Shown: positions 1-64,000 of the stretch, one piece after another
How positions within the stretch are numbered: position 1 is the stretch's first letter
Layout: each line of letters begins with the position of its first letter
From: an uncultured Nitrososphaerales archaeon
Lineage (GTDB): Archaea > Thermoproteota > Nitrososphaeria > Nitrososphaerales > Nitrososphaeraceae
Reading direction: 5' to 3'
Assembly (NCBI GenBank): GCA_963695855.1
Contig: CAVOHZ010000008.1
Coordinates: 320,001 to 384,000 of the forward strand
DNA length: 64,000 bases
Notes under the pieces: generated by a model
Told to the model about the DNA's origin: nothing
Seen by the model: only the letters and a program-made list of their open reading frames with translations
Database searches by the model: none
Program-made: the position numbers and the translations under genes

Positions 1-693
1 CGATGTCTGAGAATTCGTTGGATTTTGTTTTGAATAGAAATAATCATTCGGGTTAACTTGAAATTCCTGTCCATATATTGAGGATTTGAAATCTATCAGA
101 AAAAAATATGAAGCCATCAAACTAAATATAATAATGAGTAAGTTGAGTGTATTCTTCACAATCTTAAGTAGCTCTGTATATTTATTAAGATTGTATAGGA
201 AAATTATGGTCAATTTCTCTAGTACAACAATCGAACAAATACAAAAATATTTAATATTAACCATTCTATTCAAATTATGACTAAATATAATAACTATTTA
301 TATATGGTAATAACTTAATAAATAAATAATACATAATTGATAAATAAATTAACTAAAATTTGATTAAGCAAAATATTTATAGCAATATTCCGAATATTTC
401 GTCTCAACTTTAATAATATTTTTATGTTGTAACGGTTTTATTTGACAAAATAATAAATCGATGACTCATGATGTTTCATATTTGGTGTTAAACAAATTTA
501 TTTCTATGATTATTAATCGCAAAATATTTGTTAAATTAAGAGCCATTAGCTATATCTTCTACTGATTAAGTTAAGAATTCATATGACAATAAAGAAGTAT
601 ATTATTAACATAATTTGTTTTTATATATATGCAGAATATTCAAGGATATTAAATATTTTTAAAAGCTTATACTGCCTTTTATAATTATGAATA

Positions 694-876
694 ATGAGTG
701 ATAAAAGTTATTCAATCAATATAGAGATAGAAAATGTAGATTTTGTAGAAATAGAAGAAGATAAAATTGAAAATTATCGCAATATATTAAAAGAAAATAT
801 ACGAAAAATATTCAATACAAGGATTGTCAATCACGTTGGAGACATAAAGATTGTTTTTAATGAAAATAGCAATTAA
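694..876 (+). CDS. small acidic hypothetical protein (60 aa)
   Basis: ATG ORF with protein-like composition, TTTTATAA just upstream; no recognisable motif. Confidence 0.5.
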   Translation: MSDKSYSINIEIENVDFVEIEEDKIENYRNILKENIRKIFNTRIVNHVGDIKIVFNENSN

Positions 877-1303
877 AATGGTTATAATAAAATTATAAAT
901 GTCTAAGAATTAAATAAATTTTATAGTAAAATTTTTTATTATTTATAAATGCGTTTAAATGAGGCTCCCAAAAATAAAAATTATTTGATTAAAAATTGTT
1001 TATAATGCAAAAAATATAATTATCTTTTAGAGATAAAAATAAAAGTTAGTTAATCATCCAGAAACTTTTGACACATTTAAATTAGTTAAAAAAATTAAAA
1101 TTAATCAATGAATAAGACACCACATCTCATCTATTTTATTGATTCAATCGTTAGGAATATCTCGATCTAAAAGACAAATAATTGAATACATTGGAATGTT
1201 GTTAATGAATAAACTCAAAATTGGAAGAATTCACATAAATAATAATAATGTTCATATAATTAAATAGATTATCTAAATACGAATAGCTAATATCGACAAG
1301 AAA

Positions 1304-1426
1304 ATGATGAAGTGTTTGAATTGTTATCTTGAATTTTCTCCAACCTTATTAAAACCGATATGTCCGTATTGTGGTTTTTGTTATTATTGTAGGGAATTTA
1401 CATGTTTTCATAATGTTCAAAGATAA
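1304..1426 (+). CDS. 40-aa CPxCG-type zinc-finger microprotein (not in ORF track)
   Basis: Manual translation MMKCLNCYLEFSPTLLKPICPYCGFCYYCREFTCFHNVQR*; CxxC, CPYCG, CxxC. Confidence 0.55.
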   Translation: MMKCLNCYLEFSPTLLKPICPYCGFCYYCREFTCFHNVQR

Positions 1427-2042
1427 TTTCATAACAATAAAGTTTAATGATGTCTTCTTACTTAAAGATACTTGAATCTAATTTTAGAATCAATAATACA
1501 ATGGAAACCACTGGCTACATATTGTATAAGGAGACAGTAAATTATATTAACATTTTCAATAAACACAAAAATTACATATTATTTTCACGATGATAATGAA
1601 TTTGCTAAATATTCAGAAATTGTCAATATGAAAAATATGAAAACTAAAACTAACTCTATCATTATAAGAAATGAACAATGGGTTTTCGATTGTATAGAAT
1701 AGAATTATCATTCCAATGGAGTATATGATAGTAAATAAGATACATTTACCATCACTGGCAAATTTAAAGGTAATTCCTAAGGGTAAGGTGTAAATTATAA
1801 TAGATGATGACGAATTTAATTTATAAGATTTAAATCTCTGAGTACAATACACAAAAATATATCATTCAATATTTCTCGTTTCTTCTTTTAAACTAATTTT
1901 CAAAACGTTTTGTACTTCTTTCTATATACTAAATAGTGCAGATATTTCATCTACAATCCTAAATATTTTCTTAACAAAAAATGAGCTGGACTACGAATGA
2001 TCGATGATGAAAAAATAAATACAATATTCTATCGGTAAAAAT

Positions 2043-2767
2043 GGCTGTTAACATAGGACTATTTTACCTCCAATTTTGAATAGAATTTTGTTTCTGATTT
2101 TTGAATTATATAGATAAACGAATAATCTTATCCAATTGTATACATGTTGTAGATGACAATTTTGTATAATATTATTACAAGGATAGTACTCATCAAAACA
2201 TTCCGTCCTATCCTTGAAATACTGCATCCCTCTTTCAATCAGACTTTTCTCAAATGGTGAATGCGGTATGTGTTTTAGATTTAAAAAGTTGCATGCTTGT
2301 GGATACCACGTACCACCATCATCTGTGTATACTGTATGTTTTCCATACCTTGATACAAGGGATCTGATAAAATTTTCTGCTACAAGCATGTTTCTCTCTT
2401 CTGAAATTAGATTCCAAGTACAGATTCATGAACAGGTTCAATACAAATCCAGAACCAAAAGTGTTGATTACCAATCTGAATCATTGTCTCATCGATTATG
2501 AATGCGGAAACTCTTCTATGCTTGTTATAGATCTACAATGAACCAAATAGTTGAATCCATTTCCAAACAGTAACATTACTTCTTTTTTCATTTCGAAATA
2601 TGACTAACGCTTTGGATGTATTTCATAGACTGAGACCAAGAAAGTACAAATAAAGAGAATACATTACAATAAAAGTACATGTTCTATTTCTGACAAATCT
2701 TAACAACATCTATATTGTTAGAATAGAACGTTCACAGCTATAGCTCTTTCCTTAAGTTAACAGCACC
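2043..2767 (-). mobile_element. IS6-family element with degraded transposase
   Basis: ORF 2048-2389 has YTD.GGTWYPQAC...IER..QYFKDRTECFD; ends GGCTGTTAAC / GTTAACAGCACC; 8-bp flanking duplication GTAAAAAT (2035-2042, 2768-2775); N-terminal half broken. Confidence 0.88.
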
Positions 2768-2811
2768 GTAAAAATAGATAAATTATCTAGTAATTTTGTT
2801 AATAACTATTT

Positions 2812-3450
2812 TTATAGACCTGGTTGAAATTGAATAATTTCTGAGTCAACAACAGGATTTTTATCTTCCGTGTCATCCTCACCTTTATCTTGTTTATCTG
2901 TGGCATCTTGCTCCTCGTCGCTGTTTTCTTCATCTCCATCTCCATCTTTTTCTTCTGACCCATTTTTGCTCATGACGTTTTGAACTTCTATTTTGGTTGC
3001 CTTATCGGAAACTAGATTAATGTCAACTATCTCAGGTCTTTGTGCAGGAGAGTTTTCTCCGTTTTTGCATATGACAGTTATATCTTTTATAGTCAATATA
3101 CAAGTTGTAAAGGTATCTCCTGCATTAACCTCAGTTCCATTAAAATTGAATGAGACTTCGGAGGTATCTCCATATAATAGTTCATCATAGGGATGAAATA
3201 TTTTAAAGTGTGTAATATTTTCAGAGCTACTAAAGGTTATTACATCACCAGTATTCTTATTCACACCAAATAAAGTAAGAATTACATCGAAGGAATTTTC
3301 TCCGGTCTGTGCATCTACATTGATATTATCATTTGTTGTGGTCGTGATAACAGTAGTTAGAGCAAATACAGCAAAGGAAAGTAATATTGTCATTATAAAT
3401 TTTCTTAAAATTCGTTGCTCCCTCATTTGAGTTAAGTATCCTACTATCAA
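2812..3450 (-). CDS. secreted hypothetical protein with acidic C-terminal tail
   Basis: Signal-peptide-like hydrophobic segment ending VDAQ, beta-rich domain with two Cys, D/E-rich tail; start uncertain. Confidence 0.75.
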   Translation of the reverse strand: MIVGYLTQMREQRILRKFIMTILLSFAVFALTTVITTTTNDNINVDAQTGENSFDVILTLFGVNKNTGDVITFSSSENITHFKIFHPYDELLYGDTSEVSFNFNGTEVNAGDTFTTCILTIKDITVICKNGENSPAQRPEIVDINLVSDKATKIEVQNVMSKNGSEEKDGDGDEENSDEEQDATDKQDKGEDDTEDKNPVVDSEIIQFQPGL

Positions 3451-3724
3451 TTATAAATATTGTGTTAGGTGATTCTGTCAAGTTAGAGACCATAGAATTT
3501 CTGAAAAGGACTCGGAGACTTGAGAGAAGATGAACAGAAATTACCAACCTCAATCGATTTAAATGTCAAGCAATTTTCAATAAATATGATATCTTTTAAG
3601 TATTTCTTAAATCACCATCTTACAAATCAAATGAATGAAAAATGATTTAATGTTACAATATTTTACATTATCCACAAATAATTGACCATGTCTTCCAACA
3701 GGTTCAAATCCATAGGATTATCAT

Positions 3725-3775
3725 GGGACCAAAATTTAGGTTATATTTGTTTCACAAACCACTGGCGCCATAACA
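3725..3775 (+). repeat. dispersed tRNA-3'-end-like repeat, copy A
   Basis: GGGACCAAAATTTAGGTTATATTTGTTTCACAAACCACTGGCGCCA; aligns with copies at 12.1, 12.65, 62.8 and 63.85 kb. Confidence 0.6.
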
Positions 3776-3869
3776 GCCTAAATCTTCATATTTCCTCAAT
3801 TTTTTAAAAGATTTTTTGCTTAGATAAATGAAATAAAATTAAAATAATATAGAATTATATTTTTAGGAT

Positions 3870-5402
3870 TTATTTTATAGTAGGCTTTTCTTTGATTATG
3901 GCAGGTATTATGGCAATAAATACCAATATAGAAGATACAAAAAATATTATATGAAGTGAAGACATAAACTTATTTTCAATTGTTTTATTATTATTCGATA
4001 TCGTAAAGTTTAGAGTTTGGTTAGAAGTATTAACAGTATCTGTGGCTATTGTTGTATCAGTATTTCTAAAATCTATTATAATATCTTTTACATATTCTGA
4101 TGGCAAGATACTCGTCATTATTAAAAATGAGATTCCTACACTCAACGATCTGCCTACATAAAATAAAGTAGTACCTGTACTTCCTGACACCCCTCTCCTA
4201 CTTGGAGGCACACTATTCATTATTGATGCTCTATTGGGTGATGTAAATATACCCATTCCTGCTCCAAGTAAAATAAAAGGTAATAGTAATTCGAGAAAAT
4301 TAGTTTTAATTTGCAACTGAGTAAGGGATAGAAACCCGATGCCACTTATGAATAAGCCAAGTGCTGAAAAAAATCGAGAACCATATCTATCAGATAACCA
4401 TCCACTTAAAGGTCCGAATATTGCTAAAGCAGCAGAGACCGGAATCAGATAGATTCCAGTTTCAACAGGAGTCAAATTCAGAAATGCTCCTTGCAGATAA
4501 ATTGATATCAGAAAGATGAAATTACCTCTTGCTATTGAATTGAGAAGAATGGCAATATTACCTCCTAAGAATGATTTAATTTTAAATAGTGAAAAGTGAA
4601 ACATAGGATATTGCTTGGAAATAAATTTCTCTATAAAGGTAAATATTATGATAAGAGCTATTCCACCAAAAATGAGTAAAAATATTATAAAAATGTTAGA
4701 TATGATACCAAATGAGCTTAATGTCATTCCTGCTAATATAAAAAATAATCCTCCTGCAAAAGAGATATTTCCAAGCCAATCAATTTTCTCTTTTCTTATT
4801 GAACCTAGTTCTTTTAGATATTTGTAGGACAATACTACTCCAATTATTCCTATTGGAATATTGATCCAAAAGATAGATCTCCAACCTAGGTATGAAGTTA
4901 AAAAGCCACCTAAAACCAAACCCAGTATTGAACCTAACACAATTGCAATTTGATTTATACCTAATGCTTTTCCCCTTTCATTTGATGGAAATGAATCAGT
5001 AAGTATTGCTACACTATTTGAAAAAAGAAAAGCAGCACCTACCGCTTGAACAATTCTAAAAACTACTAATTCTTCTCCTGACTGAGATATACTACATAAT
5101 CCTGAGCCAAATGTGAATATGATAAATCCTAAGGTGTAAAGCTTTACTCTGCCAAAAATATCTGCGAGACGACCAAAATTCAAGAGAATAGATGCTGTAA
5201 CAACAGAATATCCAATAATTATCCATACCATAGTAAATAGAGAAGTACCAAGTTCTGACGCAATAGTAGGTAATGCTATAAAGATAATATTCGCATCAAG
5301 CGATGCAATAAGTGTGCCAAGCGTGGTATTCCCTAACGCTATCCATTTGTAGGAAAGCCATAAACGACTTCTTTTATTATCGGAGGGGGTAGCGTTAACC
5401 AA
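3870..5402 (-). CDS. MFS transporter, DHA2/EmrB-QacA type
   Basis: About 14 TM segments, motif A GRLADIFGR and GWLSDRYGSR. Confidence 0.93.
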   Translation of the reverse strand: MVNATPSDNKRSRLWLSYKWIALGNTTLGTLIASLDANIIFIALPTIASELGTSLFTMVWIIIGYSVVTASILLNFGRLADIFGRVKLYTLGFIIFTFGSGLCSISQSGEELVVFRIVQAVGAAFLFSNSVAILTDSFPSNERGKALGINQIAIVLGSILGLVLGGFLTSYLGWRSIFWINIPIGIIGVVLSYKYLKELGSIRKEKIDWLGNISFAGGLFFILAGMTLSSFGIISNIFIIFLLIFGGIALIIIFTFIEKFISKQYPMFHFSLFKIKSFLGGNIAILLNSIARGNFIFLISIYLQGAFLNLTPVETGIYLIPVSAALAIFGPLSGWLSDRYGSRFFSALGLFISGIGFLSLTQLQIKTNFLELLLPFILLGAGMGIFTSPNRASIMNSVPPSRRGVSGSTGTTLFYVGRSLSVGISFLIMTSILPSEYVKDIIIDFRNTDTTIATDTVNTSNQTLNFTISNNNKTIENKFMSSLHIIFFVSSILVFIAIIPAIIKEKPTIK

Positions 5403-5559
5403 TCAACAAATTTTCAAGTAATTCATTATTTGTATATCTATGTTTGGGATATTAAAATATTATATTTAACAAATAGTTTGTTAAATTTCAATATTATAAA
5501 CTTAAATCGTATTATTGAAGGTTAGCGGATCAATAAATTCCATAGTATAGATTGTGAAC

Positions 5560-6099
5560 CTAGTTACCTGGAGGTTGTTCTTGATCTGTTTGTTTAGTCA
5601 TAATCTGAGATCTAATCGAAGCCAAGGATTGATCAATTTGATATACTGCTAGTTTGTCTCTTCCAATTATCTCGAACTTTTGAAGAATTGCTTGAAATAA
5701 AGTCTCTTCTTCTACTTGTTCACTTACAAACCATTGCAAGAACGAGTATGTAGCACGGTCTTTTTCTTTTTCAGCAATTTCTACTAAATTGTTAATGAGC
5801 TTTGTAACAGTTTGTTCACTATTTAGACCAGCTTGGAAAGTAGATTCTAGTGAATCGAATTTACTTTGAGGCTTTTCTATCGCTGGAATTATCGCTTCGG
5901 CTCCAGTATTATTAAGATAGTGAAGGAACTTTAGCATGTGTGTATTTTCTTCATTAGCTTGTTCGAAAAAGAATGCTGCACTTCCCTCATATCCAGTTCT
6001 TTCACACCAAGATCCAATAGCAACATATGCATTGGTAGCTGATGCTTCAAAAGAAATTTGATCATTAATTGCTTTTTCCATTTGTGATGAAATTCTCAT
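5560..6099 (-). CDS. ftnA: non-heme ferritin
   Basis: INDQISFE..., EENTHMLKF, FLQWFVSEQVEEE ferroxidase motifs. Confidence 0.93.
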   Translation of the reverse strand: MRISSQMEKAINDQISFEASATNAYVAIGSWCERTGYEGSAAFFFEQANEENTHMLKFLHYLNNTGAEAIIPAIEKPQSKFDSLESTFQAGLNSEQTVTKLINNLVEIAEKEKDRATYSFLQWFVSEQVEEETLFQAILQKFEIIGRDKLAVYQIDQSLASIRSQIMTKQTDQEQPPGN

Positions 6100-6725
6100 T
6101 GTAACAATGTTAGTATTTCTCGGATATCTATATATTTTGGAATCGAGTTTTTTAGAAATACTAGTACGGCATTATTCATCTTTAAAGACGAGAAAAGAAG
6201 TTACGTCTGTGCGGAAGTAAATACAAAAATTTGGATAGTATAATTTGTACGGGCATAAACTTGTTTCTGTCATAATAGATGAGACTATCATACAGATTGG
6301 AAGCAAACATTACTGGTTACAGGTTTGTATTGAGCCAATACACAAAACAGGCTTGGAACTCTATCTAAGTACGGAAATATGTTAGTACTTTTATGTTTTG
6401 ATATTTGGTTGAAAAATATGGTAAGCGTACAATATGTTCAACTGATGGTATTTTGTAGTCGGAGGAGGCCTGCAAGACAATGAGATTGAACCATCACTGT
6501 ATTGCCGACTGGAAAAGAAGATGATTGAAATGTTATGCAGTATTTCAAAGATAGAATGGAAGGATTCGATGATTATTAAACATGTATCGAAAAAGAAAAT
6601 GAATGCAACTTCTTTAATGTAAATAAGTGGTTACAATTCTTTGTCTCTCTATAACGATACGTTATACAATAATAATTATTTTATAATTGAGTTGTAAGAC
6701 AGAGGTGTTAATCTATCTTAAATTA

Positions 6726-7749
6726 TGCTCTGTTGCGTAACTCGTCTAGATAATCATCTATTTTTTGTTACTAAGGTAAATTATGTAACCCTTATACTTT
6801 GAAACCAGTTATACAAAGACGCTTTCAGTATTATCTCCTTTATCATGTTCTCAAATCTTATAGCAGTAACATATTCGCCAAACATTCTCTTAATACAGGA
6901 AAAGACAGTTTCTACAATCCATCTTTGTCCATAGTCTACACTATCCTTCCATTGTTGTAGATTGGTTTTCTGTGATTGTACGTTCTTGTTTCTCAAATAA
7001 TGGTTTGTCTTTCTATACTTGGCATTCTTTCTTACTTTAATTGCTGGTTGAATTCCTTTAAATGATAAAAATTGAAAATTCTTGTTACTGTCATAGGCAC
7101 CATCCATAATGGCAGTTTCAACTACTTTGTTCTGTTTTATAGTTATATCACCCACTAATTTAGGTAATACTTTTCCATCATGCACTTCTTCACTGGTTAC
7201 ATGTAATGATAGAATTCTCTTCTTTTTTATGTCAACTGCTATATGTATTTTGAGATAACCTCTTTTTACTTTCCATTTGTGCCTAATCCATTCTCCTCTG
7301 TTTGTAACTTTAACACCAGTAGAATCAATTACAATTACAAAATTATCATCATGTTGTAAAGTGGATTTATCCTGATCATCATCATCATCATCTATTTTGA
7401 TATCCAATCTGTTTATTCTTCTGCAAATCCCGCTATAATCTGGAATTGATGGTAACGTATTTGCAGCATGAGCTCGTACAATACCCTCAGTTTGTCTGTA
7501 TGGTAAATGAAAATATGCTCTCACATATCCAAGTAGTTTGATGAATGACTCTGGATATACAAATTTTCTACCTTCTTTGTATTCATTCATCTTCTCTAGT
7601 TCATAATCCCAGTTATCTATAACATCAAAATCAAGTAATACCTCACCACGTTTAACAAGAGATTCATTGTACCTCTTCCAGTTCACATGTATTATGACTA
7701 GAATAGGCTAGCTAAATGTGTTAGGAATAGCGAGTTACGCAACAAAGCA
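6726..7749 (-). mobile_element. IS5-family (IS903-like) element, intact
   Basis: 19-bp IRs TGCTCTGTTGCGTAACTCG / CGAGTTACGCAACAAAGCA; 8-bp TSD TTAAATTA. Confidence 0.95.
6781..7686 (-). CDS. IS5-family DDE transposase
   Basis: NWKRYNESLVKRG, IDSTG, MDGAYD, YGQRWIVETVFS. Confidence 0.95.
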   Translation of the reverse strand: MNWKRYNESLVKRGEVLLDFDVIDNWDYELEKMNEYKEGRKFVYPESFIKLLGYVRAYFHLPYRQTEGIVRAHAANTLPSIPDYSGICRRINRLDIKIDDDDDDQDKSTLQHDDNFVIVIDSTGVKVTNRGEWIRHKWKVKRGYLKIHIAVDIKKKRILSLHVTSEEVHDGKVLPKLVGDITIKQNKVVETAIMDGAYDSNKNFQFLSFKGIQPAIKVRKNAKYRKTNHYLRNKNVQSQKTNLQQWKDSVDYGQRWIVETVFSCIKRMFGEYVTAIRFENMIKEIILKASLYNWFQSIRVT

Positions 7750-7834
7750 TTAAATTAACACAGTCCTTTAATTATTATTTCTTCTATTATCTTGAAATTA
7801 CAACTGGCTATTGCTCAACCCAAAATGACTAATT

Positions 7835-8106
7835 TTATTTTATAAAGATCTTGTCTTCATAACACCGTTTCCAATTTTCGCGAGGTTCATATGATTTTAT
7901 AATGGGATGAGTCGTTTCTTGAAAGTGTTTTGTACCATGTTTATTGACTGAAGAATCACATCAACCAACATCTACACATGAAAGACAAAGACGCAAATGG
8001 ATCTAGCCTGAGCCAATTTTTTCACATCCTTCACAGCCCCCGTGGTATTTCCCTTTATATTATCATTAACTTGATTAACGTGTAAACATCTATTAATTAT
8101 CCACAT
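7835..8106 (-). pseudogene. UBP-type zinc-finger protein pseudogene (not in ORF track)
   Basis: Manual translation CLHVNQV...[frameshift in G run]GCEGCEKIGSG*IHLRLCLSCVDVG*CDSSVNKHGTKHFQETTHPIIKSYEPRENWKRCYED. Confidence 0.8.
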
Positions 8107-8263
8107 TTATTATACGTATTTGATTTATTTAAATAATGGCAGTATACCATGTATCTATTTTTTCACTAGTTTCAAATAATTATCTCGTTCAAGTAAGATT
8201 TTAAATACCTACTTAGTATTAAATTACTACTTAACTTAAATATTTTGAACTGTATATTATAGT

Positions 8264-9217
8264 ATGTCAAAAATCAACAATCAAAATATAATAAAAGATA
8301 TGAAACATCGAGCAGTTACATCATATCCTGATTATTCTGTCAATAACAAATCCATTCGTTCAGTATTACGAATAATAAAGAGTGAAACAACTCAAGATGG
8401 CGAAGGTGTAATATTAAAAAGATCCTTTCCAAATAGCTTCATTTCAGAGTTTGATCCATTTCTGCTATTAGATGAGATAGGCCCTACTGATATAAAACCA
8501 GGAAAGCAAAAAGGATTTCCTAATCATCCACATAGAGGATTTGAAACTGTTACTTACTTGCTAGACGGAAAATTTGAACATAAAGATTCACAAGGTCATG
8601 TTGGAACTATTAGTGCTGGCGATGTACAATGGATGACTGCTGGTTCTGGAGTTATTCATTCAGAGATGCCTGAAAAAGAATTTAGTAAAAATGGGGGAAG
8701 ATTACATGGTTTTCAATTATGGGTAAACCTTCCTAAACGTAATAAAATGATGAAACCAAGGTACCAAGAAATGTCTCAATCAAAAATTCCAACGGGAACT
8801 AGAGAAAATGGTAATGTTACTGTTAAAGTTATAGCAGGTGAATCCTTAGGTGCAAAAGCAGTAATTGATACAATAACACCAATTATGTATTTGCATTTTA
8901 AATTAGAACCTGGTTGCAGAATAATACAGTCAGTTCCAGAAAAATACAATATCTTTGCTTATGTAATTAAAGGAAAAGGAGCGTTTGAACAGAATAATAA
9001 TAAAATAGTTGAAAAAGGTAACTTGATAATATTTGAAAAGGACGGTAAAGCAGTATATATCAAAGCTATTGATGATTCACAAACGCCACTTGAATTATTG
9101 CTAATTGGAGGAATTCCTTTGAGAGAACCAATAGCAAGGTATGGGCCGTTTGTGATGAATACTCAACAAGAAATCTATCAAGCCATAGAAGATTATAGAA
9201 GTGGAAAATTAGGATAA
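8264..9217 (+). CDS. pirin family protein
   Basis: DPFLLLD, HPHRGFETVTY, QWMTAGSGVIHSE, QLWVNLP, GPFVMNT. Confidence 0.96.
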   Translation: MSKINNQNIIKDMKHRAVTSYPDYSVNNKSIRSVLRIIKSETTQDGEGVILKRSFPNSFISEFDPFLLLDEIGPTDIKPGKQKGFPNHPHRGFETVTYLLDGKFEHKDSQGHVGTISAGDVQWMTAGSGVIHSEMPEKEFSKNGGRLHGFQLWVNLPKRNKMMKPRYQEMSQSKIPTGTRENGNVTVKVIAGESLGAKAVIDTITPIMYLHFKLEPGCRIIQSVPEKYNIFAYVIKGKGAFEQNNNKIVEKGNLIIFEKDGKAVYIKAIDDSQTPLELLLIGGIPLREPIARYGPFVMNTQQEIYQAIEDYRSGKLG

Positions 9218-9378
9218 ATATCTTCTCAATTTCTTTCGGAATGCAAACAACAAAAAAAATTTGATATTAACTTTTTACCATAATCTTTATTTCACAAAAT
9301 TAATAATAGCATTTTCCTTTGAGGATTTATTGCACACGAAAGACTATTTATTTTTCGACTAGCTTTAAAAATAAAAAG

Positions 9379-9993
9379 ATGACAAAGAACGATAATAATG
9401 ATGATAACAATCCGTATAAGCATTCAAACCCAGTTACCGTGATTGTTAAACGCATTGCTAAAAAAGATAAAATTAGAGAATTTGAACAATGGCTTTCAGG
9501 AATTTCTAAGGAAGTCTCTAGACAAGAGGGTAGTATGGGTATTGATATAATTAGACCAACTAATAATAATAAAGCTAAACTTGAATATGTTGTCATATTT
9601 AGGTTTAATAATTATGATAATCTTACAAAATGGGAGAAATCACCAGTGAGAAATGAATGGATACAAAAGGGCAGGAAACTAGTAGAAGCCGATCCTGATG
9701 TACAAAAATTGACAGGGTTCGAATTCTGGTTTACTCCGAATTTTAAAGATGAATCTTCACCTATGATTCCTCTAAACCCTCCACCACGTTACAAAATGGT
9801 AATTGTTACTATTCCTGTAATATCAATTCTGCTATTGACTTTGGTTCCTCAAATATATATTTTAACAGAATTGTTATCAATACCATTTCCAATAAGACTC
9901 GTTATTGCTATTACGATAACAGTTCTGCTAATGACTTATGTGATAATGCCTCTTTTAACAAAATTATTAAAATCTTGGTTATTCAAAGGTTAA
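9379..9993 (+). CDS. ABM (antibiotic biosynthesis monooxygenase)-fold protein with two C-terminal TM helices
   Basis: YVVIFRF..W..S..R..W, LTGFEFWF, PPRYKM, LMTYVIMPLLTKLL..WLF; ATG at 9379 preferred. Confidence 0.85.
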   Translation: MTKNDNNDDNNPYKHSNPVTVIVKRIAKKDKIREFEQWLSGISKEVSRQEGSMGIDIIRPTNNNKAKLEYVVIFRFNNYDNLTKWEKSPVRNEWIQKGRKLVEADPDVQKLTGFEFWFTPNFKDESSPMIPLNPPPRYKMVIVTIPVISILLLTLVPQIYILTELLSIPFPIRLVIAITITVLLMTYVIMPLLTKLLKSWLFKG

Positions 9994-10098
9994 AATTAAA
10001 AATGTGTTACTTTCTTGAATATAGTCATAGATAATAATTTATTGATTATAATATCTTAAATCTTTATTACTTGGTAGTATAATATAACCTACTATAAT

Positions 10099-10464
10099 AT
10101 GGTGAAAGTGTCTGATAGTGTATCTTTAAATTCTAAACATGAAACTAAAATTTTGGAAGAAAAATGTGAAATACTAGATATTTGGGATGTATTAAGCAGA
10201 AGATGGTCATTACTAATATTAAAGAACGTAAGTACCAAAAATGTTATTCGATTCAATGAGTTAAAAAGAAGTTTGAAAGATATTAGCAATACTGTTTTAT
10301 CTGATAGATTATCAGAACTTGAACGAGAGGGCCTAATTACTAAAAAAATTTATCCAGAAATACCGCTTAAAGTTGAATATAGATTAACAACAAAAGCAAA
10401 AGACCTTGAAGCAATTTTGCAAAGTCTTAGTAGATGGTGTGAGAAATGGGAATCAAAAAAATAA
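10099..10464 (+). CDS. HxlR-family winged-helix transcriptional regulator
   Basis: RWSLLIL, RFNELKRSL.DIS.TVLSDRLSELE, YPEIPLKVEYRLT. Confidence 0.93.
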   Translation: MVKVSDSVSLNSKHETKILEEKCEILDIWDVLSRRWSLLILKNVSTKNVIRFNELKRSLKDISNTVLSDRLSELEREGLITKKIYPEIPLKVEYRLTTKAKDLEAILQSLSRWCEKWESKK

Positions 10465-11479
10465 ATCTGCAATTAATGGAAACTAGTTGGGAAAAAAATG
10501 ATGAGCCAATTCAACGTTGTAAATTCTAGAAAAAAGGTAGAAATTGAGTGATATTTTACCCATTGTGAATATGTTATTTGCTATAAACTCAAGACTCCGA
10601 TATTTATTTTTTCGTTAATAATATTTGTGAATATGGAAGTCATTCTATATAATGATGTTAATAAAATTTAGTATGAATATTTAATTTAAAAGTTAACTGG
10701 TACAATTTTATCGAAGAGTTCCAATCTCACACATTTAGCTGAAAAGTAGTGCTGAACCCGTTTAAGATGATCTGGTCCCACTTGCAACATTCTTCTCTCT
10801 ATCTATCTATCATGAGATTTATTCTTAGTAGCATATTATAGAGAAACATTGTAAATATGGAATAAGATATTGGATCTAGTTTAAAATTAAGCAGCTTGGT
10901 GTTTTTTGGTCAATAAATAAAGATCTTGATGGATATTAAATTGAATATATTAATAACTTTCTATCTATCTATCTATCTTCTATTGCTAGTTTCTTTATCT
11001 CTTCATCTAGTTCTACTATTTTTCTATCCAGGAAAACTATGGTACCAAGACAATCATATAATGCAGGTATCCGTAGTGAACGTAAATGGCATTTTCCTTA
11101 TTTAGAGAATTGATCATTTTTAATCAAGGTGTGTTATTAGTCACATTAGCATCTAACAATCATCACTAAAGATAAAGGTATAACGAACCACAGATTATTT
11201 TCGATCATATTTGCAAAAAATATACATTATATCGAATAAATTCAAATTTGATCAACAATAAATAGAAAATATCAAAGCAATAACAAATTTGAAAACCGCT
11301 GGTAGATTGTTATGTTCTTTATTTCTACTCATTTTGACAATCTTTTCTATCGATAAAAGTTAGTGTATACAATAACAATTAATTAATAATGAAAGTATCT
11401 ATTTTAATTAATTATCACAACTTCTTAATACAACATTCTGTATTAATAAAGTAGTGCAAATAATAAGTGAATTTTTATT

Positions 11480-12043
11480 TTGAATGATAAGTGGATATTG
11501 GAAAAAAAACATAAAGCATTATTGTTTGCTGCAAGTATTGCAGTTAAATCATTTCTTATGGCAACAATATCTAGTAACATCTTTTGTAAAAGTATAGATC
11601 CTAATATACTATTTCTCCATTGTTCTATGAATATTGTATATGTAGGATTAAGTACAGGCGCTATAATAGTCATGGGAACGATATTTGGATATTACATCAT
11701 AAATATGAAAACCTTTGATGATATTTTTGCCAACATGATGAAATCTGATTATATTATTACTACAATGTATTTTAGTATGGGATTTCTGGCTCCAGCAACA
11801 ATGTCTACTATCATAATGGTATGGTTATTTGGCATTTGGATTCTTGGTATGCTTTTAGCGCCATTTAATAAAGAGAAAACAATTCTAAAAAAAGTAACTC
11901 AATATGGTTCATTAGTCGCAGTAGGTATTTTATTAGTTGCCTCTTTAATACCACAATTACATGAATATGGACAATCTTTTGCAATTGGTGCTATTATAAG
12001 CAGTCTTATGAGTATTTTTGGAGCAGGTAGAATACAATCTTAA
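11480..12043 (+). CDS. multi-pass membrane hypothetical protein
   Basis: 187 aa with about 5-6 hydrophobic segments. Confidence 0.6.
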   Translation: MNDKWILEKKHKALLFAASIAVKSFLMATISSNIFCKSIDPNILFLHCSMNIVYVGLSTGAIIVMGTIFGYYIINMKTFDDIFANMMKSDYIITTMYFSMGFLAPATMSTIIMVWLFGIWILGMLLAPFNKEKTILKKVTQYGSLVAVGILLVASLIPQLHEYGQSFAIGAIISSLMSIFGAGRIQS

Positions 12044-12077
12044 AAGTTTGACAAGAGCTAAAAGCGAAAAAAATCTC

Positions 12078-12120
12078 GAAATTTAGATCAAATTTGGTTC
12101 ACAAATCACTGGCTCAATTG
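12078..12120 (+). repeat. dispersed tRNA-3'-end-like repeat, copy B
   Basis: ATTTAGATCAAATTTGGTTCACAAATCACTGGCTCAATTG. Confidence 0.55.
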
Positions 12121-12348
12121 TGGTATTAGTTCCCTAATTAGTTTTACAAGTGAAAAATTTGATCAAAATTAATTTCTTACTGATAATTCACTTACTATAC
12201 TTTTAAGTTTCCTTGATATCCAATTCATTGATTATCCATTCGATTCGGTTAATTATGGTAATTTACTACCAATATATGTAAAAATTTTCTGACTATAAAG
12301 AAATCTTGAATCGAGAATAATTCCTAAAATATTTCAAGTTGTTAATTT

Positions 12349-12579
12349 TTAATCTAATATATCATAATTGCCTATAATATCTTTATACGAAAATACAGTA
12401 ACTTCTACTTTTTTATTTCCAATTTTATTTGAAATTATTTCTTCTACTTTATCTATTATATGAGCGGGGTAACCATCGATATTATCATATTCTTTGAAAA
12501 TTTCGTCATATGGTTCCACAAACCACCATTGCTGCTTTTCTTCATCAACTTCTATTTGCGAAATTTTTAGTACTGTCAT
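12349..12579 (-). CDS. small hypothetical protein (76 aa)
   Basis: ATG ORF, natural composition, TATA-like TTTATATAA upstream; lies between repeat copies B and C. Confidence 0.6.
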   Translation of the reverse strand: MTVLKISQIEVDEEKQQWWFVEPYDEIFKEYDNIDGYPAHIIDKVEEIISNKIGNKKVEVTVFSYKDIIGNYDILD

Positions 12580-12642
12580 TTAGTTTTCAATTATTTATAA
12601 GTATCATTTTATATAAAATTTTAAGTTTTCAATTGAAATTCC

Positions 12643-12700
12643 TTTTAGGTCAAACGTGGTTCACAAGCTATTAGCCCAATAAAACTCTGGGCTTCAATCC
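12643..12700 (+). repeat. dispersed tRNA-3'-end-like repeat, copy C
   Basis: TTTAGGTCAAACGTGGTTCACAAGCTATTAGCCCAATAAAACTCTGGGCTTCAATCC; shares tail AACTCTGGG..CAATC with copy E. Confidence 0.55.
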
Positions 12701-12755
12701 TGACAGATTAATTGAAAAGCACTAACAATATTTTAAATGGTAAAAAATACAATTA

Positions 12756-13368
12756 GTGCCTTTATTTTTTCCATTACTTTTTTTGTATCCTTTAGTAGCC
12801 ATTCATTTTATCGTTTCTGAAAATATCAAATGGCTCGATTATAATGATCCTGATGGTCTATTTACTTTAGAATTTCCTAATGAAACTGACTGGAAAATTG
12901 AAAAGATAGAAAATAAAAACCCTCCTTTCTATAATGAAGTTTTAATATCGCACCTAGATATTTCTGCAAATGTACGAATATCGTTTAACGTTATCCCTCT
13001 TGATGATATATATTAATGGCAAGTATGGTTTTCCATTATTCAAGTCTTATTCTTCTTATGCTGATTCCTTGATAGATCACTTGGAGGTTGAAATGCAAAA
13101 TAGTGATCCAACTTTTCAACTCGTAGAAAAGCATTCCGACAAATATTTGATAGACGGATATCAAGCATCAGGAATTTTGTCTAGACATTCACATTCTCTG
13201 GGAAATACTACAGGTATGTTAAACTTGTATGCAATCGATAAGACAAATGATCTTGTATTAATATATAAGTATAATTTTGATGCGAATTCATATATTCTTT
13301 ATTTACCCATAGCAGAAAAAATACTAGACTCTATTAAAATTAATAAATTGTATAAAACTTTAACTTAA
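12756..13368 (+). pseudogene. frameshifted secreted PsbP-like protein
   Basis: Two overlapping ORFs: signal peptide + W..Y.DPDG.FTLEFP...W, then KYLIDGYQA...Y.P.AEKILDSIK; break near 13005-13015. Confidence 0.6.
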
Positions 13369-13699
13369 TAAATTTCACAAGATTAATTACGAACTGTAAA
13401 GATTACGTTAACTTTTTTATAAAATATGCCCATCATGATTTTAATCATTAAAAAAATCGTTATTATATTGTATATGTCTTTATTTTTTTATTGATTATAT
13501 TCCTATTTGTGTTCCTTAAGATTTTGACTAGTTTTCCTATTACATTTTGTTTACTATATTGATCCGAAAAATATATTTAAATACAAATAGCAAAAAGTGT
13601 TCTCTAGAGTCAATATAATAATAATCAGATTTTACATCCTATGAAGATTGTATACATGAATGTTAAGCTTAATTCGACAATGATATCTTTATTTATAAA

Positions 13700-13975
13700 C
13701 AAATTATGCGACAGCGAAATAAACTGTTATACATCATTACCTTATTGCAGTCTATGCCTTTTGTATACTGAATTTGCTTGATAGTAAATGTTTTCCCATT
13801 ACTCGTTTTAATGAGAAAAAGAATTCAACACTTCATCTCTGTCCTGTATTTTTTTAATTGCTTGTATCCATCATGTACAATTTTTCGAATTTAGATGTAC
13901 CTATTCATTACATGTTCTACAACATTCCTTCTGATAGATATGCAGGTTCAATATGCAATTTGTCTTTGATATAAT
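13700..13975 (-). pseudogene. highly degraded IS5-type transposase C-terminal remnant
   Basis: Reverse-strand fragments resembling YGQRW.VE..FS..KRVMG.HLLS.KFSIQK. Confidence 0.45.
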
Positions 13976-14073
13976 AATTATATGCGATTATATAATAACA
14001 TAATATTATGGGTAATTATTTATTTGAAATTATTTAATAAAAAAAGTACATAGCTTAGAAATAGTTTATAAAA

Positions 14074-15156
14074 TTATGGTTTAATTTCGTATACAATATT
14101 TATTGGTGTGTCTATAGCTCTTTTAAAATGTGAAAAACCACTCTTCCTTACTATCTCTCTGATCCTTTCTTCTCCGGCCTGTGCACCTAGGGCTGGTCCA
14201 TTAAAAGCTAGCGAATTTGGTACGCATATTAGTGTAGAGGCAGCATAATATGTTTTAGATATTGGATTTATATTATCTTCAAGTTTATTTTGTGAATAAG
14301 GTTCAACTATCATACAAACTCCTTCCTCTTTATTGATTGTATTTAATACATGAGTCAATGCACCTTGAGGGTCTCCCATATCATGAAGACAATCAAATAA
14401 TGTTATAAAATCGTAATTGGTACCTGGAAATCCTGATGCTGAAGATATCTCAAATTTTACATTGTTTAAATTTTCTTGTTTTGCAAGATTATTTGCTTTT
14501 TCAATTGATTCTTTGTGGAAATCAAATCCCATAAATTCGGAATTTGGAAAAGCTTTTGCCATCAGTATTGTACTTATTCCATAACCACATCCTACGTCTG
14601 CCACTTTGATCCCTTGTTTAAGTTTTTCATGAATTTTTCCATTTTCTATCGATGGTATCCATAAATTTAATAAGTTACCTAAATATCCAGCTTTAAAGAA
14701 TTCGGCCCAACCCTCTGCCATACATGGATGATGATCTAACCATGAAAAAGTTCTTTCATTTTTAAACATTTTTATAAATTCTTCTTCATCTTTAAAGTAA
14801 GATTTTATTGCTTTAAATGCGCCATGGATATAGATGGGACTATTAGGGTCAGCTAATGCAAGTGCATGTTCAGGAGGTAAAAAATATTTTTCTGTTGAAG
14901 GATCATATTCTATATAACCACTAGAAACTTGATTTCCTAACCATTCTTTAACTAGTCTTTCATTCGTTTCAGTTTTTTTCGCAAGTTCTTGAAAAGTGAT
15001 ATATCTGTTTTCATTTGCCATCGCTTTATATAAACCAAGTCTTTCTCCAAGTATCACTAGCACGGCAGTAGAGCTTCCAGCAATATCCTGTATAGCTTTA
15101 TTCATAAATTCCTGTATCTTGGATTCATTGATATTATTTTTTATTTGTTGGATCAT
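14074..15156 (-). CDS. class I SAM-dependent methyltransferase with N-terminal winged helix (Rv2258c-like)
   Basis: GERLGLY, VADVGCGYG, FDCLHDMGDP, ALGAQAGE. Confidence 0.92.
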   Translation of the reverse strand: MIQQIKNNINESKIQEFMNKAIQDIAGSSTAVLVILGERLGLYKAMANENRYITFQELAKKTETNERLVKEWLGNQVSSGYIEYDPSTEKYFLPPEHALALADPNSPIYIHGAFKAIKSYFKDEEEFIKMFKNERTFSWLDHHPCMAEGWAEFFKAGYLGNLLNLWIPSIENGKIHEKLKQGIKVADVGCGYGISTILMAKAFPNSEFMGFDFHKESIEKANNLAKQENLNNVKFEISSASGFPGTNYDFITLFDCLHDMGDPQGALTHVLNTINKEEGVCMIVEPYSQNKLEDNINPISKTYYAASTLICVPNSLAFNGPALGAQAGEERIREIVRKSGFSHFKRAIDTPINIVYEIKP

Positions 15157-15453
15157 TAAGATGCTAATATAGATTATTGATATAAATATTCCGTAGTGGT
15201 CTGCTCTCTATTCCTAGAAAATCGAGATAGTTTTCTGTTATATTTCCTGTAAGATAACAAATATTATATGTAGATTAGTAAATGCTAATAGCTTGTTTTA
15301 TGATACTTCTAAAAGATATAAAAAATACAACTATAAAAATAGTTCATGAAACTTTTTTAGATTAATCCTACTGTAAAAAACAAAGGTATTGGATCAGTTA
15401 AAAAAACTTGCGGATCCAATGTATTGAACAATTTATTCCACATATATTCAATA

Positions 15454-16051
15454 TTAATTTTTATTTTCTTCCAAACTAACTTCTACTGGAGTTGGACGAG
15501 AAACGATATCAAATACTGGTGATCTCTTTTGTGCGAGTAGTACCAGTTCCTGTAATTTTTCTTTTGGCGCATCTGCCTTGATCTTAAATACAACCTTTAT
15601 CTTTTCGTAGCCGTTTCTTACATTTTCATCCAATCCAAGGAAACCATGTAAGTCGAGGTCTCCAGAAAATGATGTTTCCACTTCATCTATTTTTATTCCT
15701 TGTGCTGCAGCATGATAAATAAGACTTGTTGTTAAGCGACCGTCAAGCGCTGCAATTACATATTCAACGGGGTTTGCACCATGATCTTCTCCTAATAATA
15801 CCGGTGGCTCATCTTTTTCAAAGACAAAGGCTTGACTTCTTTTGAATGTTTGACATGCACCATAAAAGTCGTTAATAGTTGTACGACCATGTGCTCCATC
15901 AATCCATTTACCTTTTGCTTTAAAATTAAATTTTGCAATTTCAGGTTTTTCCTTAATTACTCCTACTGTTTCAGAGTTTGCTTACATTAACTCCATTTAC
16001 AATCTGTTCTTCTTTTTCTTTTTTTGTTTTTTGTATGTTTATTTGATTCAT
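15454..16051 (-). pseudogene. OsmC-family protein, frameshifted
   Basis: IVNGVNVSKL, frameshift near 15972, then ...DEPPVLLGEDHGANPVEY..AAL.GRLTTS...GDLDLHGFLG...RSPVFD; conserved Cys codon reads CGC (Arg). Confidence 0.85.
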
Positions 16052-16055
16052 AGCT

Positions 16056-16110
16056 ATGCTATCATGATAGCATTATATAAACGTTACCCATAAATGCTAT
16101 CATGCTATCA
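16056..16110 (-). promoter_or_regulatory. putative operator and TATA box of the osmC-like gene
   Basis: Perfect 18-bp palindrome ATGCTATCATGATAGCAT (16056-16073), minus-strand TTTATATAA next to it, second imperfect copy 16094-16110. Confidence 0.65.
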
Positions 16111-16514
16111 CACGGTGAAGGCAAACGAAACTTTATACTGTATTGGACTCTATTATAATATAAGTTCACCACCATCAAATTCAAAATTGAAATTATTATT
16201 TTTTATAGTATAATTGTATGTAGCAGCAACGAATTGTATATAGTCATAAACATCAATTAGGTCTTATTCCTTTTGCATACGTAAGATAGCAATCATCAAA
16301 ACTTCCGATTTTATCCTTGAAACATTAATTAACTGGTTTCGTTAGACTTTTCTCTAACGACGTATGTAAATAGTGTTCCAATCTCATACATTACAAAAAC
16401 CATGATCAGAATATAATCGAATATATGCTTTAAATAAATATTGATGACTATATCAATTACAAATTTGTCTTATATTAAGTTGATAGTTATATATTAGTAA
16501 TTAATGAATATATT

Positions 16515-17108
16515 ATGAGTAATGATAACTATTCACCTACATCTGATGATATTAAAGAAATAAGTTCTGATATAAGCAATATATCAGAAGTCAATCCAGA
16601 AAAACGCGAATCTGAGGAAACAGGAAACTATCATATTTCAAAAGATAATCTTCCTTCTTTTAAAAGAATACTAGTTACTGACGATGGAAGAGATATATCA
16701 AATAAAGCACTTAATTATGCTGTTTCTTTATCTAATTCGACTGGAGCAGAATTACTTATTCTTCGTATATTAAAAGATGTTGAAAAATTTGGAAATATTT
16801 CTGTAGAAGGTTCTTACGAGATATCGCAATTGGATAATCAAGACTTCCATAGAAAAGTCAAAGCTGATGTAATAGATGTCATGGAAGAAAAAATAAATAA
16901 ATGCCAAAAAGCTGGATGTCAAAATAAAGTTTCTTATAAATTTCTGACCGGAAATATAGTTGATGAAATAGTGAATGAAATTAACAATAATAACTATGAT
17001 TTGGTAGTTATGTTAACTGCTCATATAGATTCGTGGTTTAGATCCTTATTTAGTGATGTCAGAAAAATAATTAATCATATTAGTAAACCTGTTTTGATAA
17101 TACAATAA
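16515..17108 (+). CDS. universal stress protein (UspA family)
   Basis: FKRILVTDDG..SNKALNYA, G.IVDEIV, DLVVM, KPVLIIQ. Confidence 0.9.
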   Translation: MSNDNYSPTSDDIKEISSDISNISEVNPEKRESEETGNYHISKDNLPSFKRILVTDDGRDISNKALNYAVSLSNSTGAELLILRILKDVEKFGNISVEGSYEISQLDNQDFHRKVKADVIDVMEEKINKCQKAGCQNKVSYKFLTGNIVDEIVNEINNNNYDLVVMLTAHIDSWFRSLFSDVRKIINHISKPVLIIQ

Positions 17109-17967
17109 ATTCTCTATTTATTTTTCTAGACATTATCTATAATTGGAGATAACTGTTTCTATATCATGTGTAATCAATATATCTAATTTTATTCTATTTC
17201 ATTTAGAATTATTATTATTTAGAAAGATACATTTTAAAAGGATTTTATTTTTACAAATTAATTCGTTATTAGTTTCCTTTGATTCCCTGTACAACAAGAT
17301 TGCATGGCATCCAGGACCACATATAGGTTTTAATCCTTTACTGTTTCCATTACCAACCCAACAGCATGGTTTGACTCTTCTCATGTGATCTAATGAGATG
17401 TAGCCAATGAAGAACATTCATCAGTATTCTATTTTTTTTGTTGCTCTTAAAATATAAGATAGTGTTATGTCTAAAAAGATTTGTACTAAATATTATAATA
17501 TTATTTAATGATTTATTCACGGAAATGTTATTGAATTTACCGGAATTGATAATACAATTTAAAACAAATAAAAATATAGTTACTTATAATATATCCAATT
17601 TTTTAATTCTTTAAGCACATATTCCTGTCATATATTTTTTGAACTTCGATTTTTGCTAGGATTAGAATAATTGGAATGTTTTCTCATATTTTTTTCCTAT
17701 TATTAGAATGATCTTTGAGAAAATTACCTTTTAATTGGTCGGAAGAACATTCCACCATTCAAAAAAATATTGTATAATTTATCAAATTAAATATTCTTTC
17801 TACGTCAAATATAAAGAATTACATCTAATCATCTAGCTAAGTCAACTATCTTGTAAGATCTTGAAAATTGTAATATTATCATTTCAAATATGATAGATGT
17901 ATTTATCCCTAGAAAGATAGAGAATGACATAGATCTATAGATAACAAAACTAACTAACTTATATACT

Positions 17968-18342
17968 TTGGTACCTATATATTACTATATGAAGAGAATA
18001 AAAAATAATAATAATAATCATTACAATTTCTTATTAATTGATAATAAAAGTAGTAAACCTCTAATAATTGTAAAAGATTCCAATCTGCAACTATCTTCAT
18101 CTTCACAATCATCATCTACAAATATAGCAAATACAAAAGACGAAAGATTAGATCTTATAAAAATTTCTAAAGGATTAATTGAAATTTTACAGATCAATGG
18201 TTTTACAGTTGAAATGATATTAGAATATGGTCCCTCACAAATTGCAGAAATGCTAGGAATAGATGTGTATATTGGAAAAATAATATATGATGAGACTAAA
18301 AAAGCAACTAGTAATTTAAATCCTAATACTTTAATCAATTAA
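17968..18342 (+). CDS. hypothetical protein with small helical (HhH-like) C-terminal domain
   Basis: GLIEILQINGFTVEMILEYGPSQIAEMLGIDVYIGKII; start uncertain. Confidence 0.6.
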   Translation: MVPIYYYMKRIKNNNNNHYNFLLIDNKSSKPLIIVKDSNLQLSSSSQSSSTNIANTKDERLDLIKISKGLIEILQINGFTVEMILEYGPSQIAEMLGIDVYIGKIIYDETKKATSNLNPNTLIN

Positions 18343-19292
18343 ATGAATAAATTATCAAACAAAAGAGAACAATAACCAAAACAAAATCGAAGATATTCGC
18401 AATTCCTTTTTGCATGACTCAGTATTCCTAAAACAATTAGAATACTGTGTCATACTATACAGTTAACTGTTAAAGAAATACAGTCATTCTAGTAAAAGAG
18501 AAAAGATTGTCTTTATAGGTATGCATAGACAATGAAGGGATATCGTTATCGTGTGTTTATACTAAAGTTGTTATTTGGGATAACTGGTCTTCCATTTATT
18601 TTCAGTTTGCTCAATAGCCTGAATACATTTTTGAAATAGTCATTCTCTGACTTCTAGAAGGATATCGTGAGATTACCTTCATTACGAGAATCAATTCTAG
18701 GTCTACTACTGTCTCCACTCTTGCCATTTTTGTTTATATCTACTCCATTTTTAGTGGTATCTGGCACAAAACACCCAATTAAAAACCGTATATATGCCAA
18801 AAGGCCTACCCCTCTATCACATTGCCATAGTTACCAAGCCTTTGTCAAACATACCATGTCTATTACTCTAACTTTTTTACAATATTTCCCAGATATTACA
18901 TTTTAGCCAAAAAATGCCGTATTTTACATTTCTTAAAATTATTTTAGTTTATTTAATATTATTTACGGTGATAAAAAATTAAAAATACCTGGTTTTTCTA
19001 TATTTTGGCCTACTTAACTCAACCAAAATATCTTCAAAGATATAAACAAAGTATCTATTACTTGATTGTACTTGAGATTACTGGCATCTCCGTAAATCTG
19101 CTTTTTAAGTACAATTTGCTTTAGAAGCAGCTAATACCAATACAAAAATGTGTTAAATCCATTGATCTTATAAAACGAATTTGAAAATCAAAAATAAGGA
19201 AAAGATAAAAAATAGTAATTATTTTATATATTTGTATTTATAAAAATTAGAAGGCTGAATATACTACGTCTATTATTGTTGGACCGGATGAT

Positions 19293-19643
19293 TTGACGAA
19301 AGCTAGAATAGTAAATATGATTCTTGGTAAAAAAACAGAAGAAGCGTTACAAAATCTGAGCCGATTCTATAAAGTTACACCACCTGCAATAACTGTTGGA
19401 ACTATAAAAGGGAAGAGAAAGACCGTATATGCAGTGTATGTCCAAAGAGAAAGCACGATTTATTGTATAAACTCCGATGTGTTTTATAATCCATTTATAG
19501 TGTTACATGAGTTTTATCATCATATACGAACAATAAGCGGTATTCACAGAGGTTCGGAGAAGTATGCCAACATGTATGCAAAAAGCTTCATTGACTCTTA
19601 TAAAAAAATAACAAATCAAATAACAAAACAAAATCAGAAATAA
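19293..19643 (+). CDS. small HExxH (zincin-like) hypothetical protein
   Basis: FIVLHEFYHHIR motif. Confidence 0.75.
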   Translation: MTKARIVNMILGKKTEEALQNLSRFYKVTPPAITVGTIKGKRKTVYAVYVQRESTIYCINSDVFYNPFIVLHEFYHHIRTISGIHRGSEKYANMYAKSFIDSYKKITNQITKQNQK

Positions 19644-19774
19644 TAAAATATTTTCATATAATTGGCTTTAAAATTAGTTATGAATTGACTGGGAAATTGG
19701 CTGACCCATTTTGATCGAGCAACTCTAATTTCACTGGCATGTACAGCAAAAAAATTACAGGATAATAAAGATAT

Positions 19775-20460
19775 TTGAAAGTTTCGACTTCAAATATTGA
19801 ATTTCTAGATTTATACAAGGAACGTAATAGACTCAAGTGGAATTACAACAACAGGACAGAACTAGAATACAAGAAATACGGTCTTGTGACTCCGGATAAT
19901 CTTGATTTTCAAATAAAGAATTTTCTTGCAAAAGTAGATCCAAAAGGCAAATTTTTGGTCACCAGATCGGTTAAAAAAATTGTACGATTGAAAGCAATTG
20001 ATTTTGATGACAAACATAATAACGAACAATAATATCTTGTTTATTATGAAGATTGGGAGAATTGTAAAGACTATCTAGGTCGTCCAATCAGTGGTGTAAG
20101 GTCGCATTTACAAGGTGTATATGACGAAATTATTTTGGAGGACGTTATCGATAAACATGGTGATTATCGGGGTCAAAGGGTCAACGTATGACATGTACAC
20201 GAAAACGCCACTATATTCCATTTAGCAAAAAAAGCAGTTGATGACGCCATGGCAACTTCAGATAACACAGATTAAAATAGTATCGAATATGTGTTTAAAG
20301 GTCCACAATTTAGAACTGGAGGATATTCTTATGAACAATTTGTAAATTCATCATGGGAGTTAATGGAAGAAATGTCACGAATTAATGGCGGTCCTAAAAT
20401 GTGGGAGCACGATGTTAAGCAAAGACAGGAGAATTTTAAGAAATATCAGCAGGTACCATA
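19775..20460 (+). pseudogene. fragmented hypothetical gene
   Basis: Protein-like sequence continues past the stop at 20032 (YLVYYEDW...YSYEQFVNSSWELMEE...QQVP*) through several stops. Confidence 0.6.
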
Positions 20461-20679
20461 ACCATTATTTTTATTTATTTTTCAATTCTTAGTAATTGAT
20501 TAACTAACTAAACTAACTGACTATAGTCTAATGTATGATATTATTACAATATTTCATATTGTACTTGTAGATCAATTGCTATTCTTCTTATAGTCAATAA
20601 TTCAGCATGATAAAATATTACAAGATTAGATAATGTTCCTTCCAACCTTAGATATAATAAATTCGCATTTAACAATGTA

Positions 20680-20719
20680 ATGAGCAATAACAACAATAGA
20701 ATCATAGTTTTTGCTTCTA
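20680..20719 (+). pseudogene. original 5' end of the secreted protein gene split by IS630
   Basis: ATG at 20680 gives MSNNNNRIIVFAS; removing the IS rejoins it in frame to ILGAILATSILA. Confidence 0.85.
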
Positions 20720-21847
20720 TACCAATTAATATAATTATGCTGACATTAATTTAACATCATGGTCATACACTTTAGACAATAATAGATTTAGCTAAGAAAG
20801 GAAGCATACAGTTTATCATTTGATTGAGAGCAACAATCTTTCTAGAACAAGATTTGAGCAACTGTATAAACGAGAATCTGATGCAGGTGTAAAGGAAAGA
20901 ATGTTGCTTGTGTTAAACGTAGTATATGACAAACATATTCCTGCACAGGTTGCAAGAGATCTCCACAGAAGCAGAACATGGGCTTCTGATTGGTTAAAGA
21001 GGTACAGGGAAGAAGGTATAGAAGGATTAAAAAACAGATCAAAAAGTGGTAGACCACCAGATATACCAGAAGAGACAGTATACAAGATAAAAAATAAACT
21101 GTCGTCTAGCAAACAGGGATGGACTACAAAACAGGTTTATGATATCATAGTCAGAGATAGCGGTATACACTACCATCATATTTACATCTACACCTTACTT
21201 CGCAGATGGGGATTCAAACAGAAAGTACCTAGAAAAGTACATGTAAACACTGCACCAAAAGAAGAGAAAGAAGGTTTTAAAAAAGAGCAAGAAAGATACT
21301 GGATAATCTCCAAGAAGGATTTACAGTAGTATCTACTGATGAATCATTCTTTTTCTTTGACTCTCTTGTAAGAAGAGTCTGGATAAGAAAAGATGAAAGA
21401 CCAGTAGTGAGAATTAATGGATCTCATCAGGCGTCAGTTCTATTTGGTGCCACAAGTTTAGAAGGAAAACAACTGTTCAGGCAATATGACTGGTTTGATG
21501 AAAATACATTTCTTAATTATCTAAAACAGATACACAGGAAATTTCCAAAATGTTATATATTTCTGGATAAAGCAAAACAACACTATAAATCAAAAAAGGT
21601 ACTGCAATATTTTGACAAACACAAAAAGGATCTGATTCCAGTATATCTTCCAACAGCATCTCCAGAATTTATGGTACTGGAAGAATGCTGGAATATAGCC
21701 AAAAACCATCTGCTTGTCCTACAATACTATCGGTCATTTACAGATTTCATAATTAAAATATCTACATATTTTAGAACAAAAAGATTCAATCTGAATATGA
21801 GAAATTACCTGGTTGGAGGTGAGTAAGCATATTTATCTTAATTGGTA
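20720..21847 (+). mobile_element. IS630-family element
   Basis: IRs TACCAATTAATATAATTATGCT / AGCATATTTATCTTAATTGGTA; TA duplication at 20718-19 and 21848-49. Confidence 0.93.
20820..21826 (+). CDS. IS630 transposase, two ORFs probably joined by -1 frameshift
   Basis: HTH orfA (20820-21329), DDE orfB (STDES, FLDKA, LPTASPE..VLEECW); slippery TTTTAAAAAAG near 21275-21285. Confidence 0.9.
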
Positions 21848-23009
21848 TATACTAGGAGCAATACTAGCGACAAGTATACTGGCTCTAAACCCATCAACAA
21901 TTACAAATGTAGGTGCACAAATGTACGGAGACCAGTACGGATATGATAGGAACTATTACCAAGACGACAATAGATACGGATATGATAATAACCATCCAGA
22001 AAAAAAGAATGTAAATGTCCAGAAAATAAAGTGTGTAAACAGTAACATAAACGTAAACGGTGTAGATATTACCAAGATACCTCGAGACGATATTGCTGGC
22101 TTAGCGGCGGCAAATGAAGCAGGAGAAGGTCCAGATGGAGCAAATACACAAAACGGTAACGGACTTGGAGATAAAATTAACTTCGACAGGAACCTTGTAA
22201 ACGTATGTGTAAATGTCAATGACAACGAACAGACAAAAGTTACTCCACCAGGAACACCACCAGAAGAAGAAACAGCGACTTTGCTTGTGACCAAAACTGT
22301 TGCCTGCGAGGACAATAGAGATAGCGGTCTTTCGGCTCAACAAGAATTGAACCTGTGTACTTTAGTTACAACAGCTATACAAGAAAGTCTGTTCATTATC
22401 GACGTGACAGATACAGATCCAGTGCCAACTCAATTTCCAGGTTCAGTAGCCGGAACATCTGTTACATTGGGGCCAGGCAATTATGTAGTGGAAGAGACAC
22501 CAAATGAAGCAGCCATTGAGGCTATTATAGATGATATTGAAGGTCTAGATGGATTTCAAATAACTGGTCCAGTCGCAACGTTTTCACCAGATTGTACTCA
22601 AAGCGATGATTTTGAGGCAACAGGATCAATTGCAGCAGGGGAATCAGAGACTTGTAACATAGTAAACACATTTCAAGTAGTGAATAACCCAGACCAAGGA
22701 ACTTGTGACGACTGCTTTAAACCCGAAAATGAAGGCGGAACACTTCCACCTCCTAGAGTTGAGGATTTAGAAAATTACCTAGCTGATCCTGATAATATAG
22801 TACCAATAGGTGCGGATGCAGATGTAAACAGTATAGAAGAGTTATGTGATGCAATTGATGCAGCTTCTGATACCTCGACTCCAGTAACGGAAGATGAGAT
22901 AAGAGATCTTCTTGAGGCCGCCTTAACAAATCCAAATGCACCTCCTGGTCAAGTCACGCAGGTAATTAATTGTCTACTAGACTTAGAATTGATAACAGAA
23001 TCTCCCTAA
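21813..23009 (+). CDS. secreted/surface protein (Y/D-rich N-terminus, Cys-paired beta-sandwich domain, acidic C-terminus); native 5' end displaced by IS630
   Basis: Signal h-region LGAILATSILAL, VQKIKCVNSNINVNG, ATLLVTKTV..FPGS..GT.VTLGPGNY.V.E domain. Confidence 0.85.
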   Translation: MEVSKHIYLNWYILGAILATSILALNPSTITNVGAQMYGDQYGYDRNYYQDDNRYGYDNNHPEKKNVNVQKIKCVNSNINVNGVDITKIPRDDIAGLAAANEAGEGPDGANTQNGNGLGDKINFDRNLVNVCVNVNDNEQTKVTPPGTPPEEETATLLVTKTVACEDNRDSGLSAQQELNLCTLVTTAIQESLFIIDVTDTDPVPTQFPGSVAGTSVTLGPGNYVVEETPNEAAIEAIIDDIEGLDGFQITGPVATFSPDCTQSDDFEATGSIAAGESETCNIVNTFQVVNNPDQGTCDDCFKPENEGGTLPPPRVEDLENYLADPDNIVPIGADADVNSIEELCDAIDAASDTSTPVTEDEIRDLLEAALTNPNAPPGQVTQVINCLLDLELITESP

Positions 23010-24329
23010 CCGACAATCTATCCTACCTTTTTTATTTTTTTTAAATATAAATTAATTAATTAATTATTTTGGAATATACATTCCACTATCAATTAGTTTT
23101 CTTGCAACATCTTTCTTTTGTCCTTTCTCCAATATCTCGAATTTGTCTAGAATGTCTACCATAACAGAATGATGTTTTAACATTTGTTCTTTGATCTGGT
23201 CTAATTCCTGTTCCCGTTCATTTTCCTTGGTCCTTAATACCTGATTTACATACTGTAATTCCTCGATCTTTGTCTGTAGGTCCGCGCCCTTTCTCTCTAG
23301 TTGTTGCATATCCAGAAATGTCAGATAGGGTTCAATCTTCTTGTAAAGTTCTGCTTTTTCGCTATCTTTCTTTTGCCAATAGGTAGAACCTGCATGACCG
23401 ATAAACCACTCAGAGTAGTCGGAATAGCCAAGATCTGAAATTGTGGTTTTCACAAACCTTCTAAAACTATGAAAGGTAATCTTTCTTCTATTTTCATTAT
23501 ATTCCTCCCTGGATCCTGCACCAATTCTATCCAAAGTTTTTTGAAATAAAGTTATGATGTAGTAATACTGATTTTGAGGTTTTGATCTTGGTGTTCTGGT
23601 TGATTTTTTAGTTTCGTTGTTAATCGTATAATTGCGGACTGAAAATAAAAGATCATTGCCATTCTTTTCTGGTGTCCTATATTCATCAATTAATTTGCCA
23701 GTGTTTTTATCTCTACTGCATACACGACGGGTTCTATACTTGTAATCTAACCACTTTTTGATCTGTTCAGTCATTTCTTTAGTCAAAAAGACATATCTGT
23801 CTACTTTGGTATTTGTGTACTCATCCCTTATGGTAACTTTTGCAGGGATAGATTCAAAGTCCAAATCTTTGACACAAATAGATAGGGCCTCTACTGCTCT
23901 CATTCCGGTAGAAGCCAAAAACATAACGTAGGTCTTTAACTTGATATCAGAACAGCCATTCAAAATATTGATGATTTCATGTTTATCAATTGCTTCCTTA
24001 TTCCTCTTGATATCTTTTGGCAGTCTAATTTTTATCTTGAATTTTCTTGGACTAATATCGATATCATTGAATTCAAGGAAATTCTTTGTAGTGACAATTC
24101 TTTGTTTTAAAGTCGTGGTATAAATGTTTGATTTCTGTAAATAGACACAATAATCACCTAATGCCTCATAGACATCAAATTCCCCTTTCTTTAGCCCATC
24201 AACGAATTTATCAATACTAATGCTATGACCATAACATGAAGTTAGAAACTTTTCAAAATTCTGTCAACGAACATGATATTCATTTGCTGTCCGTGTATTC
24301 ATAATACTGATATTTTTAATGTAGTGTTC

Positions 24330-25342
24330 TGCCTTGTTGCACAACTTGTTCTTCTCAACACATTTAGCTAACCAATTCTAGTCATATTATGTGAACTGGA
24401 GAAATTACAACGAATCTCTTGTTAAACGTGGTGAGGTATTACTGGATTTTGATGTTATAGATAACTGGAATACTGAACTAGAGAAGATGAATAAGGAAAA
24501 GGAAGGTAGGAAATTCGTATATCCAGATTCATTTGTCAAGTTATTGGGATACATGAGAGCATACTTTCACTTACCCTACAGACAAACTGAAGGAGTAGTA
24601 AGAGAACATGCTTCAAACACTTTGCCATCAATTCCAGATTATAGTAACATTAGCAGAAGAATAAATAGACTGGATATCAAGATTTCTGATGATATAACCA
24701 AATCTAACTTGCATGATGATAATTTTGTTATTGCAATTGATTCTACCGGTATAAAGGTATCTAAGAGGGGTGAATGGATTAGACACAAGTGGAATGTAAA
24801 AAGAGGATATCTAAAGATACATTTAGCAGTCGATATAAAAAAGAAGAGAATTCTATCATTAGATGTTACTAGTGAAGAAGTACATGATGTAAAAGTACTT
24901 CCAAAATTGGTTGATTATATAGCAATAAAACAGAATAAGGTAATAGATACTGCTATCATGGATGGTTCCTATGATAGCAACAAGATCTTTCAGTTTCTAT
25001 CATTTAAAGGCATACAACCAGCAATAAAGGTAAGAAAGAATTCTAGATGCAGAAACAAGACCAATCATTACCTTAGAAACAAGATGGTGAAAATGCAGAA
25101 GAATGATTTGCAAGAATGGAAAGATAGTGTACGCTATGGACAAAGATGGATGGTAGAATCTGTTTTTTCCTCTATGAAGAGAATGTTTGGTGAATATGTT
25201 ACTGCTATCAGGTTAGAGAACATGATAAGAGAGATAATGTTGAAAGCATCGTTGTATAACTGGTTTCAAAGTATAACTGTTACATAATTATCAATTATAT
25301 AATAATGAGAACGATTGGTTAAACGAGTTATGCAACAAACCA
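24330..25342 (+). mobile_element. IS5-family (IS903-like) element, divergent copy
   Basis: IRs TGCCTTGTTGCACAACTTG / CGAGTTATGCAACAAACCA; 8-bp TSD TAGTGTTC. Confidence 0.93.
24391..25287 (+). CDS. IS5-family DDE transposase
   Basis: Paralog of 6781-7686; IDSTG, MDGSYD, YGQRWMVESVFS. Confidence 0.95.
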   Translation: MNWRNYNESLVKRGEVLLDFDVIDNWNTELEKMNKEKEGRKFVYPDSFVKLLGYMRAYFHLPYRQTEGVVREHASNTLPSIPDYSNISRRINRLDIKISDDITKSNLHDDNFVIAIDSTGIKVSKRGEWIRHKWNVKRGYLKIHLAVDIKKKRILSLDVTSEEVHDVKVLPKLVDYIAIKQNKVIDTAIMDGSYDSNKIFQFLSFKGIQPAIKVRKNSRCRNKTNHYLRNKMVKMQKNDLQEWKDSVRYGQRWMVESVFSSMKRMFGEYVTAIRLENMIREIMLKASLYNWFQSITVT

Positions 25343-25775
25343 TAGTGTTCTACAGTTTTCTGCTGTTCTGTTTCAATTGTTTTTTCTTAGATATTGGTTC
25401 TTTCTCCCTTCTTCTTCTCCTGCTGTTGCATCAATCTGAAAACCGTATTCTACCTTATCAATATATTGTATTATTTGTTATGAAATATGCATTAGCAATT
25501 TGGTTATTTGATATGAATTTTTATATGAAAGAGATCACATGGTTTTTTCTATTTCAATTTCAATTTTGCAGATATATCTACCACCCCAGAAAAATTATTC
25601 CAAATAAAATTTAGATCAAGATCAAAAGCATTATTGATAAATTCAAATCAATACCGTCATTACTCTGCTTTTTATCTTTTATTTAATCAGGAGATTATCC
25701 TATATTTAAGTAATAGTTCATAAATTTTGAACTATATAAAAAAAGACAAAAACAGTCGATTTACAAAACAATAAA

Positions 25776-26684
25776 ATGTTTATCGATACAAAATTGATTA
25801 TTGAAATGAGCATTAAACTTTCCATCTTTTCTTTTGCTATCTTACTTTTTATTCTGCTTTCTACTACAAATTATGTTTACGGTTTCAATATTATTACGGT
25901 AGGAGACGTTGATTGTAAATCTACTGCAATAGAATTAGTAAACGATATTGTAAAAAAAGGAGCGGATTTTTATTTATGGTTAGGAGATCTCTCATATACA
26001 GAAACCCCTGAAGGTGATGAATGTTTTATAGATATGTTAAAAAACAAAGAAATACTAGATAAATCTTATATTGTTCTAGGAAATCATGACCTTTTGAATG
26101 AAAAAGATTATCTTGACACTTTTAATCTAACGAAGCCATATTATTCTATGGATTTTAATTATAAAATAGAGCATTATAAAAATAATTTAAATATACATTT
26201 GATAGTCATTAATACAGAAGAAGAGATTTCGAAGAATACCGAACAATACAAATGGATTGAAAATGATCTTGATAAAGTATGGAATAACGGAAAGGAGCTT
26301 TATAATTATACATTGGTTGCCACTCATAGACCAATATATGGCGCAAAGGATGTCAAACAAGACTTAGGGGAAGTTAAATCATCCTCGTTTCAGTCTCTTC
26401 ATCCTTTATTCAAATCCAGGGGTGTTGATCTTGTCCTTTCAGCTCATCATCACGTCTATTATCGCATGATTCCTTTGGATGGAATACAATACATAACCAT
26501 AGGTACTGGCGGTGCACCCCAACATCATTTTTTTACAGCTGATGAAAAACCGAAGAATATTTTCATCAGATTTGCAGGAATTCATGGATTTTTAAATATT
26601 GATTTTTCCGATAAAATTTATGGAACTTTTCTTGATATACCAGATAACAACGTATTGGACTCCTTCTCTATTCAATCTAATTGA
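25776..26684 (+). CDS. secreted calcineurin-like metallophosphoesterase (purple acid phosphatase-like)
   Basis: Signal peptide; VGD, LGDLSY, GNHD, THRP, SAHHH, GTGG. Confidence 0.9.
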   Translation: MFIDTKLIIEMSIKLSIFSFAILLFILLSTTNYVYGFNIITVGDVDCKSTAIELVNDIVKKGADFYLWLGDLSYTETPEGDECFIDMLKNKEILDKSYIVLGNHDLLNEKDYLDTFNLTKPYYSMDFNYKIEHYKNNLNIHLIVINTEEEISKNTEQYKWIENDLDKVWNNGKELYNYTLVATHRPIYGAKDVKQDLGEVKSSSFQSLHPLFKSRGVDLVLSAHHHVYYRMIPLDGIQYITIGTGGAPQHHFFTADEKPKNIFIRFAGIHGFLNIDFSDKIYGTFLDIPDNNVLDSFSIQSN

Positions 26685-26842
26685 AAAATCATTAATTTGC
26701 AACTCTTTTGATTGGTAATTGTTGTAAAATCCTTCCAAACAATAGTTTTTCACATTTTGTTATATTTTTATTGTGTATTGTAATATTATATCATAATTGT
26801 AGGTAAATATTATATAATGTAATAATCATTACATAATGTAGG

Positions 26843-27376
26843 GTGATTAATAAAGTGAAAGAATCATGGAATTTTAAAAAGATCTTTGAAGATCTTGATA
26901 AAGAATTTGCGACAGCAGAAAATATGTTGAATCAAATCTTTATAACAACAGGAGAAAGTGAGACATCTGTGAAACAAAAAGTTCCATATTTTTATGGCTA
27001 TCAAATTATTGTAGGTCCAGATGGGAAACCTCACATCAGTGAATTTGGAAACGTAAAACCAAGTAAAAAAGCATTAGTGGAAAGTGATAAAAGAGAACCT
27101 TTAGTTGATGCAACGTTCAATGAAAAAGATAGTACATATGTTGTAACTGCTGAAATGCCAGGAGTAACAAAGGAAGATATCAAGGTAAAAATCTCCGAAA
27201 TGACTGTAGTCATAAGTGCTGAACGTGCAGATAAAAAATATTATAGTGAATTTCCATTGGACCTTGAATTAAATGCAAATTCTGCAAAGCTAAGATACAC
27301 AAACGGGATATTGGAGATTAAGATAAAAACAAAGGAGCAACCCAAACCAAAGTCAACATACGTTAAAGTTGAATAA
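26843..27376 (+). CDS. hsp20: archaeal small heat-shock protein Hsp20
   Basis: YGYQIIVGPDGKP..EFGN, REPLVD, AEMPGV.KEDI, Y.NGILEI. Confidence 0.93.
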   Translation: MINKVKESWNFKKIFEDLDKEFATAENMLNQIFITTGESETSVKQKVPYFYGYQIIVGPDGKPHISEFGNVKPSKKALVESDKREPLVDATFNEKDSTYVVTAEMPGVTKEDIKVKISEMTVVISAERADKKYYSEFPLDLELNANSAKLRYTNGILEIKIKTKEQPKPKSTYVKVE

Positions 27377-28223
27377 TTCTTTATTTTCTTAAGTTTAAAA
27401 ATAAAGGACTAAAAATAACAAGGTAAAACTTAGAGTTCTTTGGGTAAAACTATTGAAAAGAGTAACAGATCAATAGTTAATAACAGTAATAGAGAGTGAT
27501 CACTAGTAGCAGCATATTAATATCCTAGATGATGAAATAATATGAGAATTTTTTTAACTTTATTTTAGTTTTAAACTAATTACCATAGTTTAACTGTTTT
27601 GATTCATTACGGTAATCCTTGAATATTTCACCTTATCTTAAATTATCTAATATTCGATGTTAAAATCCGTTAACTGCACTTCATAATTAAGTTTGTAAAC
27701 ATGCATGAGATTTATTAAATATATATCATTTAATTTTAAAAGTACCTACAATTATATGAATTAGATTAGATAGTTTATTGTATTACTATTACTAAAATTG
27801 TGGATTTTGAAGATTGTTATGTTCTGTTTCTAACTTATTAATTCTACTTTCATTTTAAAATGAACAGAATGGATAATTAAACATATTTGTAACCATATTA
27901 GATAGACCGCGGTATTAAATAAATACATACGATAAGATGAAACCAGTAATTTCCCTTGCAATAATGTCACTTTAAAAGAATTCTACATAATAACAACATA
28001 TCAAAACTATAAATCTACAATGTCCTAACAACGATTATTATTACTATTAAAGTTCTTTGATATTTAGAATTAGAATACTTATCTTAAGTTCTAAGAATAA
28101 TCTTTGGGGAGATGGTCTCGGACCAAGTATGATAATTGTCATAATAGACAGGATAGTTTAAACTTCCTTGTTATGTGAAAAATATTATGTAATTTTAAAT
28201 ATAGATCGATACCATTACTGGTT

Positions 28224-28586
28224 ATGCGAACAACTAATGATAGCAAGAATGTAATCAAAAAATCGATAAAAGATAGTGATGTTTATGACCTACTGTTACA
28301 AATACCTGCAGGGAAGGTATCTACTTATGGGGATCTTGCAAAAGCTCTTGGAAATCCTTCATCTTCAAGAGTAATTGGACGAATACTTGGCAAGAATCCA
28401 AACCCAATTAAAGTGCCATGTCACAGGGTAGTGATGTCTGATGGTAAAGTGGGAGGTTATTTTTATGGCAGTGACAAAAAGAGGGAGTTGCTTGAAAAGG
28501 AAGGAATATCTTTTACTAATGGAATAGTTAGCAATTTTAAGAATGTTAGATCAGTCATCAACAAAAACGCCAATAAACTGAGCTAG
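28224..28586 (+). CDS. ogt: methylated-DNA-protein-cysteine methyltransferase (MGMT, single domain)
   Basis: IPAGKVSTYGDLA, active site PCHRV. Confidence 0.9.
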   Translation: MRTTNDSKNVIKKSIKDSDVYDLLLQIPAGKVSTYGDLAKALGNPSSSRVIGRILGKNPNPIKVPCHRVVMSDGKVGGYFYGSDKKRELLEKEGISFTNGIVSNFKNVRSVINKNANKLS

Positions 28587-29314
28587 ATATTTCATAATTA
28601 TATTCAATGAATATAACAATTTGTTCTTAGATAACTCTACCATTACTTAAAAAATTTTGTTTATAAACAGGTGATTTTAAATTCAATATTAAATCATGTT
28701 TCGTATACTTTATAGTCATCATATCTGTCGATGCCTACAGGAAAATTAATTCTATTTTTTATTTTTTCATACCTATATTGAAACAAAAAATTGAGAAAAG
28801 CTTCATTATTATATTTTATTTTAAAATATTTTTTCCTATAAAACGTCATTAGGTATTTTTTGATCTTGCTTATATTCCTGTTTCTCATCTTATAATTTAT
28901 TCCTAATTAATTAACAAAATTTTTATTATTCGATATCTCGATTATTTATTTTCTTGTGGCTATAAGACAGCTATTTAACAGTTGAACTCCAATACATTTT
29001 TGCATCTTTTCAGTAGATTCTGAAAGAAATTCGACATAAATTCAGACCTCAATACTTCTCTAGCATTCAATTTTGTCGTTGATATTTGTAAATCATCAAT
29101 GTATTATGAGATTAATAAAAAGTATGGTATAAGGTTTGCTATTTATAGGATAGGTAGAACTTTTATACATATTAAATAAATTCTATTATAATAAAATAGA
29201 CATACAAAAATATAAAATCAAAATAATTCTTTATTTACTAAAAATGGTATGTAACCTCTTAAAATATATGGATGGATTTTTATTACGAATCCGCAAAGAA
29301 ATATGATCTTTTTC

Positions 29315-30685
29315 TTACTTATTTTGTTTGCTTGTTCCTTTAGTAAAGAATATTTCATGATTACCTGGTGTAAAATCTTCCCATACAACATAAATATAAT
29401 TTTCAGATGCTGTAACCTGAGGACACTCTGAAACTCCTGTATTATTACTTAAATTTAATATTTTAGTTGCCTGAAAATTGTTTTTAATATTTGTCATAAA
29501 TATGTCTTGGTTTTTTTTTGAAATTACGTCCTGCCATGTTATATTTGAATGATCATTAGAGGAGGTTATTTCAACGTTCGTAGGATGATTGATTTTATTC
29601 GAATAATTTTGATCTTTACCTTTAGTAACGTTTTCTAAAATTGTATGTGGATCCGTAAAAGTAGTACCATTATCATAGCTTTTGACGAAATAGATATTAT
29701 TTATATTTTTTGAATGTAGTCCTCCCCAAATTACAAATATTTCATTTTTAGAAATCGCTATTTGCCCTTCTCCAAAATTATCATGAGCTATCTTATAGAT
29801 ATTTTCAAAACTATTTCCTTTATCATAACTTCTAACAAAAAATAGTCCGTTGTTTTTAAAATCTATGGAACTGCTATCATTATTTTCATTATTCCATACA
29901 ACATATACATAATCAAAATAGGCGTTAACCTTGGGATAAGAATCTTTAGTATTATTTGTTAGTTGGTTTGTATTATTGAATGTTCTTCCATTATCTGAAC
30001 TGCTTTTAAACATAATACTAGACAAAGTTTTTTTATTATTGTTGGAAGAAGCTGGATTTGTTTCTTGCCATACAACATACACATTTCCATCAGAAGCAGA
30101 AATTTCTTGATTATTTGAATTCTTTGAATTATTACTTAAGTTTATTGCTTCACTAAATGTTGTACCATTATCCAAACTTTTGGTAAAGAATATGTTAATG
30201 TTATTCGAATTAGTATTGTCTGCCCAAACTATAAAAATTCCATTTTTAGATACGGCAATCTGAGGATGTTCTGAAAATCCAGTATTATTGCTCAAATTGA
30301 TTGCTTTACTGAAAGTATTCCCATTGTCTAAACTTTTTTTAAAATAAATGTCATAATTATTTTCATTAGAGTTATCATTAACAGATTCTTGCCATATCAG
30401 ATATACACTATTATCAATTGCCGCTATCTGAGCATACACAGAGTCGAGTTTATTGTTTGTAATATTAATTATATTTGAAAAGTTCAAGTCGGGGATAAAA
30501 GTACTATTATGACCATTTTGAATCTGCAAGGAACCATCGAAAGATGACTTTTCAGCTATTTCATTTATTGCGAAAATCTCACACAAATAAAATAAAGAAC
30601 TTAGGATAACGGCGAATAAGATGAATTTCAGGTGGAATCGGATTAATATAGAAAGATTTTTTGAATTTGACTTAAGAATAATCAT
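29315..30685 (-). CDS. secreted Asp-box (BNR/sialidase-like) repeat protein
   Basis: Repeated SxDNGxTF Asp-boxes with V.W.. and INLSNN repeats; N-terminal signal. Confidence 0.88.
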   Translation of the reverse strand: MIILKSNSKNLSILIRFHLKFILFAVILSSLFYLCEIFAINEIAEKSSFDGSLQIQNGHNSTFIPDLNFSNIINITNNKLDSVYAQIAAIDNSVYLIWQESVNDNSNENNYDIYFKKSLDNGNTFSKAINLSNNTGFSEHPQIAVSKNGIFIVWADNTNSNNINIFFTKSLDNGTTFSEAINLSNNSKNSNNQEISASDGNVYVVWQETNPASSNNNKKTLSSIMFKSSSDNGRTFNNTNQLTNNTKDSYPKVNAYFDYVYVVWNNENNDSSSIDFKNNGLFFVRSYDKGNSFENIYKIAHDNFGEGQIAISKNEIFVIWGGLHSKNINNIYFVKSYDNGTTFTDPHTILENVTKGKDQNYSNKINHPTNVEITSSNDHSNITWQDVISKKNQDIFMTNIKNNFQATKILNLSNNTGVSECPQVTASENYIYVVWEDFTPGNHEIFFTKGTSKQNK

Positions 30686-30814
30686 ATAATTATTACTATC
30701 GGTTTTGAATCTATTTCAATATATATGAAACTAGATCTATTTTTTAAGATAAATCTTTAAGAACAATTCAGGGCAGTTCTGTGGTATAATGAGAATTGCA
30801 ATAACGATGTATCT

Positions 30815-31290
30815 AATATAGATACAGTCTATGTTCTCATTAGATATTTTACAATATCCAGTTTGCATCTTGTACTTGTTTAATAGGTACAGATTGTATC
30901 TTTCAGATTATCAAGGATAGGATAATAACAAGAAAATATGATGTATTTTCCGGGCCTCCAGCAATCTTGTTTGTGCTGGATTAAATTTGGTGAACCAACA
31001 GGCAAATGTTCTAGTTTGATGGTATCCTTATTTGCATCAAGAAATTTTCTGGTAATCCTGCAACAATGTGATGTTACTCTACCAACAAACATTACAAATT
31101 TACCAAATCTTTTGTGTATCTTTAGTAGGTAGGCGGCAGACGTATTGTTGTCAAATCTATCTTATTGTTTGAATAACTGTCTACCATCCATCGCTTAATT
31201 ACCAAAAACAATTGTTCTTTTACAAGAACGTGTTACCGTATATATGATGTTTATCTTTAGAAATTCATCTTCTTCCTTCTAACGTGGATA
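30815..31290 (-). pseudogene. degenerate IS630 transposase remnant
   Basis: Fragments RTIVFG, DGRQLFKQ.DRFD, KFVMFV, HLPVGSP; similar to orfB at 21.4 kb. Confidence 0.75.
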
Positions 31291-31749
31291 TTAAAAAAAC
31301 AATATTAGGAGTGGTTTACCTTATCTTTATTAGAAATTTGATTTAAAAGTATTTTAATATAACGATTTCCATGTTATATATCACGTATACTATGTTTAAG
31401 CTGAAATAAGGTAATTTTTTATAATAATTAAAATTAGAAATGAATATTAAATATTTTAACTATTATCTCACATAATTGATTTGTCTAACATCCTGTGAAA
31501 AAGTGTTAAAGATGGTCTTGCCAGAAATTAATTCCAATGATACCTAAATTTTTGTAACCCTTTGTTAAAAACACCAAACTTCTGAATTGACTATTCATAC
31601 TCTTGAAAAATATAAATAAAAAGGTGGGTAAATTTAAAATATTTACCTAGTATACTATATGACTCGTAAATCAGTTACAAGATAAGAAAACACAATTATC
31701 CTGATTGTGCTAGAAAAAGGAATAAAAATAAGATTATCTAAACTTTGAT

Positions 31750-33381
31750 GTGCACTTAATAAATAAGGGAATAGCCAGAAAGCAAATCAAATATATTTTT
31801 GTTACTGGTGGTGTTCTTTCTGGCCTTGGAAAAGGAATAATTACATCCTCAACTTCAAAAATATTACAATTAACTGGGTTAAATGTTTCTTGCTTAAAAA
31901 TTGATCCATACGTAAATTACGATGCAGGTACCATGAATCCTGTTGCCCACGGTGAGGTTTTTGTAACATTTGATGGTGGAGAGTGTGATATGGATATCGG
32001 AAATTATGAGAGATTCTTAGACAAAAGATTATCCAAGGATCATAATTTGACAACTGGGAGAATATATTCAGAAGTTATAAATGCAGAACGTGAAGGAAAA
32101 TACCTTGGACAATGTGTCCAAATAATTCCTCACGTTACGGATGTAATTAAGAATCAATTAAGGCATATAGCCAAAACAGAATCATTGGATATTCTAGTGG
32201 TGGAATGTGGTGGAACCGTGGGAGACATCGAGAGCTTACCATTTCTTGAGGCGTTTCGTCAAATGACACTCGAAGAAGGACATAATAGCACTTTATTTAT
32301 TCATGTTACTTTGGCCCCAGTTCTTGATGTAGTAGGAGAACAAAAAACCAAACCAACACAGCACAGTGTTCAAGAATTACGTAGAATAGGAATAAATCCT
32401 GATATTATTGCAGTTAGATGTAAAACTCCTCTTTTAAATGATACAAGAAAAAAAATATCTCTTTTTGCTAATATAGACACAGATTGCGTCATTTCGTGTC
32501 ATGATGTCAAATCGATTTATCTAGTACCGGAAGTTCTTGCTGAACAAGGGATGATGAGAATTATAAATAAAAAATTACAACTGGATCGATCTGCTATTAG
32601 ATGGGCAAATTGGAAACGGATATCTCAATCATTTGCAGAGGCTAAAGGAAATATAAATATTGCAGTGGTAGGAAAATATGTTTCTCTCTCTGATAGTTAT
32701 GTTAGTGTTTATCAAGCTTTATCCCACGCTGCAACAGCCATAGGAAAAAAAGCTGAAATTTCATTGATTGATTCAGAACAATTTGAGAGAGATCCTAAAA
32801 AATTGGGTTCGTTGAAAAAATTTGATGGAATACTAATTCCTGGTGGATTTGGAAGACGAGGTTCAGAAGGAATTATTGATGCTATCAACTACTCTAGAAA
32901 AGAAAATATTCCATTTTTGGGTATTTGTTTTGGATTTCAATTATCTATTGTTTCATTTGCTAGGAGTATGTGTGGATTAAAGGGATCTAATTCTACTGAA
33001 CTTGATCCAGAAACTAGACATCCAGTCATCGAATTTATGCCGGAACAAAGGACAATAAATAATATGGGTGGCTCTATGAGATTAGGCGGTCATAAAATAA
33101 AAATAGTTGCTAATACTTTAGCATCCAAAATTTATTCTAGGAATATAATATATAAGAGACATAGACATAGATACGAATTTAATAAGAACTATCTATCCAT
33201 TATACAAAAGAATGGGATGCTGTTATCTGGATACTCTGACGGGGAAAAAAGAACGGAAATATTGGAGATTCCAGATCATAGGTTTTATTTTGCAGTACAG
33301 TATCACGCAGAATTTGATAGTAGACCAGGAAAACCAGAACCTGCATTTGCATCATTCATAAAGGCCTGTTCTAAATCTTAA
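31750..33381 (+). CDS. pyrG: CTP synthase
   Basis: VTGGVLSGLGKG, KTKPTQHSV, LGICFG, HRHRYE. Confidence 0.98.
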   Translation: MHLINKGIARKQIKYIFVTGGVLSGLGKGIITSSTSKILQLTGLNVSCLKIDPYVNYDAGTMNPVAHGEVFVTFDGGECDMDIGNYERFLDKRLSKDHNLTTGRIYSEVINAEREGKYLGQCVQIIPHVTDVIKNQLRHIAKTESLDILVVECGGTVGDIESLPFLEAFRQMTLEEGHNSTLFIHVTLAPVLDVVGEQKTKPTQHSVQELRRIGINPDIIAVRCKTPLLNDTRKKISLFANIDTDCVISCHDVKSIYLVPEVLAEQGMMRIINKKLQLDRSAIRWANWKRISQSFAEAKGNINIAVVGKYVSLSDSYVSVYQALSHAATAIGKKAEISLIDSEQFERDPKKLGSLKKFDGILIPGGFGRRGSEGIIDAINYSRKENIPFLGICFGFQLSIVSFARSMCGLKGSNSTELDPETRHPVIEFMPEQRTINNMGGSMRLGGHKIKIVANTLASKIYSRNIIYKRHRHRYEFNKNYLSIIQKNGMLLSGYSDGEKRTEILEIPDHRFYFAVQYHAEFDSRPGKPEPAFASFIKACSKS

Positions 33382-34375
33382 GCTCATATATTCTCTGTCT
33401 TGCATCCCTTAACGATGTTTTCTTTTTAACATAACCCCTATTCAATAAATGCCCCAAGGAAAGCCTAATTGTTCTTTCAGGAAGTAACGTTTTAGAGGAA
33501 AGGTCTTTTTGTCCCATTGCACCTTCATATTCCAATATCTTTAGTATTAGTTTGGCACTGGGAGGCATATCTAATAAATCTTCTGCGAGTTTAACTTTTT
33601 TGGCGATAACTGATGTAGCAGAATCTTCTCCTATCAATCTCACCAACTTGGCTGGATAACTATGTTTATTACATTCCAATGTTTTTTTAATTCCAACTCG
33701 CCGCCCTCCATCCAAAACTACTTCACAATGAAATCTACTTAAAATGTCTGAAATTTCAATTCGACTTTCATTAGGTACAATTAGTGGTCTGCGAGTATTA
33801 TCTACCGAGTTTACCGAAACGATTACAAATACTTGTGATTTTTGTAATACCATTGGACCACCAGCTGACATAGAATATGCTGTTGATCCAGTTGGGGTAG
33901 ATACAATAACACCATCGCTATTATCATGCCATACATCTTTGTTGTCTATTCTAAGTACATGTTCCATTAAAGTTGCACTTTTGCTTGGAAAAACAACGAC
34001 ATCATTTAATACAGGTTCAATTTCCTTTCCATCAACTTTAACTGCTAGTCTTATTACCTCATCTATGCCATAATCTCCTTTCTTTAATCTATTTGTAATT
34101 GTCTCTAAATCTTGGACATCTATTTGTGCCAAAAAATCAGTTGATTCTGCTTCGTATACACCTATAGCAGGAGATGAGTCCGTTGTTACCTTATGAAAAT
34201 AATCTAACATGGCACGATCTCCTCCAGCAATTAATACCAAGTCAACTTTATTAGCCAAGTCATAATTTTTTTCGTTCATATCGAAAGTTTCAATATTAAG
34301 ATCATCAAGCACTTTTTTGATCTTTATTGTTAAGGCTAAATCTTGTGAATAGGCACCTACAAGTGCAATTTTCAT
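33371..34375 (-). CDS. NAD kinase with C-terminal winged-helix domain
   Basis: LND, DGVIVSTPTGSTAYSMSAGGP; C-terminal PPSAKLILKILE...DARQRIY. Confidence 0.92.
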   Translation of the reverse strand: MKIALVGAYSQDLALTIKIKKVLDDLNIETFDMNEKNYDLANKVDLVLIAGGDRAMLDYFHKVTTDSSPAIGVYEAESTDFLAQIDVQDLETITNRLKKGDYGIDEVIRLAVKVDGKEIEPVLNDVVVFPSKSATLMEHVLRIDNKDVWHDNSDGVIVSTPTGSTAYSMSAGGPMVLQKSQVFVIVSVNSVDNTRRPLIVPNESRIEISDILSRFHCEVVLDGGRRVGIKKTLECNKHSYPAKLVRLIGEDSATSVIAKKVKLAEDLLDMPPSAKLILKILEYEGAMGQKDLSSKTLLPERTIRLSLGHLLNRGYVKKKTSLRDARQRIYELKI

Positions 34376-34584
34376 TAGTTTTATTTATCTAAACCTATCT
34401 CTCATTTAAAGTTAAATTCTATTACATCATAATGTTCGCTATACACAATTATGAAAACATTAAAAGTGTATCTTATGTCTGATCCTATCAATTAACTTTT
34501 TATTTGTACTTTTATTCGATGTAAAGAAATTTGGGAATAATTTTTACCAGAACCTTTAAAGTATGGAATTATGATGATATTTAC

Positions 34585-34872
34585 ATGCCAAAGAAACGTA
34601 CGAGTAGGGGTCGTACAAAGGGAGGAAAAGGTAGTTCCGGAACAGTACATTGCAGTCAATGTGGAGCTATGGTTCCAAGAGATAAAGCTAAAAAAATAAC
34701 AGGCCGAATAACTCTAGTAGAACCAACTCTTGCAAAAGAATTAAGAGCTCAGGGCGCTTATATATCTCCTGCAACGGATGTTAAATTCTATTGTGTTTCA
34801 TGTGCCGTTCATAGAGGAATTGTTAAAGTAAGATCTGAACTTGAAAGACGGGTAAGTACAAGACTACGATAA
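34585..34872 (+). CDS. rps26e: 30S ribosomal protein S26e
   Basis: MPKKR, CSQCG..VPRDKAKK, YCVSCAVH..IVKVRS; ATG at 34585. Confidence 0.96.
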   Translation: MPKKRTSRGRTKGGKGSSGTVHCSQCGAMVPRDKAKKITGRITLVEPTLAKELRAQGAYISPATDVKFYCVSCAVHRGIVKVRSELERRVSTRLR

Positions 34873-34873
34873 T

Positions 34874-35470
34874 TCAATCTAGTTTTTTTATTGTCTTAAA
34901 AATCCTCTGAATTGTAGTCAGAATGGATATTATTATTATTATTATGATTCCATATTCCAAAAAATTTTGAATTGGTATTATTCCCATTATAGCTAATATC
35001 AATAATCTTTCTGCCCTCTCTCCAAATCCTACTCCACTTAAATCTATTCCAAGTGATTCTGCTCTAGATCGAGTGTAACTTACCAGCAAAGAGGAGGAGA
35101 GAGCCGTCATACACAATATAGGATTAGATAAACCTCCTATGGCTATCCCAGTAAATATTATTACTTCAGAAATCTTATCCAATGTGGAATCAAGAAACGC
35201 TCCTTTCCTAGATGTTTTCTTAGTAATCTTCGCAACACTTCCATCTATTACATCAAAAAATCCTGAAATTAACAAAAGGATACTGGCTACTAATGCAGCA
35301 TTAAAAAAAATATCCTTTTGTATGGAATTTAACCCATATGCAATAGACGATGTAATCGCTAGTATGAAGCCAATAATAGTTAGAGTATTTGGAGATAATC
35401 CAGAGGACGCAAAGATTGAAGCTATTTTTTCAAGACTCGGCCCTAGATTTTTCCTAAATTTATTTAACAA
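34874..35470 (-). CDS. CDP-alcohol phosphatidyltransferase (archaetidylinositol-phosphate synthase-like)
   Basis: PNTLT, DVIDGSVAK...GAFLDSTLD, SYTRSRAE, ERAERL. Confidence 0.92.
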   Translation of the reverse strand: MLNKFRKNLGPSLEKIASIFASSGLSPNTLTIIGFILAITSSIAYGLNSIQKDIFFNAALVASILLLISGFFDVIDGSVAKITKKTSRKGAFLDSTLDKISEVIIFTGIAIGGLSNPILCMTALSSSLLVSYTRSRAESLGIDLSGVGFGERAERLLILAIMGIIPIQNFLEYGIIIIIIISILTTIQRIFKTIKKLD

Positions 35471-35593
35471 AGATATTTAACTAATAATTTTAATTAAATT
35501 CGTTTTATATCTTTTGACTTTTGTTCAAAATTGATTTTTTCTTCTTGTATCGGAAAATAATTTAATAGTCTTCTCTGTTTACATCAAATTCGT

Positions 35594-36229
35594 ATGAAGA
35601 AATCTAACTCAGTTCTGGTTTTTGGCGCACATCCTGATGACTTGGAAATTGGAATGGGAGGAACGATTTCCAAACTTTCAAGAATGGGTTTTGAAGTAAT
35701 TCCAATAATAGCTACCCTTCCAAATTTTACTGAAAATGATACAAAGGACGAACGTAGATCGGAATCGGTAAAATCGAGTAAAATATTAGGATGTATCTCT
35801 CCAGAATTTCTTGATCTTTCACCTACTCAAATGATATTCAATAGAAAATTAGTATCCTTGATTGACAATTTAATAAAAAAATATCAGCCAGAAAGCGTGT
35901 TCACCCAATGGATAGGTGATTCACACCAGGATCATCAAATTCTGACAAAGTCGGTAATGTCTGCTTCTCGTGATATTGATAACTTGTATATGTATGAAAC
36001 GACTATTCCTGGTGGTCTAACTGAAATATCATTCAAACCACAACTTTATGTTGATATCACCACGGATATAGATACAAAAAAAAATGCATTAACTTGTTTT
36101 AAATCACAATTTGTTAGGTGCGGTCAATACTGGTTAGATGCGATACTAGGAAGATCTAGTTACAGAGGATATCAAATACATACTAAATATGCTGAAGCAT
36201 TTGAAATTATTAAAACTATTAAGTTCTAA
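35594..36229 (+). CDS. PIG-L/LmbE family deacetylase
   Basis: AHPDDLE, DSHQDH, SQF, AEAF. Confidence 0.92.
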   Translation: MKKSNSVLVFGAHPDDLEIGMGGTISKLSRMGFEVIPIIATLPNFTENDTKDERRSESVKSSKILGCISPEFLDLSPTQMIFNRKLVSLIDNLIKKYQPESVFTQWIGDSHQDHQILTKSVMSASRDIDNLYMYETTIPGGLTEISFKPQLYVDITTDIDTKKNALTCFKSQFVRCGQYWLDAILGRSSYRGYQIHTKYAEAFEIIKTIKF

Positions 36230-36287
36230 TTTCAAGGTTATTAAATATCTATATTTTGTGTGCTCCTTATCCAAAATTTTTTCATGC

Positions 36288-37418
36288 CTATTTAGATGAA
36301 ATCTTCCTATAAATTAGAAGGAATACTGCTTGAATCGTTAATGCTATAATGACAGCTAATGCAAGCCCTGTTACTTGCATAGATTTTCCTAATATTAACA
36401 TCAATGATATTTGTAAAATTTGGTAGATTATGGCACCAATTACAACACCTCTAGTATTTCCTTCACTAAGGAATCTAGAATTAATGATATAAGTAACCAT
36501 CATGGGAATAATTCCTATACTCAATATTCTTATTGCATCAAGCGAATTCTTGTAACCAGGGAAAAACAAGTCTATTATGATAGGACTTGAAATATATAGT
36601 AAGAGCGCGAGTGCAATTGATATTCCAAATCCTAAAATCCTTAACTTTGTTTTTTTATTACCGCTCGCTTCTTCTGGAACCAAATACTGAAAGAAACTGA
36701 TAGGAATCATCCCAAGAAACATTAAAAATTGAAAGCCTAATTGATAATATCCTAATATAACGTATCCAAAAATAGGACCGATAAGAATCTTATCGAAGTA
36801 CATTAACAACGCGTTTGACATATTAAAAGAATAACTGTGTAAAGAAAATTTTATTTTACTTCTAATTTCCGTGATATCTTTTTTGAAATGTTTTATTGAT
36901 AAAAAATATTTATAACTAAAGATAAAGAATGAAATTGTAAATCCAATTATTATTCCTGGGATACCTATAATGTAATATAAGGCGATGGAGAGGACTAGTT
37001 GAATTGCTCTTGCACCTACATTTGCAATTGCATATTGTTTATAGGATTTTCTACCGAGATATTCATAAATACTCATCATCCAAAAAGTCATGCCGATAAC
37101 AAAAAATCCTAATAATATGTCTTTTTGTGCGACAATTATACCTAAAACGATGCTTGATATTAAGATAACTTGATTAGCGGCAACATGTATCTTATCAAAG
37201 CCTTTGGGAATGTAAGTCGTAACAGTAGTATTGAGTCCTAATAGAGCAATACTAGATGCAAGTGATGCCATTGAAATCATATAACTAGTCTCCCCGTATT
37301 CTTCAACACTTTGTAGAGAAGCCAATAAAAGCCAGAAGCCGCCTGTAATCAGAGCACCAAGAATATTTCCAACTATTATGTGAATAAGACCCTTATTTGA
37401 TTTAATAAATTTCAGCAA
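36288..37418 (-). CDS. polysaccharide/oligosaccharide flippase (Wzx-like)
   Basis: About 12 TM segments, DKILIG...GYYQ motif. Confidence 0.8.
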   Translation of the reverse strand: MLKFIKSNKGLIHIIVGNILGALITGGFWLLLASLQSVEEYGETSYMISMASLASSIALLGLNTTVTTYIPKGFDKIHVAANQVILISSIVLGIIVAQKDILLGFFVIGMTFWMMSIYEYLGRKSYKQYAIANVGARAIQLVLSIALYYIIGIPGIIIGFTISFFIFSYKYFLSIKHFKKDITEIRSKIKFSLHSYSFNMSNALLMYFDKILIGPIFGYVILGYYQLGFQFLMFLGMIPISFFQYLVPEEASGNKKTKLRILGFGISIALALLLYISSPIIIDLFFPGYKNSLDAIRILSIGIIPMMVTYIINSRFLSEGNTRGVVIGAIIYQILQISLMLILGKSMQVTGLALAVIIALTIQAVFLLIYRKISSK

Positions 37419-37881
37419 TTTTTATGTCCCTTTTATGTATTATCATCAATAATCTTTCTCTTAATAAAATGGTTTATTTCATTTTTTGCATTATATTTTT
37501 TTAGTACATTCGTAAAAGTAATTCCAATTATTTATTCAAGTTGATTTTCTTCCTATCTTTTTATACGTTATTATTGTTATAATATAATATTACTACAAAA
37601 AATACGAAAAAAAATCTAGAGTTAAAAATAATTATCAATAATTATTGTACAAAATAGAGTTCGCCATAAATATTCAGAATCCTTTTTCATATAAATGAAA
37701 GGGAATTTTTTAAAAAAACTAAATTACATAATTAATATCGGAATAAATTCTGTTATGCATGGCGTATTGGGAATTTCTAACTTGGTTGTGGTAATCGTAT
37801 TAAGTAGAATAACTGTAAAAAAGTCATAGGAGTATTTTTAAATAGTAGACTAAATGTAAAAGGATTCTGGGAGTAAGTTAG

Positions 37882-40800
37882 ATGAAAAATTCCGATAAGA
37901 AATTTAAGGTTTTATTTGCTGGAATATTAATATTTATCTCTTTTCTTGTGTTAAACTCTTTTACATATTTATCAGTTAATGCTCAATCCCAAAGCACTTT
38001 TCTTACCCTTTCAGGATCGGATTTTCTTGATGTAAAAAATAGTGAACGATTGCAATTAGACAAATTTACTCTTTCTACATGGTTTTCTACAGATAAACAA
38101 GATTTCATAGATCCAGGGATGATTGTAAACAAGGGAGGTATGAATGATGATGCTCCTGGTAACAACATGAATTACGGTTTTTGGATAACACCAACCGAAC
38201 TTTTAGAGGGTGGTTTTGAGACAAAGTCAGGTACTAATCTCTTTATAACATCTAAAAATAAATTTAACGATGGTAATTGGCATCATGCATTTCTTACCTA
38301 TGATGGTTCTGTTTTGAAACTGTACGTAGATGGTAACGAAGAGGGTCAGCTCTCAGTGAAAGCAGTCCCTGACAACACAGGTACTCAACCGATAAGAATA
38401 GGTGCGAATTCATTTGCAGATGACAAATTTTTCACTGGAAAGGTGGATGAAGTTATGCTTTGGGATAGAGCATTATCGTTAGAAGAAATATCTAATTCCG
38501 ATAACTTTGACGAATTCCCATTAAATGGAAGAATTCTTTATCTGTCATTTTCATCAGTCTCTCCAATACAATCTACCTATAATTATGCCCCATACAAAAC
38601 TTTTGACGGAAGTGAAAAGGATGAAATTGATGAAGATGAGCAATTATTCCATCTAAGTAATTTTTCGGCAGCAAGTTGGTTTAGAAGCGATAGAATTGAC
38701 CATGATAAGGTGGGAATATTATTAAACAGGGGTGGATTTGGATCTGAACTACAAAATGAAAATCTAAATTATGGTATATGGTTAAATCCATCAGAGACTA
38801 TTGAAGCTGGTTTTGAAACTTCTTCCGGTACAAATGTTTTTGTGACCACATTAGATAAATTTAATGACGGGCTTTGGCATTACGCTGTATTAACGTACGA
38901 CGGCAAGACGTTAAAATTATATGTTGATGGTGTTCTTGTAGATGATAAAATAACATCAGGAATACTGCCAGATTTGGCAGGCGATACAAAATTTGTTATT
39001 GCTGGTGACTCTGTCGCAGATGATAAATTCTTTAAGGGTGATCTTGATGAGATTCGAGTATGGAATAGAGCTATATCTTCGGATGAAGTTTTAAGTGGAT
39101 TTAAAAATAATATATTTAATATTGATGGACAAATATTCTATGAATCGTACTCAGGTGAAGGTCCACCTCCACCACCACAACAAGAAGAATGTCCAGCAGG
39201 TGAACACTTTGATACTACCACAAACGCATGTGTCCCAGACTTACCAACTCCACCACCACAACAAGAAGAATGTCCAGCAGGTGAACACTTTGATACTACC
39301 ACAAACGCATGTGTCCCAGACTTACCAACTCCACCACCACAACAACAAGAATGTCCAGCAGGTGAACACTTTGATACTACCACAAACGCATGTGTCCCAG
39401 ACCTACCAACTCCACCACCACAACAACAAGAAGAATGTCCAGCAGGTGAACACTTTGATACTACCACAAACGCATGTGTCCCAGACTTACCAACTCCACC
39501 ACCACAACAACAAGAGTGTCCAGCAGGTGAACACTTTGATACTACCACAAACGCATGTGTCCCAGACCTACCAACTCCACCACCACAACAACAAGAGTGT
39601 CCAGCAGGTGAACACTTTGATACTACCACAAACGCATGTGTCCCAGACCTACCAACTCCACCACCACAACAAGAAGAATGTCCAGCAGGTGAACACTTTG
39701 ATACTACCACAAACGCATGTGTCCCAGACCTACCAACTCCACCACCACAACAAGAGTGTCCAGCAGGACTACACCTTGAGAATGGTCAGTGCGTCCCAGA
39801 TTTACCACCTCAACTAACCGGAATAGGCTTTCTTTTGGTAGTTACTAACGTTATGAATGATGATAGTGGTACAAAACAGGCTTCTGACTTTACTGTTAAT
39901 GTTAATGGGAATGGACCCTTGCCAAAAACATTCAGCGGTATTCAATCTCCAACAGCAACAAGTGTTGCCATTAATCAAGGAGACTACTCTGTAAGCCTTA
40001 AGGATAACTTAGGATATGAAACAGATTTCCTATACAATTGTGCTGGTACTATACACGTTGAAGAAACACGTGTTTGTGTTATCAATATAGATGATCCAAC
40101 GCCACCACCTCCACCACAAGGATGTCCAGGCGGAGAGCATCTTGATGAGAATGGGCAGTGCGTCCCAGATTTACCTCCTCCACCAGGAACTGGATTTCTT
40201 TTAGTAATTACAGATGTTGTTAACAATAATGGTGGTACAAAAACAGCTTCCGATATTGATATTACTGTTAATGGTAACAATCCTGTTCCATCTAATTTCA
40301 AGGGATCTCAAACACCATTAGGGAAAATTATTGCGCTGACTGAGGGGGGATTCTCTCTAACTGTCAATAATAATTTTGGATATCAAACAAAATTCCTATA
40401 TGATTGTGCCGGTACTGTCAAAGCTCAAGAAACCCATGTTTGTGTTATAAATCTGGATGATCCGATCACAACCGTTACTTCAGGAACAGCACAGGGATGT
40501 CCAGCAGGCCAACACTTTGATGCTACCACAAATGCATGTGTCCCAGAGTTACCTCCTCCACCACAGGGATGTCCAGCAGGACAACACTTTGACCAAACAA
40601 CACAAACATGCGTCCCAGACTTACCTCCTCCACCACAAGGATGTCCAGCAGGACAACACTTTGACCAAACAACACAAACTTGCGTCCCAGAGTTACCTCC
40701 TCCACCACAAGGTACATTTGTTCCTTTCAACTTTGCGGCAGCGGGTGATTGGAATTGCAACTCAAATTCTAAAAAAACAGTACAATCGATGCTTTCTAAA

Positions 40801-42408
40801 GATCCAGAAATTGTACTAGGACTTGGGGATTTCTCCTATACCTCGACTGCTGATTGTTGGTTAGATGTTATTACTCCTCTCAATGATAAAATGAAAATTA
40901 CAATAGGAAATCATGATAGTGACGAAGATGAAGGTCCTGAAATTACTGAACAATTCCTCGATCATTTCAATCTAGACAAACAGTATTATTCATTTATTCA
41001 GGGAAATACTTTATTTATATCGATGTCTACTCAGGTATCATTTTCTGAAAATTCGGAACAATTTAATTTTGTAAAAAGTGAACTAGAAAAAGCTGCAAAG
41101 GATAATAGAATCCTTTGGAAAGTAGTATACTTCCACAAACCTGCATACACTGCACCCAGTAAACATGAAGGGTTAGTGAGTTTACGTGATACCTATCACC
41201 CATTATTTGACCAATACAAAGTAGATCTGGTTCTTTCAGGTCATAATCACAATTATCAGAGAACTTTCCCAATTCACTTCAATCCAGATGATTCATCTAA
41301 ACCGATTATAGTTAATACTGACCAGAATACATATAACAACGTTGGAGCCCCAATTTTTATAATATCTGGAACGGGTGGAGTTTCGTTGTATGCATTGGGT
41401 GCCCAGCCAGACTTTAATGTAAAACAATTTGGAAAATTTGGACTTCTCAATATAGATGTGACAGGAAATAATGGTGAAAAGTTAGTTGGCACATTTGTTG
41501 ATAATGATGGTAATCAATTAGATCAATTCACTATTACAAAATCCATTGGACCATCTTCTGTGTCTTCTTTGGCAATAAATTCACAACAATCTGGAAGTAA
41601 AGGGGTTGATGTGTTTGGAGTGAATAAAATCTATCCCACCAAACTTGGAGGAGAAGAATGGTCCATGAACATGGAAAATCTGAAATCTGATTCAAGATTA
41701 AAGGTTGGTGCAAGTACAGGAGATATCATAAAGAACCAAGACGGGTCTTGGTCTCCTGTGTCTCAAGATAAGGTTATACTTAATGTATACACATCATCTG
41801 TTGGAGAATTCAACAAAGAAAATGTGACTACTTTCAATCTAAAAGAACTAGCCAAAAAAGGTCATTGGTTTAAAGAAAATGATTGGTTGAATATCGAAAT
41901 GGGTGGATATTTTAAATTGAATTCTACTGATGATCTTTCACTTGGATATAGTTTCATCCCAAGATCAATAGACCATAGTAATGATCATGGTGGATGTGGA
42001 GGCGCAACTCCGGTATTCACTTTTGGCTTCAACGGTGTATTGACGGCTAAAAAAGAGATGTGGTTTTCAAGTTTGATAAATTCTGCAGCGGAAAAAATTG
42101 GAGAACTATCACCGTCAATTGTCGGTAAATGGATAGGAATGAAGGCAGTTATCTATAACCTTCCCAACAACGATGTAAAGCAGGAGTTTTGGATGGACAA
42201 AGAAAACAATGGAAAATGGGAAAAGGTCTATGAATTTACCGATAAAGGCGGATTTGGTGTTACCGGCGAAGCAGGACCTGAAAAATGTGGAGGAGAATGG
42301 GACCAGAGATATACATGGGGTTCTCCTAAGGTCACATTTAAATGGAATCAGGCTGATGTCGAGTTTAAGAATCTTTCCGTACGTGAAATAGTACCTCCAA
42401 AAGAATGA
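37882..42408 (+). CDS. 1508-aa modular secreted protein: 2x LamG, Cys/Pro repeats, 2x beta-sandwich, metallophosphoesterase, unassigned C-terminal domain
   Basis: Signal peptide; DG.WH....TYDG..LKLYVDG and F.G..DE...W.RA twice; AAGDW, GDFSY, GNHD, SGHNH. Confidence 0.92.
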   Translation: MKNSDKKFKVLFAGILIFISFLVLNSFTYLSVNAQSQSTFLTLSGSDFLDVKNSERLQLDKFTLSTWFSTDKQDFIDPGMIVNKGGMNDDAPGNNMNYGFWITPTELLEGGFETKSGTNLFITSKNKFNDGNWHHAFLTYDGSVLKLYVDGNEEGQLSVKAVPDNTGTQPIRIGANSFADDKFFTGKVDEVMLWDRALSLEEISNSDNFDEFPLNGRILYLSFSSVSPIQSTYNYAPYKTFDGSEKDEIDEDEQLFHLSNFSAASWFRSDRIDHDKVGILLNRGGFGSELQNENLNYGIWLNPSETIEAGFETSSGTNVFVTTLDKFNDGLWHYAVLTYDGKTLKLYVDGVLVDDKITSGILPDLAGDTKFVIAGDSVADDKFFKGDLDEIRVWNRAISSDEVLSGFKNNIFNIDGQIFYESYSGEGPPPPPQQEECPAGEHFDTTTNACVPDLPTPPPQQEECPAGEHFDTTTNACVPDLPTPPPQQQECPAGEHFDTTTNACVPDLPTPPPQQQEECPAGEHFDTTTNACVPDLPTPPPQQQECPAGEHFDTTTNACVPDLPTPPPQQQECPAGEHFDTTTNACVPDLPTPPPQQEECPAGEHFDTTTNACVPDLPTPPPQQECPAGLHLENGQCVPDLPPQLTGIGFLLVVTNVMNDDSGTKQASDFTVNVNGNGPLPKTFSGIQSPTATSVAINQGDYSVSLKDNLGYETDFLYNCAGTIHVEETRVCVINIDDPTPPPPPQGCPGGEHLDENGQCVPDLPPPPGTGFLLVITDVVNNNGGTKTASDIDITVNGNNPVPSNFKGSQTPLGKIIALTEGGFSLTVNNNFGYQTKFLYDCAGTVKAQETHVCVINLDDPITTVTSGTAQGCPAGQHFDATTNACVPELPPPPQGCPAGQHFDQTTQTCVPDLPPPPQGCPAGQHFDQTTQTCVPELPPPPQGTFVPFNFAAAGDWNCNSNSKKTVQSMLSKDPEIVLGLGDFSYTSTADCWLDVITPLNDKMKITIGNHDSDEDEGPEITEQFLDHFNLDKQYYSFIQGNTLFISMSTQVSFSENSEQFNFVKSELEKAAKDNRILWKVVYFHKPAYTAPSKHEGLVSLRDTYHPLFDQYKVDLVLSGHNHNYQRTFPIHFNPDDSSKPIIVNTDQNTYNNVGAPIFIISGTGGVSLYALGAQPDFNVKQFGKFGLLNIDVTGNNGEKLVGTFVDNDGNQLDQFTITKSIGPSSVSSLAINSQQSGSKGVDVFGVNKIYPTKLGGEEWSMNMENLKSDSRLKVGASTGDIIKNQDGSWSPVSQDKVILNVYTSSVGEFNKENVTTFNLKELAKKGHWFKENDWLNIEMGGYFKLNSTDDLSLGYSFIPRSIDHSNDHGGCGGATPVFTFGFNGVLTAKKEMWFSSLINSAAEKIGELSPSIVGKWIGMKAVIYNLPNNDVKQEFWMDKENNGKWEKVYEFTDKGGFGVTGEAGPEKCGGEWDQRYTWGSPKVTFKWNQADVEFKNLSVREIVPPKE
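39163..39810 (+). repeat. intragenic tandem repeat, 7 near-identical units of about 81 bp plus one variant
   Basis: Encodes CPAGEHFDTTTNACVPDLPTPPPQQ(Q)E(E); related units at about 40100-40185 and 40495-40710. Confidence 0.97.
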
Positions 42409-42683
42409 TCTTGTTATAGTTAGCATGTCGTCGGAATTTTTGACTAAATTCTTTTTCTATTTTTTAACTTGATAATTATGTCTAAAACCTGCATTTCTAT
42501 TAACGATTCTTCTCATACGCATGAATTGCTTCGTTAATCCACTAAATTACCGTACGTATATCGCATCGTACGTATATTGCGAAAATATATTTTTCCATTT
42601 TCAGATAGTCCACCAGTAGAGTGTAAAGATCATTCATTTCAGTAATATTTTTTTCTAATGGTATATTTCTATTTATTATCTAA

Positions 42684-43856
42684 TTGAGGCTGGGTCATAA
42701 TTATTCCATTTTCATAACGAACAAAGCTAGTTTATTGGTGTATGATGTTTTGGTGAAAAACCATCTAAACCAACAAACTAGCACAGCAGAAGAGATCAAC
42801 ATCTATTCTAATTAGTATTTTGTATTTGATTGGCTTGATTCATTGGCCACATAATAATAGATGGGGAGGAGGACGTGGGAGACCATATGTCTATTCTCCT
42901 ACTGTTATTTTGAGATGCTTTATAGTGCGTATATGGTTCAGATTAGATTCTAATAGAGCATTGTATGAATACCTTGCTATGGAGATGCCATATACAACAA
43001 AAAGATAACGAAAGTATGTGGATTGTCAAGAGTACCTAGTAGAAGAACATTTGATAGGCGTCTTGTAACAATATCTAAAGATATTAAAAACAGAATAACT
43101 ACAATGGGCAAACTTTTTGTACGTGATAAAATAGTTGATCCGCATATTCTTTCAACAGACAGTACACTTATCAAGACTAAAGGCTATGTCTGGCATAAAT
43201 CATCTATGACTGAAGGAGTAGTACCACGTTCTGGTATTGATACAGATGCAATGTAGGGATTCAGTCATACAAAGGGTTGGATATTTGGATACAAATTACA
43301 TTTGATATCCAGTACTGGTTCTATAATTGTACCTTCGGCAGCAGATTTTACAACTGCTAACATACCTGACAATCAAATGTACAGTATATTGACAGCAAGT
43401 CTACCTGTTACAATAATTAAAAGAACATTATTCATGTCTGCAGATCCTGGATACGATGATCATGAATTATATGATCTCAGTACAGATATGGGATTTAGAT
43501 TGGTATTTCCAGTAAAGAGATATAAAAATACACATGCTGACAGGATAAAACTGATAGAATTTTATGAATCTAATGTTGGACAGGCTATCTATTCCTTAAG
43601 AAGTATATCAATTGAACTATTGATAGGTCATATCAAATCGTTGTTCAGGATAGATCCATTACCTGTCAGGGGATATGTCAAGAGTTGTGCATCAGTATTA
43701 TTGTCAGTACTGTTATACCAGATACTTGTCTATTATAACCATAAGATCAATAAAGATAATCCTATGGCAATCAAATACATACTAGGAACATAACTATTGA
43801 CTATATACTATTGTTAACATTACCATATTTATTATATGAATTATGACCAGTCTCAA
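42684..43856 (+). mobile_element. DDE-type IS (IS5/IS4-superfamily-like) with pseudogenised transposase
   Basis: IRs TTGAGGCTGGGTCATAATT / AATTATGACCAGTCTCAA, CTAA on both flanks; fragments PSRRTFDRRL, STDST, GYKLH, ADPGYD. Confidence 0.85.
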
Positions 43857-44099
43857 CTAATTAACTGATAAGTTAGATGAGGAAATTAAATAAAAATATA
43901 AAATAATATGATATTACAGACTTAGGTAAATAGGTTAATAAATATAGTCAGACCGAATATTTTATTTTTCTTTGACGCAGAAGTTTTTGATTTTCTTAGG
44001 TAAGTATCATCATGTACAATATCAAGTATATTGCAAGAACAGGAATGAAAATCATATGATCATAAAATAAACGAATTTAAGTACAATTGATAACTGAAT

Positions 44100-44753
44100 C
44101 TATTTCTTACATTTATATACAGATTGTTCCAACATTTTAGGTTCCTTTTCATTATTTATAAATTTCCACTTGTTGGCATTTTTTACAGCATCTATCTCAC
44201 ATTTTGAAATTTCTGTAACCACTTCATCTATGCTGGGAGACATTAAACTGTTGGGAAATTGCGAATGACCTAATCCAAGAGCATGACCTATTTCATGTTT
44301 AGTAATATGTAACATAATGTTTTCATCTAATTCTTCTCCATGAGATGTTTTTGAAATTGATATTTCTACATGATCTATAAACCCTTTGTTATCAAAATAT
44401 GTAACTGTTTTACCAACTTTTTTTCCTTTTCCTTTCTCGAAATCTATGGAAATATCTGGGATAAGCTCATCTTCTTTTACTTTTTCGAATTGGATATTAT
44501 CCAATTGTTTTTCCCAATCAGAAAATGCCAAGCCAACAATCTCTTCTAATGTTTTACCTGTTTTTTTTATTTCATATACCAATACTCCATCATTTAATTC
44601 TGACCCCCAACCACAACACAGATCTATCTTTTGCTTATTAGATTCTTTACCTTCGATTTCATTATAATTTAAAAAGTAAAATGAAATTATAACAAGAGAA
44701 GTAATTAAAATTAAGTTAAAAAATTTCGCATTCAATTTTGTTGAATAGCTCAC
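44100..44753 (-). CDS. secreted matrixin-like (metzincin) metalloprotease
   Basis: HEIGHALGLGHS plus Met-turn SLM. Confidence 0.9.
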   Translation of the reverse strand: MSYSTKLNAKFFNLILITSLVIISFYFLNYNEIEGKESNKQKIDLCCGWGSELNDGVLVYEIKKTGKTLEEIVGLAFSDWEKQLDNIQFEKVKEDELIPDISIDFEKGKGKKVGKTVTYFDNKGFIDHVEISISKTSHGEELDENIMLHITKHEIGHALGLGHSQFPNSLMSPSIDEVVTEISKCEIDAVKNANKWKFINNEKEPKMLEQSVYKCKK

Positions 44754-45313
44754 TATATGGATATCCCATTTTTATTTTCAAAGGAATTAGGATTAGAACC
44801 ATCTATTATCATCCTGAATTTAAATTGAATAATTTGAATATATCCATAGGTAAGCTTTTGAAACCTTTTATAGATATTGGTAAATCTAATATAAATAATT
44901 GACTTAAAATTCGTATTATAGTTTATTTTATTCAAATATACTATTACCTTATATTGTAACTTATTTCTTATCATATATTTATTCTTTATAAAAACATTTT
45001 TCTTAACAATTTCATATAAAATAATTCTATAAATGGCTATTTAAGTAAATTAAATGATATCTAGGATAGATATTCTTTTACTGGGTATGAACTATTTATC
45101 GAAGTGGACCAATACTTTACTAATGAACATAGTTCTTGGGTCTAAAATTAATCATAAAAATCTTAATTATTAAATTATGAATTTTTGTTTTTATTTTTAT
45201 TTTAGTTATGCATGTTTTAATTTTTGTGGATCTAAAAGGATCAATTCATGCTCAGAAATTCAAAGATGTTGAAATAATTGTAAATCAATTGAATAACGGT
45301 AATTTCAGGTTGA

Positions 45314-46094
45314 TTGGCAAAGGAAGAAAATATAGGCTTATCGGTTGGTGATGATGGGGTACTATTGATTGATTCACAGTTTAAAGAATTAACTGACAAA
45401 ATTTTGTCTGCAATTGATAGCATAACAGATAAACCTACTAAATTATTCATTAACACTCGGTGGCATCAAGATCATACTGGTGGTAATGACTTATTTAGTA
45501 AAGAATGGATCCATGGTAATTGCTCATGTTAATGTTCTCAAACGGTTAGGTACAGAACAATTTGTGAATTTTTTATATAAATCCTATGGACCATCTCCGC
45601 TTTATTCATTATCTATTATTACGTACAATAACTGTCTTACTTTTCATGATAACGATCACAAAATCGATGTCTATCATATTCAAAACGCACATACTCATGG
45701 TCATTCTATTGTTCATTTTAATAAAAACAATATAAATCACACAGGAGATATTTATGGCAGTGGAAGATATTTTTTCATAGATCAGTCTAGTGGTGGTCCA
45801 ATAGATGGTATTATTCTTGGAATAGAGAAAATAATTTCGTTAACTAATGACGAAACGAAGATTATTCCTAGTCATGGATTATTATCAAACCGAGCTGAGC
45901 TACAAGGTTATATATTGATGTTAAAAGACATAAGAGAGCAAGTACGGAAAATGATAAATAATGGATCTAATAGATAAGAAATAATTGAAAGAAATATAAC
46001 AGATAAATATGATACCACGTATTCTGACAATTTTACTAATTCGAAAGACTTTTTAAGTTTAGTCTATAATGATTTAATACAGAAACAACCATAA
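45314..46094 (+). pseudogene. metallo-beta-lactamase-fold (cyclase-like) pseudogene
   Basis: LIDSQ, NTRWHQDHTGGN (first His lost), AHT.G, HTGD, IIPSHG; frameshift near 45490, stop at 45977. Confidence 0.85.
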
Positions 46095-46639
46095 TTTTTA
46101 TATTTGTGATTTTCTCTATCTTATTTTTTATAATAGATAAAAAAACACTATTAAAGACCTTTTAATGTACAATTTCTTATTATGATAACAATGAAGATAG
46201 AGCATTATTGGTTAACAGTTTTTATAAATTTTCTATTTCTTTTATTTCTACCATATAAAATCAGAAAAATTTAGATCATCTATTATTATTTGATTATTAA
46301 TATTAATTTTCTTATCTTAATTATCAATTATTATTAAATGTATACAATATTGACAATCTTATTCATTTAAAAAAAATTAATGGCTATGATTTGGATGTCT
46401 GTGAATATATTCTCTGGATAATAAAACAATAACTGTTATCAATAATGAAACAGGTATATTAATTAATAAAGAAATACTCTAAACAATTATGAGATATTCA
46501 ATATCCTTATTTTTCAGAAGATAATGAGTATATACGAAGATATCTGATTCTAAATTATTGTCATTTTTCACTAAAGAAAGTTTCTGTATATTTTGTTAAA
46601 AATTTTATATAATCATTTTAGTCATTTTTTAAAGAAAGA

Positions 46640-47941
46640 TTGCATTGTGATGATTCCAATATAGAGAAAAAGAAGATTCCCGTACTAAATAAATTTCTTC
46701 ATTCTCTTCTGACTAATCCTTCATCATTAGTTAGAAATAGTATTTTACTGTTTCCTAGTGCACTAGGAATAGAGATTATTTGTATACTATCATCAATTAC
46801 AGGTGAGAGTATTGGCTTTTACTTGTTTGGTTTCAATGTTGTTGGAATTATATGTGCTTATTCTCTTGGATTCATGACTGCAGGATTTACTATTTCTATG
46901 ATAATATTGGGTAGATATAGAGAATATCAAAGTCTTGCCTTAGGATGTCATGATAATCATCAATTTCAACTTGGTTTTAAGTCTAATTTTATAACTACTT
47001 TTAGGCATTTTAAAAAGGGATGGTTTAATCTAACAATAATATTCCATAACCCTAATAAGAACCAATTACTAAAAAAAATATTATATTTAGTTTTAACTGC
47101 GGAAAGTATTTGTGTAATTACTGCTCAAACTATTGATTTCTTATTATATAATTACTCGGTATTTCTTTCATTTCCACTGGCATTAATAACAGGAAGTTTG
47201 GTTATTTCTATTCAACAAGCCGAAGAAATAAAGAAACTAAACAAAATTCATATTTCATGTAAAAATAAATATAAAGCAACTAATAAAAAGACAAGATTCC
47301 ACTTTAAAGTTGTACCTATAGCTTTATCTATCAATGCTCTTCTGATAATATTATTTGTTATTAGTGGCGGATATAATCACTATGACCTCACTACGAACTC
47401 TAATTATCATACTCATTTAATAAATTCTAAAAATGAGACATTTTTTTCTGCACCAGATGTAGCCGTAGTAGAAACGGATGAGCAAGGGGTAGGTATTAAC
47501 CTAGACTATCTATCCATAGTAAAGCCGGATAGTAATCTAATAAATCAGTTACTTAATATTCCATCATCCAGACATATAATAAGTTCCAATATTAATAATA
47601 TCAATCATCCTGAAGGAAATATTAGATTCAATAATAATCAATATATTCATCTTGATTTTTCTGAATGTCATAATCTAGGATGTAGACCTCCAGAAAAAAT
47701 TATAGATGTATACACGACACATAACAATATTTCTGACAAAAAAATCCTTGAGAATAAAGTTTTAAAGGATGAAAAAATAATGTTTGTTAATTCTTCAGAA
47801 TTCTCATTTGAGCCTCACCTATCAGAGTATACTATTGAGAATAATCATCATAAGCTATTCAATAAATTGGTCATTCATACCAAGCAAAAGGAAAAAATTG
47901 AAGCATTTTACATTCATGAGGTTAACTTACCTGATAATTAA
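46640..47941 (+). CDS. membrane protein with His-rich soluble C-terminal domain, upstream of a ZnuA-like gene
   Basis: Two similar EIIC/ESIC-containing TM hairpins, a further TM, many His residues. Confidence 0.7.
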   Translation: MHCDDSNIEKKKIPVLNKFLHSLLTNPSSLVRNSILLFPSALGIEIICILSSITGESIGFYLFGFNVVGIICAYSLGFMTAGFTISMIILGRYREYQSLALGCHDNHQFQLGFKSNFITTFRHFKKGWFNLTIIFHNPNKNQLLKKILYLVLTAESICVITAQTIDFLLYNYSVFLSFPLALITGSLVISIQQAEEIKKLNKIHISCKNKYKATNKKTRFHFKVVPIALSINALLIILFVISGGYNHYDLTTNSNYHTHLINSKNETFFSAPDVAVVETDEQGVGINLDYLSIVKPDSNLINQLLNIPSSRHIISSNINNINHPEGNIRFNNNQYIHLDFSECHNLGCRPPEKIIDVYTTHNNISDKKILENKVLKDEKIMFVNSSEFSFEPHLSEYTIENNHHKLFNKLVIHTKQKEKIEAFYIHEVNLPDN

Positions 47942-48035
47942 TGGTGAGGTATCTTATTCTTTCTCTACTTAAATTATTAAGGTTTTGTTAAATAATCTTA
48001 ATTGTTATTAATAAACACTTAAATATATAATAACT

Positions 48036-49025
48036 TTGATTAAAAGTATGAAAATACTCTTATTTCTAGCTGCTCTTTTTATATCTGTAAATTTATCAGA
48101 AATAAACGCCCAACAAAATGAAAATAATGATCAAATACAAATACAAATTCACAATCCAGAAAAGGTGAAAGTAGTTACATCATTTTATCCCTTTTATGAA
48201 ATTGCTAAAGAAATAGGTGGGAATAATACTATAGTAACATCAGTCATACCTTTTGGTGCTGAACCCCATGATTGGGAAATAACTCCCCAACAGATACCTG
48301 AAATTATGAAAGCTGACATGATTATATACAATGGAATTGGTTTTGATAAATGGTTTGGTCAGAAAGAACAATTTAGAAATTCACTACTTGTTGACGTTAG
48401 CAAAGATTTACAACTAATCAAAATAGGTAATAACCAAGAATCAAAAAATATAGGGCAAGATGAAAAAGAGCATGAGGAACATAAATTTACATATGATCCT
48501 CATATTTGGTTAGATCCTGTTTTGGTAAAAAATATTTCTAAAACCATTAGTAATGTACTTGTTAAATTAGATCCAACCAATACAGATCATTATAGAGAAA
48601 ATACTAAAAATTTCATTGAAAAACTTGATACATTAGACTCTTTAATAAAAAAGTCTCTTGCAAACTGTGAACTAAACGATTTCATAACATTTCATCAAGC
48701 ATTTCATTATTTTGCAAATCGATATGGTTTAACTCAACATACTGTATCTCAAGGAATATCGCCAGAAAGTGAGATACTTCCTCAACAAATCACTAAAATT
48801 ATTCAATTGGCAAAAGATCTCAATATTGATACTATTTATTCAGAAGAATTAGTAGATCCAAGGTTATCTCAAATCCTTGCATCGGAAATTCCAAATGGAA
48901 AGGTCTTATTATTATCGCCTATTGAAGGAATAACTCAAGAAGAACAGCAGAGCAAAAATGCAGGATACATTGGCAAGATGCATATGAATTTGGAAAATCT
49001 AAGGCAAGGCTTGAAATGTAATTAG
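48036..49025 (+). CDS. Zn/Mn ABC substrate-binding protein (ZnuA/AdcA family)
   Basis: VVTSFYP, GAEPHDWE, DPHIWLDP, HQAFHYFA.RYGL. Confidence 0.94.
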   Translation: MIKSMKILLFLAALFISVNLSEINAQQNENNDQIQIQIHNPEKVKVVTSFYPFYEIAKEIGGNNTIVTSVIPFGAEPHDWEITPQQIPEIMKADMIIYNGIGFDKWFGQKEQFRNSLLVDVSKDLQLIKIGNNQESKNIGQDEKEHEEHKFTYDPHIWLDPVLVKNISKTISNVLVKLDPTNTDHYRENTKNFIEKLDTLDSLIKKSLANCELNDFITFHQAFHYFANRYGLTQHTVSQGISPESEILPQQITKIIQLAKDLNIDTIYSEELVDPRLSQILASEIPNGKVLLLSPIEGITQEEQQSKNAGYIGKMHMNLENLRQGLKCN

Positions 49026-49041
49026 TATTATCCATTCAATA

Positions 49042-50178
49042 TTACTTTAAATATTGAATTAATCTGTCTAGTTCTAAAATTGTAGCAAGTATCATCTTTG
49101 TTATTGAAGTTAAATATTTTATATTCAAGGTATCTGGTGTATCAGAAGATTTATCATAATGTGGATTTTTTTTTACTCCTCCATCATGTATCCCTAGAAC
49201 TGTATGATTAAATGCTTCGAAAGATATAAAATCACTATTTTCAAGTTTAGCTAATTCTGCTTCTAAATTTGTATAATTAGAAGCTATTTGCTTTATCAAC
49301 AAGGCTATTGTTTTTGAATATTTGTCATTTTGCAAATATTTATTGCCAATATCATATTCTAAAATAACTTTATTTGTTTCATTAGAAGGTGTATAACCGA
49401 TCATATCAAAGTTAATGTAGAGATCTACAGTCTTGGTTCTATTATTATCATCTAAATACTTTACATAATTCTTTGATCCCCATAGACCTTGTTCTTCTCC
49501 TGAAAATAATACAAATTCAAGATTATATTTTAAATTTAAATGAGATAGAATTCGTGATAGTTCTAGTATTGCCGAAACTCCACTTGCATTATCATCAGCT
49601 CCTGGTGCTCTAGCATGCGTATTGTTGATATTTTTTGCTCTACTATCATAATGTGCTCCAATTATGATAGTATTATTATATAGAGGAGAAGATGCTAAAC
49701 CTTGTTTACTACTACAAATAATATTTTTTAAATTAAAAGTTTGATTTTGATCACTTTGAGTATAATTGTGAAAAAATACTCTTCCTTCGCACAAGTTTTG
49801 AAGTTCATTTTTAAGCCAATATGCGACATTCTCAATATAATCTGATTTACTGTGTCTAGTATGAAAAGATGATAAAATATCTATCCATTCTTTGAGTTTA
49901 GTTGAATTAACCTTATCTAATATTAAATCTGTTTGTATTTTAGTATTCTTTCTATTTTTATCTATAAATGTTATATCATCAAGACATGCGAACAAAGAAA
50001 TTCTGCATAATAAGGTAAAATTATAATTGTTATTATCATTATTGTCTCTTGTTTCAGTTATATTTTCAGAATTTATGATAAGAGTATTTGATAAGATAGA
50101 AACAGATAAAACAATAATTATTGATATCGATAACCATAATCCATCCATTTTTGATATGACAATTATAATCTTATTCAT
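49042..50178 (-). CDS. secreted M28 family peptidase
   Basis: GAHYDS, GADDNASG, FSGEEQGLWGS, NFDMIG. Confidence 0.92.
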   Translation of the reverse strand: MNKIIIVISKMDGLWLSISIIIVLSVSILSNTLIINSENITETRDNNDNNNYNFTLLCRISLFACLDDITFIDKNRKNTKIQTDLILDKVNSTKLKEWIDILSSFHTRHSKSDYIENVAYWLKNELQNLCEGRVFFHNYTQSDQNQTFNLKNIICSSKQGLASSPLYNNTIIIGAHYDSRAKNINNTHARAPGADDNASGVSAILELSRILSHLNLKYNLEFVLFSGEEQGLWGSKNYVKYLDDNNRTKTVDLYINFDMIGYTPSNETNKVILEYDIGNKYLQNDKYSKTIALLIKQIASNYTNLEAELAKLENSDFISFEAFNHTVLGIHDGGVKKNPHYDKSSDTPDTLNIKYLTSITKMILATILELDRLIQYLK

Positions 50179-50359
50179 GATACTCTTATAAACAATTTAT
50201 TGATTTAAAACAGTAAATACTCAGATTTTATGCCGAATACTGACTACAAAGAATTCTTTATTCTGTTTTTGGTGGTACCAAGTAATTTGAAACTGGTGAT
50301 CCATGATGATGAATTATTAACCATTTTTTTTTTGTTATCATATTCAAAAATGTTCGTTG

Positions 50360-51382
50360 CAACTACTACATGCTGTTCTGAATCTGGATATGTCTCCTAT
50401 CTCAGAACTAATGAGCATTGCAGAAAAATAGTCTATTCCTGTCATACTCATTAGTATCTTTACGTTTTCATTTTGAGATGCCTCAGTGGATATCTGTTTT
50501 TCAATCTGTTTGATTTCAGAATTTAGAAATTCAATACTGTGAATGTAGTTTACAAGTTGAATCTGGTCATTACCTTTTAATTCGATATTCTTTAGTCATT
50601 GTATACCTTTTAAACCGAATATATGTCCATAATTACATGTTAGATCATATTTATCAAGTAAGGAATGTACTCTATTCATAACTCTGGTTCTATCAGATAC
50701 TAGGTTTATTCTCAGTCGTAGTAGAGATCTATCTTCTCTTACCTTATCTGGAGCAATATATGATTCTGCAATCAAGTTAGATCGTAGTAGATGTGCTAAT
50801 GTTCGTGCATCGAGTTTATCTGTCTTTATCCTTGCTTCTGCTATTGCCTTGGTCTTCATTGGATTTGCCAACTTAACATCTATTCCATGTTTCTCAAATG
50901 CCTCGTATGTCTTGAGCCACATGTTGGCTGTTGATTCGCAAACAGCCTGACATTTTCTGTTAATATACTTTTTACCCAAATTAGAAGCAAATCTTTTTGC
51001 TTCTTCTAGTGTATTTTCATATTTTGTTTCCTCTATTATGGAACCATCTTTATCTGTAATACATACGACGCAATTTCTCTTTCCAATATCTACTGCAATA
51101 TAGTAATCATCATCATTACTATTTTTTGATTCTATTATTTTTTCTATTTTTATTCTCTTTCTCACCTCCTTTTTTTATTATGACACTATTATCAGTATAC
51201 CAACTAACCAGCAAAGCTGCAAACATCTATCAGAGCTCTTTTGATGGCTCATTTATACAGCAGCTAACATACATCCCCATTCAACAAGCAAGATCTTATC
51301 ACAGAAAGATAGATCACGCACAACAAGGGGTTAGTCAGTTGGATAAGAGAATAGATAACAAGAAAACACTTTTACATGTATT
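50360..51382 (-). mobile_element. IS110/IS1111-type element 2 (3'-truncated; transposase pseudogene 51165 to about 50360)
   Basis: AVDIG, CEST, KTDKLDAR (DEDD); in-frame TGA at 50596 then ...MSMTGIDYFSAMLISSEIGDISRF; left end TG|AATAC-ATGTAAAA. Confidence 0.88.
51200..51342 (-). ncRNA. putative bridge/seek RNA of IS110 element 2
   Basis: Outer stem CCAACUGACUA/UGGUUAGUUGG enclosing two internal-loop hairpins (CCCC/GGGG, AGCUGC/GCAGCU); loop segment 51279-51288 identical to the left junction 51380-51389. Confidence 0.78.
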
Positions 51383-51390
51383 CAACAAGG

Positions 51391-52408
51391 TGCTCTGTTG
51401 CGTAACTCGTCTAGATAATCATCTATTTTTTGTTACTAAGGTAAATTATGTAACACTTATACTTTGAAACCAGTTATACAAAGACGCTTTCAGTATTATC
51501 TCCTTTATCATGTTCTCAAATCTTATAGCAGTAACATATTCTCCAAACATTCTCTTGATACAGGAAAAGACTGTTTCTACTATCCATCTCTGTCCATAGT
51601 CTACACTATCCTTCCATTGTTGTAGATTGGTTTTCTGTGATTGTACGTTCTTGTTTCTCAAATAATGGTTTGTCTTTCTATACTTGGCATTCTTTCTTAC
51701 CTTAATTGCTGGTTGAATTCCTTTAAATGATAGAAATTGAAAATTCTTGTTACTGTCATAGGCACCATCCATAATGGCAGTTTCAACTACTTTGTTCTGT
51801 TTTATAGTTATATCACCCACTAATTTAGGTAATACTTTTCCATCATGTACTTCTTCACTGGTTACCTGCAGTGATAAGATTCTCTTGTTTTTTATGTCAA
51901 CTGCTACATGTATCTTTAGATAACCTCTCTTCACATTCCATTTATGTCTAATCCATTCTCCTCTGTTTGTAACTTTAACACCAGTAGAATCAATTACAAT
52001 TACAAAATTATTATCATGTTGTAAAATGGATTTATCCTGATCATCATCATCTATTTTGATATCTAATCTGTTTATTCTTCTGCAAATCCCGCTATAATCT
52101 GGAATTGATGGTAACGTATTTGCAGCATGAGCTCGTACAATACCCTCAGTTTGTCTGTATGGTAAATGAAAATATGCTCTCACATATCCAAGTAGTTTGA
52201 TGAATGAATCTGGATATACAAATTTTCTACCTTCCTTGTCCTTATTCATCTTCTCTAGTTCAGAATCCCAGTTATCTATAACATCAAAATCAAGTAATAC
52301 CTCACCACGTTTAACAAGAGATTCATTGTACCTCTTCCAGTTCACATGTATTATGACTAGAATAGGTTAGCTAAATGTGTTAGGAATAGCGAGTTATGCA
52401 ACAAAGCA
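51391..52408 (-). mobile_element. IS5-family (IS903-like) element, close copy of 6726-7749
   Basis: IRs TGCTCTGTTGCGTAACTCG / CGAGTTATGCAACAAAGCA; 8-bp TSD CAACAAGG. Confidence 0.95.
51446..52345 (-). CDS. IS5-family DDE transposase
   Basis: Near-identical to 6781-7686. Confidence 0.95.
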   Translation of the reverse strand: MNWKRYNESLVKRGEVLLDFDVIDNWDSELEKMNKDKEGRKFVYPDSFIKLLGYVRAYFHLPYRQTEGIVRAHAANTLPSIPDYSGICRRINRLDIKIDDDDQDKSILQHDNNFVIVIDSTGVKVTNRGEWIRHKWNVKRGYLKIHVAVDIKNKRILSLQVTSEEVHDGKVLPKLVGDITIKQNKVVETAIMDGAYDSNKNFQFLSFKGIQPAIKVRKNAKYRKTNHYLRNKNVQSQKTNLQQWKDSVDYGQRWIVETVFSCIKRMFGEYVTAIRFENMIKEIILKASLYNWFQSISVT

Positions 52409-52438
52409 CAACAAGGCACAACAAGGCACAACACAGCA
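52409..52438 (+). repeat. three tandem 10-bp stubs of the IS5 terminal IR
   Basis: CAACAAGGCA CAACAAGGCA CAACACAGCA; reverse complement of TGCCTTGTTG at 24330. Confidence 0.8.
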
Positions 52439-52688
52439 TAAAATGATATTGATATTTATTTCAAAAAATTTGTAAAAATATACTGAATTTGATTTATTTT
52501 TACATTATACGTTTTACAAGAATGTTGCCTCATAAACTTTTTATCATTTTTCATATGATAAGACAATTTCCACATGACCAGAGATCTGTTCCTTCAATTC
52601 TATAATGTTGAATTAATAATTCGAGGATCTTAAATCCCTCTGGAAAAGTCATACACAGAAATTGAAGGATTTTTAAATTCTATATTAA

Positions 52689-53627
52689 GAGCCTATCCCA
52701 AAATTAACCTCCTATGAACAATTATGCTATTAGCTATTAGCCAATTGTACGAGACAGAGATAGTTCTCATCCTTCTTTTCATATCTTGTAAATAATTTCA
52801 TCATGAATCGATTATGCCAAGAATTTGTTCTCTCTACCACCCATCTTCTTGCAGGATGTCTCTTGTTGAGTTTCTTTTCTTCTCTTCTGTGTCGTATATG
52901 TGGAATATATCCTCTTTTGGTAATTTCTTGTTCTACTTCCTTGGAATGATATGCTTTGCTTTGTCAAGACATAGATTCTGCTTTTTCTTATTCTTCTTCT
53001 TGTTTCTATATTTTGCTATTGATGATGAAGGTGGTGGTCTTTTGATAACAATATTATCAATTGTATTTGTTGCAACAGTAACATCATGAGTATATGCAGA
53101 TGTTATAACAGTTGAAAGGGGAATACCATCTTTATCTGTTAAAATATGTCTTTTACTACCTAATTTACTTCTATCTGTAGTAGGATTATGACCTGTCATC
53201 GCCCCCCTAAAGGCGATTTTATAGAGATGCTATCAAGTGACTGCCAGTTCCATCTGATTCCTCTTTTGTTTTCATATATTTTTAGCAATCTAAACCGTAG
53301 TCTCTCAAAAATACCTGACTGCCTCCATTCTTGAAATCTTCTATGACATGTAGAACCAGAACCATATTCTTTGGGTAACATTTTCCATTGACATCCAGTT
53401 CTCAAGACAAACAGGATACCATCAAATACTTCTCTGTAAGGAATAATGGGACGACCTATTGTATTCTATGGTTTTTCAAAAGGGAAAATATTTGTAATTT
53501 CATTCCAAAGATCATCTGGAATAAGTGTAATTGTTCCAACATACTTTCTACTCCTACACAAACAAACATGATCGGATACGATATAAAACCAAAGAGCTAT
53601 ATTCTTATCTATTTTTGGGATAGGCTC
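52689..53627 (-). mobile_element. IS5-family (IS427-like, split ORF) element, degraded
   Basis: IRs GAGCCTATCCCAAAA, TAA on both flanks; RTGCQW..LP, G-run frameshift site, GSKRH..TD; further breaks in orfB. Confidence 0.9.
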
Positions 53628-54072
53628 TAAAGTAAAGCAGGAAAGGGTGCGTATTTAATTAGATTATTATTTTCCCTGAGACAATATCTTACATCTTTTT
53701 CTAATGAGTCGATTCGATTTCCTACAAACTTCCTACTAAACTTTATAATCTCATTAGGGTCAGAAAAGAATTTCATGAATTTATACACTTCATAAATCCT
53801 TTTATAATAATAAAATTTATCCTAATACAGTTAATATAATAACATTGTTCTAATAAAAAAGGAAATAATTTAGTAAAAGCATTTAGTAAATATGAATTAA
53901 TATTTGATCATGTAACTTTCAAAATGAACTCTGCTTTGGTTGGATCGTTTTTGATTAATTTTCTCCAAATCTAAAAGGTTAGTAGATGAATAACAGGTCT
54001 TGACATTACCTTCATTAACAAATTAAATTAAATTAAATTATAATTTATTTCATTAATCAAACCCATTTACTC

Positions 54073-54399
54073 TTAGTATTTAGTCATGTCTTCAATCAAT
54101 TTTATATCTTTTTCATCTACACCTTCAAGGCATTTAAAATCCTCAACATCCAAACCTAATTCTTTTTTTAGGTTTTGTATTCTATTAGCATACTTGATTT
54201 CATTATCAAATTCACCTTTGTTAAGAGCAATAGAATAACCTACCCAGCATTTGTGTAGAGCGCCCCACGTTTGACTGTCGTAATATGATGAATTTAAAAT
54301 TTTATGATATCTACTACCTTCTCTATAATATCTACCAGGATTAAATCCATATTTATAAAGATATCCAGGATAATATCTTCTATATTTATGTGAACGCAT
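54073..54399 (-). CDS. hypothetical protein (108 aa)
   Basis: ATG ORF, Tyr-rich N-terminus, helical WGALHKCW...RIQNLKKELGL. Confidence 0.7.
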   Translation of the reverse strand: MRSHKYRRYYPGYLYKYGFNPGRYYREGSRYHKILNSSYYDSQTWGALHKCWVGYSIALNKGEFDNEIKYANRIQNLKKELGLDVEDFKCLEGVDEKDIKLIEDMTKY

Positions 54400-54562
54400 A
54401 CTAATAATTATTTTATCTTCTAAACTATTTATAATTTAAAATCAAGGGGTTTGGATGGAAAAATATTCAATTCTAAATCTATTATATTTCTTGCAATATT
54501 TTTAACATTTTAGAAATTTGAAGACAGAAGTGGTAATATACTTCCTCATGAGTTTTCAAGAT

Positions 54563-54799
54563 TTATAATTGTTTCTCCCATCTTCCACCATTATCTTCCC
54601 ATGTTTCATTTATTTTATCATGTTTTTCTATTTCATAACTATCTTCCGCATAAGTTATGTTATACTCATATTCATCTTGAAGATTTGTATTTTCAGGAGT
54701 GCAATTACCATCATCCCATTCTCCATGGTAATAAGGATAGATCTCTTCCTTGTCATTATCATTGATGATACTTGATGTTTTTCCATTAAACTATAACAT
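54563..54799 (-). pseudogene. acidic small ORF with stop at codon 3
   Basis: ML*FNGKTSSIINDNDKEEIYPYYHGEWDDGNC...WEDNGGRWEKQL*. Confidence 0.35.
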
Positions 54800-54917
54800 A
54801 TTATATTATTCTACAATTTTTTATAACAAACATATTTTATTAATATTATTAGATTTAAACAATCAGAAAATCAGGCTCTGACGATATGAAAATCTTTTAG
54901 TCTGTTTCATTACTGTA

Positions 54918-55042
54918 TGTTGGCTAGGTTCAAAATTAACATACTCCGTATGAGAGTGAGGCTCTGACTGAACCGTATCTGTGAAGTGGCTATCATAGTA
55001 CCCTTCGAGGGTGGATGGATGTTTGCCACCTGTTAGCCAACA
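54918..55042 (+). ncRNA. putative bridge/seek RNA of IS110 element 1
   Basis: Outer stem UGUUGGCUA/UAGCCAACA; target loop closed by GGUUCA/UGAACC with AAAUUAACA and AGGCUCUG; donor loop closed by GUGGC/GCCAC with AUGGAUG. Confidence 0.85.
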
Positions 55043-55070
55043 AATAAAAAAAGAAGGTGAATAAAAATAA

Positions 55071-56151
55071 TTGAATCATCTTGGAATAGATGTTGGAAAG
55101 AAAAAATGCAGCGCAGCACTAAAAGATGATAGAGGCAAGACACTGGATGAATTCTTCTTTGGTAACAATTCTGATGGAATATTAGAACTGATTGAAAGGA
55201 TACACAATCATGGAACAAAAAAATGTAATGCAGTACTGGAATCTACAGGAAACATGTGGATGAGAATACATGATATATTGGAAGATAATGGAATAGATAC
55301 AGTACTAGCAAATCCATACAGAACAAAGATAATAGCACAAGCAAAGATAAAATCAGATAAACTTGATGCACGTATATTATCTGATCTGCTGAGAACTGGA
55401 TTGGTATACGAGTCATATGTACCTGTAAAGAAAGGAATTCAGAGAAAAAAGAAGTCTGGTCAGACATAGAATAGTCTTGTCTAGAACCAAGACAAAACTT
55501 GCAAACAAGGTACATGCTATTTTAGACAAATATGAGTACAGAACAGAGCTGACAGACATATTCGGTAGATCGGGAATTGAGTGGCTAAAATCACTCTCAG
55601 TTTCACCAATAGACAGGATAATACTGAATACAACACTAACATCCATAGAATCGATAGATAACCAGATAGAAATAGTATCAAAAGAGATAGCAAAATACGC
55701 ATGGAAGGATAGTCAAGATGTAAAGATACTTCTCAGCATGACAGGAATAGACGTATTTTCTGCAATGCTGATATCAACGGAAATAGTGGATATCACCAGA
55801 TTCTCTACACCATGGAAACTTGTTAGTTATGCAGGATTATCTCCATCAACAAGAGAATCATCTGGAAAAACAAAAACAGGTAGAATAACCAAACAAGGAT
55901 CACCATTATTAAGATGGATACTAGTACAGTGTTCATTATCTGCAGTAAGACATGACCGTCACATGAGAACCTTCTATGAAAGAATCAAACAGAGAAAGGG
56001 ACATGGGAAAGCAATAGTTGCAACAGCAAAGGAGGTGCTTATTATAATATGGTACATGCTAACAAGACACCAATTGTATAGATACATGAATAGAACAAGG
56101 TATGAACAGAAACTGGAAAGTCTGAAGAAGAGTGGATCGCAAGAAAGGTAA
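55071..56151 (+). pseudogene. IS110 DEDD recombinase with one frameshift near 55430
   Basis: GIDVG, LEST, KSDKLDAR; C-terminal YAGLSP...SSG, ITKQGS..LRW; AAGGTGA RBS upstream. Confidence 0.92.
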
Positions 56152-56314
56152 CAATTAAACAAAAAAGACAACGACCTCAGAGAACAAGGATGTCATATAT
56201 AGCGGAGGCTATTGCTAATAATGCTTAATAGATAGAAAAACATAACAAAATGAGGCTAAACAGGATAGAAAAGATAACCAGCATACAGGTAGATTTTCAT
56301 GGATGTTAATTTAA

Positions 56315-57233
56315 GAGCCTATCCCAAAAATAGATAGGAATATAGCTCCTTTGTTTCTTATCATATCTGATAATGTTTAAGAGTGAAAAATATGTTAGAA
56401 GTATTACATGTATTCCAGATGATCTTTGGAATGAAATTACAAATATTTTCCCTTTTGAAAAACCATAGAATACAATAGGGCGTCCCATTATTCCTTACAG
56501 AGAAGTATTTGATGGTATCCTGTTTGTCTTGAGAACTGGATGTCAATGGAAAATGTTACCCAAAGAATATGGTTCTGGTTCTACATGTCATAGAAGATTT
56601 CGAGAATGGAGAGAATCAGGTATATTTGATAAATTATGGAGCAGATTATTAAAATTATATGATTTAAAGAAAGGAATAAAATGGAACTGGCAGTCACTTG
56701 ATAGCATCTCTATAAAATCGCCTTTAGGGGGGCGATGACAGGTCATAATCCTACTACAGATAGAAGTAAATTAGGTAGTAAAAGACATATTTTAACAGAT
56801 AAAGATGGTATTCCCCTTTCAACTGTTATAACATCTGCATATACTCATGATGTTACTGTTGCAACAAATACAATTGATAATATTGTTATCAAAAGACCAC
56901 CACCTTCATCATCAATAGCAAAATATAGAAACAAGAAGAAGAATAAGAAAAAGCAGAATCTATGTCTTGATAAAGCATATCATTCCAAGGAAATAGAACA
57001 AGAAGTTATCAAAAGAGGATATATTCCACATATACGACACAGAAGAGAAGAAAAGAAATACAGCAATAGACATCCTGCAGTAAGAAGATGGGTGGTAGAG
57101 AGAACAAATTCTTGGCATAACAGATTCAGAAAATTATTTACAAGATATGAAAAGAAGGATGAGAACTATCTTGGTCTTGTACAGTTAGCAAATAGCATAA
57201 TTGTTCATAGGAGGTTAATTTTGGGGTAGGCTC
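56315..57233 (+). mobile_element. IS5-family (IS427-like, split ORF) element
   Basis: IRs GAGCCTATCCCAAAA / TTTTGGGGTAGGCTC, TAA on both flanks; orfA with in-frame TAG, G-run junction, orfB 56735-57229 (DKAY, RWVVER..W...R.L..RYEK). Confidence 0.92.
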
Positions 57234-57596
57234 TAAGTACTTTGTTATCTGACCTACCCTATCAATCTGACAAAAATTTTTTGTCTAGTAAAATATTTTT
57301 AATAAATTCAAAATCAATATCTTTTTAAATTAAGTGAAATAGTAACAAATACTGATTTTACAAAAAAAATTTATAAAGAAAAGCATAAAAGAAATTTTTA
57401 GAATTGACAATTTAATAGCTCGATATATGGCAGTCTTGGATAATGTCTGTTACATTTATTGATTCGTCTTTTTTAGTAGAAAATTCTACCTGAGTAATAA
57501 ATTACAAAATTTATAACTAAATAATTAATCTGAATAATTCTAGATTAAATGTTATTTAGGTTTGTATCCCAATACTAATATAGATTTAATCCACAT

Positions 57597-59507
57597 TTGA
57601 ATTTGAAATTAATAATGAACATCATGATTAATATTATATTTTTAAAATTATTTTCATTATTATCAGTTTCATTCTTAATATTATTGTCAATGACTTTTCC
57701 TATTAAGAGTTTTTCCTTTACACAACAAAATTTTGAACAACCTGCTATGGATCAGCCGGCTATCGCGCAATTACCTTCACCAGATGAAAAAAATAAAATA
57801 GGTTACATAATATTAACAACAAATGTTATTAATGATAATGGAGGTAATAAACAACCCTCCGATTTTACAATAAACATTCATGACACCTCAGCATTTCCTT
57901 CTTCATTGGAAGCTGTACCATCACCACAAGTTCAAATTATTTCTGTTAATGAAGGTAAATACTCAATTTCTGTAAATAATGTTAATGGATATAATATATC
58001 TCTTGAAAACCAATGCGAAGGTGTTATAAATTATGGTGAAGTGAGATCTTGTCTTATTATTGCAGATGATGATGGTAATATTTCTTCTACTTCAAAATTA
58101 CCGATATTACCGCTGTCCCTATCTGACTTACTTCTCCCTGACCTTGCAGGAAAAGATCAGGATATTAAACCTAAAATTGCAGCGATACCAAAACCAGCAG
58201 ATCCGTCTAAAGTAGGATTTCTGTTAATATCAACAAATGTTATTAATGATAATGGAGGTAATAAACAACCCTCCGATTTTACAATAAACATTCATGGTAC
58301 CCCAGCATTTCCTTCTTCATTTAAAGCTGCTTCATCGAAGATGATCCAAGTAGTTGCTGTTTCGGAGGGACAATACTCTGTGTCAGTCGCTAATAGTGTA
58401 GCTGGATATCAATCATTCCTGCAATTTGAATGTCAAGGTCAGATTAATCCAAACGAGATAAAAACTTGTTTAATTACATTAAATGATATTTCATCGCCTA
58501 TACCTTGTCCACAAGGACAACACCTTGAGAATGGTCAATGTGTTCCAAATCCACCAGAACCCTGTCCACAAGGACAACACCTTGAGAATGGTCAATGTGT
58601 TCCAAATCCACCAGAACCCTGTCCACAAGGACAACACCTTGAGAATGGTCAATGTGTTCCAAATCCACCAGAACCCTGTCCACAAGGACAACACCTTGAG
58701 AATGGTCAATGTGTTCCAAATCCACCCCCTACAGGAGGGGCATTTCCAGTACAAGGTGTCATCTGGATGTATGATTCAAAACAAACATTAATCAATGACA
58801 TCTCACTGCCATCAGGAGAGACACATCCCATCGATAAAGTGTTATTGTCTAGTGGAGCTAGTGGTGTAAACGCACATATTATTAAGAATGGTTGGCTAGA
58901 AGTGCAATCGGGTGGTGGAAATGGTAGGGTATATTGGGATTATCATGAATTACCACAATTTTCACAATTAGATACAGCTGGTTTCAACACTGTAATGACA
59001 GGAACATTTAAGCTAAAACCTGGAATAGAGAATTTATCAATAAAAGACGGGAATCATGGTACAGATGGATGGATTTTGGATGGTAAATTGGTGTTTGGTG
59101 GATTCGGATTCTCAATTCATAGGACTGAAGTTCAATCGAAGGTAGAATACTGGCATAACCTGCAGGGTCAGGAAGTCGCTTCCCAATATCCAAACGGTAT
59201 CATACTACAAGACGACAAAGAGTACAAATTCTTCTCAACTATGAGAACTGATAGGACAAATAATGAGGTAGTACTCAATGTGTGGTTAGATTTCGGCGAT
59301 GGTAAAGGATGGGTCCTAGTTATGAAAGATAGGAAGTGGGGTATGTCTGGATGGAATCCAGATGGTATTCCAAATGGAGACGATACAACAGAAATAGAAA
59401 AGGGTCCATCATTTATTAAAAAACATCATATTTGGACTAGAGCAAATGGATCGGGACATTTACCAATCAAAGATATAAGAATAGGTACTATAAGCTTTAT
59501 TTCCTAA
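57597..59507 (+). CDS. modular secreted protein: 2x beta-sandwich, 4x Cys/Pro repeat, unassigned beta-rich C-terminal domain
   Basis: Signal peptide; TNVINDNGGNKQPSDFTINIH twice; CPQGQHLENGQCVPNPPEP x4. Confidence 0.88.
   Translation: MNLKLIMNIMINIIFLKLFSLLSVSFLILLSMTFPIKSFSFTQQNFEQPAMDQPAIAQLPSPDEKNKIGYIILTTNVINDNGGNKQPSDFTINIHDTSAFPSSLEAVPSPQVQIISVNEGKYSISVNNVNGYNISLENQCEGVINYGEVRSCLIIADDDGNISSTSKLPILPLSLSDLLLPDLAGKDQDIKPKIAAIPKPADPSKVGFLLISTNVINDNGGNKQPSDFTINIHGTPAFPSSFKAASSKMIQVVAVSEGQYSVSVANSVAGYQSFLQFECQGQINPNEIKTCLITLNDISSPIPCPQGQHLENGQCVPNPPEPCPQGQHLENGQCVPNPPEPCPQGQHLENGQCVPNPPEPCPQGQHLENGQCVPNPPPTGGAFPVQGVIWMYDSKQTLINDISLPSGETHPIDKVLLSSGASGVNAHIIKNGWLEVQSGGGNGRVYWDYHELPQFSQLDTAGFNTVMTGTFKLKPGIENLSIKDGNHGTDGWILDGKLVFGGFGFSIHRTEVQSKVEYWHNLQGQEVASQYPNGIILQDDKEYKFFSTMRTDRTNNEVVLNVWLDFGDGKGWVLVMKDRKWGMSGWNPDGIPNGDDTTEIEKGPSFIKKHHIWTRANGSGHLPIKDIRIGTISFIS
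58503..58727 (+). repeat. intragenic 57-bp tandem repeat x4
   Basis: TGTCCACAAGGACAACACCTTGAGAATGGTCAATGTGTTCCAAATCCACC repeated in frame. Confidence 0.97.
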
Positions 59508-59881
59508 TTTACAAATTTTTTGTTATGATCATTTAGCATTTACATTTCAAATCAAAGCGATCGCAAGTAAAATATTTTTTATAAACTATTACTATCCCCT
59601 ATAATAATCTGTTCAAATTTTACAGGGGATCTAGAAGATTAACAATAATTGCCATAATCAAAGTACATATATGTTATGCTTTGGCTTGTTGGTTACTTAA
59701 TATATCTTAGTTGGTAATTAAATTAATCGTTGAATAAAAGAAATAGAGTTAAGATTGTAACGATGAAGTTTCAAGTTAGTGTTAATAGAGAAGTCAGCAA
59801 ATAAATATAAACATAAATATAAATATTTTAATCCACCCCATCCTCAAGACCAATTTTTAATATTTTTAGATTTTAATTACA

Positions 59882-60652
59882 TTAGATTTTCTTTCCAAGA
59901 AAATTCTCTGAATTACTTTTCAATATTTTCTTCACTTCTTCAAAATTCAGGTCGAGGATTTCCCCTACATAATTAATAACACTTACAAGACATGATATGG
60001 AAGATGATGGAAGGTAATTGAAACAATTCGAATATCTGACTGGACCATCCGTTTCAACCAAAATTTTTTCTTGATCTGTATTTGATAACAAAACTTTTTT
60101 GTCTGGAGAATACAAGAGAACTGGACCATATGACACATAAAATTCCATTTCCATTACTTTTTTCAATTGTTTTCTGCTTCCCGCAAACCAGTGTAGCAGT
60201 CTATTTTTGATGCTATAAGATGGTAACACATGTAAAATATCATCAAGGGATTTTCTTGAATGAATTGAAATAGGTTTATCATATTTTTCTGCAATTTCTA
60301 GAAGATAATGAAATTTCTTCTTTTGTATTTCATAATCTTTTTCATTTCCTACGGAATAAGTAGGATCCAATCCTATCTCGCCAATTCCATCTACTCTATC
60401 AAGATTAGATTCAACTAATTCTTTGAAGATATCAAGATCATCTGTTAACACATATTGTGGATGAATACCTACAAATTGTGAAACTATCTCTCCAGAATCT
60501 GAAAAAATATCAAAACTTCTTTTAGTAGTCTCTATATTGACGGTAACAGAACATGCCTTCATTTGCATTGATTTTAATGCGAATAAAATATTTTCTAAAT
60601 AATTTGAATATTCAGGATCAGTTAAATGGATGTGAGCATCAAAATATTGCAT
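59882..60652 (-). CDS. tatD: TatD-family deoxyribonuclease
   Basis: DAHIH, GIHP, GEIGLD, IHSR, LHWF, ETDGP. Confidence 0.93.
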   Translation of the reverse strand: MQYFDAHIHLTDPEYSNYLENILFALKSMQMKACSVTVNIETTKRSFDIFSDSGEIVSQFVGIHPQYVLTDDLDIFKELVESNLDRVDGIGEIGLDPTYSVGNEKDYEIQKKKFHYLLEIAEKYDKPISIHSRKSLDDILHVLPSYSIKNRLLHWFAGSRKQLKKVMEMEFYVSYGPVLLYSPDKKVLLSNTDQEKILVETDGPVRYSNCFNYLPSSSISCLVSVINYVGEILDLNFEEVKKILKSNSENFLGKKI

Positions 60653-60867
60653 CTGTCTATGTAATTCTCCAATCGTATTTATAAAATTATTAGACCCAAA
60701 ATTTAAGAAAATATATCAAAGTCAAATTTATTTAAATAAGATTTGTGAATACATGTTTTCAAATCCAAGATTTCAATTTCTTACATCTGCTTCTACTTTT
60801 TTTACGATCAATTATAGTATTTTTTTAATAAAAATTACAGGCATATTAAATATTAAATATTAATTAA

Positions 60868-61340
60868 TTGAGGCTGGGTCATAATTATTTTTCCATTTTC
60901 ATAACGAATAAAGCTAGTTTATTGGTGTATGATGTTTTGGTGAAACACTATACAAACAAACAAACTAGCACAGAAAAGATCCACGTCTATTCTAATTAGG
61001 ATTTTGTATTTGATTGGTTTGATCCGTTGGCCACATAATAATAATAGAGGAGTAGGAGGAGGGCATGGTAGACCATATGTCTATCCTCCTACTGTTATAC
61101 TACGATGTTTTATAGTATGTGTATGGTTCAGATTGTATTATAACAGAGCATTGCATGAATATCTGGCAATGGAGATAGCATATAACAGAAAGGTAATGAA
61201 AGGATGTGGAATGTCAAGAGTACCTAGCAGAAGAACATTTGATAGACGTCTTGCTACACTATCTATCTAATGATATTAAAAATAGGAATACTACAATGGG
61301 TGAAGTTTTTGTTCATGAAAAAATAATCGAACCATACAAA
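60868..61340 (+). mobile_element. 5' fragment of the same IS as 42684-43856
   Basis: Same left IR TTGAGGCTGGGTCATAATT and GRPYVY.PTVILRCFIV fragment; truncated. Confidence 0.85.
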
Positions 61341-61708
61341 ATCCATTTCTGGTACTGGACTTGGCTTGTATATCACAAAAAATACTGTCGAAGCTCATGC
61401 CGGAAGAATATGGGACACGAATAATAAAGACGTAAAAGGTGCAGAATTTGGACTGACTTTGCCAATGTTATAATTTTTATTCAAAATTGCATATCTTCTT
61501 ATTATAAGGATGGAATATAGAACGCACAAAGTTGGCCTAAAAAAGTGATTGTATATATAAAACAAATAGAATTAAATTTTTTATTTAGAAGTTGCTATAA
61601 TGATAGTGAAACTTAACGACGACTTTTTGAAAAACCTTACAGTAAAGAGATTCAGAGGATTGTTAGAACAGGAAAATCTAGAATAAATATACAGAATATT
61701 TAATTGGA

Positions 61709-62539
61709 TTGAATAAATATAACATATCAATATCATATTATCGTATGCAACATTGTATAAAGATAGTTTTACCTAAATTTTTTTTATTTCTTATTTCTGT
61801 TTTTATTATAAACAAGAATGTTATCAAAGAAAGAATTAGATCTAAAATACTTTACAGTAGCTTAAATTACGACGTAAATAAGATATTTATTAACTTTAAA
61901 CCTTACATTTTAGTAACTCTACTATTTTTTATTCTTTTCAGCACAATGATGATATCAGAGATCGATACGGCTTTTGCAAAAAAAGATTCAAAAAGAAAAA
62001 CGATTGATCTGTGTTGTAGTTGGGGGAATTCAATAAGCGACGGAGTATTAACAATTTCTATCAAGAATGGTGGATCAGAATTGGCTAAAATTGTAAAGCT
62101 AGCTATTAAAGATTGGGAGAAAGCATTAGGGGATTCAGTACAATTCAAATATGTCAAGGATCAAGAGTCTGACGCAGATATTGAAATTGTATTCAAAAAG
62201 GGAAAAGGGCAAAAAGTCGGAAAAGCTGTAACATTCTTTGATCATAATGGAAAAATTGATCATGTGGATATTTCAATCTCTAAAAAATCATATGGTCAAA
62301 GTTTAGGTCCCTCCCTTTTAGAGCATGTTGCAAAACATGAGTTTGGTCATGCTCTTGGTTTAGGACATGCAAATTTCAAAGAATCTCTTATGTCTGCCCA
62401 TGTAAATCAAGATGTAAAAAAAATATCTGCATGTGAATTGGAATCTGTCAAATATGTTAATAATTGGAAGTCTACTGATGATGATGATAAATCTTCCAGT
62501 ACTCTAGATAAAGATAGTTTTAGATGCAAGAATAAATAA
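61709..62539 (+). CDS. secreted matrixin-like metalloprotease, paralog of 44100-44753
   Basis: IDLCCSWG, HEFGHALGLGH, SLM; true start probably downstream. Confidence 0.88.
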   Translation: MNKYNISISYYRMQHCIKIVLPKFFLFLISVFIINKNVIKERIRSKILYSSLNYDVNKIFINFKPYILVTLLFFILFSTMMISEIDTAFAKKDSKRKTIDLCCSWGNSISDGVLTISIKNGGSELAKIVKLAIKDWEKALGDSVQFKYVKDQESDADIEIVFKKGKGQKVGKAVTFFDHNGKIDHVDISISKKSYGQSLGPSLLEHVAKHEFGHALGLGHANFKESLMSAHVNQDVKKISACELESVKYVNNWKSTDDDDKSSSTLDKDSFRCKNK

Positions 62540-62784
62540 TGTGTGAGAAAATATATCTATGTAAATTATCAGATAGATTTACTTGTCTTTTATCAGTTCT
62601 ACTAACAATATATTACAAGGGAGTTTCTATGAAAATATTTTATTTATCAAATTGTTGCAATGGGAGTAATTTTAGGCCGGTGCTATTTAATTAAAAGATA
62701 TAGATTCATTTGTAGGAACTCTAAAATATCAAATATTTTGTAAATAATGTTTCTTATGTTTATTATCGCTGTGCAATATCCTCG

Positions 62785-62833
62785 AATAGGGCCAATGGGA
62801 TGTGAAACAAATATGTCCTTTATTTTGGACCCA
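62785..62833 (-). repeat. dispersed tRNA-3'-end-like repeat, copy D
   Basis: Reverse strand GGGTCCAAAATAAAGGACATATTTGTTTCACATCCCATTGGCCCTATT, closely parallel to copy A. Confidence 0.6.
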
Positions 62834-63016
62834 CAATAAAATTTTATTAAATTAACTTGTTTTTATAAATATCATTTTAGCTATTATTCTGACTCATTCA
62901 ATATCATTTTCAGATTTTGAATTGCCAATGTTGTGATAACTTAAATTGTTGTGTACGTTGATTATATGTATCAGGCACATACAGATTATCTTTACTATCT
63001 ACCATAACTCCAGATT

Positions 63017-63316
63017 TTGGAGTACTGTGAAATGCATATACGAGATCCAGGAGATCCTATCTGTAGAAGTGATTATTTAGAAGACTTAAAACGAGTAAGA
63101 AGATTTAAGAAATTTATAACCCAAGAGGAGATGAGATCGTTTCCTTTTTTATTTGAGGAGGAAGATGATGATCCTATTGTAAAACAACAAAATGAAGAAA
63201 TAAAAAAAATTTTTGATTCAAAAGATGAATCTGAGTTAAAACTATTAGGTTATTCTTTTATCTTTCTACAGAATAAGAGGAGTCTAATTTATTTAAATGG
63301 TAATGCAGTATTTTAA
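63017..63316 (+). CDS. hypothetical protein, possibly a gene fragment
   Basis: 99-aa ORF with TTG start, between repeat copies D and E. Confidence 0.4.
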   Translation: MEYCEMHIRDPGDPICRSDYLEDLKRVRRFKKFITQEEMRSFPFLFEEEDDDPIVKQQNEEIKKIFDSKDESELKLLGYSFIFLQNKRSLIYLNGNAVF

Positions 63317-63459
63317 AAGATAGAACTGAATCTTTTTTTTGATGATTACTTATGATTAGATTTTATCGATTGATTTGATTTAAGAATGATAAAACGAATG
63401 GATTATCATTATTTGTAATACTGGGAGCTCATTCTACTCAATTTTAAACTCGTTAAATT

Positions 63460-63557
63460 CTTTCAAATACCTTTCAAATCATTATTTAATGGTATTCAGA
63501 TTGTTTTCAAATTGCTTTCTAATTGTTTTCAAATACCTTTCAAATACCTTTCGAATG
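63460..63557. repeat. cluster of 11-bp imperfect repeats (TTTCAAATACC / TTTCAAATTGC)
   Basis: About 7-8 units, several in direct tandem. Confidence 0.6.
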
Positions 63558-63832
63558 GCCCATTTTGTGCTCATATTAGAGTGATATTAGATAGAGTAAT
63601 TGAATTTTACTTATACTCAATCAAGATAATTGAAACTTCACAATTAACTATAATCGATTATCTAACTCAGAATACTATTTTACAAATCAATTTGAAGTAA
63701 TAGAAGTTTAAATTGTTATTAGATTTTTCTATTCTTATTTGTCTTAATGTCTTTTAAATAAAATGATTACAAAAAGTAAAGGTTATTCTCTAGTTCTCTA
63801 TATCATTGCTTCATGAATTCTTCTAAAAGTAA

Positions 63833-63875
63833 GATTGGAACCCAGAGTTCAATGGGGCCAGTGGGATGTGAACCC
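63833..63875 (-). repeat. dispersed tRNA-3'-end-like repeat, copy E (best preserved)
   Basis: Reverse strand GGGTTCACATCCCACTGGCCCCA-TTGAACTCTGGGTTCCAATC resembles a T-arm plus acceptor 3' strand. Confidence 0.65.
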
Positions 63876-64000
63876 TTCTATAAAGTGGGACCAATTAAAT
63901 CGATAGATCTCCATAGTTTTAGAATATTTTTTTATTTTATCTTTTATATTTCAATAGATACTTTAAACTCTGTATAAATCAGATTACCTTATTACCTGCT

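Follow-up and report, generated by a model that had tools for sequence, protein, structure and literature searches.

In 2001, Muller et al. reportedly found that IS1383 targets the inverted repeats (IRs) of IS1384 in Pseudomonas putida H. This case is cited in PMC11208160 together with that of IS4321/IS5075, which are found in the IRs of Tn21. An RNA-guided mechanism has been established for homologues of the element described here (PMC11208160, PMC11187229). In IS621, the left target guide occupies the 5' side of the loop and its right counterpart the 3' side (PMC11208158), the former pairing with the bottom strand and the latter with the top strand (PMC11208160). Elements of the IS1111 family are characterized in PMC11187229 by inverted repeats of 11-13 bp in subterminal position, beyond which the ends extend by 7 nt on the left and 3 nt on the right, and by an RNA region that is normally downstream of tnp, with ISMtsp17 (upstream) and ISHvo10 and ISAcp5 (both sides) as exceptions. 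Natural reprogramming was described in the same source for ISEc11 and ISXne4.

The window analysed here is a stretch of 64,000 nt (contig C8, 320001-384000) from the 3.55-Mb genome of an uncultured Nitrososphaerales archaeon. It contains, on the minus strand at 51382-50371, a truncated IS110-family element referred to as element 2. The most probable reading, to which we give a probability of roughly 0.88, is that the stretch is the left end of a defective, IS1111-like member of the family with a bridge/seek RNA aimed at the IRs of IS5 elements.

Along the minus strand, IS5 copy C is followed by CCTTGTTG, the left end, a structured leader, a ribosome-binding site and, at 51165, a GTG start codon. 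The left end (51345-51382) opens with AATACATGTAAAAG at 51382 and comprises AATAC and the 11-bp subterminal inverted repeat ATGTAAAAGTG. The ORF that begins at the GTG (50596-51165, minus strand) encodes 189 aa of the N-terminal DEDD domain of the recombinase (PF01548, E 2.3e-27), the only one of its domains kept by the fragment, and stops at a TGA that replaces a Trp codon of the full-length copy P0001. The rest of the recombinase homology (50371-50595, minus strand) extends approximately as far as residue 275 of 371. Beyond 50371 the sequence no longer matches the full-length copies but an unrelated repeat, which leaves the window copy without the C-terminal Transposase_20 part and without a right end, the latter as had been claimed. 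The window copy is a dead relic, with a nonsense codon and with its C-terminal domain and right end lost, and therefore cannot excise.

The left end is a non-coding stretch encoding a predicted bridge/seek RNA of about 147 nt. According to its fold and to a covariance model, the RNA core (51199-51344, minus strand) consists of a basal stem around a target-binding and a donor-binding stem-loop. The four stems proposed beforehand were all found in the minus-strand sequence and in the minimum-free-energy fold: CCCC (51330-51327) with GGGG (51278-51275), GAUCU (51315-51311) with AGAUC (51296-51292), AGCUGC (51265-51260) with GCAGCU (51220-51215), and GAGC (51250-51247) with GCUC (51236-51233). The fold adds the basal stem CCAACUGAC/GGUUAGUUGG. 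Its z-score was -2.58, and equally good folding was obtained in 1 of 200 shuffles. In addition, a sequence check confirmed that the second (donor) loops of element 2 and of its paralogue, element 1, both finish in GAUGUUU.

The covariance model, R1, was built from 12 leaders and has 147 positions and 28 pairs. It scored the window leader at 173.4 bits and the three element-2 copies of the genome at 173-180 bits. It also recovered three decayed remnants and the element-1 mini-elements in the genome, the leader of element 1 itself, and the leaders of all five distant relatives, whose proteins are 39-53% identical. In an alignment of 20 leaders, fitted to the model and thereby somewhat favouring structure, 94.8% of paired cells were occupied by pairs versus 71.1% after shuffling, and changes on both sides were observed in 22 of the 28 pairs. 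With the same fitted alignment the covariation score was 0.532 versus 0.171, a value reached in none of 500 shuffles, and slid controls gave 0.02-0.09. One feature of the IS110 family is a long non-coding end that holds a structured RNA with two internal loops, as found here. A scan of the whole window with Rfam at gathering thresholds returned no match.

The protein encoded by one of the full-length copies on contig C10 (P0001, 371 aa) contains PF01548 and PF02371 and scored 250.5 bits on the NCBIfam model NF033542 'IS110 family RNA-guided transposase', whose cut-off is 140. It aligns to IS621 (8wt6, chain A) with E 3.4e-12, and the D, E, D..D and SG positions are matched in the blocks IAVDIGK/IGIDTAK, CESTA/IEATG, KTDKLDAR/KTDTVDAR and YQSGNS/YESGSS (P0001/IS621). 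The D-E-D-D residues and the C-terminal Ser of the SG motif are the catalytic positions of the family. P0001 also displays the GL-P----S(t)G motif of the IS1111 subgroup, as GLCPTIYQSG.

Loop 1 carries the predicted target guides. On its 5' side is the right target guide GUUGUGCG (51317-51324, minus strand), whose variable bases covary with the right flanks of relatives; it is complementary to TG+CACAAC of the top strand, the first base of the core forming a G.T wobble. On its 3' side is the left target guide CUUGUUG (51279-51288, minus strand), identical to CTTGT+TG of the top strand and continued by AAU, with which the left end begins. Both had been announced in the original prediction, as UUGUUGUGCG and CUUGUUG, and are present in loop 1. 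The (AA) extension of the target that it proposed found no support, since the IS5 IRs read CACAACTT. Loop 1 is complementary to both target strands including the shared core TG and the element makes no target-site duplication, two traits of the IS110 family.

In loop 2, the 3' side UGAUAGAUGUUU (51221-51232, minus strand) includes the putative left donor guide AUAGAUG, identical (7/7) to the right-end terminus ...CATAGA+TG of the full-length copies. The 5' side is UGUAUAAAU (51251-51259, minus strand), replaced by UGUAUAUGU in the C10 copies, and only 5 nt of it pair with the donor, UGUAU with ATACA of the left end AATACATG. Donor pairing is also discontinuous in IS621 (PMC11208160).

The target derived from these guides is present in the same window. 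The 13-mer CTTGTTGCACAAC was located, where it had been predicted, at 24333-24345 (C8 344333-344345), as a perfect and unoccupied target inside the left IR of IS5 copy B (24330-25342, plus strand), an IR that starts at 24330. This copy has the 8-bp target-site duplication (TSD) TAGTGTTC. It had been said to split an integrase, which could not be confirmed: among stop-to-stop frames of at least 30 aa, inspected by eye, no integrase-like frame was seen beyond the IS5. Across the genome, CTTGTTGCACAAC occurs 17 times versus 0.058 expected from base composition, and all 17 occurrences, which are perfect and empty targets, are in IS5 left IRs continuing into the same IR interior. The IS5 copies score 272-281 bits on NF033579 and possess terminal IRs, as expected of the IS5 family, and 8-bp TSDs were found in 5 of 5 copies checked, including 4 of 4 sister copies of copy C. 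IS5 copy C itself (51391-52408, minus strand; PF01609 and PF13737; NF033579, 281.5 bits) matches DDE_Tnp_1_5 and DDE_Tnp_1 in Pfam.

Copy C abuts the left flank of element 2 and has the TSD CCTTGTTG on both sides. One of the two TSD copies (51383-51390, minus strand) is at the same time the remnant of an IS5 IR tip, made of the left target and the core TG. The real left flank of the window copy (51390-51383) fits the left half of the target, as had been noticed from the sequence. At 52409-52438 (minus strand), three tandem 10-nt IS5 IR tips were found, TGCTGTGTTG, TGCCTTGTTG and TGCCTTGTTG, the last 8 nt being the second TSD copy. Once copy C and one duplicate are removed, the flank reads ...TGCTGTGTTG TGCCTTGTTG TGCCTTGTTG/AATACATG (slashes mark element boundaries). 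From this restored junction, TGCCTTGTTG/AATACATG, it follows that the window element too comes after an IS5 IR tip and that copy C arrived later. IS5 copy C was thus inserted after element 2, into the 10-nt IR tip beside its left end.

Full-length copies offered the check suggested together with the original prediction, namely whether their right flanks run into IS5 sequence. Whole-genome blastn identified two of them, on contig C10, inverted around one IS5 body. The left copy reads TGCCTTGTTG/AATACATG...CATAGATG/CCCAACTCATTTTGCC..ACACATTTAGCTAACC and the right copy ..TAGTTTGTTG/AATACATG...CATAGATG/CATAACTCGTTTAAAC, or, in short form, TGCCTTGTTG/element/CCCAACTC...ACACATTTAGCTAACC and T(A)GTTTGTTG/element/CATAACTCGTTTAAAC. 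Their right flanks are the interiors of the left and right IRs of the IS5, with its transposase gene about 55 nt further, and in each of these IRs the element accordingly separates base 10 from base 11. TG is common to both junctions and nothing is duplicated. With CCCAAC and CATAAC, each right flank is one base off the perfect target of the guide. No matching 8-bp duplication flanks the IS5 enclosed by the two copies (ATATACGG versus GCATTTTT), which indicates that the locus was rearranged.

Relatives were collected by searching other Nitrososphaerales assemblies with the 371-aa P0001, which gave 20 loci, 13 of them at 76-91% identity. At all ten Nitrososphaerales loci with a left end, the left flank was TG[CT][CT][TCG]TGTTG, the first 10 nt of an IS5-type repeat. 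As for the nine right flanks, three (L002, L004, L007) enter the interior of an IS5 IR and then an IS5 transposase gene, two (L008, L015) enter C[AG]CATCTATGAAAATCG..., a MITE-like sequence with the same kind of end, and two (L006, L010) start with CCTAAC. The remaining two (L003, L005), with a variant right end (...AAG), do not fit, their flanks not being IS5-like. The proposed check thus came out in favour of the prediction, the C10 copies sitting in both IRs of an IS5 and the flanks of relatives being mostly IS5- or MITE-like.

The association might also have arisen in the reverse order, with IS5 elements inserting beside IS110 ends. This is what happened to the window copy, where IS5 copy C with its TSD CCTTGTTG lies exactly at the junction of the tip and the left end, and at L006 an IS5 IR begins 7 nt past the IS110 right end; the other end of that IS5 was not found within the locus. 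Nevertheless, at C10, L002, L004 and L007 the IS5 IR is split, its first 10 nt lying on one side of the IS110 element and the rest with the IS5 transposase gene on the other. Only an IS110 insertion into the IR gives such an order, and the reverse order is accordingly most improbable as a general explanation.

Guides and flanks were compared in a table with fixed columns, from which L012 (a probable duplicate of L005) and L021 (too divergent) were dropped. This table was used in place of a search for the best match anywhere in the leader, a comparison that proved noisy (cognate and non-cognate means of 7.1 versus 5.8 and 7.4 versus 5.5, with a non-cognate maximum of 9). For the left guide, 80 of 84 positions matched over 12 events, with a shuffled mean of 74.0 and 48 of 20,000 shuffles as high; for the right guide, 48 of 60 matched over 10 events, with a shuffled mean of 39.8 and 16 of 20,000 as high, both sets of shuffles ignoring the relatedness of the elements. 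At L008, the right flank matches its own guide at 3 of 6 positions.

Five guide variants on the 3' side of loop 1 are identical to the adjoining left flank with the core: CUUGUUG with CTTGTTG, UUUGUUG with TTTGTTG, UCUGUUG with TCTGTTG, UUUUGUUG with TTTTGTTG, and UGUGUUG with TGTGTTG. In the same way, the 5' side of the loop is the reverse complement of the core and right flank, in the variants CACAAC, CGCAAC, CGTAAC, CATAAC, TCCAAC and TCTAAC. Independent support is given by Nitrosopumilus-type relatives: in five of them (39-53% aa identity) the layout recurs with guides that are unrelated but agree with the flanks of the respective element, as at L014, where GUCUUCCCA versus TGGGAAGAC gives a 9/9 match.

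It could be objected that the protein picks the target and that the leader is a mere 5' UTR or regulatory structure, its matches to the flanks being incidental. That the 5' side of loop 2 pairs only weakly with the donor would be in line with this. On the contrary, guide bases change together with flank bases, both within the clade and between clades, the recombinase passes the NCBIfam model of RNA-guided transposases, and RNA guidance is established in the homologues cited above (PMC11208160, PMC11187229). We hold a protein-chosen target to be highly unlikely. The insertion sites, the RNA structure with its covariation, and the concordance and covariation of guides and flanks are direct observations, and they point to an RNA-guided element aimed at IS5 IRs.

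A distinct question is whether the leader of the defective window copy still acts, being transcribed, for example by same-strand read-through from IS5 copy C, and guiding the C10 recombinase in trans. All its helices are intact, with one compensatory change (GAUCU/AGAUC versus GACCU/AGGUC), and it has the same target guides as the C10 copies. Besides, a complete leader is preserved in seven mini-elements of the element-1 type (318-355 bp), which have no transposase, so leaders do persist without a linked gene. Against such activity, loop 2 differs from that of the C10 copies at 2 bases, and the DNA divergence of 14% from these copies (86% identity in whole-genome blastn) points to an old copy in decay. 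The leader (51181-51360) was left uncovered by two RNA-recorded libraries, which consist of contigs only and have no bearing on expression either way. The sequencing runs numbered 17, all with small shares (at most 0.15) and all consisting of contigs. In the four examined (X1, X2, X11, X14), only contigs of relatives, 90-99% alike, were seen, and contigs show no transcript starts or ends. We consider activity in trans unlikely, and prefer to see in the window copy a relic that preserves the guides of its full-length relatives.

The window contains a second member of the family. IS110 element 1 (54881-56305, plus strand), with its recombinase gene in two frames, is about 42% identical to element 2 at the amino acid level and has the same RNA architecture with different guides. 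Its guide AAACUUAACA adjoins TGTTAAGTT (TG-TTAAGTT) in three copies, the guide AAAAUUAACA of the window copy adjoins TGTTAATTT (TG-TTAATTT), and in one mini-element GGUCCUG adjoins GGTCCTG. The element 1 target, GGCTC-TG-TTAAGTTAAG, is found at the end of numerous genomic elements, some about 710 bp and others about 118 bp long. One variant of this target has 124 matches in the genome when up to 3 mismatches are allowed, and a copy of 729 bp contains no ORF longer than 120 aa. The same target ends an element of about 950 bp in the window (56299-57250), whose ORF matches DDE_Tnp_1 / DDE_Tnp_1_2, a result that rules out an IS6 identity for the target.

Since the guides of element 1 fit another DDE element and its MITEs at their ends, the idea of differently programmed paralogues holds. 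The original prediction went further in having them programmed against different IS families, which the Pfam matches do not clearly bear out, both targets being of the DDE_Tnp_1 type. Judging from guides and adjoining sequences, both paralogues appear to aim at the ends of other transposons.

How element 2 would function can be proposed by homology to IS621 and ISEc11, from which expression of the RNA, its binding by the protein and the chemistry are inferred. By analogy, the recombinase, with its DEDD domain and Ser-Gly motif, would bind the leader RNA. The loop 1 guides would specify positions 4-16 of the terminal IR of the resident IS5, and the second loop would pair with the joined ends of the element itself (...CATAGA-TG-AATACA...). 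Recombination at the shared TG core would then place the element between bases 10 and 11 of the IS5 IR, in one orientation and without target duplication.

Such insertions may inactivate IS5 copies or use them as safe havens. A broader and rather speculative extension is that ammonia-oxidising archaea harbour an IS1111-like lineage specialised on transposon repeats, whose guides co-diversify with the IS5 variants (CACAAC, CGCAAC, CGTAAC, CATAAC, TCCAAC, TCTAAC), whose insertions disable IS5 and whose mini-elements move in trans, the whole forming a self-sustaining network that limits the spread of IS5. If this were true, each insertion would sever the outer 10 bp of the repeat and disable an IS5 copy, and mini-elements from the same lineage, each with its own guide RNA, would move in trans. 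In any case, the locus offers a clean natural archaeal case of RNA-guided recombinases aimed at other mobile elements. The guide variants found beside matching target variants, in one genome and in relatives, form a ready-made data set on specificity for a type of bridge RNA whose core is TG, whose guides are ordered as in IS1111 and whose gene precedes that of the recombinase. Part of the nesting of IS elements in these IS-rich soil archaeal genomes is explained as well.

With respect to classification, element 2 appears IS1111-like on four counts. Its subterminal inverted repeats, ATGTAAAAGTC and GACTTTTACAT, the latter at the right end of the C10 copies, are 11 bp long. If the core TG is taken as part of the left end, the terminal extensions are TGAATAC (7 nt) on the left and AGA (3 nt) on the right. 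The guides follow the order given for IS1111 in PMC11187229, the complement of the top strand preceding the match to the bottom strand, and the protein has the GL-P----SG motif. On the other hand, the RNA is not downstream of the gene as is usual for IS1111: it lies in the region of about 227 nt upstream of the start codon, and the downstream non-coding end is about 120 nt long. Given the exceptions in PMC11187229 with an upstream RNA region, this arrangement is unusual but not unprecedented. The layout of IS621, in which the left guide precedes the right one within loop 1 and the core is CT, was not found either, the guide order being reversed and the core being TG. In a tblastn search of plasmids with P0001, the best match was a haloarchaeal IS110-family gene (36%), IS4321 reaching 22%, figures that do not decide the subgroup placement.

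A search for literature on bridge RNAs of ammonia-oxidising archaea or on archaeal IS5-IR targeting found none, and the supplementary tables of PMC11208160 and PMC11187229 may include such cases. These tables list thousands of IS110 orthologues and targets.

Compared with the known systems, element 2 resembles IS4321/IS5075 in being a DEDD element with subterminal inverted repeats that occupies one position, in one orientation, in the IR of another transposon. P0001 aligns with IS4321 transposases over 90% of its length, though at only 22% aa identity, and element 2 differs in its archaeal host, in its target, an IS5 IR, and in having the RNA upstream and not downstream of the gene. With IS1383 it shares membership of the IS110 family and the IR of another insertion sequence as specific target, IS1383 being bacterial. 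With IS621, as described in PMC11208160 and PMC11208158, it has in common a left-end RNA with two loops, a left guide for the bottom strand and a right guide for the top strand, a 2-nt core and a recombinase with DEDD and Ser residues; it differs in the reversed guide order, the TG core instead of CT and repeats of 11 bp instead of 2-3 bp. Finally, the seekRNAs of ISEc11 and ISXne4 (IS1111 family) are comparable through the GL-P----S(t)G motif and natural reprogramming between close relatives, whereas their non-coding region is downstream of tnp and that of element 2 upstream (PMC11187229). There is thus no new mechanism here, as both IR targeting by IS110/IS1111 elements and natural reprogramming were already described in bacteria; the locus extends this known bacterial behaviour to soil ammonia-oxidising archaea.

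Guide RNAs of the IS110 type are found in the genome of the uncultured Nitrososphaerales archaeon beyond the full-size elements. Seven mini-elements of 318-355 bp each lack a transposase; each is made of a left end of the type of element 1 (the IS110 paralogue at window 54881-56305, plus strand) with a complete two-loop guide RNA, joined to a right end. They are localized on contigs C8 (~113,700-114,040 and 187,900-188,230), C10 (1,354,500-1,354,850, ~1,746,100-1,746,460 and 1,407,600-1,407,960) and C3 (465,560-465,920 and ~37,350-37,680), and all seven are inserted at one kind of target, GG[CT]C[CT]-TG / TTAA[GC]TTAAG. In appearance, the mini-elements are non-autonomous derivatives of IS110 which bring their own guide RNA.

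Decayed leader remnants of the type of element 2, the truncated IS110-family element at window 51382-50371 (minus strand), were detected with R1, a covariance model built from 12 leaders, at C10 895,850-895,992 (62.9 bits), C10 1,289,763-1,289,880 (34.6 bits) and C6 12,596-12,728 (27.8 bits). No recombinase gene was found near any of these three remnants.

The window holds two copies, inverted relative to each other and about 94% identical, of a ~950-bp DDE_Tnp_1 / DDE_Tnp_1_2 element (52683-53636 and 56306-57239), and the end-repeat of the right-hand one is the insertion site of element 1. Other repeats are also present in the window. Large ORFs contain long arrays of in-frame tandem repeats with units of 81, 72 and 57 nt, at 39082-40722 (inside ORF 37882-42408) and 58445-58726 (inside ORF 57597-59507), and the product of these arrays is a recurring motif with Cys. 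In addition, a direct repeat of ~380 bp occurs at 42697-43077 and 60884-61265, the two copies being 79-91% identical and 18.2 kb apart.

IS5 sequences were observed close to IS110 ends. The 8-bp duplication (window 51383-51390) of IS5 copy C, a later insertion at 51391-52408 (minus strand), directly adjoins the IS110 left end, and three 10-nt IS5 inverted repeat (IR) tips stand in tandem ahead of this copy (52409-52438). At locus L006, in another assembly, an IS5 IR begins 7 nt past the IS110 right end. It may be that IS5 favours insertion sites next to interrupted IR stubs, or that the IR tips are excision footprints.

Among related loci in other assemblies, L009 and L018 are two short contigs, 1.8 and 1.2 kb long, from the bin of a Gemmatimonadales bacterium; they contain the archaeal element of the type of element 2 with 89-91% amino acid identity, which probably reflects a binning error rather than transfer. 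A distant relative in a Nitrosopumilus MAG (L011; 2700-2815 and 4117-4170) lies at a (TTG)n / (TGTGGT)n microsatellite junction, and its guides UUGUUGUUG and ACCCACACA fit the flanking (TTG)n and (TGTGGT)n repeats.

Follow-up and report, generated by a model that had tools for sequence, protein, structure and literature searches.

An archaeal IS1111-type element with a predicted bridge RNA matching IS6-type terminal repeats and the element's own ends

Recombination guided by bridge (seek) RNAs was shown in bacteria in 2024. An insertion sequence in a 64,000-nt window (the whole stretch of DNA that was analyzed) from an archaeon of the family Nitrososphaeraceae raised the question of whether an element of this kind can be directed by its own RNA into the terminal repeats of other mobile elements. 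An earlier note, made from the sequence alone, had described it as an archaeal IS110/IS1111 element with a decodable bridge RNA aimed at IS6-type ends. The evidence below indicates that positions 54881-56303 are very probably a transposase-dead copy of an archaeal, IS1111-type element of the IS110 family, whose own RNA reads an IS6-type target as well as the element's own ends. NCBI already applies the name "RNA-guided transposase" to these archaeal proteins, so that the mechanism itself is not new, and the element provides a natural and well-supported example of it.

Anatomy of the element and its transposase

The ends of this copy, designated A1, were set by comparison with four further full-length copies that were 87-100% identical. 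The TG cores (54879-80 and 56304-05) and sub-terminal inverted repeats were found where the earlier note had placed them. The features of the element and its surroundings are as follows.

54873-54880, + strand: left target half, GGCTC plus the TG core, the opening seven bases of the IS6-type terminal repeat
54881-56303, + strand: IS110-family (IS1111-like) element, copy A1, 1,423 bp, non-autonomous
54886-54895, + strand: left sub-terminal inverted repeat ATGAAAATCT, conserved family-wide
55071-55469, + strand: N-terminal piece of the transposase (DEDD_Tnp_IS110), 132 aa, TTG start preceded by GGTGA
55427-55430, + strand: frameshifting 4-nt insertion (AAAG) that copies A2, A3, and A4 lack; also in copy A5 at another locus
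55477-56151, + strand: C-terminal piece of the transposase (Transposase_20), 224 aa, motif GLSPSTRESSG
56291-56300, + strand: right sub-terminal inverted repeat AGATTTTCAT; GGA and then the TG core come after it
56304-56314, + strand: TG core and right target half (TTAATTTAA); the final G of the repeat is at 57237, past the IS5 element
56315-57233, + strand: separate IS5-family element (frameshifted DUF4096 and DDE_Tnp_1) in the same terminal repeat, not belonging to the IS110 element
57237-57339, + strand: remainder of a probable degenerate IS6-derived miniature; its second repeat, decayed, apparently lies near 57325-57339

The sub-terminal repeats are 10 bp long, and 5 nt separate the left repeat from the left tip of the element, compared to 3 nt on the right. 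TG is present at both junctions and nothing beyond it is common to the two; thus, there is no longer target duplication. The IS5-family element is flanked by TAA repeats (56312-14 and 57234-36). With both insertions removed, the focal target looks like the IS6-type terminal repeat of a degenerate miniature of ∼119 bp rather than that of an intact IS6 element, and the remnant at 57237-57339 is a unique stretch in the genome. The left sub-terminal repeat may also be a TATA-like box, as it lies ∼25 nt ahead of the predicted start of the RNA.

[quoted passage not shown] Copies A2 and A3 are intact and encode 356 aa, whereas A4 is broken and A5 is interrupted, so that three of the five full-length copies, including A1, are broken. 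Both Pfam domains are present in intact copy A2, and the intact copies matched NCBIfam transpos_IS110 ("IS110 family RNA-guided transposase") with an E value of 4.5e-66 and a score of 223 bits (cut-off, 140 bits), which bears out the family assignment made in the earlier note. The intact copies carry the motif GLAPSTRESSG, of the GLxPxxxxSG type. Alignment to IS621 matched up GID, E(S/A)TG, KxDxxDA, and SG, which comprise the catalytic residues (acidic residues of the RuvC-like fold and the serine of the SG motif) according to the available part of PMC11208158; the only relatives with solved structures are the IS621 and ISCro4 transposases. The earlier note had suggested repairing the frameshift before functional tests; such tests need no repair, because two intact copies are present in the same genome.

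The archaeal host is supported by the SSU rRNA, which best fits the archaeal model, and by named homologues from Candidatus Nitrosocosmicus. A bacterial origin, considered because some homologues are labeled "Bacillus" or "Sulfopaludibacter," was rejected; the bins so labeled are metagenomic and comprise 1 to 16 short contigs, and the labels were taken as weak.

The predicted guide RNA and its target

The left end of the element contains a predicted RNA upstream of the transposase.

54913-55045, + strand: predicted bridge (seek) RNA of ∼130 nt in the left end, with an outer stem (54918-26/55034-42) and target-binding and donor-binding hairpins
54927-54974, + strand: predicted target-binding loop, stem GGTTCA (54927-32)/TGAACC (54969-74), inner hairpin 54940-52
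54986-55029, + strand: predicted donor-binding loop, stem GTGGC (54986-90)/GCCAC (55025-29), inner hairpin 55000-12

Model R1 matched the focal copy at 54913-55050. The minimum-energy fold of 54881-55070 reproduced the outer stem and the two internal-loop hairpins that had been drawn by the earlier reader. As a single sequence the fold is weak, with a z-score of -1.70 and 11 of 200 shuffles folding equally well. An Rfam search of 54000-57500 under an E-value threshold gave four weak, unrelated matches far below gathering scores, and no Rfam family covers the RNA.

The target loop carries AAATTAACA at 54933-41 and AGGCTCTG at 54959-66, followed by AC (54967-68), the opening two bases of the element, in a handshake-like arrangement. 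On the 5′ side of the donor loop is TATCATAGT (54991-99), in which TATCAT (54991-96) complements bases 1 and 3-6 of the left end. Its 3′ side reads ATGGATG (55015-21), equal to the right end plus core, and then TT (55022-23), the initial pair of the right flank. The strings originally picked out in the loops are at their given positions, and the actual matches are longer: AGGCTCTGAC (10 nt) equals the left flank, the core, and the element's initial two bases; AAATTAACAT (10 nt) reverse-complements the right junction; and ATGGATGTT (9 nt) equals the right end, the core, and the initial two flank bases. Mononucleotide shuffling of the left end produced matches as long as these in 9, 19, and 123 of 5,000 trials, respectively. 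The lengths of AGGCTCTGAC and AAATTAACAT occurred jointly in 1 of 20,000 shuffles, and all three lengths together in none of 20,000.

The sequence targeted is GGNNCTGTTAANTTAAG, the terminal repeat found on a 723-bp IS6 element and on its miniatures of ∼118 bp. The 723-bp element, with 32 copies of at least 600 nt in the genome, has terminal repeats of 17-18 bp and an ORF of 219 aa. The product scored 38.5 bits against Pfam DDE_Tnp_IS240, above the 27-bit cut-off, and matched 200 of 202 positions of NCBIfam transpos_IS6 with an E value of 3.3e-29 at 102 bits, below the 125-bit cut-off. The genome holds 13 copies or fragments of the IS110-family element (five full-length copies, one 38-nt fragment, and seven miniatures), and every one occupies the identical place and orientation in an IS6-type repeat, with ...CTG on the left and TTAA.TT on the right. 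Most of these targets are IS6-derived miniatures rather than full IS6 copies. The sequence GGCTC was found at 10 of the 13 occupied repeats versus 10 of the 93 repeats that are empty (Fisher P = 1.2e-6; one genome), and GGTGC, the commonest empty variant (25/93), is never occupied in this genome. These results support a preference of the copies for the repeat variant spelled by their own guide. The proposed aim at IS6-type ends is upheld by the protein matches, the constant site and orientation, and this preference. One supporting detail, an IS6-type 18-mer at position 7766, required correction: the string as it stands reads ...TTTAATG, and only deletion of an IS5-type insertion together with its 8-bp repeat restores the 18-mer.

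In the mechanism that best accommodates these observations, the element encodes a DEDD/serine recombinase, and the ∼130-nt bridge RNA upstream of it would be transcribed and processed from the left end. Loop 1 would read the target and loop 2 the element's own joined ends, with the 3′ side of loop 2 corresponding to the right end plus TG and its 5′ side pairing with left-end bases 3-6. The 3′ sides would extend two letters into the partner DNA (AC of the left end and TT of the right flank), as handshake guides would. By analogy with IS621 and ISEc11, the complex of recombinase and RNA would excise the element as a circle, the junction of which would recombine with a target at the common TG, in a presumed strand order and without target duplication. 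The programmed target would be bases 1-16 of the terminal inverted repeat of the resident IS6 family and its miniatures; the insertions accordingly fall 7 bp within other mobile elements and share a single orientation. Copy A1 could move only if an intact copy such as A2 or A3 provided the recombinase.

Covariation across Nitrososphaeraceae and recombinase-less miniatures

The case for decodable guides comes from comparison across the family, in which each side of a loop covaries with the flank or end of the copy that carries it. The check that the earlier note had proposed, a collection of homologues, a covariance model, and a comparison of guides with flanks, was carried out. The covariance model found the RNA in 33 of 151 genomes and in 8 of 18 genera of the same archaeal family. 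The stems were paired in 87.8% of cells in nine sequences from the focal genome, versus 28-38% when partners were slid. Among 99 matches (94 distinct), 83.1% of cells were paired versus 19-36% with partners slid, and changes on both sides were seen in 29 of 30 pairs (175 such cells versus 60.3 ± 6.3 in shuffles, with none of 500 shuffles as high), alignment A3 (an alignment, distinct from copy A3) having been fitted to the model, which favors the model's structure.

The loops covaried with the DNA beside which they are found. The five letters of the left flank agreed exactly with the guide in 38 of 91 de-duplicated pairs, versus 21.45 ± 2.58 when permuted, and inexactly in the remaining 53. 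Variant guides matched their own variant flank at all five letters in 11 of 39 cases (e.g., GGTCC, GGTGC, GGCCC, AGTTG, and TTATT), and consensus guides were at a consensus flank in 27 of 52; some variant guides, such as those of copies L113 and L051, are at a consensus site. The right flank agreed with the guide at a mean of 5.49 of 7 letters (37 pairs) versus 4.995 ± 0.094 when permuted, and the 3′ side of the donor loop matched the right end exactly in 28 of 40 copies versus 17.84 expected. In each of these three of the four loop-versus-flank or loop-versus-end tests, none of 20,000 permutations was as good, although such figures overstate independence because the copies are related and de-duplication was by flank identity only. 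On the 5′ side of the donor loop, agreement with the left end was found at position 3 in 60 of 79 copies (G/G in 31 and T/T in 29) and at position 5 in 68 of 79, whereas left-end base 2 was complementary in just 7 of 79; this side does not pair with the core. The handshake letters of the target loop matched AC with AC in 71 of 92 copies; among 40 copies compared at the donor loop, 31 had TT matched with TT and 3 had TA matched with TA. Covariation of loops with flanks and ends, together with the stems, thus supports a decodable bridge RNA.

Right ends were called by a motif rule for 49 of the 99 matches; no convincing right end was found for L115, and at least two calls that were spurious or doubtful (L006 and L045) were dropped before size classes were compared. 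That comparison left out L073, L115, and L051, the sizes of which are beyond 287-400 bp and 1,390-1,475 bp. Miniatures of 287-353 bp made up 27 of the 49 elements with both ends found, and each consists of two ends and a predicted bridge RNA and nothing else. Their left ends mostly read ACT.. (17 of 27 read ACTATATG) and their right ends ..ATAGA in 12 of 27. The full-length elements instead have left ends reading ACG.. (16 of 17, with one ATG..) and right ends reading ..ATGGA (16 of 17). Full-length copies and miniatures show no conservation of the 152-bp non-coding sequence at the right end. Miniature B5 carries guide GGTCC at a GGTCC site, and fragment F4 carries GGTTC at a GGTTC site; neither target guide is found in the full-length copies of the genome.

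On balance, these miniatures appear somewhat more likely to be a separate lineage of "guide-RNA-only" mobile elements than passive deletion derivatives. We think that the donor loop of the miniatures has co-evolved with their own ends. Since this loop fits the miniatures' own diverged ends, they would borrow the protein alone and supply their own programmable donor and target address. Recombinase-less miniatures with an RNA that matches their own diverged ends are more novel than the focal element.

Present activity of the family is something that we infer, and it is unlikely that the family is a fossil in which RNA guidance once worked, the genome's copies all being inactive relics and their conservation reflecting recent common descent only. 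Broken transposase genes in three of the five full-length copies and decayed guides in many miniatures would suit such a history. Against it, two 356-aa reading frames with conserved motifs are intact, the left ends of A1 and A5 are 100% identical at two loci, and the stems and guides show compensatory changes, which imply that selection acted during the family's history. Metatranscriptome contigs (soil, rhizosphere, and sediment) contained only small shares (0.04-0.09) of words; contigs from four RNA runs were 85-99% alike over parts of 55033-56400, not 54913-55032, so that soil and rhizosphere RNA libraries hold sequences like the transposase part, with DNA carry-over possible, and the contigs are uninformative on the small RNA.

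A recombinase that finds the IS6-type repeat by protein-DNA contacts, with the left end as a 5′ regulatory leader and its likeness to the flanks incidental, is highly improbable. Loop letters covary with each copy's own flank at variable positions and with each copy's own ends, and the repeat variant that matches the guide is preferred within one genome, even though conservation of the target repeat makes a protein reader conceivable and the single-sequence fold is unremarkable. A regulatory, structured 5′ UTR has been reported for ISPpu9 in the available part of PMC12288879. However, copy L116, with wholly different loop letters, is at a wholly different matching site (guide ATTATTTG beside flank ATTATTTG), a natural retargeting. 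Least probable of all is that the identity of loop and flank reflects a captured IS6 repeat and insertion by homology, or copies spread with their flanks by segmental duplication: A2, A3, B3, and B4 do have identical right flanks over at least 30 nt in the same miniature family, but outer left flanks vary between copies, the two target halves are non-contiguous in the element (the right half reverse-complemented and upstream of the left half, with a hairpin between), the donor loop obeys the same logic with the element's own ends, and the insertion point is base-exact in every copy.

The reading of an RNA-guided element also gives the locus wider value. The ∼100 copies in 33 genomes of ammonia-oxidizing archaea are a natural data set in which every guide segment and the handshake letters can be read through covariation. 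The element is a parasite on parasites, homing into the ends of IS6 elements and miniatures, and the family helps explain the pile-up of insertion sequences at the same repeats in Nitrososphaeraceae genomes. For tool building, the genome supplies two intact mesophilic archaeal recombinases of 356 aa whose guides are long, with 9-10 matched letters per side in the focal copy. The hybrid layout, with IS1111-type polarity and repeats and an upstream RNA, and the miniatures that encode the guide RNA alone are further additions made by this locus.

Comparison with known systems

No paper on this family or on bridge-RNA-only miniatures was found in the literature searched; large mining studies, available in part, may include the family unnamed, and the supplements of PMC11187229 and PMC11208160 may list relatives.

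The closest relatives of the transposase outside its own family are haloarchaeal, with 38-40% identity. Among named elements, ISHvo10 presumably has a Haloferax-style name. Haloarchaeal relative L119 (38% protein identity) has the same layout, as judged by eye rather than by score. Model R1 gave only non-significant matches on two haloarchaeal loci and one rhizobial locus (E values, 0.95 and 1.4); both haloarchaeal matches, likewise non-significant, are just upstream of the transposase. By their description in the available part of PMC11187229, ISMtsp17 and the diverged ISHvo10 and ISAcp5 are similar, being of IS1111 type with upstream or two-sided long non-coding regions.

In the IS1111 group, as far as described in that part of PMC11187229, the top-strand match of the seekRNA is 5′ of the bottom-strand match and the RNA is downstream of the transposase, with few exceptions allowed. 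In the focal element, AAATTAACA (top-strand complement) precedes GGCTCTG (top-strand identical), which is the IS1111-type order. Its RNA, unlike the downstream rule, is upstream (54913-55045, with the ORF from 55071). The IS110 group proper (IS621-like) has very short sub-terminal repeats or none, and its bottom-strand match comes 5′ of its top-strand match. Of the features of this group, the upstream position of the RNA alone fits, the 10-bp repeats and mirrored guide order being different. By these criteria, applied to its sequence, the element reads as IS1111-like with an atypical upstream RNA. ISEc11, ISKpn4, and ISPa11 (Siddiquee et al. 2024, PMC11187229) have in common with it a DEDD transposase with a GL-P----S(t)G motif, and seekRNA elements of the group share its guide strand order and site-specific insertion without duplication. 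Sub-terminal repeats are 7-17 bp in that group, compared to 10 bp here, and transposases are 330-350 aa, compared to 356 aa. In contrast to the examples described there, the focal element has an upstream RNA, an archaeal host, and a TG core. If haloarchaeal relative L119 does share it, this combination of upstream RNA, IS1111-type polarity, and TG core would mark an old archaeal branch of the family.

In IS621, according to the available parts of Durrant et al. 2024 (PMC11208160) and Hiraizumi et al. 2024 (PMC11208158), the RNA is also upstream, in the left end. Both RNAs have two internal loops, target loop before donor loop; in both, each loop reads both strands around a 2-nt core, and two handshake letters after each 3′ guide match the non-cognate DNA. 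However, in the IS621 loops it is the 5′ side that pairs with the bottom strand and the 3′ side that pairs with the top strand, the reverse of the focal RNA; with this mirrored guide order, the recombination site would be inverted relative to the direction of the RNA. The focal element also has long sub-terminal repeats and a TG rather than a CT core. The IS621 protein is only distantly similar to the focal transposase (E value, 5.8e-9).

IS4321 and IS5075 are IS110/IS1111-family elements that insert into Tn21-type terminal repeats. ISEc21 inserts in IS3 transposase genes, according to the available part of PMC11187229. Like the focal element, these have a programmed target inside another mobile element and a single orientation; the targets and hosts differ. 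The nearest parallel to the miniatures is MITEPpu9 of ISPpu9, which is described in the available part of PMC12288879 as an IS110-family miniature with a small-RNA gene between element ends, thought to be mobilized in trans. Its RNA, Ssr9, is presented there as having complementarity to an antisense RNA and a possible regulatory role, and not as the guide (PMC12288879). In contrast, the miniatures described here carry the predicted bridge RNA itself, with donor-loop letters fitted to their own diverged ends.

An archaeal IS110-family element and its putative guide RNA

The coordinates that the earlier note had assigned to the focal element (copy A1) proved correct when checked in the sequence.

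Features of the focal element and its neighbor (window positions; cores and repeats from the sequence check)
54879-80 and 56304-05, TG cores
54886-95, left sub-terminal repeat ATGAAAATCT, 10 bp, 5 nt from the tip
55071-55469, ORF, DEDD_Tnp_IS110 half of the transposase
55477-56151, ORF, Transposase_20 half of the same transposase
56291-300, right sub-terminal repeat AGATTTTCAT, 10 bp, 3 nt from the tip
56315-57233, separate IS5-family element, itself frameshifted, with TAA repeats (DUF4096 + DDE_Tnp_1, NCBIfam transpos_IS5_3)

Compared with intact copies, the transposase of A1 is broken by a 4-nt insertion at 55427-30. The host genome is archaeal, an archaeal model being the best match to its SSU rRNA, and the named transposase homologues come from Candidatus Nitrosocosmicus. 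Further along the window, an ORF at 57597-59507 (636 aa) contains ∼63-nt near-identical repeats (58483-58791) encoding repeated PCPQGQHLENGQCVPNPPE units, as read from the ORF list.

Guides in the focal copy were identified as the longest words that the junctions have in common with the inner part of the left end. There, AGGCTCTGAC equals the left flank, core, and first two element bases in the same sense; AAATTAACAT is the reverse complement of the right junction; and ATGGATGTT equals the right end, core, and first two flank bases in the same sense. These lengths were reached singly in 9, 19, and 123 of 5000 mononucleotide shuffles, respectively; of 20000 shuffles, 1 reached the first two jointly and none reached all three. 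Minimum-energy folding predicts for the left end an outer stem with two hairpins whose internal loops contain all three words. The z-score of this fold is only -1.70, and the case for the predicted RNA structure is carried by comparison across copies.

The genome of the window has four other full-length copies. A2 and A3 (88% identity) have intact 356-aa frames, A4 (87%) is broken, and A5 (94 to 100%) is interrupted by another insertion sequence. In addition, there are one 38-nt left-end fragment and seven transposase-less elements of ∼316 to 353 bp, which retain the first ∼190 nt at 73 to 79% identity plus the right end; in one of the miniatures (B1) the longest open frame is 44 codons. All of these elements are preceded by ...CTG and followed by TTAA.TT on the right side. 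The frameshifting insertion (55427-55430) is common to A1 and A5 (C10:166436-168911), which lie at different loci and have 100% identical left ends; therefore, a transposase-dead lineage has given rise to at least one further copy, for which the protein was presumably provided in trans.

Among nine distinct sequences from this genome, 87.8% of cells in the proposed stems were paired, versus 28 to 38% when partners were slid by 1 to 3 columns. The donor hairpin had compensatory changes in the outer stem (U-A to C-G) and the inner stem (C-G to U-A and A-U to G-C). A covariance model (R1), a step that the earlier note had proposed, matched 33 of the 151 genomes of the family (this genome included), in 8 of 18 genera. 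The family-wide alignment (99 matches from 99 loci, 60 further places having been fetched; 94 distinct rows) supported the stems: 83.1% of cells were paired versus 19 to 36% when slid. Changes on both sides were found in 29 of 30 pairs, and doubly changed cells numbered 175, a count that none of 500 shuffles reached (60.3 ± 6.3). All of these figures are inflated by the model-fitted alignment and sequence kinship, biases that the slid controls also carry.

Covariation of guides with flanks and ends

The earlier note had also called for a test of guide-flank covariation, for which loop segments were taken from the model alignment and junctions from the locus of each match. Loop letters track their own flanks beyond permutation on both sides. 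Of 92 left-flank pairs, 91 were left once identical flanks were removed; the five letters before TG were identical to the guide in 38 of 91, versus 21.45 ± 2.58 with flanks permuted (0 of 20000). The match was exact for 27 of 52 consensus guides (GGCTC) at the consensus flank and for 11 of the 39 guides that differed from it (GGTCC three times, AGTTG twice, and GGTGC, GGCTG, GGCCC, AGTTA, AGTCC, and TTATT). Mismatched variants also exist; for example, L113 and L051 have GGTCC guides at GGCTC sites. One of the unmatched rows counted here is L049, whose genome is flagged unpublished. On the right flank (37 pairs), the mean agreement was 5.49 of 7 letters versus 4.995 ± 0.094 (0 of 20000), with 11 exact matches against 4.86 expected (p 0.002).

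The 3' side of the donor loop equaled the element's own right end exactly in 28 of 40 cases versus 17.84 expected (0 of 20000), with ATGGA matched to ATGGA in 22 and ATAGA to ATAGA in 6. Its 5' side tracks the G/T difference at base 3 of the left end, agreeing at position 3 in 60 of 79 copies (G/G 31, T/T 29) and at position 5 in 68 of 79 (T/T 54, C/C 14). Position 2 was complementary in only 7 of 79, and the 5' side leaves the core unpaired.

The AC that follows the target 3' guide equaled left-end bases 1 and 2 in 71 of 92 cases, and the TT that follows the donor 3' guide equaled right-flank bases 1 and 2 in 31 of 40. A TA variant with a TA flank occurred in 3 of 40, all in a single genome (L076-L078, G064 C5). 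These are full-length copies aimed at ..GTTAACAGTTG/TG/TAAA.., and their donor-loop handshake letters are UA, in place of the UU of other copies, matching the TA with which the right flank begins. In another genus, the target-loop stem of L116 (G014 C1) and L115 (G070 C48) is compensated (GGCCC/GGGCC), and the guide letters differ markedly. Those of L116 match a flank that is not of IS6 type (ATTATTTG/TG.., the right side reading TTAT), a natural case of retargeting. A search for the right end of L115 found none.

IS6-type target sites and guide-only miniatures

The proposal that IS6-type ends are the programmed target was supported, in that the repeat belongs to a 723-bp IS6-type element and the guide-matching variant is preferred. 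The pattern GGNNCTGTTAANTTAAG (≤1 mismatch) has 93 unoccupied occurrences in the genome, which pair as the two ends of ∼720- to 730-bp and ∼118-bp elements. The 723-bp element is present in 32 copies of at least 600 nt; its 219-aa product scored above the cut-off for Pfam DDE_Tnp_IS240 and matched nearly the whole NCBIfam transpos_IS6 profile (E 3.3e-29), below the curated cut-off. The IS110-type elements insert between bases 7 and 8 of the repeat, with the TG common to both, and always face into the IS6-type element or miniature. The GGCTC of the guides was found at 10 of 13 occupied sites, compared with 10 of 93 unoccupied ones (Fisher p 1.2e-6). Among the empty sites, GGTGC is the most frequent variant (25 of 93), and in another genome a GGTGC guide lies at a GGTGC site (L034). 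Site choice thus follows the predicted guide.

The focal site agrees with the pattern at all 15 specified letters, and the sequence to its right occurs nowhere else in the genome. With both insertions removed, ∼119 bp extend to a decayed second repeat, and we infer that the target was a degenerate miniature.

An IS5-family element lies at the same base of the IS6-type repeat at three loci (window 56315-57233, C6:216834, and C10:1052426); therefore, the repeat is a landing site common to at least two unrelated insertion sequences. In a diverged IS6 copy (∼6013-7766), the right terminal repeat is split by an IS5-family element (∼6727-7749) with a 301-aa transposase (NCBIfam transpos_IS5_2, 281.6 bits) and flanking 8-bp repeats TTAAATTA.

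Among 49 elements with both ends found, 27 were 287 to 353 bp and 19 were 1333 to 1471 bp. After two doubtful right-end calls were dropped, 17 full-length elements were compared with the 27 miniatures.

Ends and donor loops of full-length elements and miniatures
Left end: full-length, ACG.. in 16/17 and ATG.. in one; miniatures, mostly ACT.., 17/27 reading ACTATATG
Right end: full-length, ..ATGGA in 16/17; miniatures, ..ATAGA in 12/27
Donor loop 3' side equal to own right end: full-length, 16/17; miniatures, 19/27

None of the 17 full-length elements in this sample had a donor loop fitted to ACT../..ATAGA ends. The match between the miniatures' donor loops and their own ends suggests that they are recognized through their own RNA and that only the protein is borrowed. 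The seven miniatures of this genome, L007-L013 (C10:1354508, C10:1746449, C8:114012, C10:1407618, C8:∼187906, C3:465565, and C3:∼37669, none inside the window), each combine a left end bearing the bridge RNA with a right end; the letters of their donor loops fit their own ACT../..ATAGA and not the ends of full-length copies.

Relationship to known systems

Outside the family, the best transposase matches in plasmid records had at most 40% identity, the top ones being haloarchaeal (Natrinema, Halobellus, Haloarcula, and others), followed by rhizobia. R1 gave no significant score on two haloarchaeal loci (E about 1); both weak matches lie directly upstream of the gene. One IS110-family element (38% protein identity), L119 on the Halanaeroarchaeum sulfurireducens plasmid pHSR2-01 (NZ_CP008875.1, ∼52784-54160), combines, by eye, a TG core with sub-terminal repeats and an upstream two-loop RNA that matches its flanks and ends. 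Its left junction ..GGCCTTG/ACT.. recurs as GGCCTTGACT in a loop, and its right end is ..CATAGG/TG/TTTA, with AUAGGUG and UAAACA in the loops. This is a lead that the focal layout may be shared. An IS5-family gene lies directly to the right of L119.

In the focal element, the RNA would be transcribed from a TATA-like stretch inside the left repeat, and transcription would continue into the transposase message; the RNA is not followed by a T-run, and the TTG start has GGTGA ahead of it. RNA processing, circle formation, and exchange at TG would follow.

Overall, the interpretation in the earlier note holds, and the observation is real. It is a well-documented, putatively RNA-guided addition to the IS110 elements, a kind already known: 662 archaeal IS110 recombinases are on record (bioRxiv 10.1101/2024.06.21.599552), bridge RNAs are regarded as a general trait of the family (PMC11208160), and the NCBI model that matches the transposase already carries "RNA-guided" in its name. 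Its value lies in clean natural covariation, a hybrid layout, homing to IS6 ends, and guide-only miniatures. No description of such miniatures was found in the literature searched. The nearest reported case is MITEPpu9, whose small RNA is not presented as a guide in the accessible text of that report (PMC12288879), whereas the miniatures described here carry their own bridge RNA with a matched donor loop.

IS1111 elements are characterized by sub-terminal repeats and the motif GL-P----S(t)G, their seekRNAs are distinguished from those of IS110 type by a reversed guide order, and their non-coding region lies downstream in most cases, ISMtsp17, ISHvo10, and ISAcp5 being among the few exceptions (Siddiquee et al., PMC11187229). 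The focal family has the repeats, the guide order, and the motif (GLAPSTRESSG), but its RNA is upstream, unlike the usual IS1111 arrangement. It is therefore filed in the IS110 family in the wide sense and, as far as sequence can place it, is IS1111-like but lacks one defining feature. In IS621, the two handshake letters after the 3' guides pair with non-cognate DNA after exchange (PMC11208160, PMC11208158). Compared to IS621, the guide order of the focal element is mirrored; its 3' sides are identical in sequence to the left halves' top strand, and these are the sides that extend two letters into the partner. Read on the other DNA strand, the focal plan is exactly that of IS621, except that the site of recombination is inverted with respect to the RNA.

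Follow-up and report, generated by a model that had tools for sequence, protein, structure and literature searches.

Genomic context of the insertion sequences

The window (the whole stretch of DNA that was analysed, 64,000 nucleotides) comes from the genome of an uncultured Nitrososphaerales archaeon. This genome is 3.55 Mb in size, in 11 contigs with a G+C content of approximately 31%, and gives a full-length match to the archaeal SSU model (1490.8 bits). Several nested insertion sequences were identified at approximately 50.3-57.3 kb of the window, and two of these, here named element 1 and element 2, encode IS110-family transposases. The boundaries of element 1 were set by comparison of its copies and by the 7/3 rule of terminal extensions described below. 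The features of the two elements are as follows:

54874..54880, + strand: left target half of element 1, GGCTC and TG core; homology among the twelve genome copies begins here
54881..56305, + strand: element 1, an IS110-family insertion sequence of IS1111 type, 1425 bp with the right-end TG core counted once
54886..54895, + strand: left sub-terminal inverted repeat of element 1, ATGAAAATCT, 7 nt from the core-inclusive left end
55071..56151, + strand: transposase gene of element 1, broken into ORF pieces 55071-55469 and 55477-56151
56291..56300, + strand: right sub-terminal inverted repeat of element 1, AGATTTTCAT; GGA and the TG core (56301-56305) come next
56306..56315, + strand: right target half of element 1, TTAATTTAAG, which is also the end of the adjoining insertion sequence
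51383..51389, - strand: left target half of element 2, CTTGT and TG core
51382 to approximately 50368, - strand: element 2, a 3'-truncated element of IS1111 type, cut off inside the transposase gene
Inner side of 51382, - strand: left end of element 2, AATAC, then the repeat ATGTAAAAGT
ORF 50596-51165, - strand: remnant of the element 2 transposase, with protein similarity running on to approximately 50368

The transposase gene of the window copy of element 1 is split by a 4-nt duplication near 55427-55434. An intact transposase ORF of 356 aa is present in another genome copy of the element, and environmental contigs were found that do not possess the duplication. The left junction of element 1 (a slash marks the junction) is GGCTC-TG/AC at 54874-54882, which reads on as GGCTC-TG/ACGAT, and its right junction is ATGGA-TG/TT at 56299-56307 (in a wider reading, CATGGA-TG/TTAAT). 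The left junction of element 2 is CTTGT-TG/AAT (51389-51380, minus strand). Owing to the truncation of element 2 in the window, only two full genome copies allow its right junction and its right guide to be read. The RNA region described below occurs in the genome in twelve copies for element 1 and three for element 2; furthermore, the genome contains seven mini elements of 300-340 bp that consist of the RNA and the right end only.

Transposases, ends and classification

The domains PF01548 (DEDD_Tnp_IS110) and PF02371 (Transposase_20) were identified above cut-off in intact copies of both families and in both ORF pieces of the window, and scores for NCBIfam model NF033542 (cut-off 140 bits) were 226.5 and 250.5. 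Alignment of the transposases revealed a GL-P----S motif in which G254, L255, P257 and S262 are invariant. In the family of element 2 this motif, GL-P----S(t)G, reads GLCPTIYQSG; in that of element 1 it reads GLAPSTRESS, with S replacing the final G.

The ends follow a general build, in which the left target (5 nt) and the TG core are followed by 5 nt of the element and an inverted repeat starting with ATG; at the other end, the repeat finishes with CAT and is followed by 3 nt, the core and the right target. The inverted repeats are 10 bp long in element 1 and 12 bp in the family of element 2, and across 35 metagenome loci and 12 others the sub-terminal repeats match at 10-13 of 13 positions. 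The IS1111 family has been defined by inverted repeats of approximately 11-13 bp that are sub-terminal, with 7 (or 6) bp extending beyond them on the left and 3 bp on the right (Siddiquee 2024, PMC11187229). With the core counted on the left, this 7/3 rule is obeyed by element 1 (TG+ACGAT, ATGAAAATCT ... AGATTTTCAT, GGA) and by the family of element 2 (TG+AATAC, 12-bp repeat ... AGA). It is also obeyed, with identical cores (TG or AG), by every relative for which ends were found, namely 12 loci from genomes or plasmids and 35 metagenome loci, out of 71 examined; eighty metagenome loci had been retrieved, and the nine without upstream sequence were left out. In all but one of the 35 metagenome loci the non-coding region upstream measures 162-202 nt and is longer than that downstream, and nearly all relatives with ends have an upstream region of 160-230 nt with a shorter one downstream.

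IS1111 elements are expected to carry their RNA downstream of the transposase, and in elements 1 and 2 the RNA is located upstream. The RNA segment complementary to the top strand does lie 5' of that complementary to the bottom strand, as expected for IS1111, and this reversed guide order is reported to separate the IS1111 from the IS110 families (Siddiquee 2024, PMC11187229). For the IS110 group (IS621-like), repeats that are absent or of 2-3 bp are expected; those found here are of 10-13 bp. The elements were therefore filed as IS1111-type elements with an upstream RNA, because guide order, sub-terminal repeats, 7/3 extensions and motif all fit. The transposase tree comprises unnamed relatives, and this filing is based on the ends, the guide order and the motif. 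It is by the upstream RNA gene alone that elements 1 and 2 depart from the textbook IS1111 layout, and the published account of that family names exceptions to the downstream position: ISMtsp17 (upstream) as well as ISHvo10 and ISAcp5 (both sides) (Siddiquee 2024, PMC11187229).

Predicted RNA upstream of each transposase

The features of the two predicted RNAs are as follows:

54918..55042, + strand: putative bridge (seek) RNA core of element 1, with an outer stem (54918-54926 / 55034-55042) around a target loop and a donor loop in a single-sequence fold
54932..54941, + strand: target-loop 5' strand of element 1, AAAATTAACA, reverse complement of TG and 7-8 nt of the right flank
54960..54966, + strand: target-loop 3' guide of element 1, GGCTC-TG, in the same sense as the left target and core; pairs with the bottom strand
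54967..54968, + strand: target-loop extension of element 1, AC, identical to left-end positions 1-2, then an invariant U at 54969
54991..54994, + strand: first 4 nt (UAUC) of the donor-loop 5' strand of element 1, complementary to left-end positions 3-6 (read by eye)
55015..55021, + strand: donor-loop 3' guide of element 1, ATGGA-TG, identical to the last 7 nt of the right end
55022..55023, + strand: donor-loop extension of element 1, TT, identical in this copy to the first 2 nt of the right target, then an invariant U at 55024
51200..51342, - strand: putative bridge (seek) RNA of element 2, with an architecture like that of element 1 (fold z = -2.76); aligns with the two full copies
51317..51326, - strand: target-loop 5' strand of element 2, the 3' part of which, GUUGUGCG, pairs with TG and the right target of the full copies
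51288-51282, - strand: target-loop 3' guide of element 2, CTTGT-TG, which copies the left junction
51281-51280, - strand: target-loop extension of element 2, AA, identical to left-end positions 1-2, then an invariant U at 51279
51230-51224, - strand: donor-loop 3' guide of element 2, ATAGA-TG
51223-51222 (within 51221..51230), - strand: donor-loop extension of element 2, UU, then U; no match to CC or CA, the right target in the full copies

RNAalifold analysis of 25 sequences, that of element 2 included, gave a consensus fold of an outer stem and two modules, each formed by a stem, an internal loop and a hairpin. This fold comprises 26 pairs, 13 of which show compensatory changes. In both loops the 3' strand is composed of a single base, 5 nt taken from the left target or right end, the 2-nt core, two variable nucleotides and a U, after which the closing stem begins. 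Two U-G pairs are conserved in 23 and 22 of the 25 sequences; these would become C-A mismatches on the opposite strand, and the strand of the RNA was fixed on this basis. MAFFT misaligned the family of element 2 (family B) in the target-loop 3' strand.

Rfam analysis identified no family at gathering score in the whole window, and at 54850-55100 gave chance-level matches only (E 4.5 and 8.6). Among assembled contigs of two RNA libraries from one study, parts of the transposase gene are covered and the RNA region is not. Joints (circle junctions) were not seen in assembled sequencing contigs, where the best share of sampled words was 0.37.

Guides and their targets

When followed by hand, the pairing of GUUGUGCG with TG and the right target extends over 8/8 positions in full copy B2, including two G-T pairs, and over 7/8 in B1. 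Matches of this kind were compared with those in mononucleotide shuffles of the non-coding region. For element 1, the 10-nt match to the left junction was reached in 4 of 5000 shuffles, the 9-nt match to the right junction in 46/5000 and the 8-nt reverse-complement match in 169/5000, and all three together in 0/5000; the 10-nt match of element 2 was reached in 10/5000. In a set of 24 loci, taken from one Bathyarchaeia genome and from further Nitrososphaerales genomes, left target and 3' guide agree exactly in 20, and nine different heptamers are represented. Changes in flank and RNA are also seen together within the genome itself. One copy of element 1 (copy f) possesses GGTCCTG in flank and guide alike, and in 9 of the 12 copies a variable base of the target-loop 5' strand (A, C or G) corresponds to T, G or C, respectively, in the right flank. 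The donor guide of the mini elements fits their own variant right end (AUAGA-UG with CAT-AGA-TG). Loops complementary to both target strands and to the element's ends are characteristic of the non-coding RNA of the IS110 family, and the covariation of guides with flanks and of the predicted structure agrees with this.

The sequence-only reading of this locus had described, for both RNAs, a reverse-complement guide 5' of a same-strand guide. This order is evident in element 1 and, by way of the two full genome copies, in element 2. It had called the order opposite to that of IS621, and the strand assignment is indeed reversed relative to the published descriptions of that element, in which the 3' guide pairs with the top strand over 4-7 nt (Hiraizumi 2024, PMC11208158; Durrant 2024, PMC11208160). 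The upstream RNA and sub-terminal inverted repeats that it reported alongside are both present. The A preceding GGCTCTG, which it had counted as part of the match, is conserved in just 2 of the 12 genome copies and does not belong to it.

Target-loop extension

In IS621, handshake guides are located directly 3' of the 3' guides, before the U linker (Hiraizumi 2024, PMC11208158; Durrant 2024, PMC11208160). The bases at this position of the target loop were compared with the left end in 47 elements that could be placed on the transposase tree, using a table of states obtained from regular-expression hits curated by hand (the tree comprises 49 proteins, 13 of 62 having been dropped for possessing more than one stop or being short). 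The extension is identical to left-end positions 1-2 in 42 of these 47 elements, with the states AC, AA and AT; the exceptions are L036, L123, L130, L136 and L158. L040, which is off the tree owing to stops, is a further mismatch. A search blind to the extension, among loci without right ends, yielded 17 more left junctions, of which 15 match (one of them TC/TC, in L121) and two, L117 and L151, do not. The AG-core clade by itself contains AA, AC and AT elements, each with a matching extension. One candidate, L145, was judged unreliable on inspection and excluded from the state table.

A minimum of 5 changes is needed on the tree for left-end position 2, compared with 7 for the extension and 8 for the two combined; four changes coincide, each being to the identical base. 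Among four independent pairs the extension moved likewise in 3.3 on average and never in the opposite direction, with a sign test giving p 0.125-0.5, significance being unreachable with this number of pairs. The third base after the core is U in all relatives, whatever the left end: relatives of element 2 with left ends AACAC or AAGAT still read AAU. Since this base is invariant, the "AAT" of element 2 consists of two informative bases and the U.

It is the product (the left end) that the target-loop extension fits, and not the substrate, the right target of element 1 being TT. The position and covariation by which handshake guides are defined in IS621 are thus found in the target loop of these elements, with 42/47 and 15/17 matched and four of at least five left-end changes coinciding. 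By analogy with that element, the two bases appear to track the left end as would be expected of a handshake that helps strand exchange.

Donor loop

Complementarity of the beginning of the donor-loop 5' strand to the left end is observed, by eye, among variants: UAUC/GAUA, UGUC/GACA, UCCU/AGGA, UAUA/UAUA and UGUAU/AUACA. The remainder of this strand in element 1, which runs to 54998, is complementary neither to the core nor to positions 1-2 of the left end. The two left-end positions skipped by the donor-loop 5' strand are the same as those matched by the target-loop extension, an asymmetry that had not been expected.

Of 29 unique types, 16 have the same base at position 1 of the donor-loop extension and position 1 of the right target. 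Shuffles gave means of 9.1 globally (p ~0.002) and 11.8 within clades (p ~0.005), with relatedness ignored. Position 2 shows no signal among the unique types (10/29 against 8 expected). The right flanks of L136 and L158 were judged unreliable and were not used in these counts. In the AG-core clade, the donor extension and right target are GU/GT and CG/CG, with C at position 1 in all, and from these sequences the match looks convincing there. The clade of element 1 contains one compensated switch, from UU to UA with the right target changing from TT to TA; in this clade the pseudo-pair formed with the target-loop 5' strand is AU in 13 cases, UA in 6 and unpaired in 6, and exceptions are L038, L096 and L134. 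The extension matches at neither position in family B, L063, L065 and L066, and sisters that share one target possess different extensions (L122 UA, L128 UU, L129 AU), as expected for drift. The right-junction match of element 1 is therefore real, yet it is not a general property, given the differences seen in family B, in these three relatives and among the sisters. Other partners for the donor extension, namely the last 2 nt of the left target and left-end positions 1-2, showed no general pattern by eye. In the GAG clade the first base of the donor extension is mostly A, like left-end position 1.

The earlier reading had taken the left guides of both elements to run past the TG core into the recombinant junction, and this holds for AC and AA, but not for the third base, T, which is invariant and constitutes no match. 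Its equation of ATGGATG/TT with the right junction is borne out for element 1; the family of element 2 does not share it (UU against CC or CA). Of the resemblance that it saw to the handshake guides of IS621, the position before the U linker and the covariation of the target loop have withstood comparison, and the donor-loop part is weak. The covariation of the bases after the core across family members, proposed at that time as a check, was thus detected in the target loop; at donor position 1 the signal is partial and depends on the clade, and donor position 2 shows none.

Proposed mechanism and alternative explanations

Taken together, the two features are probably bridge (seek) RNAs that belong to IS110-family elements of IS1111 type, encoded upstream of the transposase and possessing a handshake-like target-loop extension. 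If they act in the manner of IS621, a circular donor would be used, and its junction would be brought together with the target by a complex of recombinase and RNA, presumably a tetramer held together by the RNA. Analogy with IS621 also suggests that exchange begins with the strand to which the 3' guides pair; relative to transposase transcription this would here be the bottom strand, and the arrangement of IS621 would be mirrored. Once exchanged, the donor strand could pair with the target-loop extension, and this "handshake" would stabilise the strand-exchange product. The 9-nt contiguity would fit the integrated left junction during excision as well, and a role in excision is just as conceivable. 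The donor-loop extension would be at most weakly constrained, and at its first base only. A broader proposal, put forward tentatively and open to doubt, is that a large IS1111-type clade, common in ammonia-oxidising and other archaea, constitutes a mirror-handed and circularly permuted bridge system, with an upstream RNA, exchange of the antisense strand first, a one-sided handshake via the target loop, a donor loop that does not read the core or left-end positions 1-2, and recognition of the donor by the sub-terminal repeats. If this is true, an asymmetric handshake could shift the balance of insertion and excision relative to IS621.

A different account of the product-matching dinucleotides is that they have no function of their own, contacts of the RNA scaffold and a preference of the recombinase being conserved separately and the matches reflecting shared ancestry. 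Such an account would be helped by the occurrence of A at position 1 almost everywhere and the dominance of AC in entire clades, by the small number of left-end changes open to testing (approximately five, with a non-significant sign test) and by the drift of the donor-loop extension among one-target sisters. It is nonetheless judged quite unlikely: the AC, AA and AT states and the TC/TC case of L121 are each matched, four of at least five changes inferred on the tree coincide and lead to the same base, and AA, AC and AT are each matched inside a single clade, that with the AG core. Not as unlikely, though still not expected to be correct, is a role in excision in place of insertion strand exchange, in which the extension would recognise the integrated left junction by means of a 9-nt guide (left target, core and left end). 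The 3' strand and extension do form an unbroken copy of the left junction, circle formation is reported to need the flanking target (Siddiquee 2024, PMC11187229), and handshake guides are described as modulating both excision and insertion (Hiraizumi 2026, PMC13626964). This role would not exclude a handshake, as both reactions contain the identical pairing, and it predicts a match of the donor extension to the right junction as good as that of the target loop, whereas the donor-loop match is poorer.

The remaining alternatives concern class and strand. The first reading had proposed that the layout may define a distinct archaeal subtype, which would be one of IS621-like (IS110-group) elements with inverted guide order. 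The RNA is located upstream, as in the IS110 group, and relatives are abundant in Nitrososphaerales, with one Bathyarchaeia genome and one Natrinema plasmid in addition. Such a subtype is very unlikely: order, sub-terminal repeats, 7/3 extensions and the GL-P----S motif all fit IS1111, and the nearest outgroups on the tree are elements of classical layout, the IS1111-like L073 of the same phylum and family C of the same genome. The order, the repeats and the upstream exceptions are moreover already published for IS1111 (Siddiquee 2024, PMC11187229), so that the layout defines no new order, and "archaeal" need not be an exclusive trait, as the nearest plasmid relatives include bacterial ones with 35-38% identity. 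It is extremely improbable that the RNA is instead transcribed from the opposite strand, in which case the guide order would read otherwise. The loss of the two conserved U-G pairs on that strand argues against it, and the loop geometry of the + strand (long 5' guide, short 3' guide, 2 nt, U) matches that of IS621, which its reverse complement would not. An IS1111-type RNA encoded upstream on the transposase strand thus remains the preferred interpretation.

Comparison with known systems, distribution and significance

Elements 1 and 2 share with the IS1111 seekRNA elements ISEc11, ISKpn4, ISPa11 and ISPst6, as far as these are described by Siddiquee 2024 (PMC11187229), a DEDD transposase, sub-terminal repeats with 7-nt left and 3-nt right extensions, a top-strand match located 5' of the bottom-strand match in the RNA, and site-specific insertion at a dinucleotide core with no duplication. 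They differ from these four in the position of the RNA (upstream here, downstream there) and in their archaeal hosts, and relative to IS1111 seekRNA elements a product-matching 2-nt extension of the target loop is documented here. According to the published descriptions of IS621 (Durrant 2024, PMC11208160; Hiraizumi 2024, PMC11208158), features in common with that element are the location of the RNA upstream of the recombinase, the two internal loops, in which a long 5' guide and a short 3' guide each extend over the core, the two handshake nucleotides that separate the 3' guide from the U linker, and a target-loop handshake that matches the donor. Unlike IS621, the elements described here possess long sub-terminal repeats and a TG or AG core (CT in IS621), the 5' strand of their donor loop lies off the core, and their donor-loop handshake is weak. 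ISMtsp17 (ISfinder; Siddiquee 2024) resembles them as an IS1111 relative with a long upstream non-coding region, and ISHvo10 and ISAcp5 have such a region on both sides. The comparison with these three concerns the position of the non-coding region alone, as the account of Siddiquee 2024 drawn on here does not describe their RNA or guides. Non-coding regions on both sides (191 and 220 nt) are also found in L058, the element of the Natrinema plasmid.

Relatives of the element 2 transposase were identified in 23 of 401 genomes of the phylum; from metagenomes, 426 relatives were obtained. On a Rhizobium plasmid (L059), a candidate 11-nt repeat and a long upstream region were identified and the 7/3 rule with equal cores did not fit; from its sequence, this element may carry its long non-coding region upstream. 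Family C, of classical layout, shares the left flank GGCTCTG with element 1; its right end could not be fitted to a TG core and it was kept outside the counts.

Nothing is overturned by these observations, as the reversed order, the repeats and the upstream-RNA exceptions of the IS1111 family are already in print (Siddiquee 2024, PMC11187229). Covariation of the handshake type appears not to be in print for the IS1111 branch, a statement on which the supplements of Durrant 2024 and Siddiquee 2024 may bear, and the size of the archaeal upstream-RNA clade appears undescribed, although supplementary figures of the founding papers may already show such members. Engineering of bridge (seek) RNAs as programmable recombinases is under way, and handshake bases are reported to tune insertion versus excision in IS621 (Hiraizumi 2026, PMC13626964). 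Selection at the handshake position in the IS1111 branch, on a mirrored strand and with TG or AG cores, would extend this design rule to a second, much less studied scaffold, for which compact archaeal orthologues with intact copies are available as test systems.

The mini elements are similar to MITEPpu9 / ssr9 of Pseudomonas putida (PMC12288879), a small non-autonomous element in which a small-RNA gene lies between IS ends; ISPpu9 belongs to the IS110 group and has its RNA downstream. Unlike in MITEPpu9, the donor guide of each mini element here matches its own variant right end. The elements, and with them the mini elements that carry the RNA, target the terminal sequence of other insertion sequences, which helps to explain the nested clusters of insertion sequences in these archaeal genomes.

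Target of element 1

The uninterrupted target of element 1 (the IS1111-type insertion sequence with a bridge RNA upstream of its transposase, 54881-56305, +), GGCTCTG+TTAA, was found at ten positions in the genome, against about one expected, and at all ten it is situated at a left edge of repeated DNA. As it lies at this edge every time, the target is the sequence with which other insertion sequences terminate. The insertion sequence at 56306-57229 has element 1 itself inserted in its end (inspected over 56306-56330). The targets of IS4321 and IS5075 are transposon terminal repeats, and element 1 resembles both in targeting the ends of mobile elements.

Three more repeated mobile elements are present in the window:

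51391-52345 and 6726-7686, transposase gene of 299-301 aa, two copies 97-98% identical
52933-53635 and 56306-57229, two-ORF transposase element, copies inverted to each other
42697-43077 and 60884-61265, third repeat, 79-91% identical

B1 and B2, the full copies of the truncated IS1111-type element 2 that lie elsewhere in the genome, also adjoin copies of the 299-301 aa transposase element, which suggests that this element is the target of B1 and B2.

Mini elements and a third IS110-family lineage

Seven mini elements of 300-340 bp each were identified on genome contigs outside the window (loci L007-L013), all of them lacking a transposase and consisting only of a left end with bridge RNA and a right end:

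C8:114017, -, mini element
C8:187899, +, mini element
C10:1354501, +, mini element
C10:1746456, -, mini element
C10:1407608, +, mini element
C3:465558, +, mini element
C3:37675, -, mini element

All seven share one target type. Four possess a variant right end, CAT-AGA-TG, with which their donor guide, AUAGA-UG, agrees. These are MITE-like riders equipped with their own guide RNA, for which MITEPpu9, a small non-autonomous element of Pseudomonas putida (PMC12288879), is a precedent.

A third IS110-family lineage of the genome, family C (38% identity), is represented by three copies:

C10:140729-141742, family C copy
C10:267175-268188, family C copy
C10:1598722-1599735, family C copy

Its short left end and long right end follow the classical IS1111 layout, and its left flank, GGCTCTG, is identical to that of element 1. 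Segments repeating both junctions were found in its downstream region; fitting a TG core at its right end was unsuccessful.

Bridge RNA variants among relatives

In the 'GAG' clade (metagenome loci L108-L130) the core is TG, and the 5' strand of the target loop ends in CU in most members and in CA or CG in some. A CU end would suit an AG core, as found in the sister clade; this combination suggests that the core switched recently, with the 5' guide lagging.

The left flank of metagenome locus L142 is identical in sequence to the target-loop 5' strand of L158, and these related elements appear to aim at one repeat on opposite strands. In the mini element at C3:465558 (copy j, L011), the target-loop 3' strand and closing stem are duplicated in tandem (23 nt), and the donor-loop hairpin of a further relative, L031, carries a (GA)n expansion. 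These last two RNA variants are either tolerated or disabling.

Tandem-repeat ORFs

Two large ORFs of the window contain tandem repeats:

37882-42408, ORF of 1508 aa, repeat units of 81/72 nt
57597-59507, ORF of 636 aa, repeat units of 57 nt

The units encode Cys- and Pro-rich stretches, and the products are probably surface proteins.
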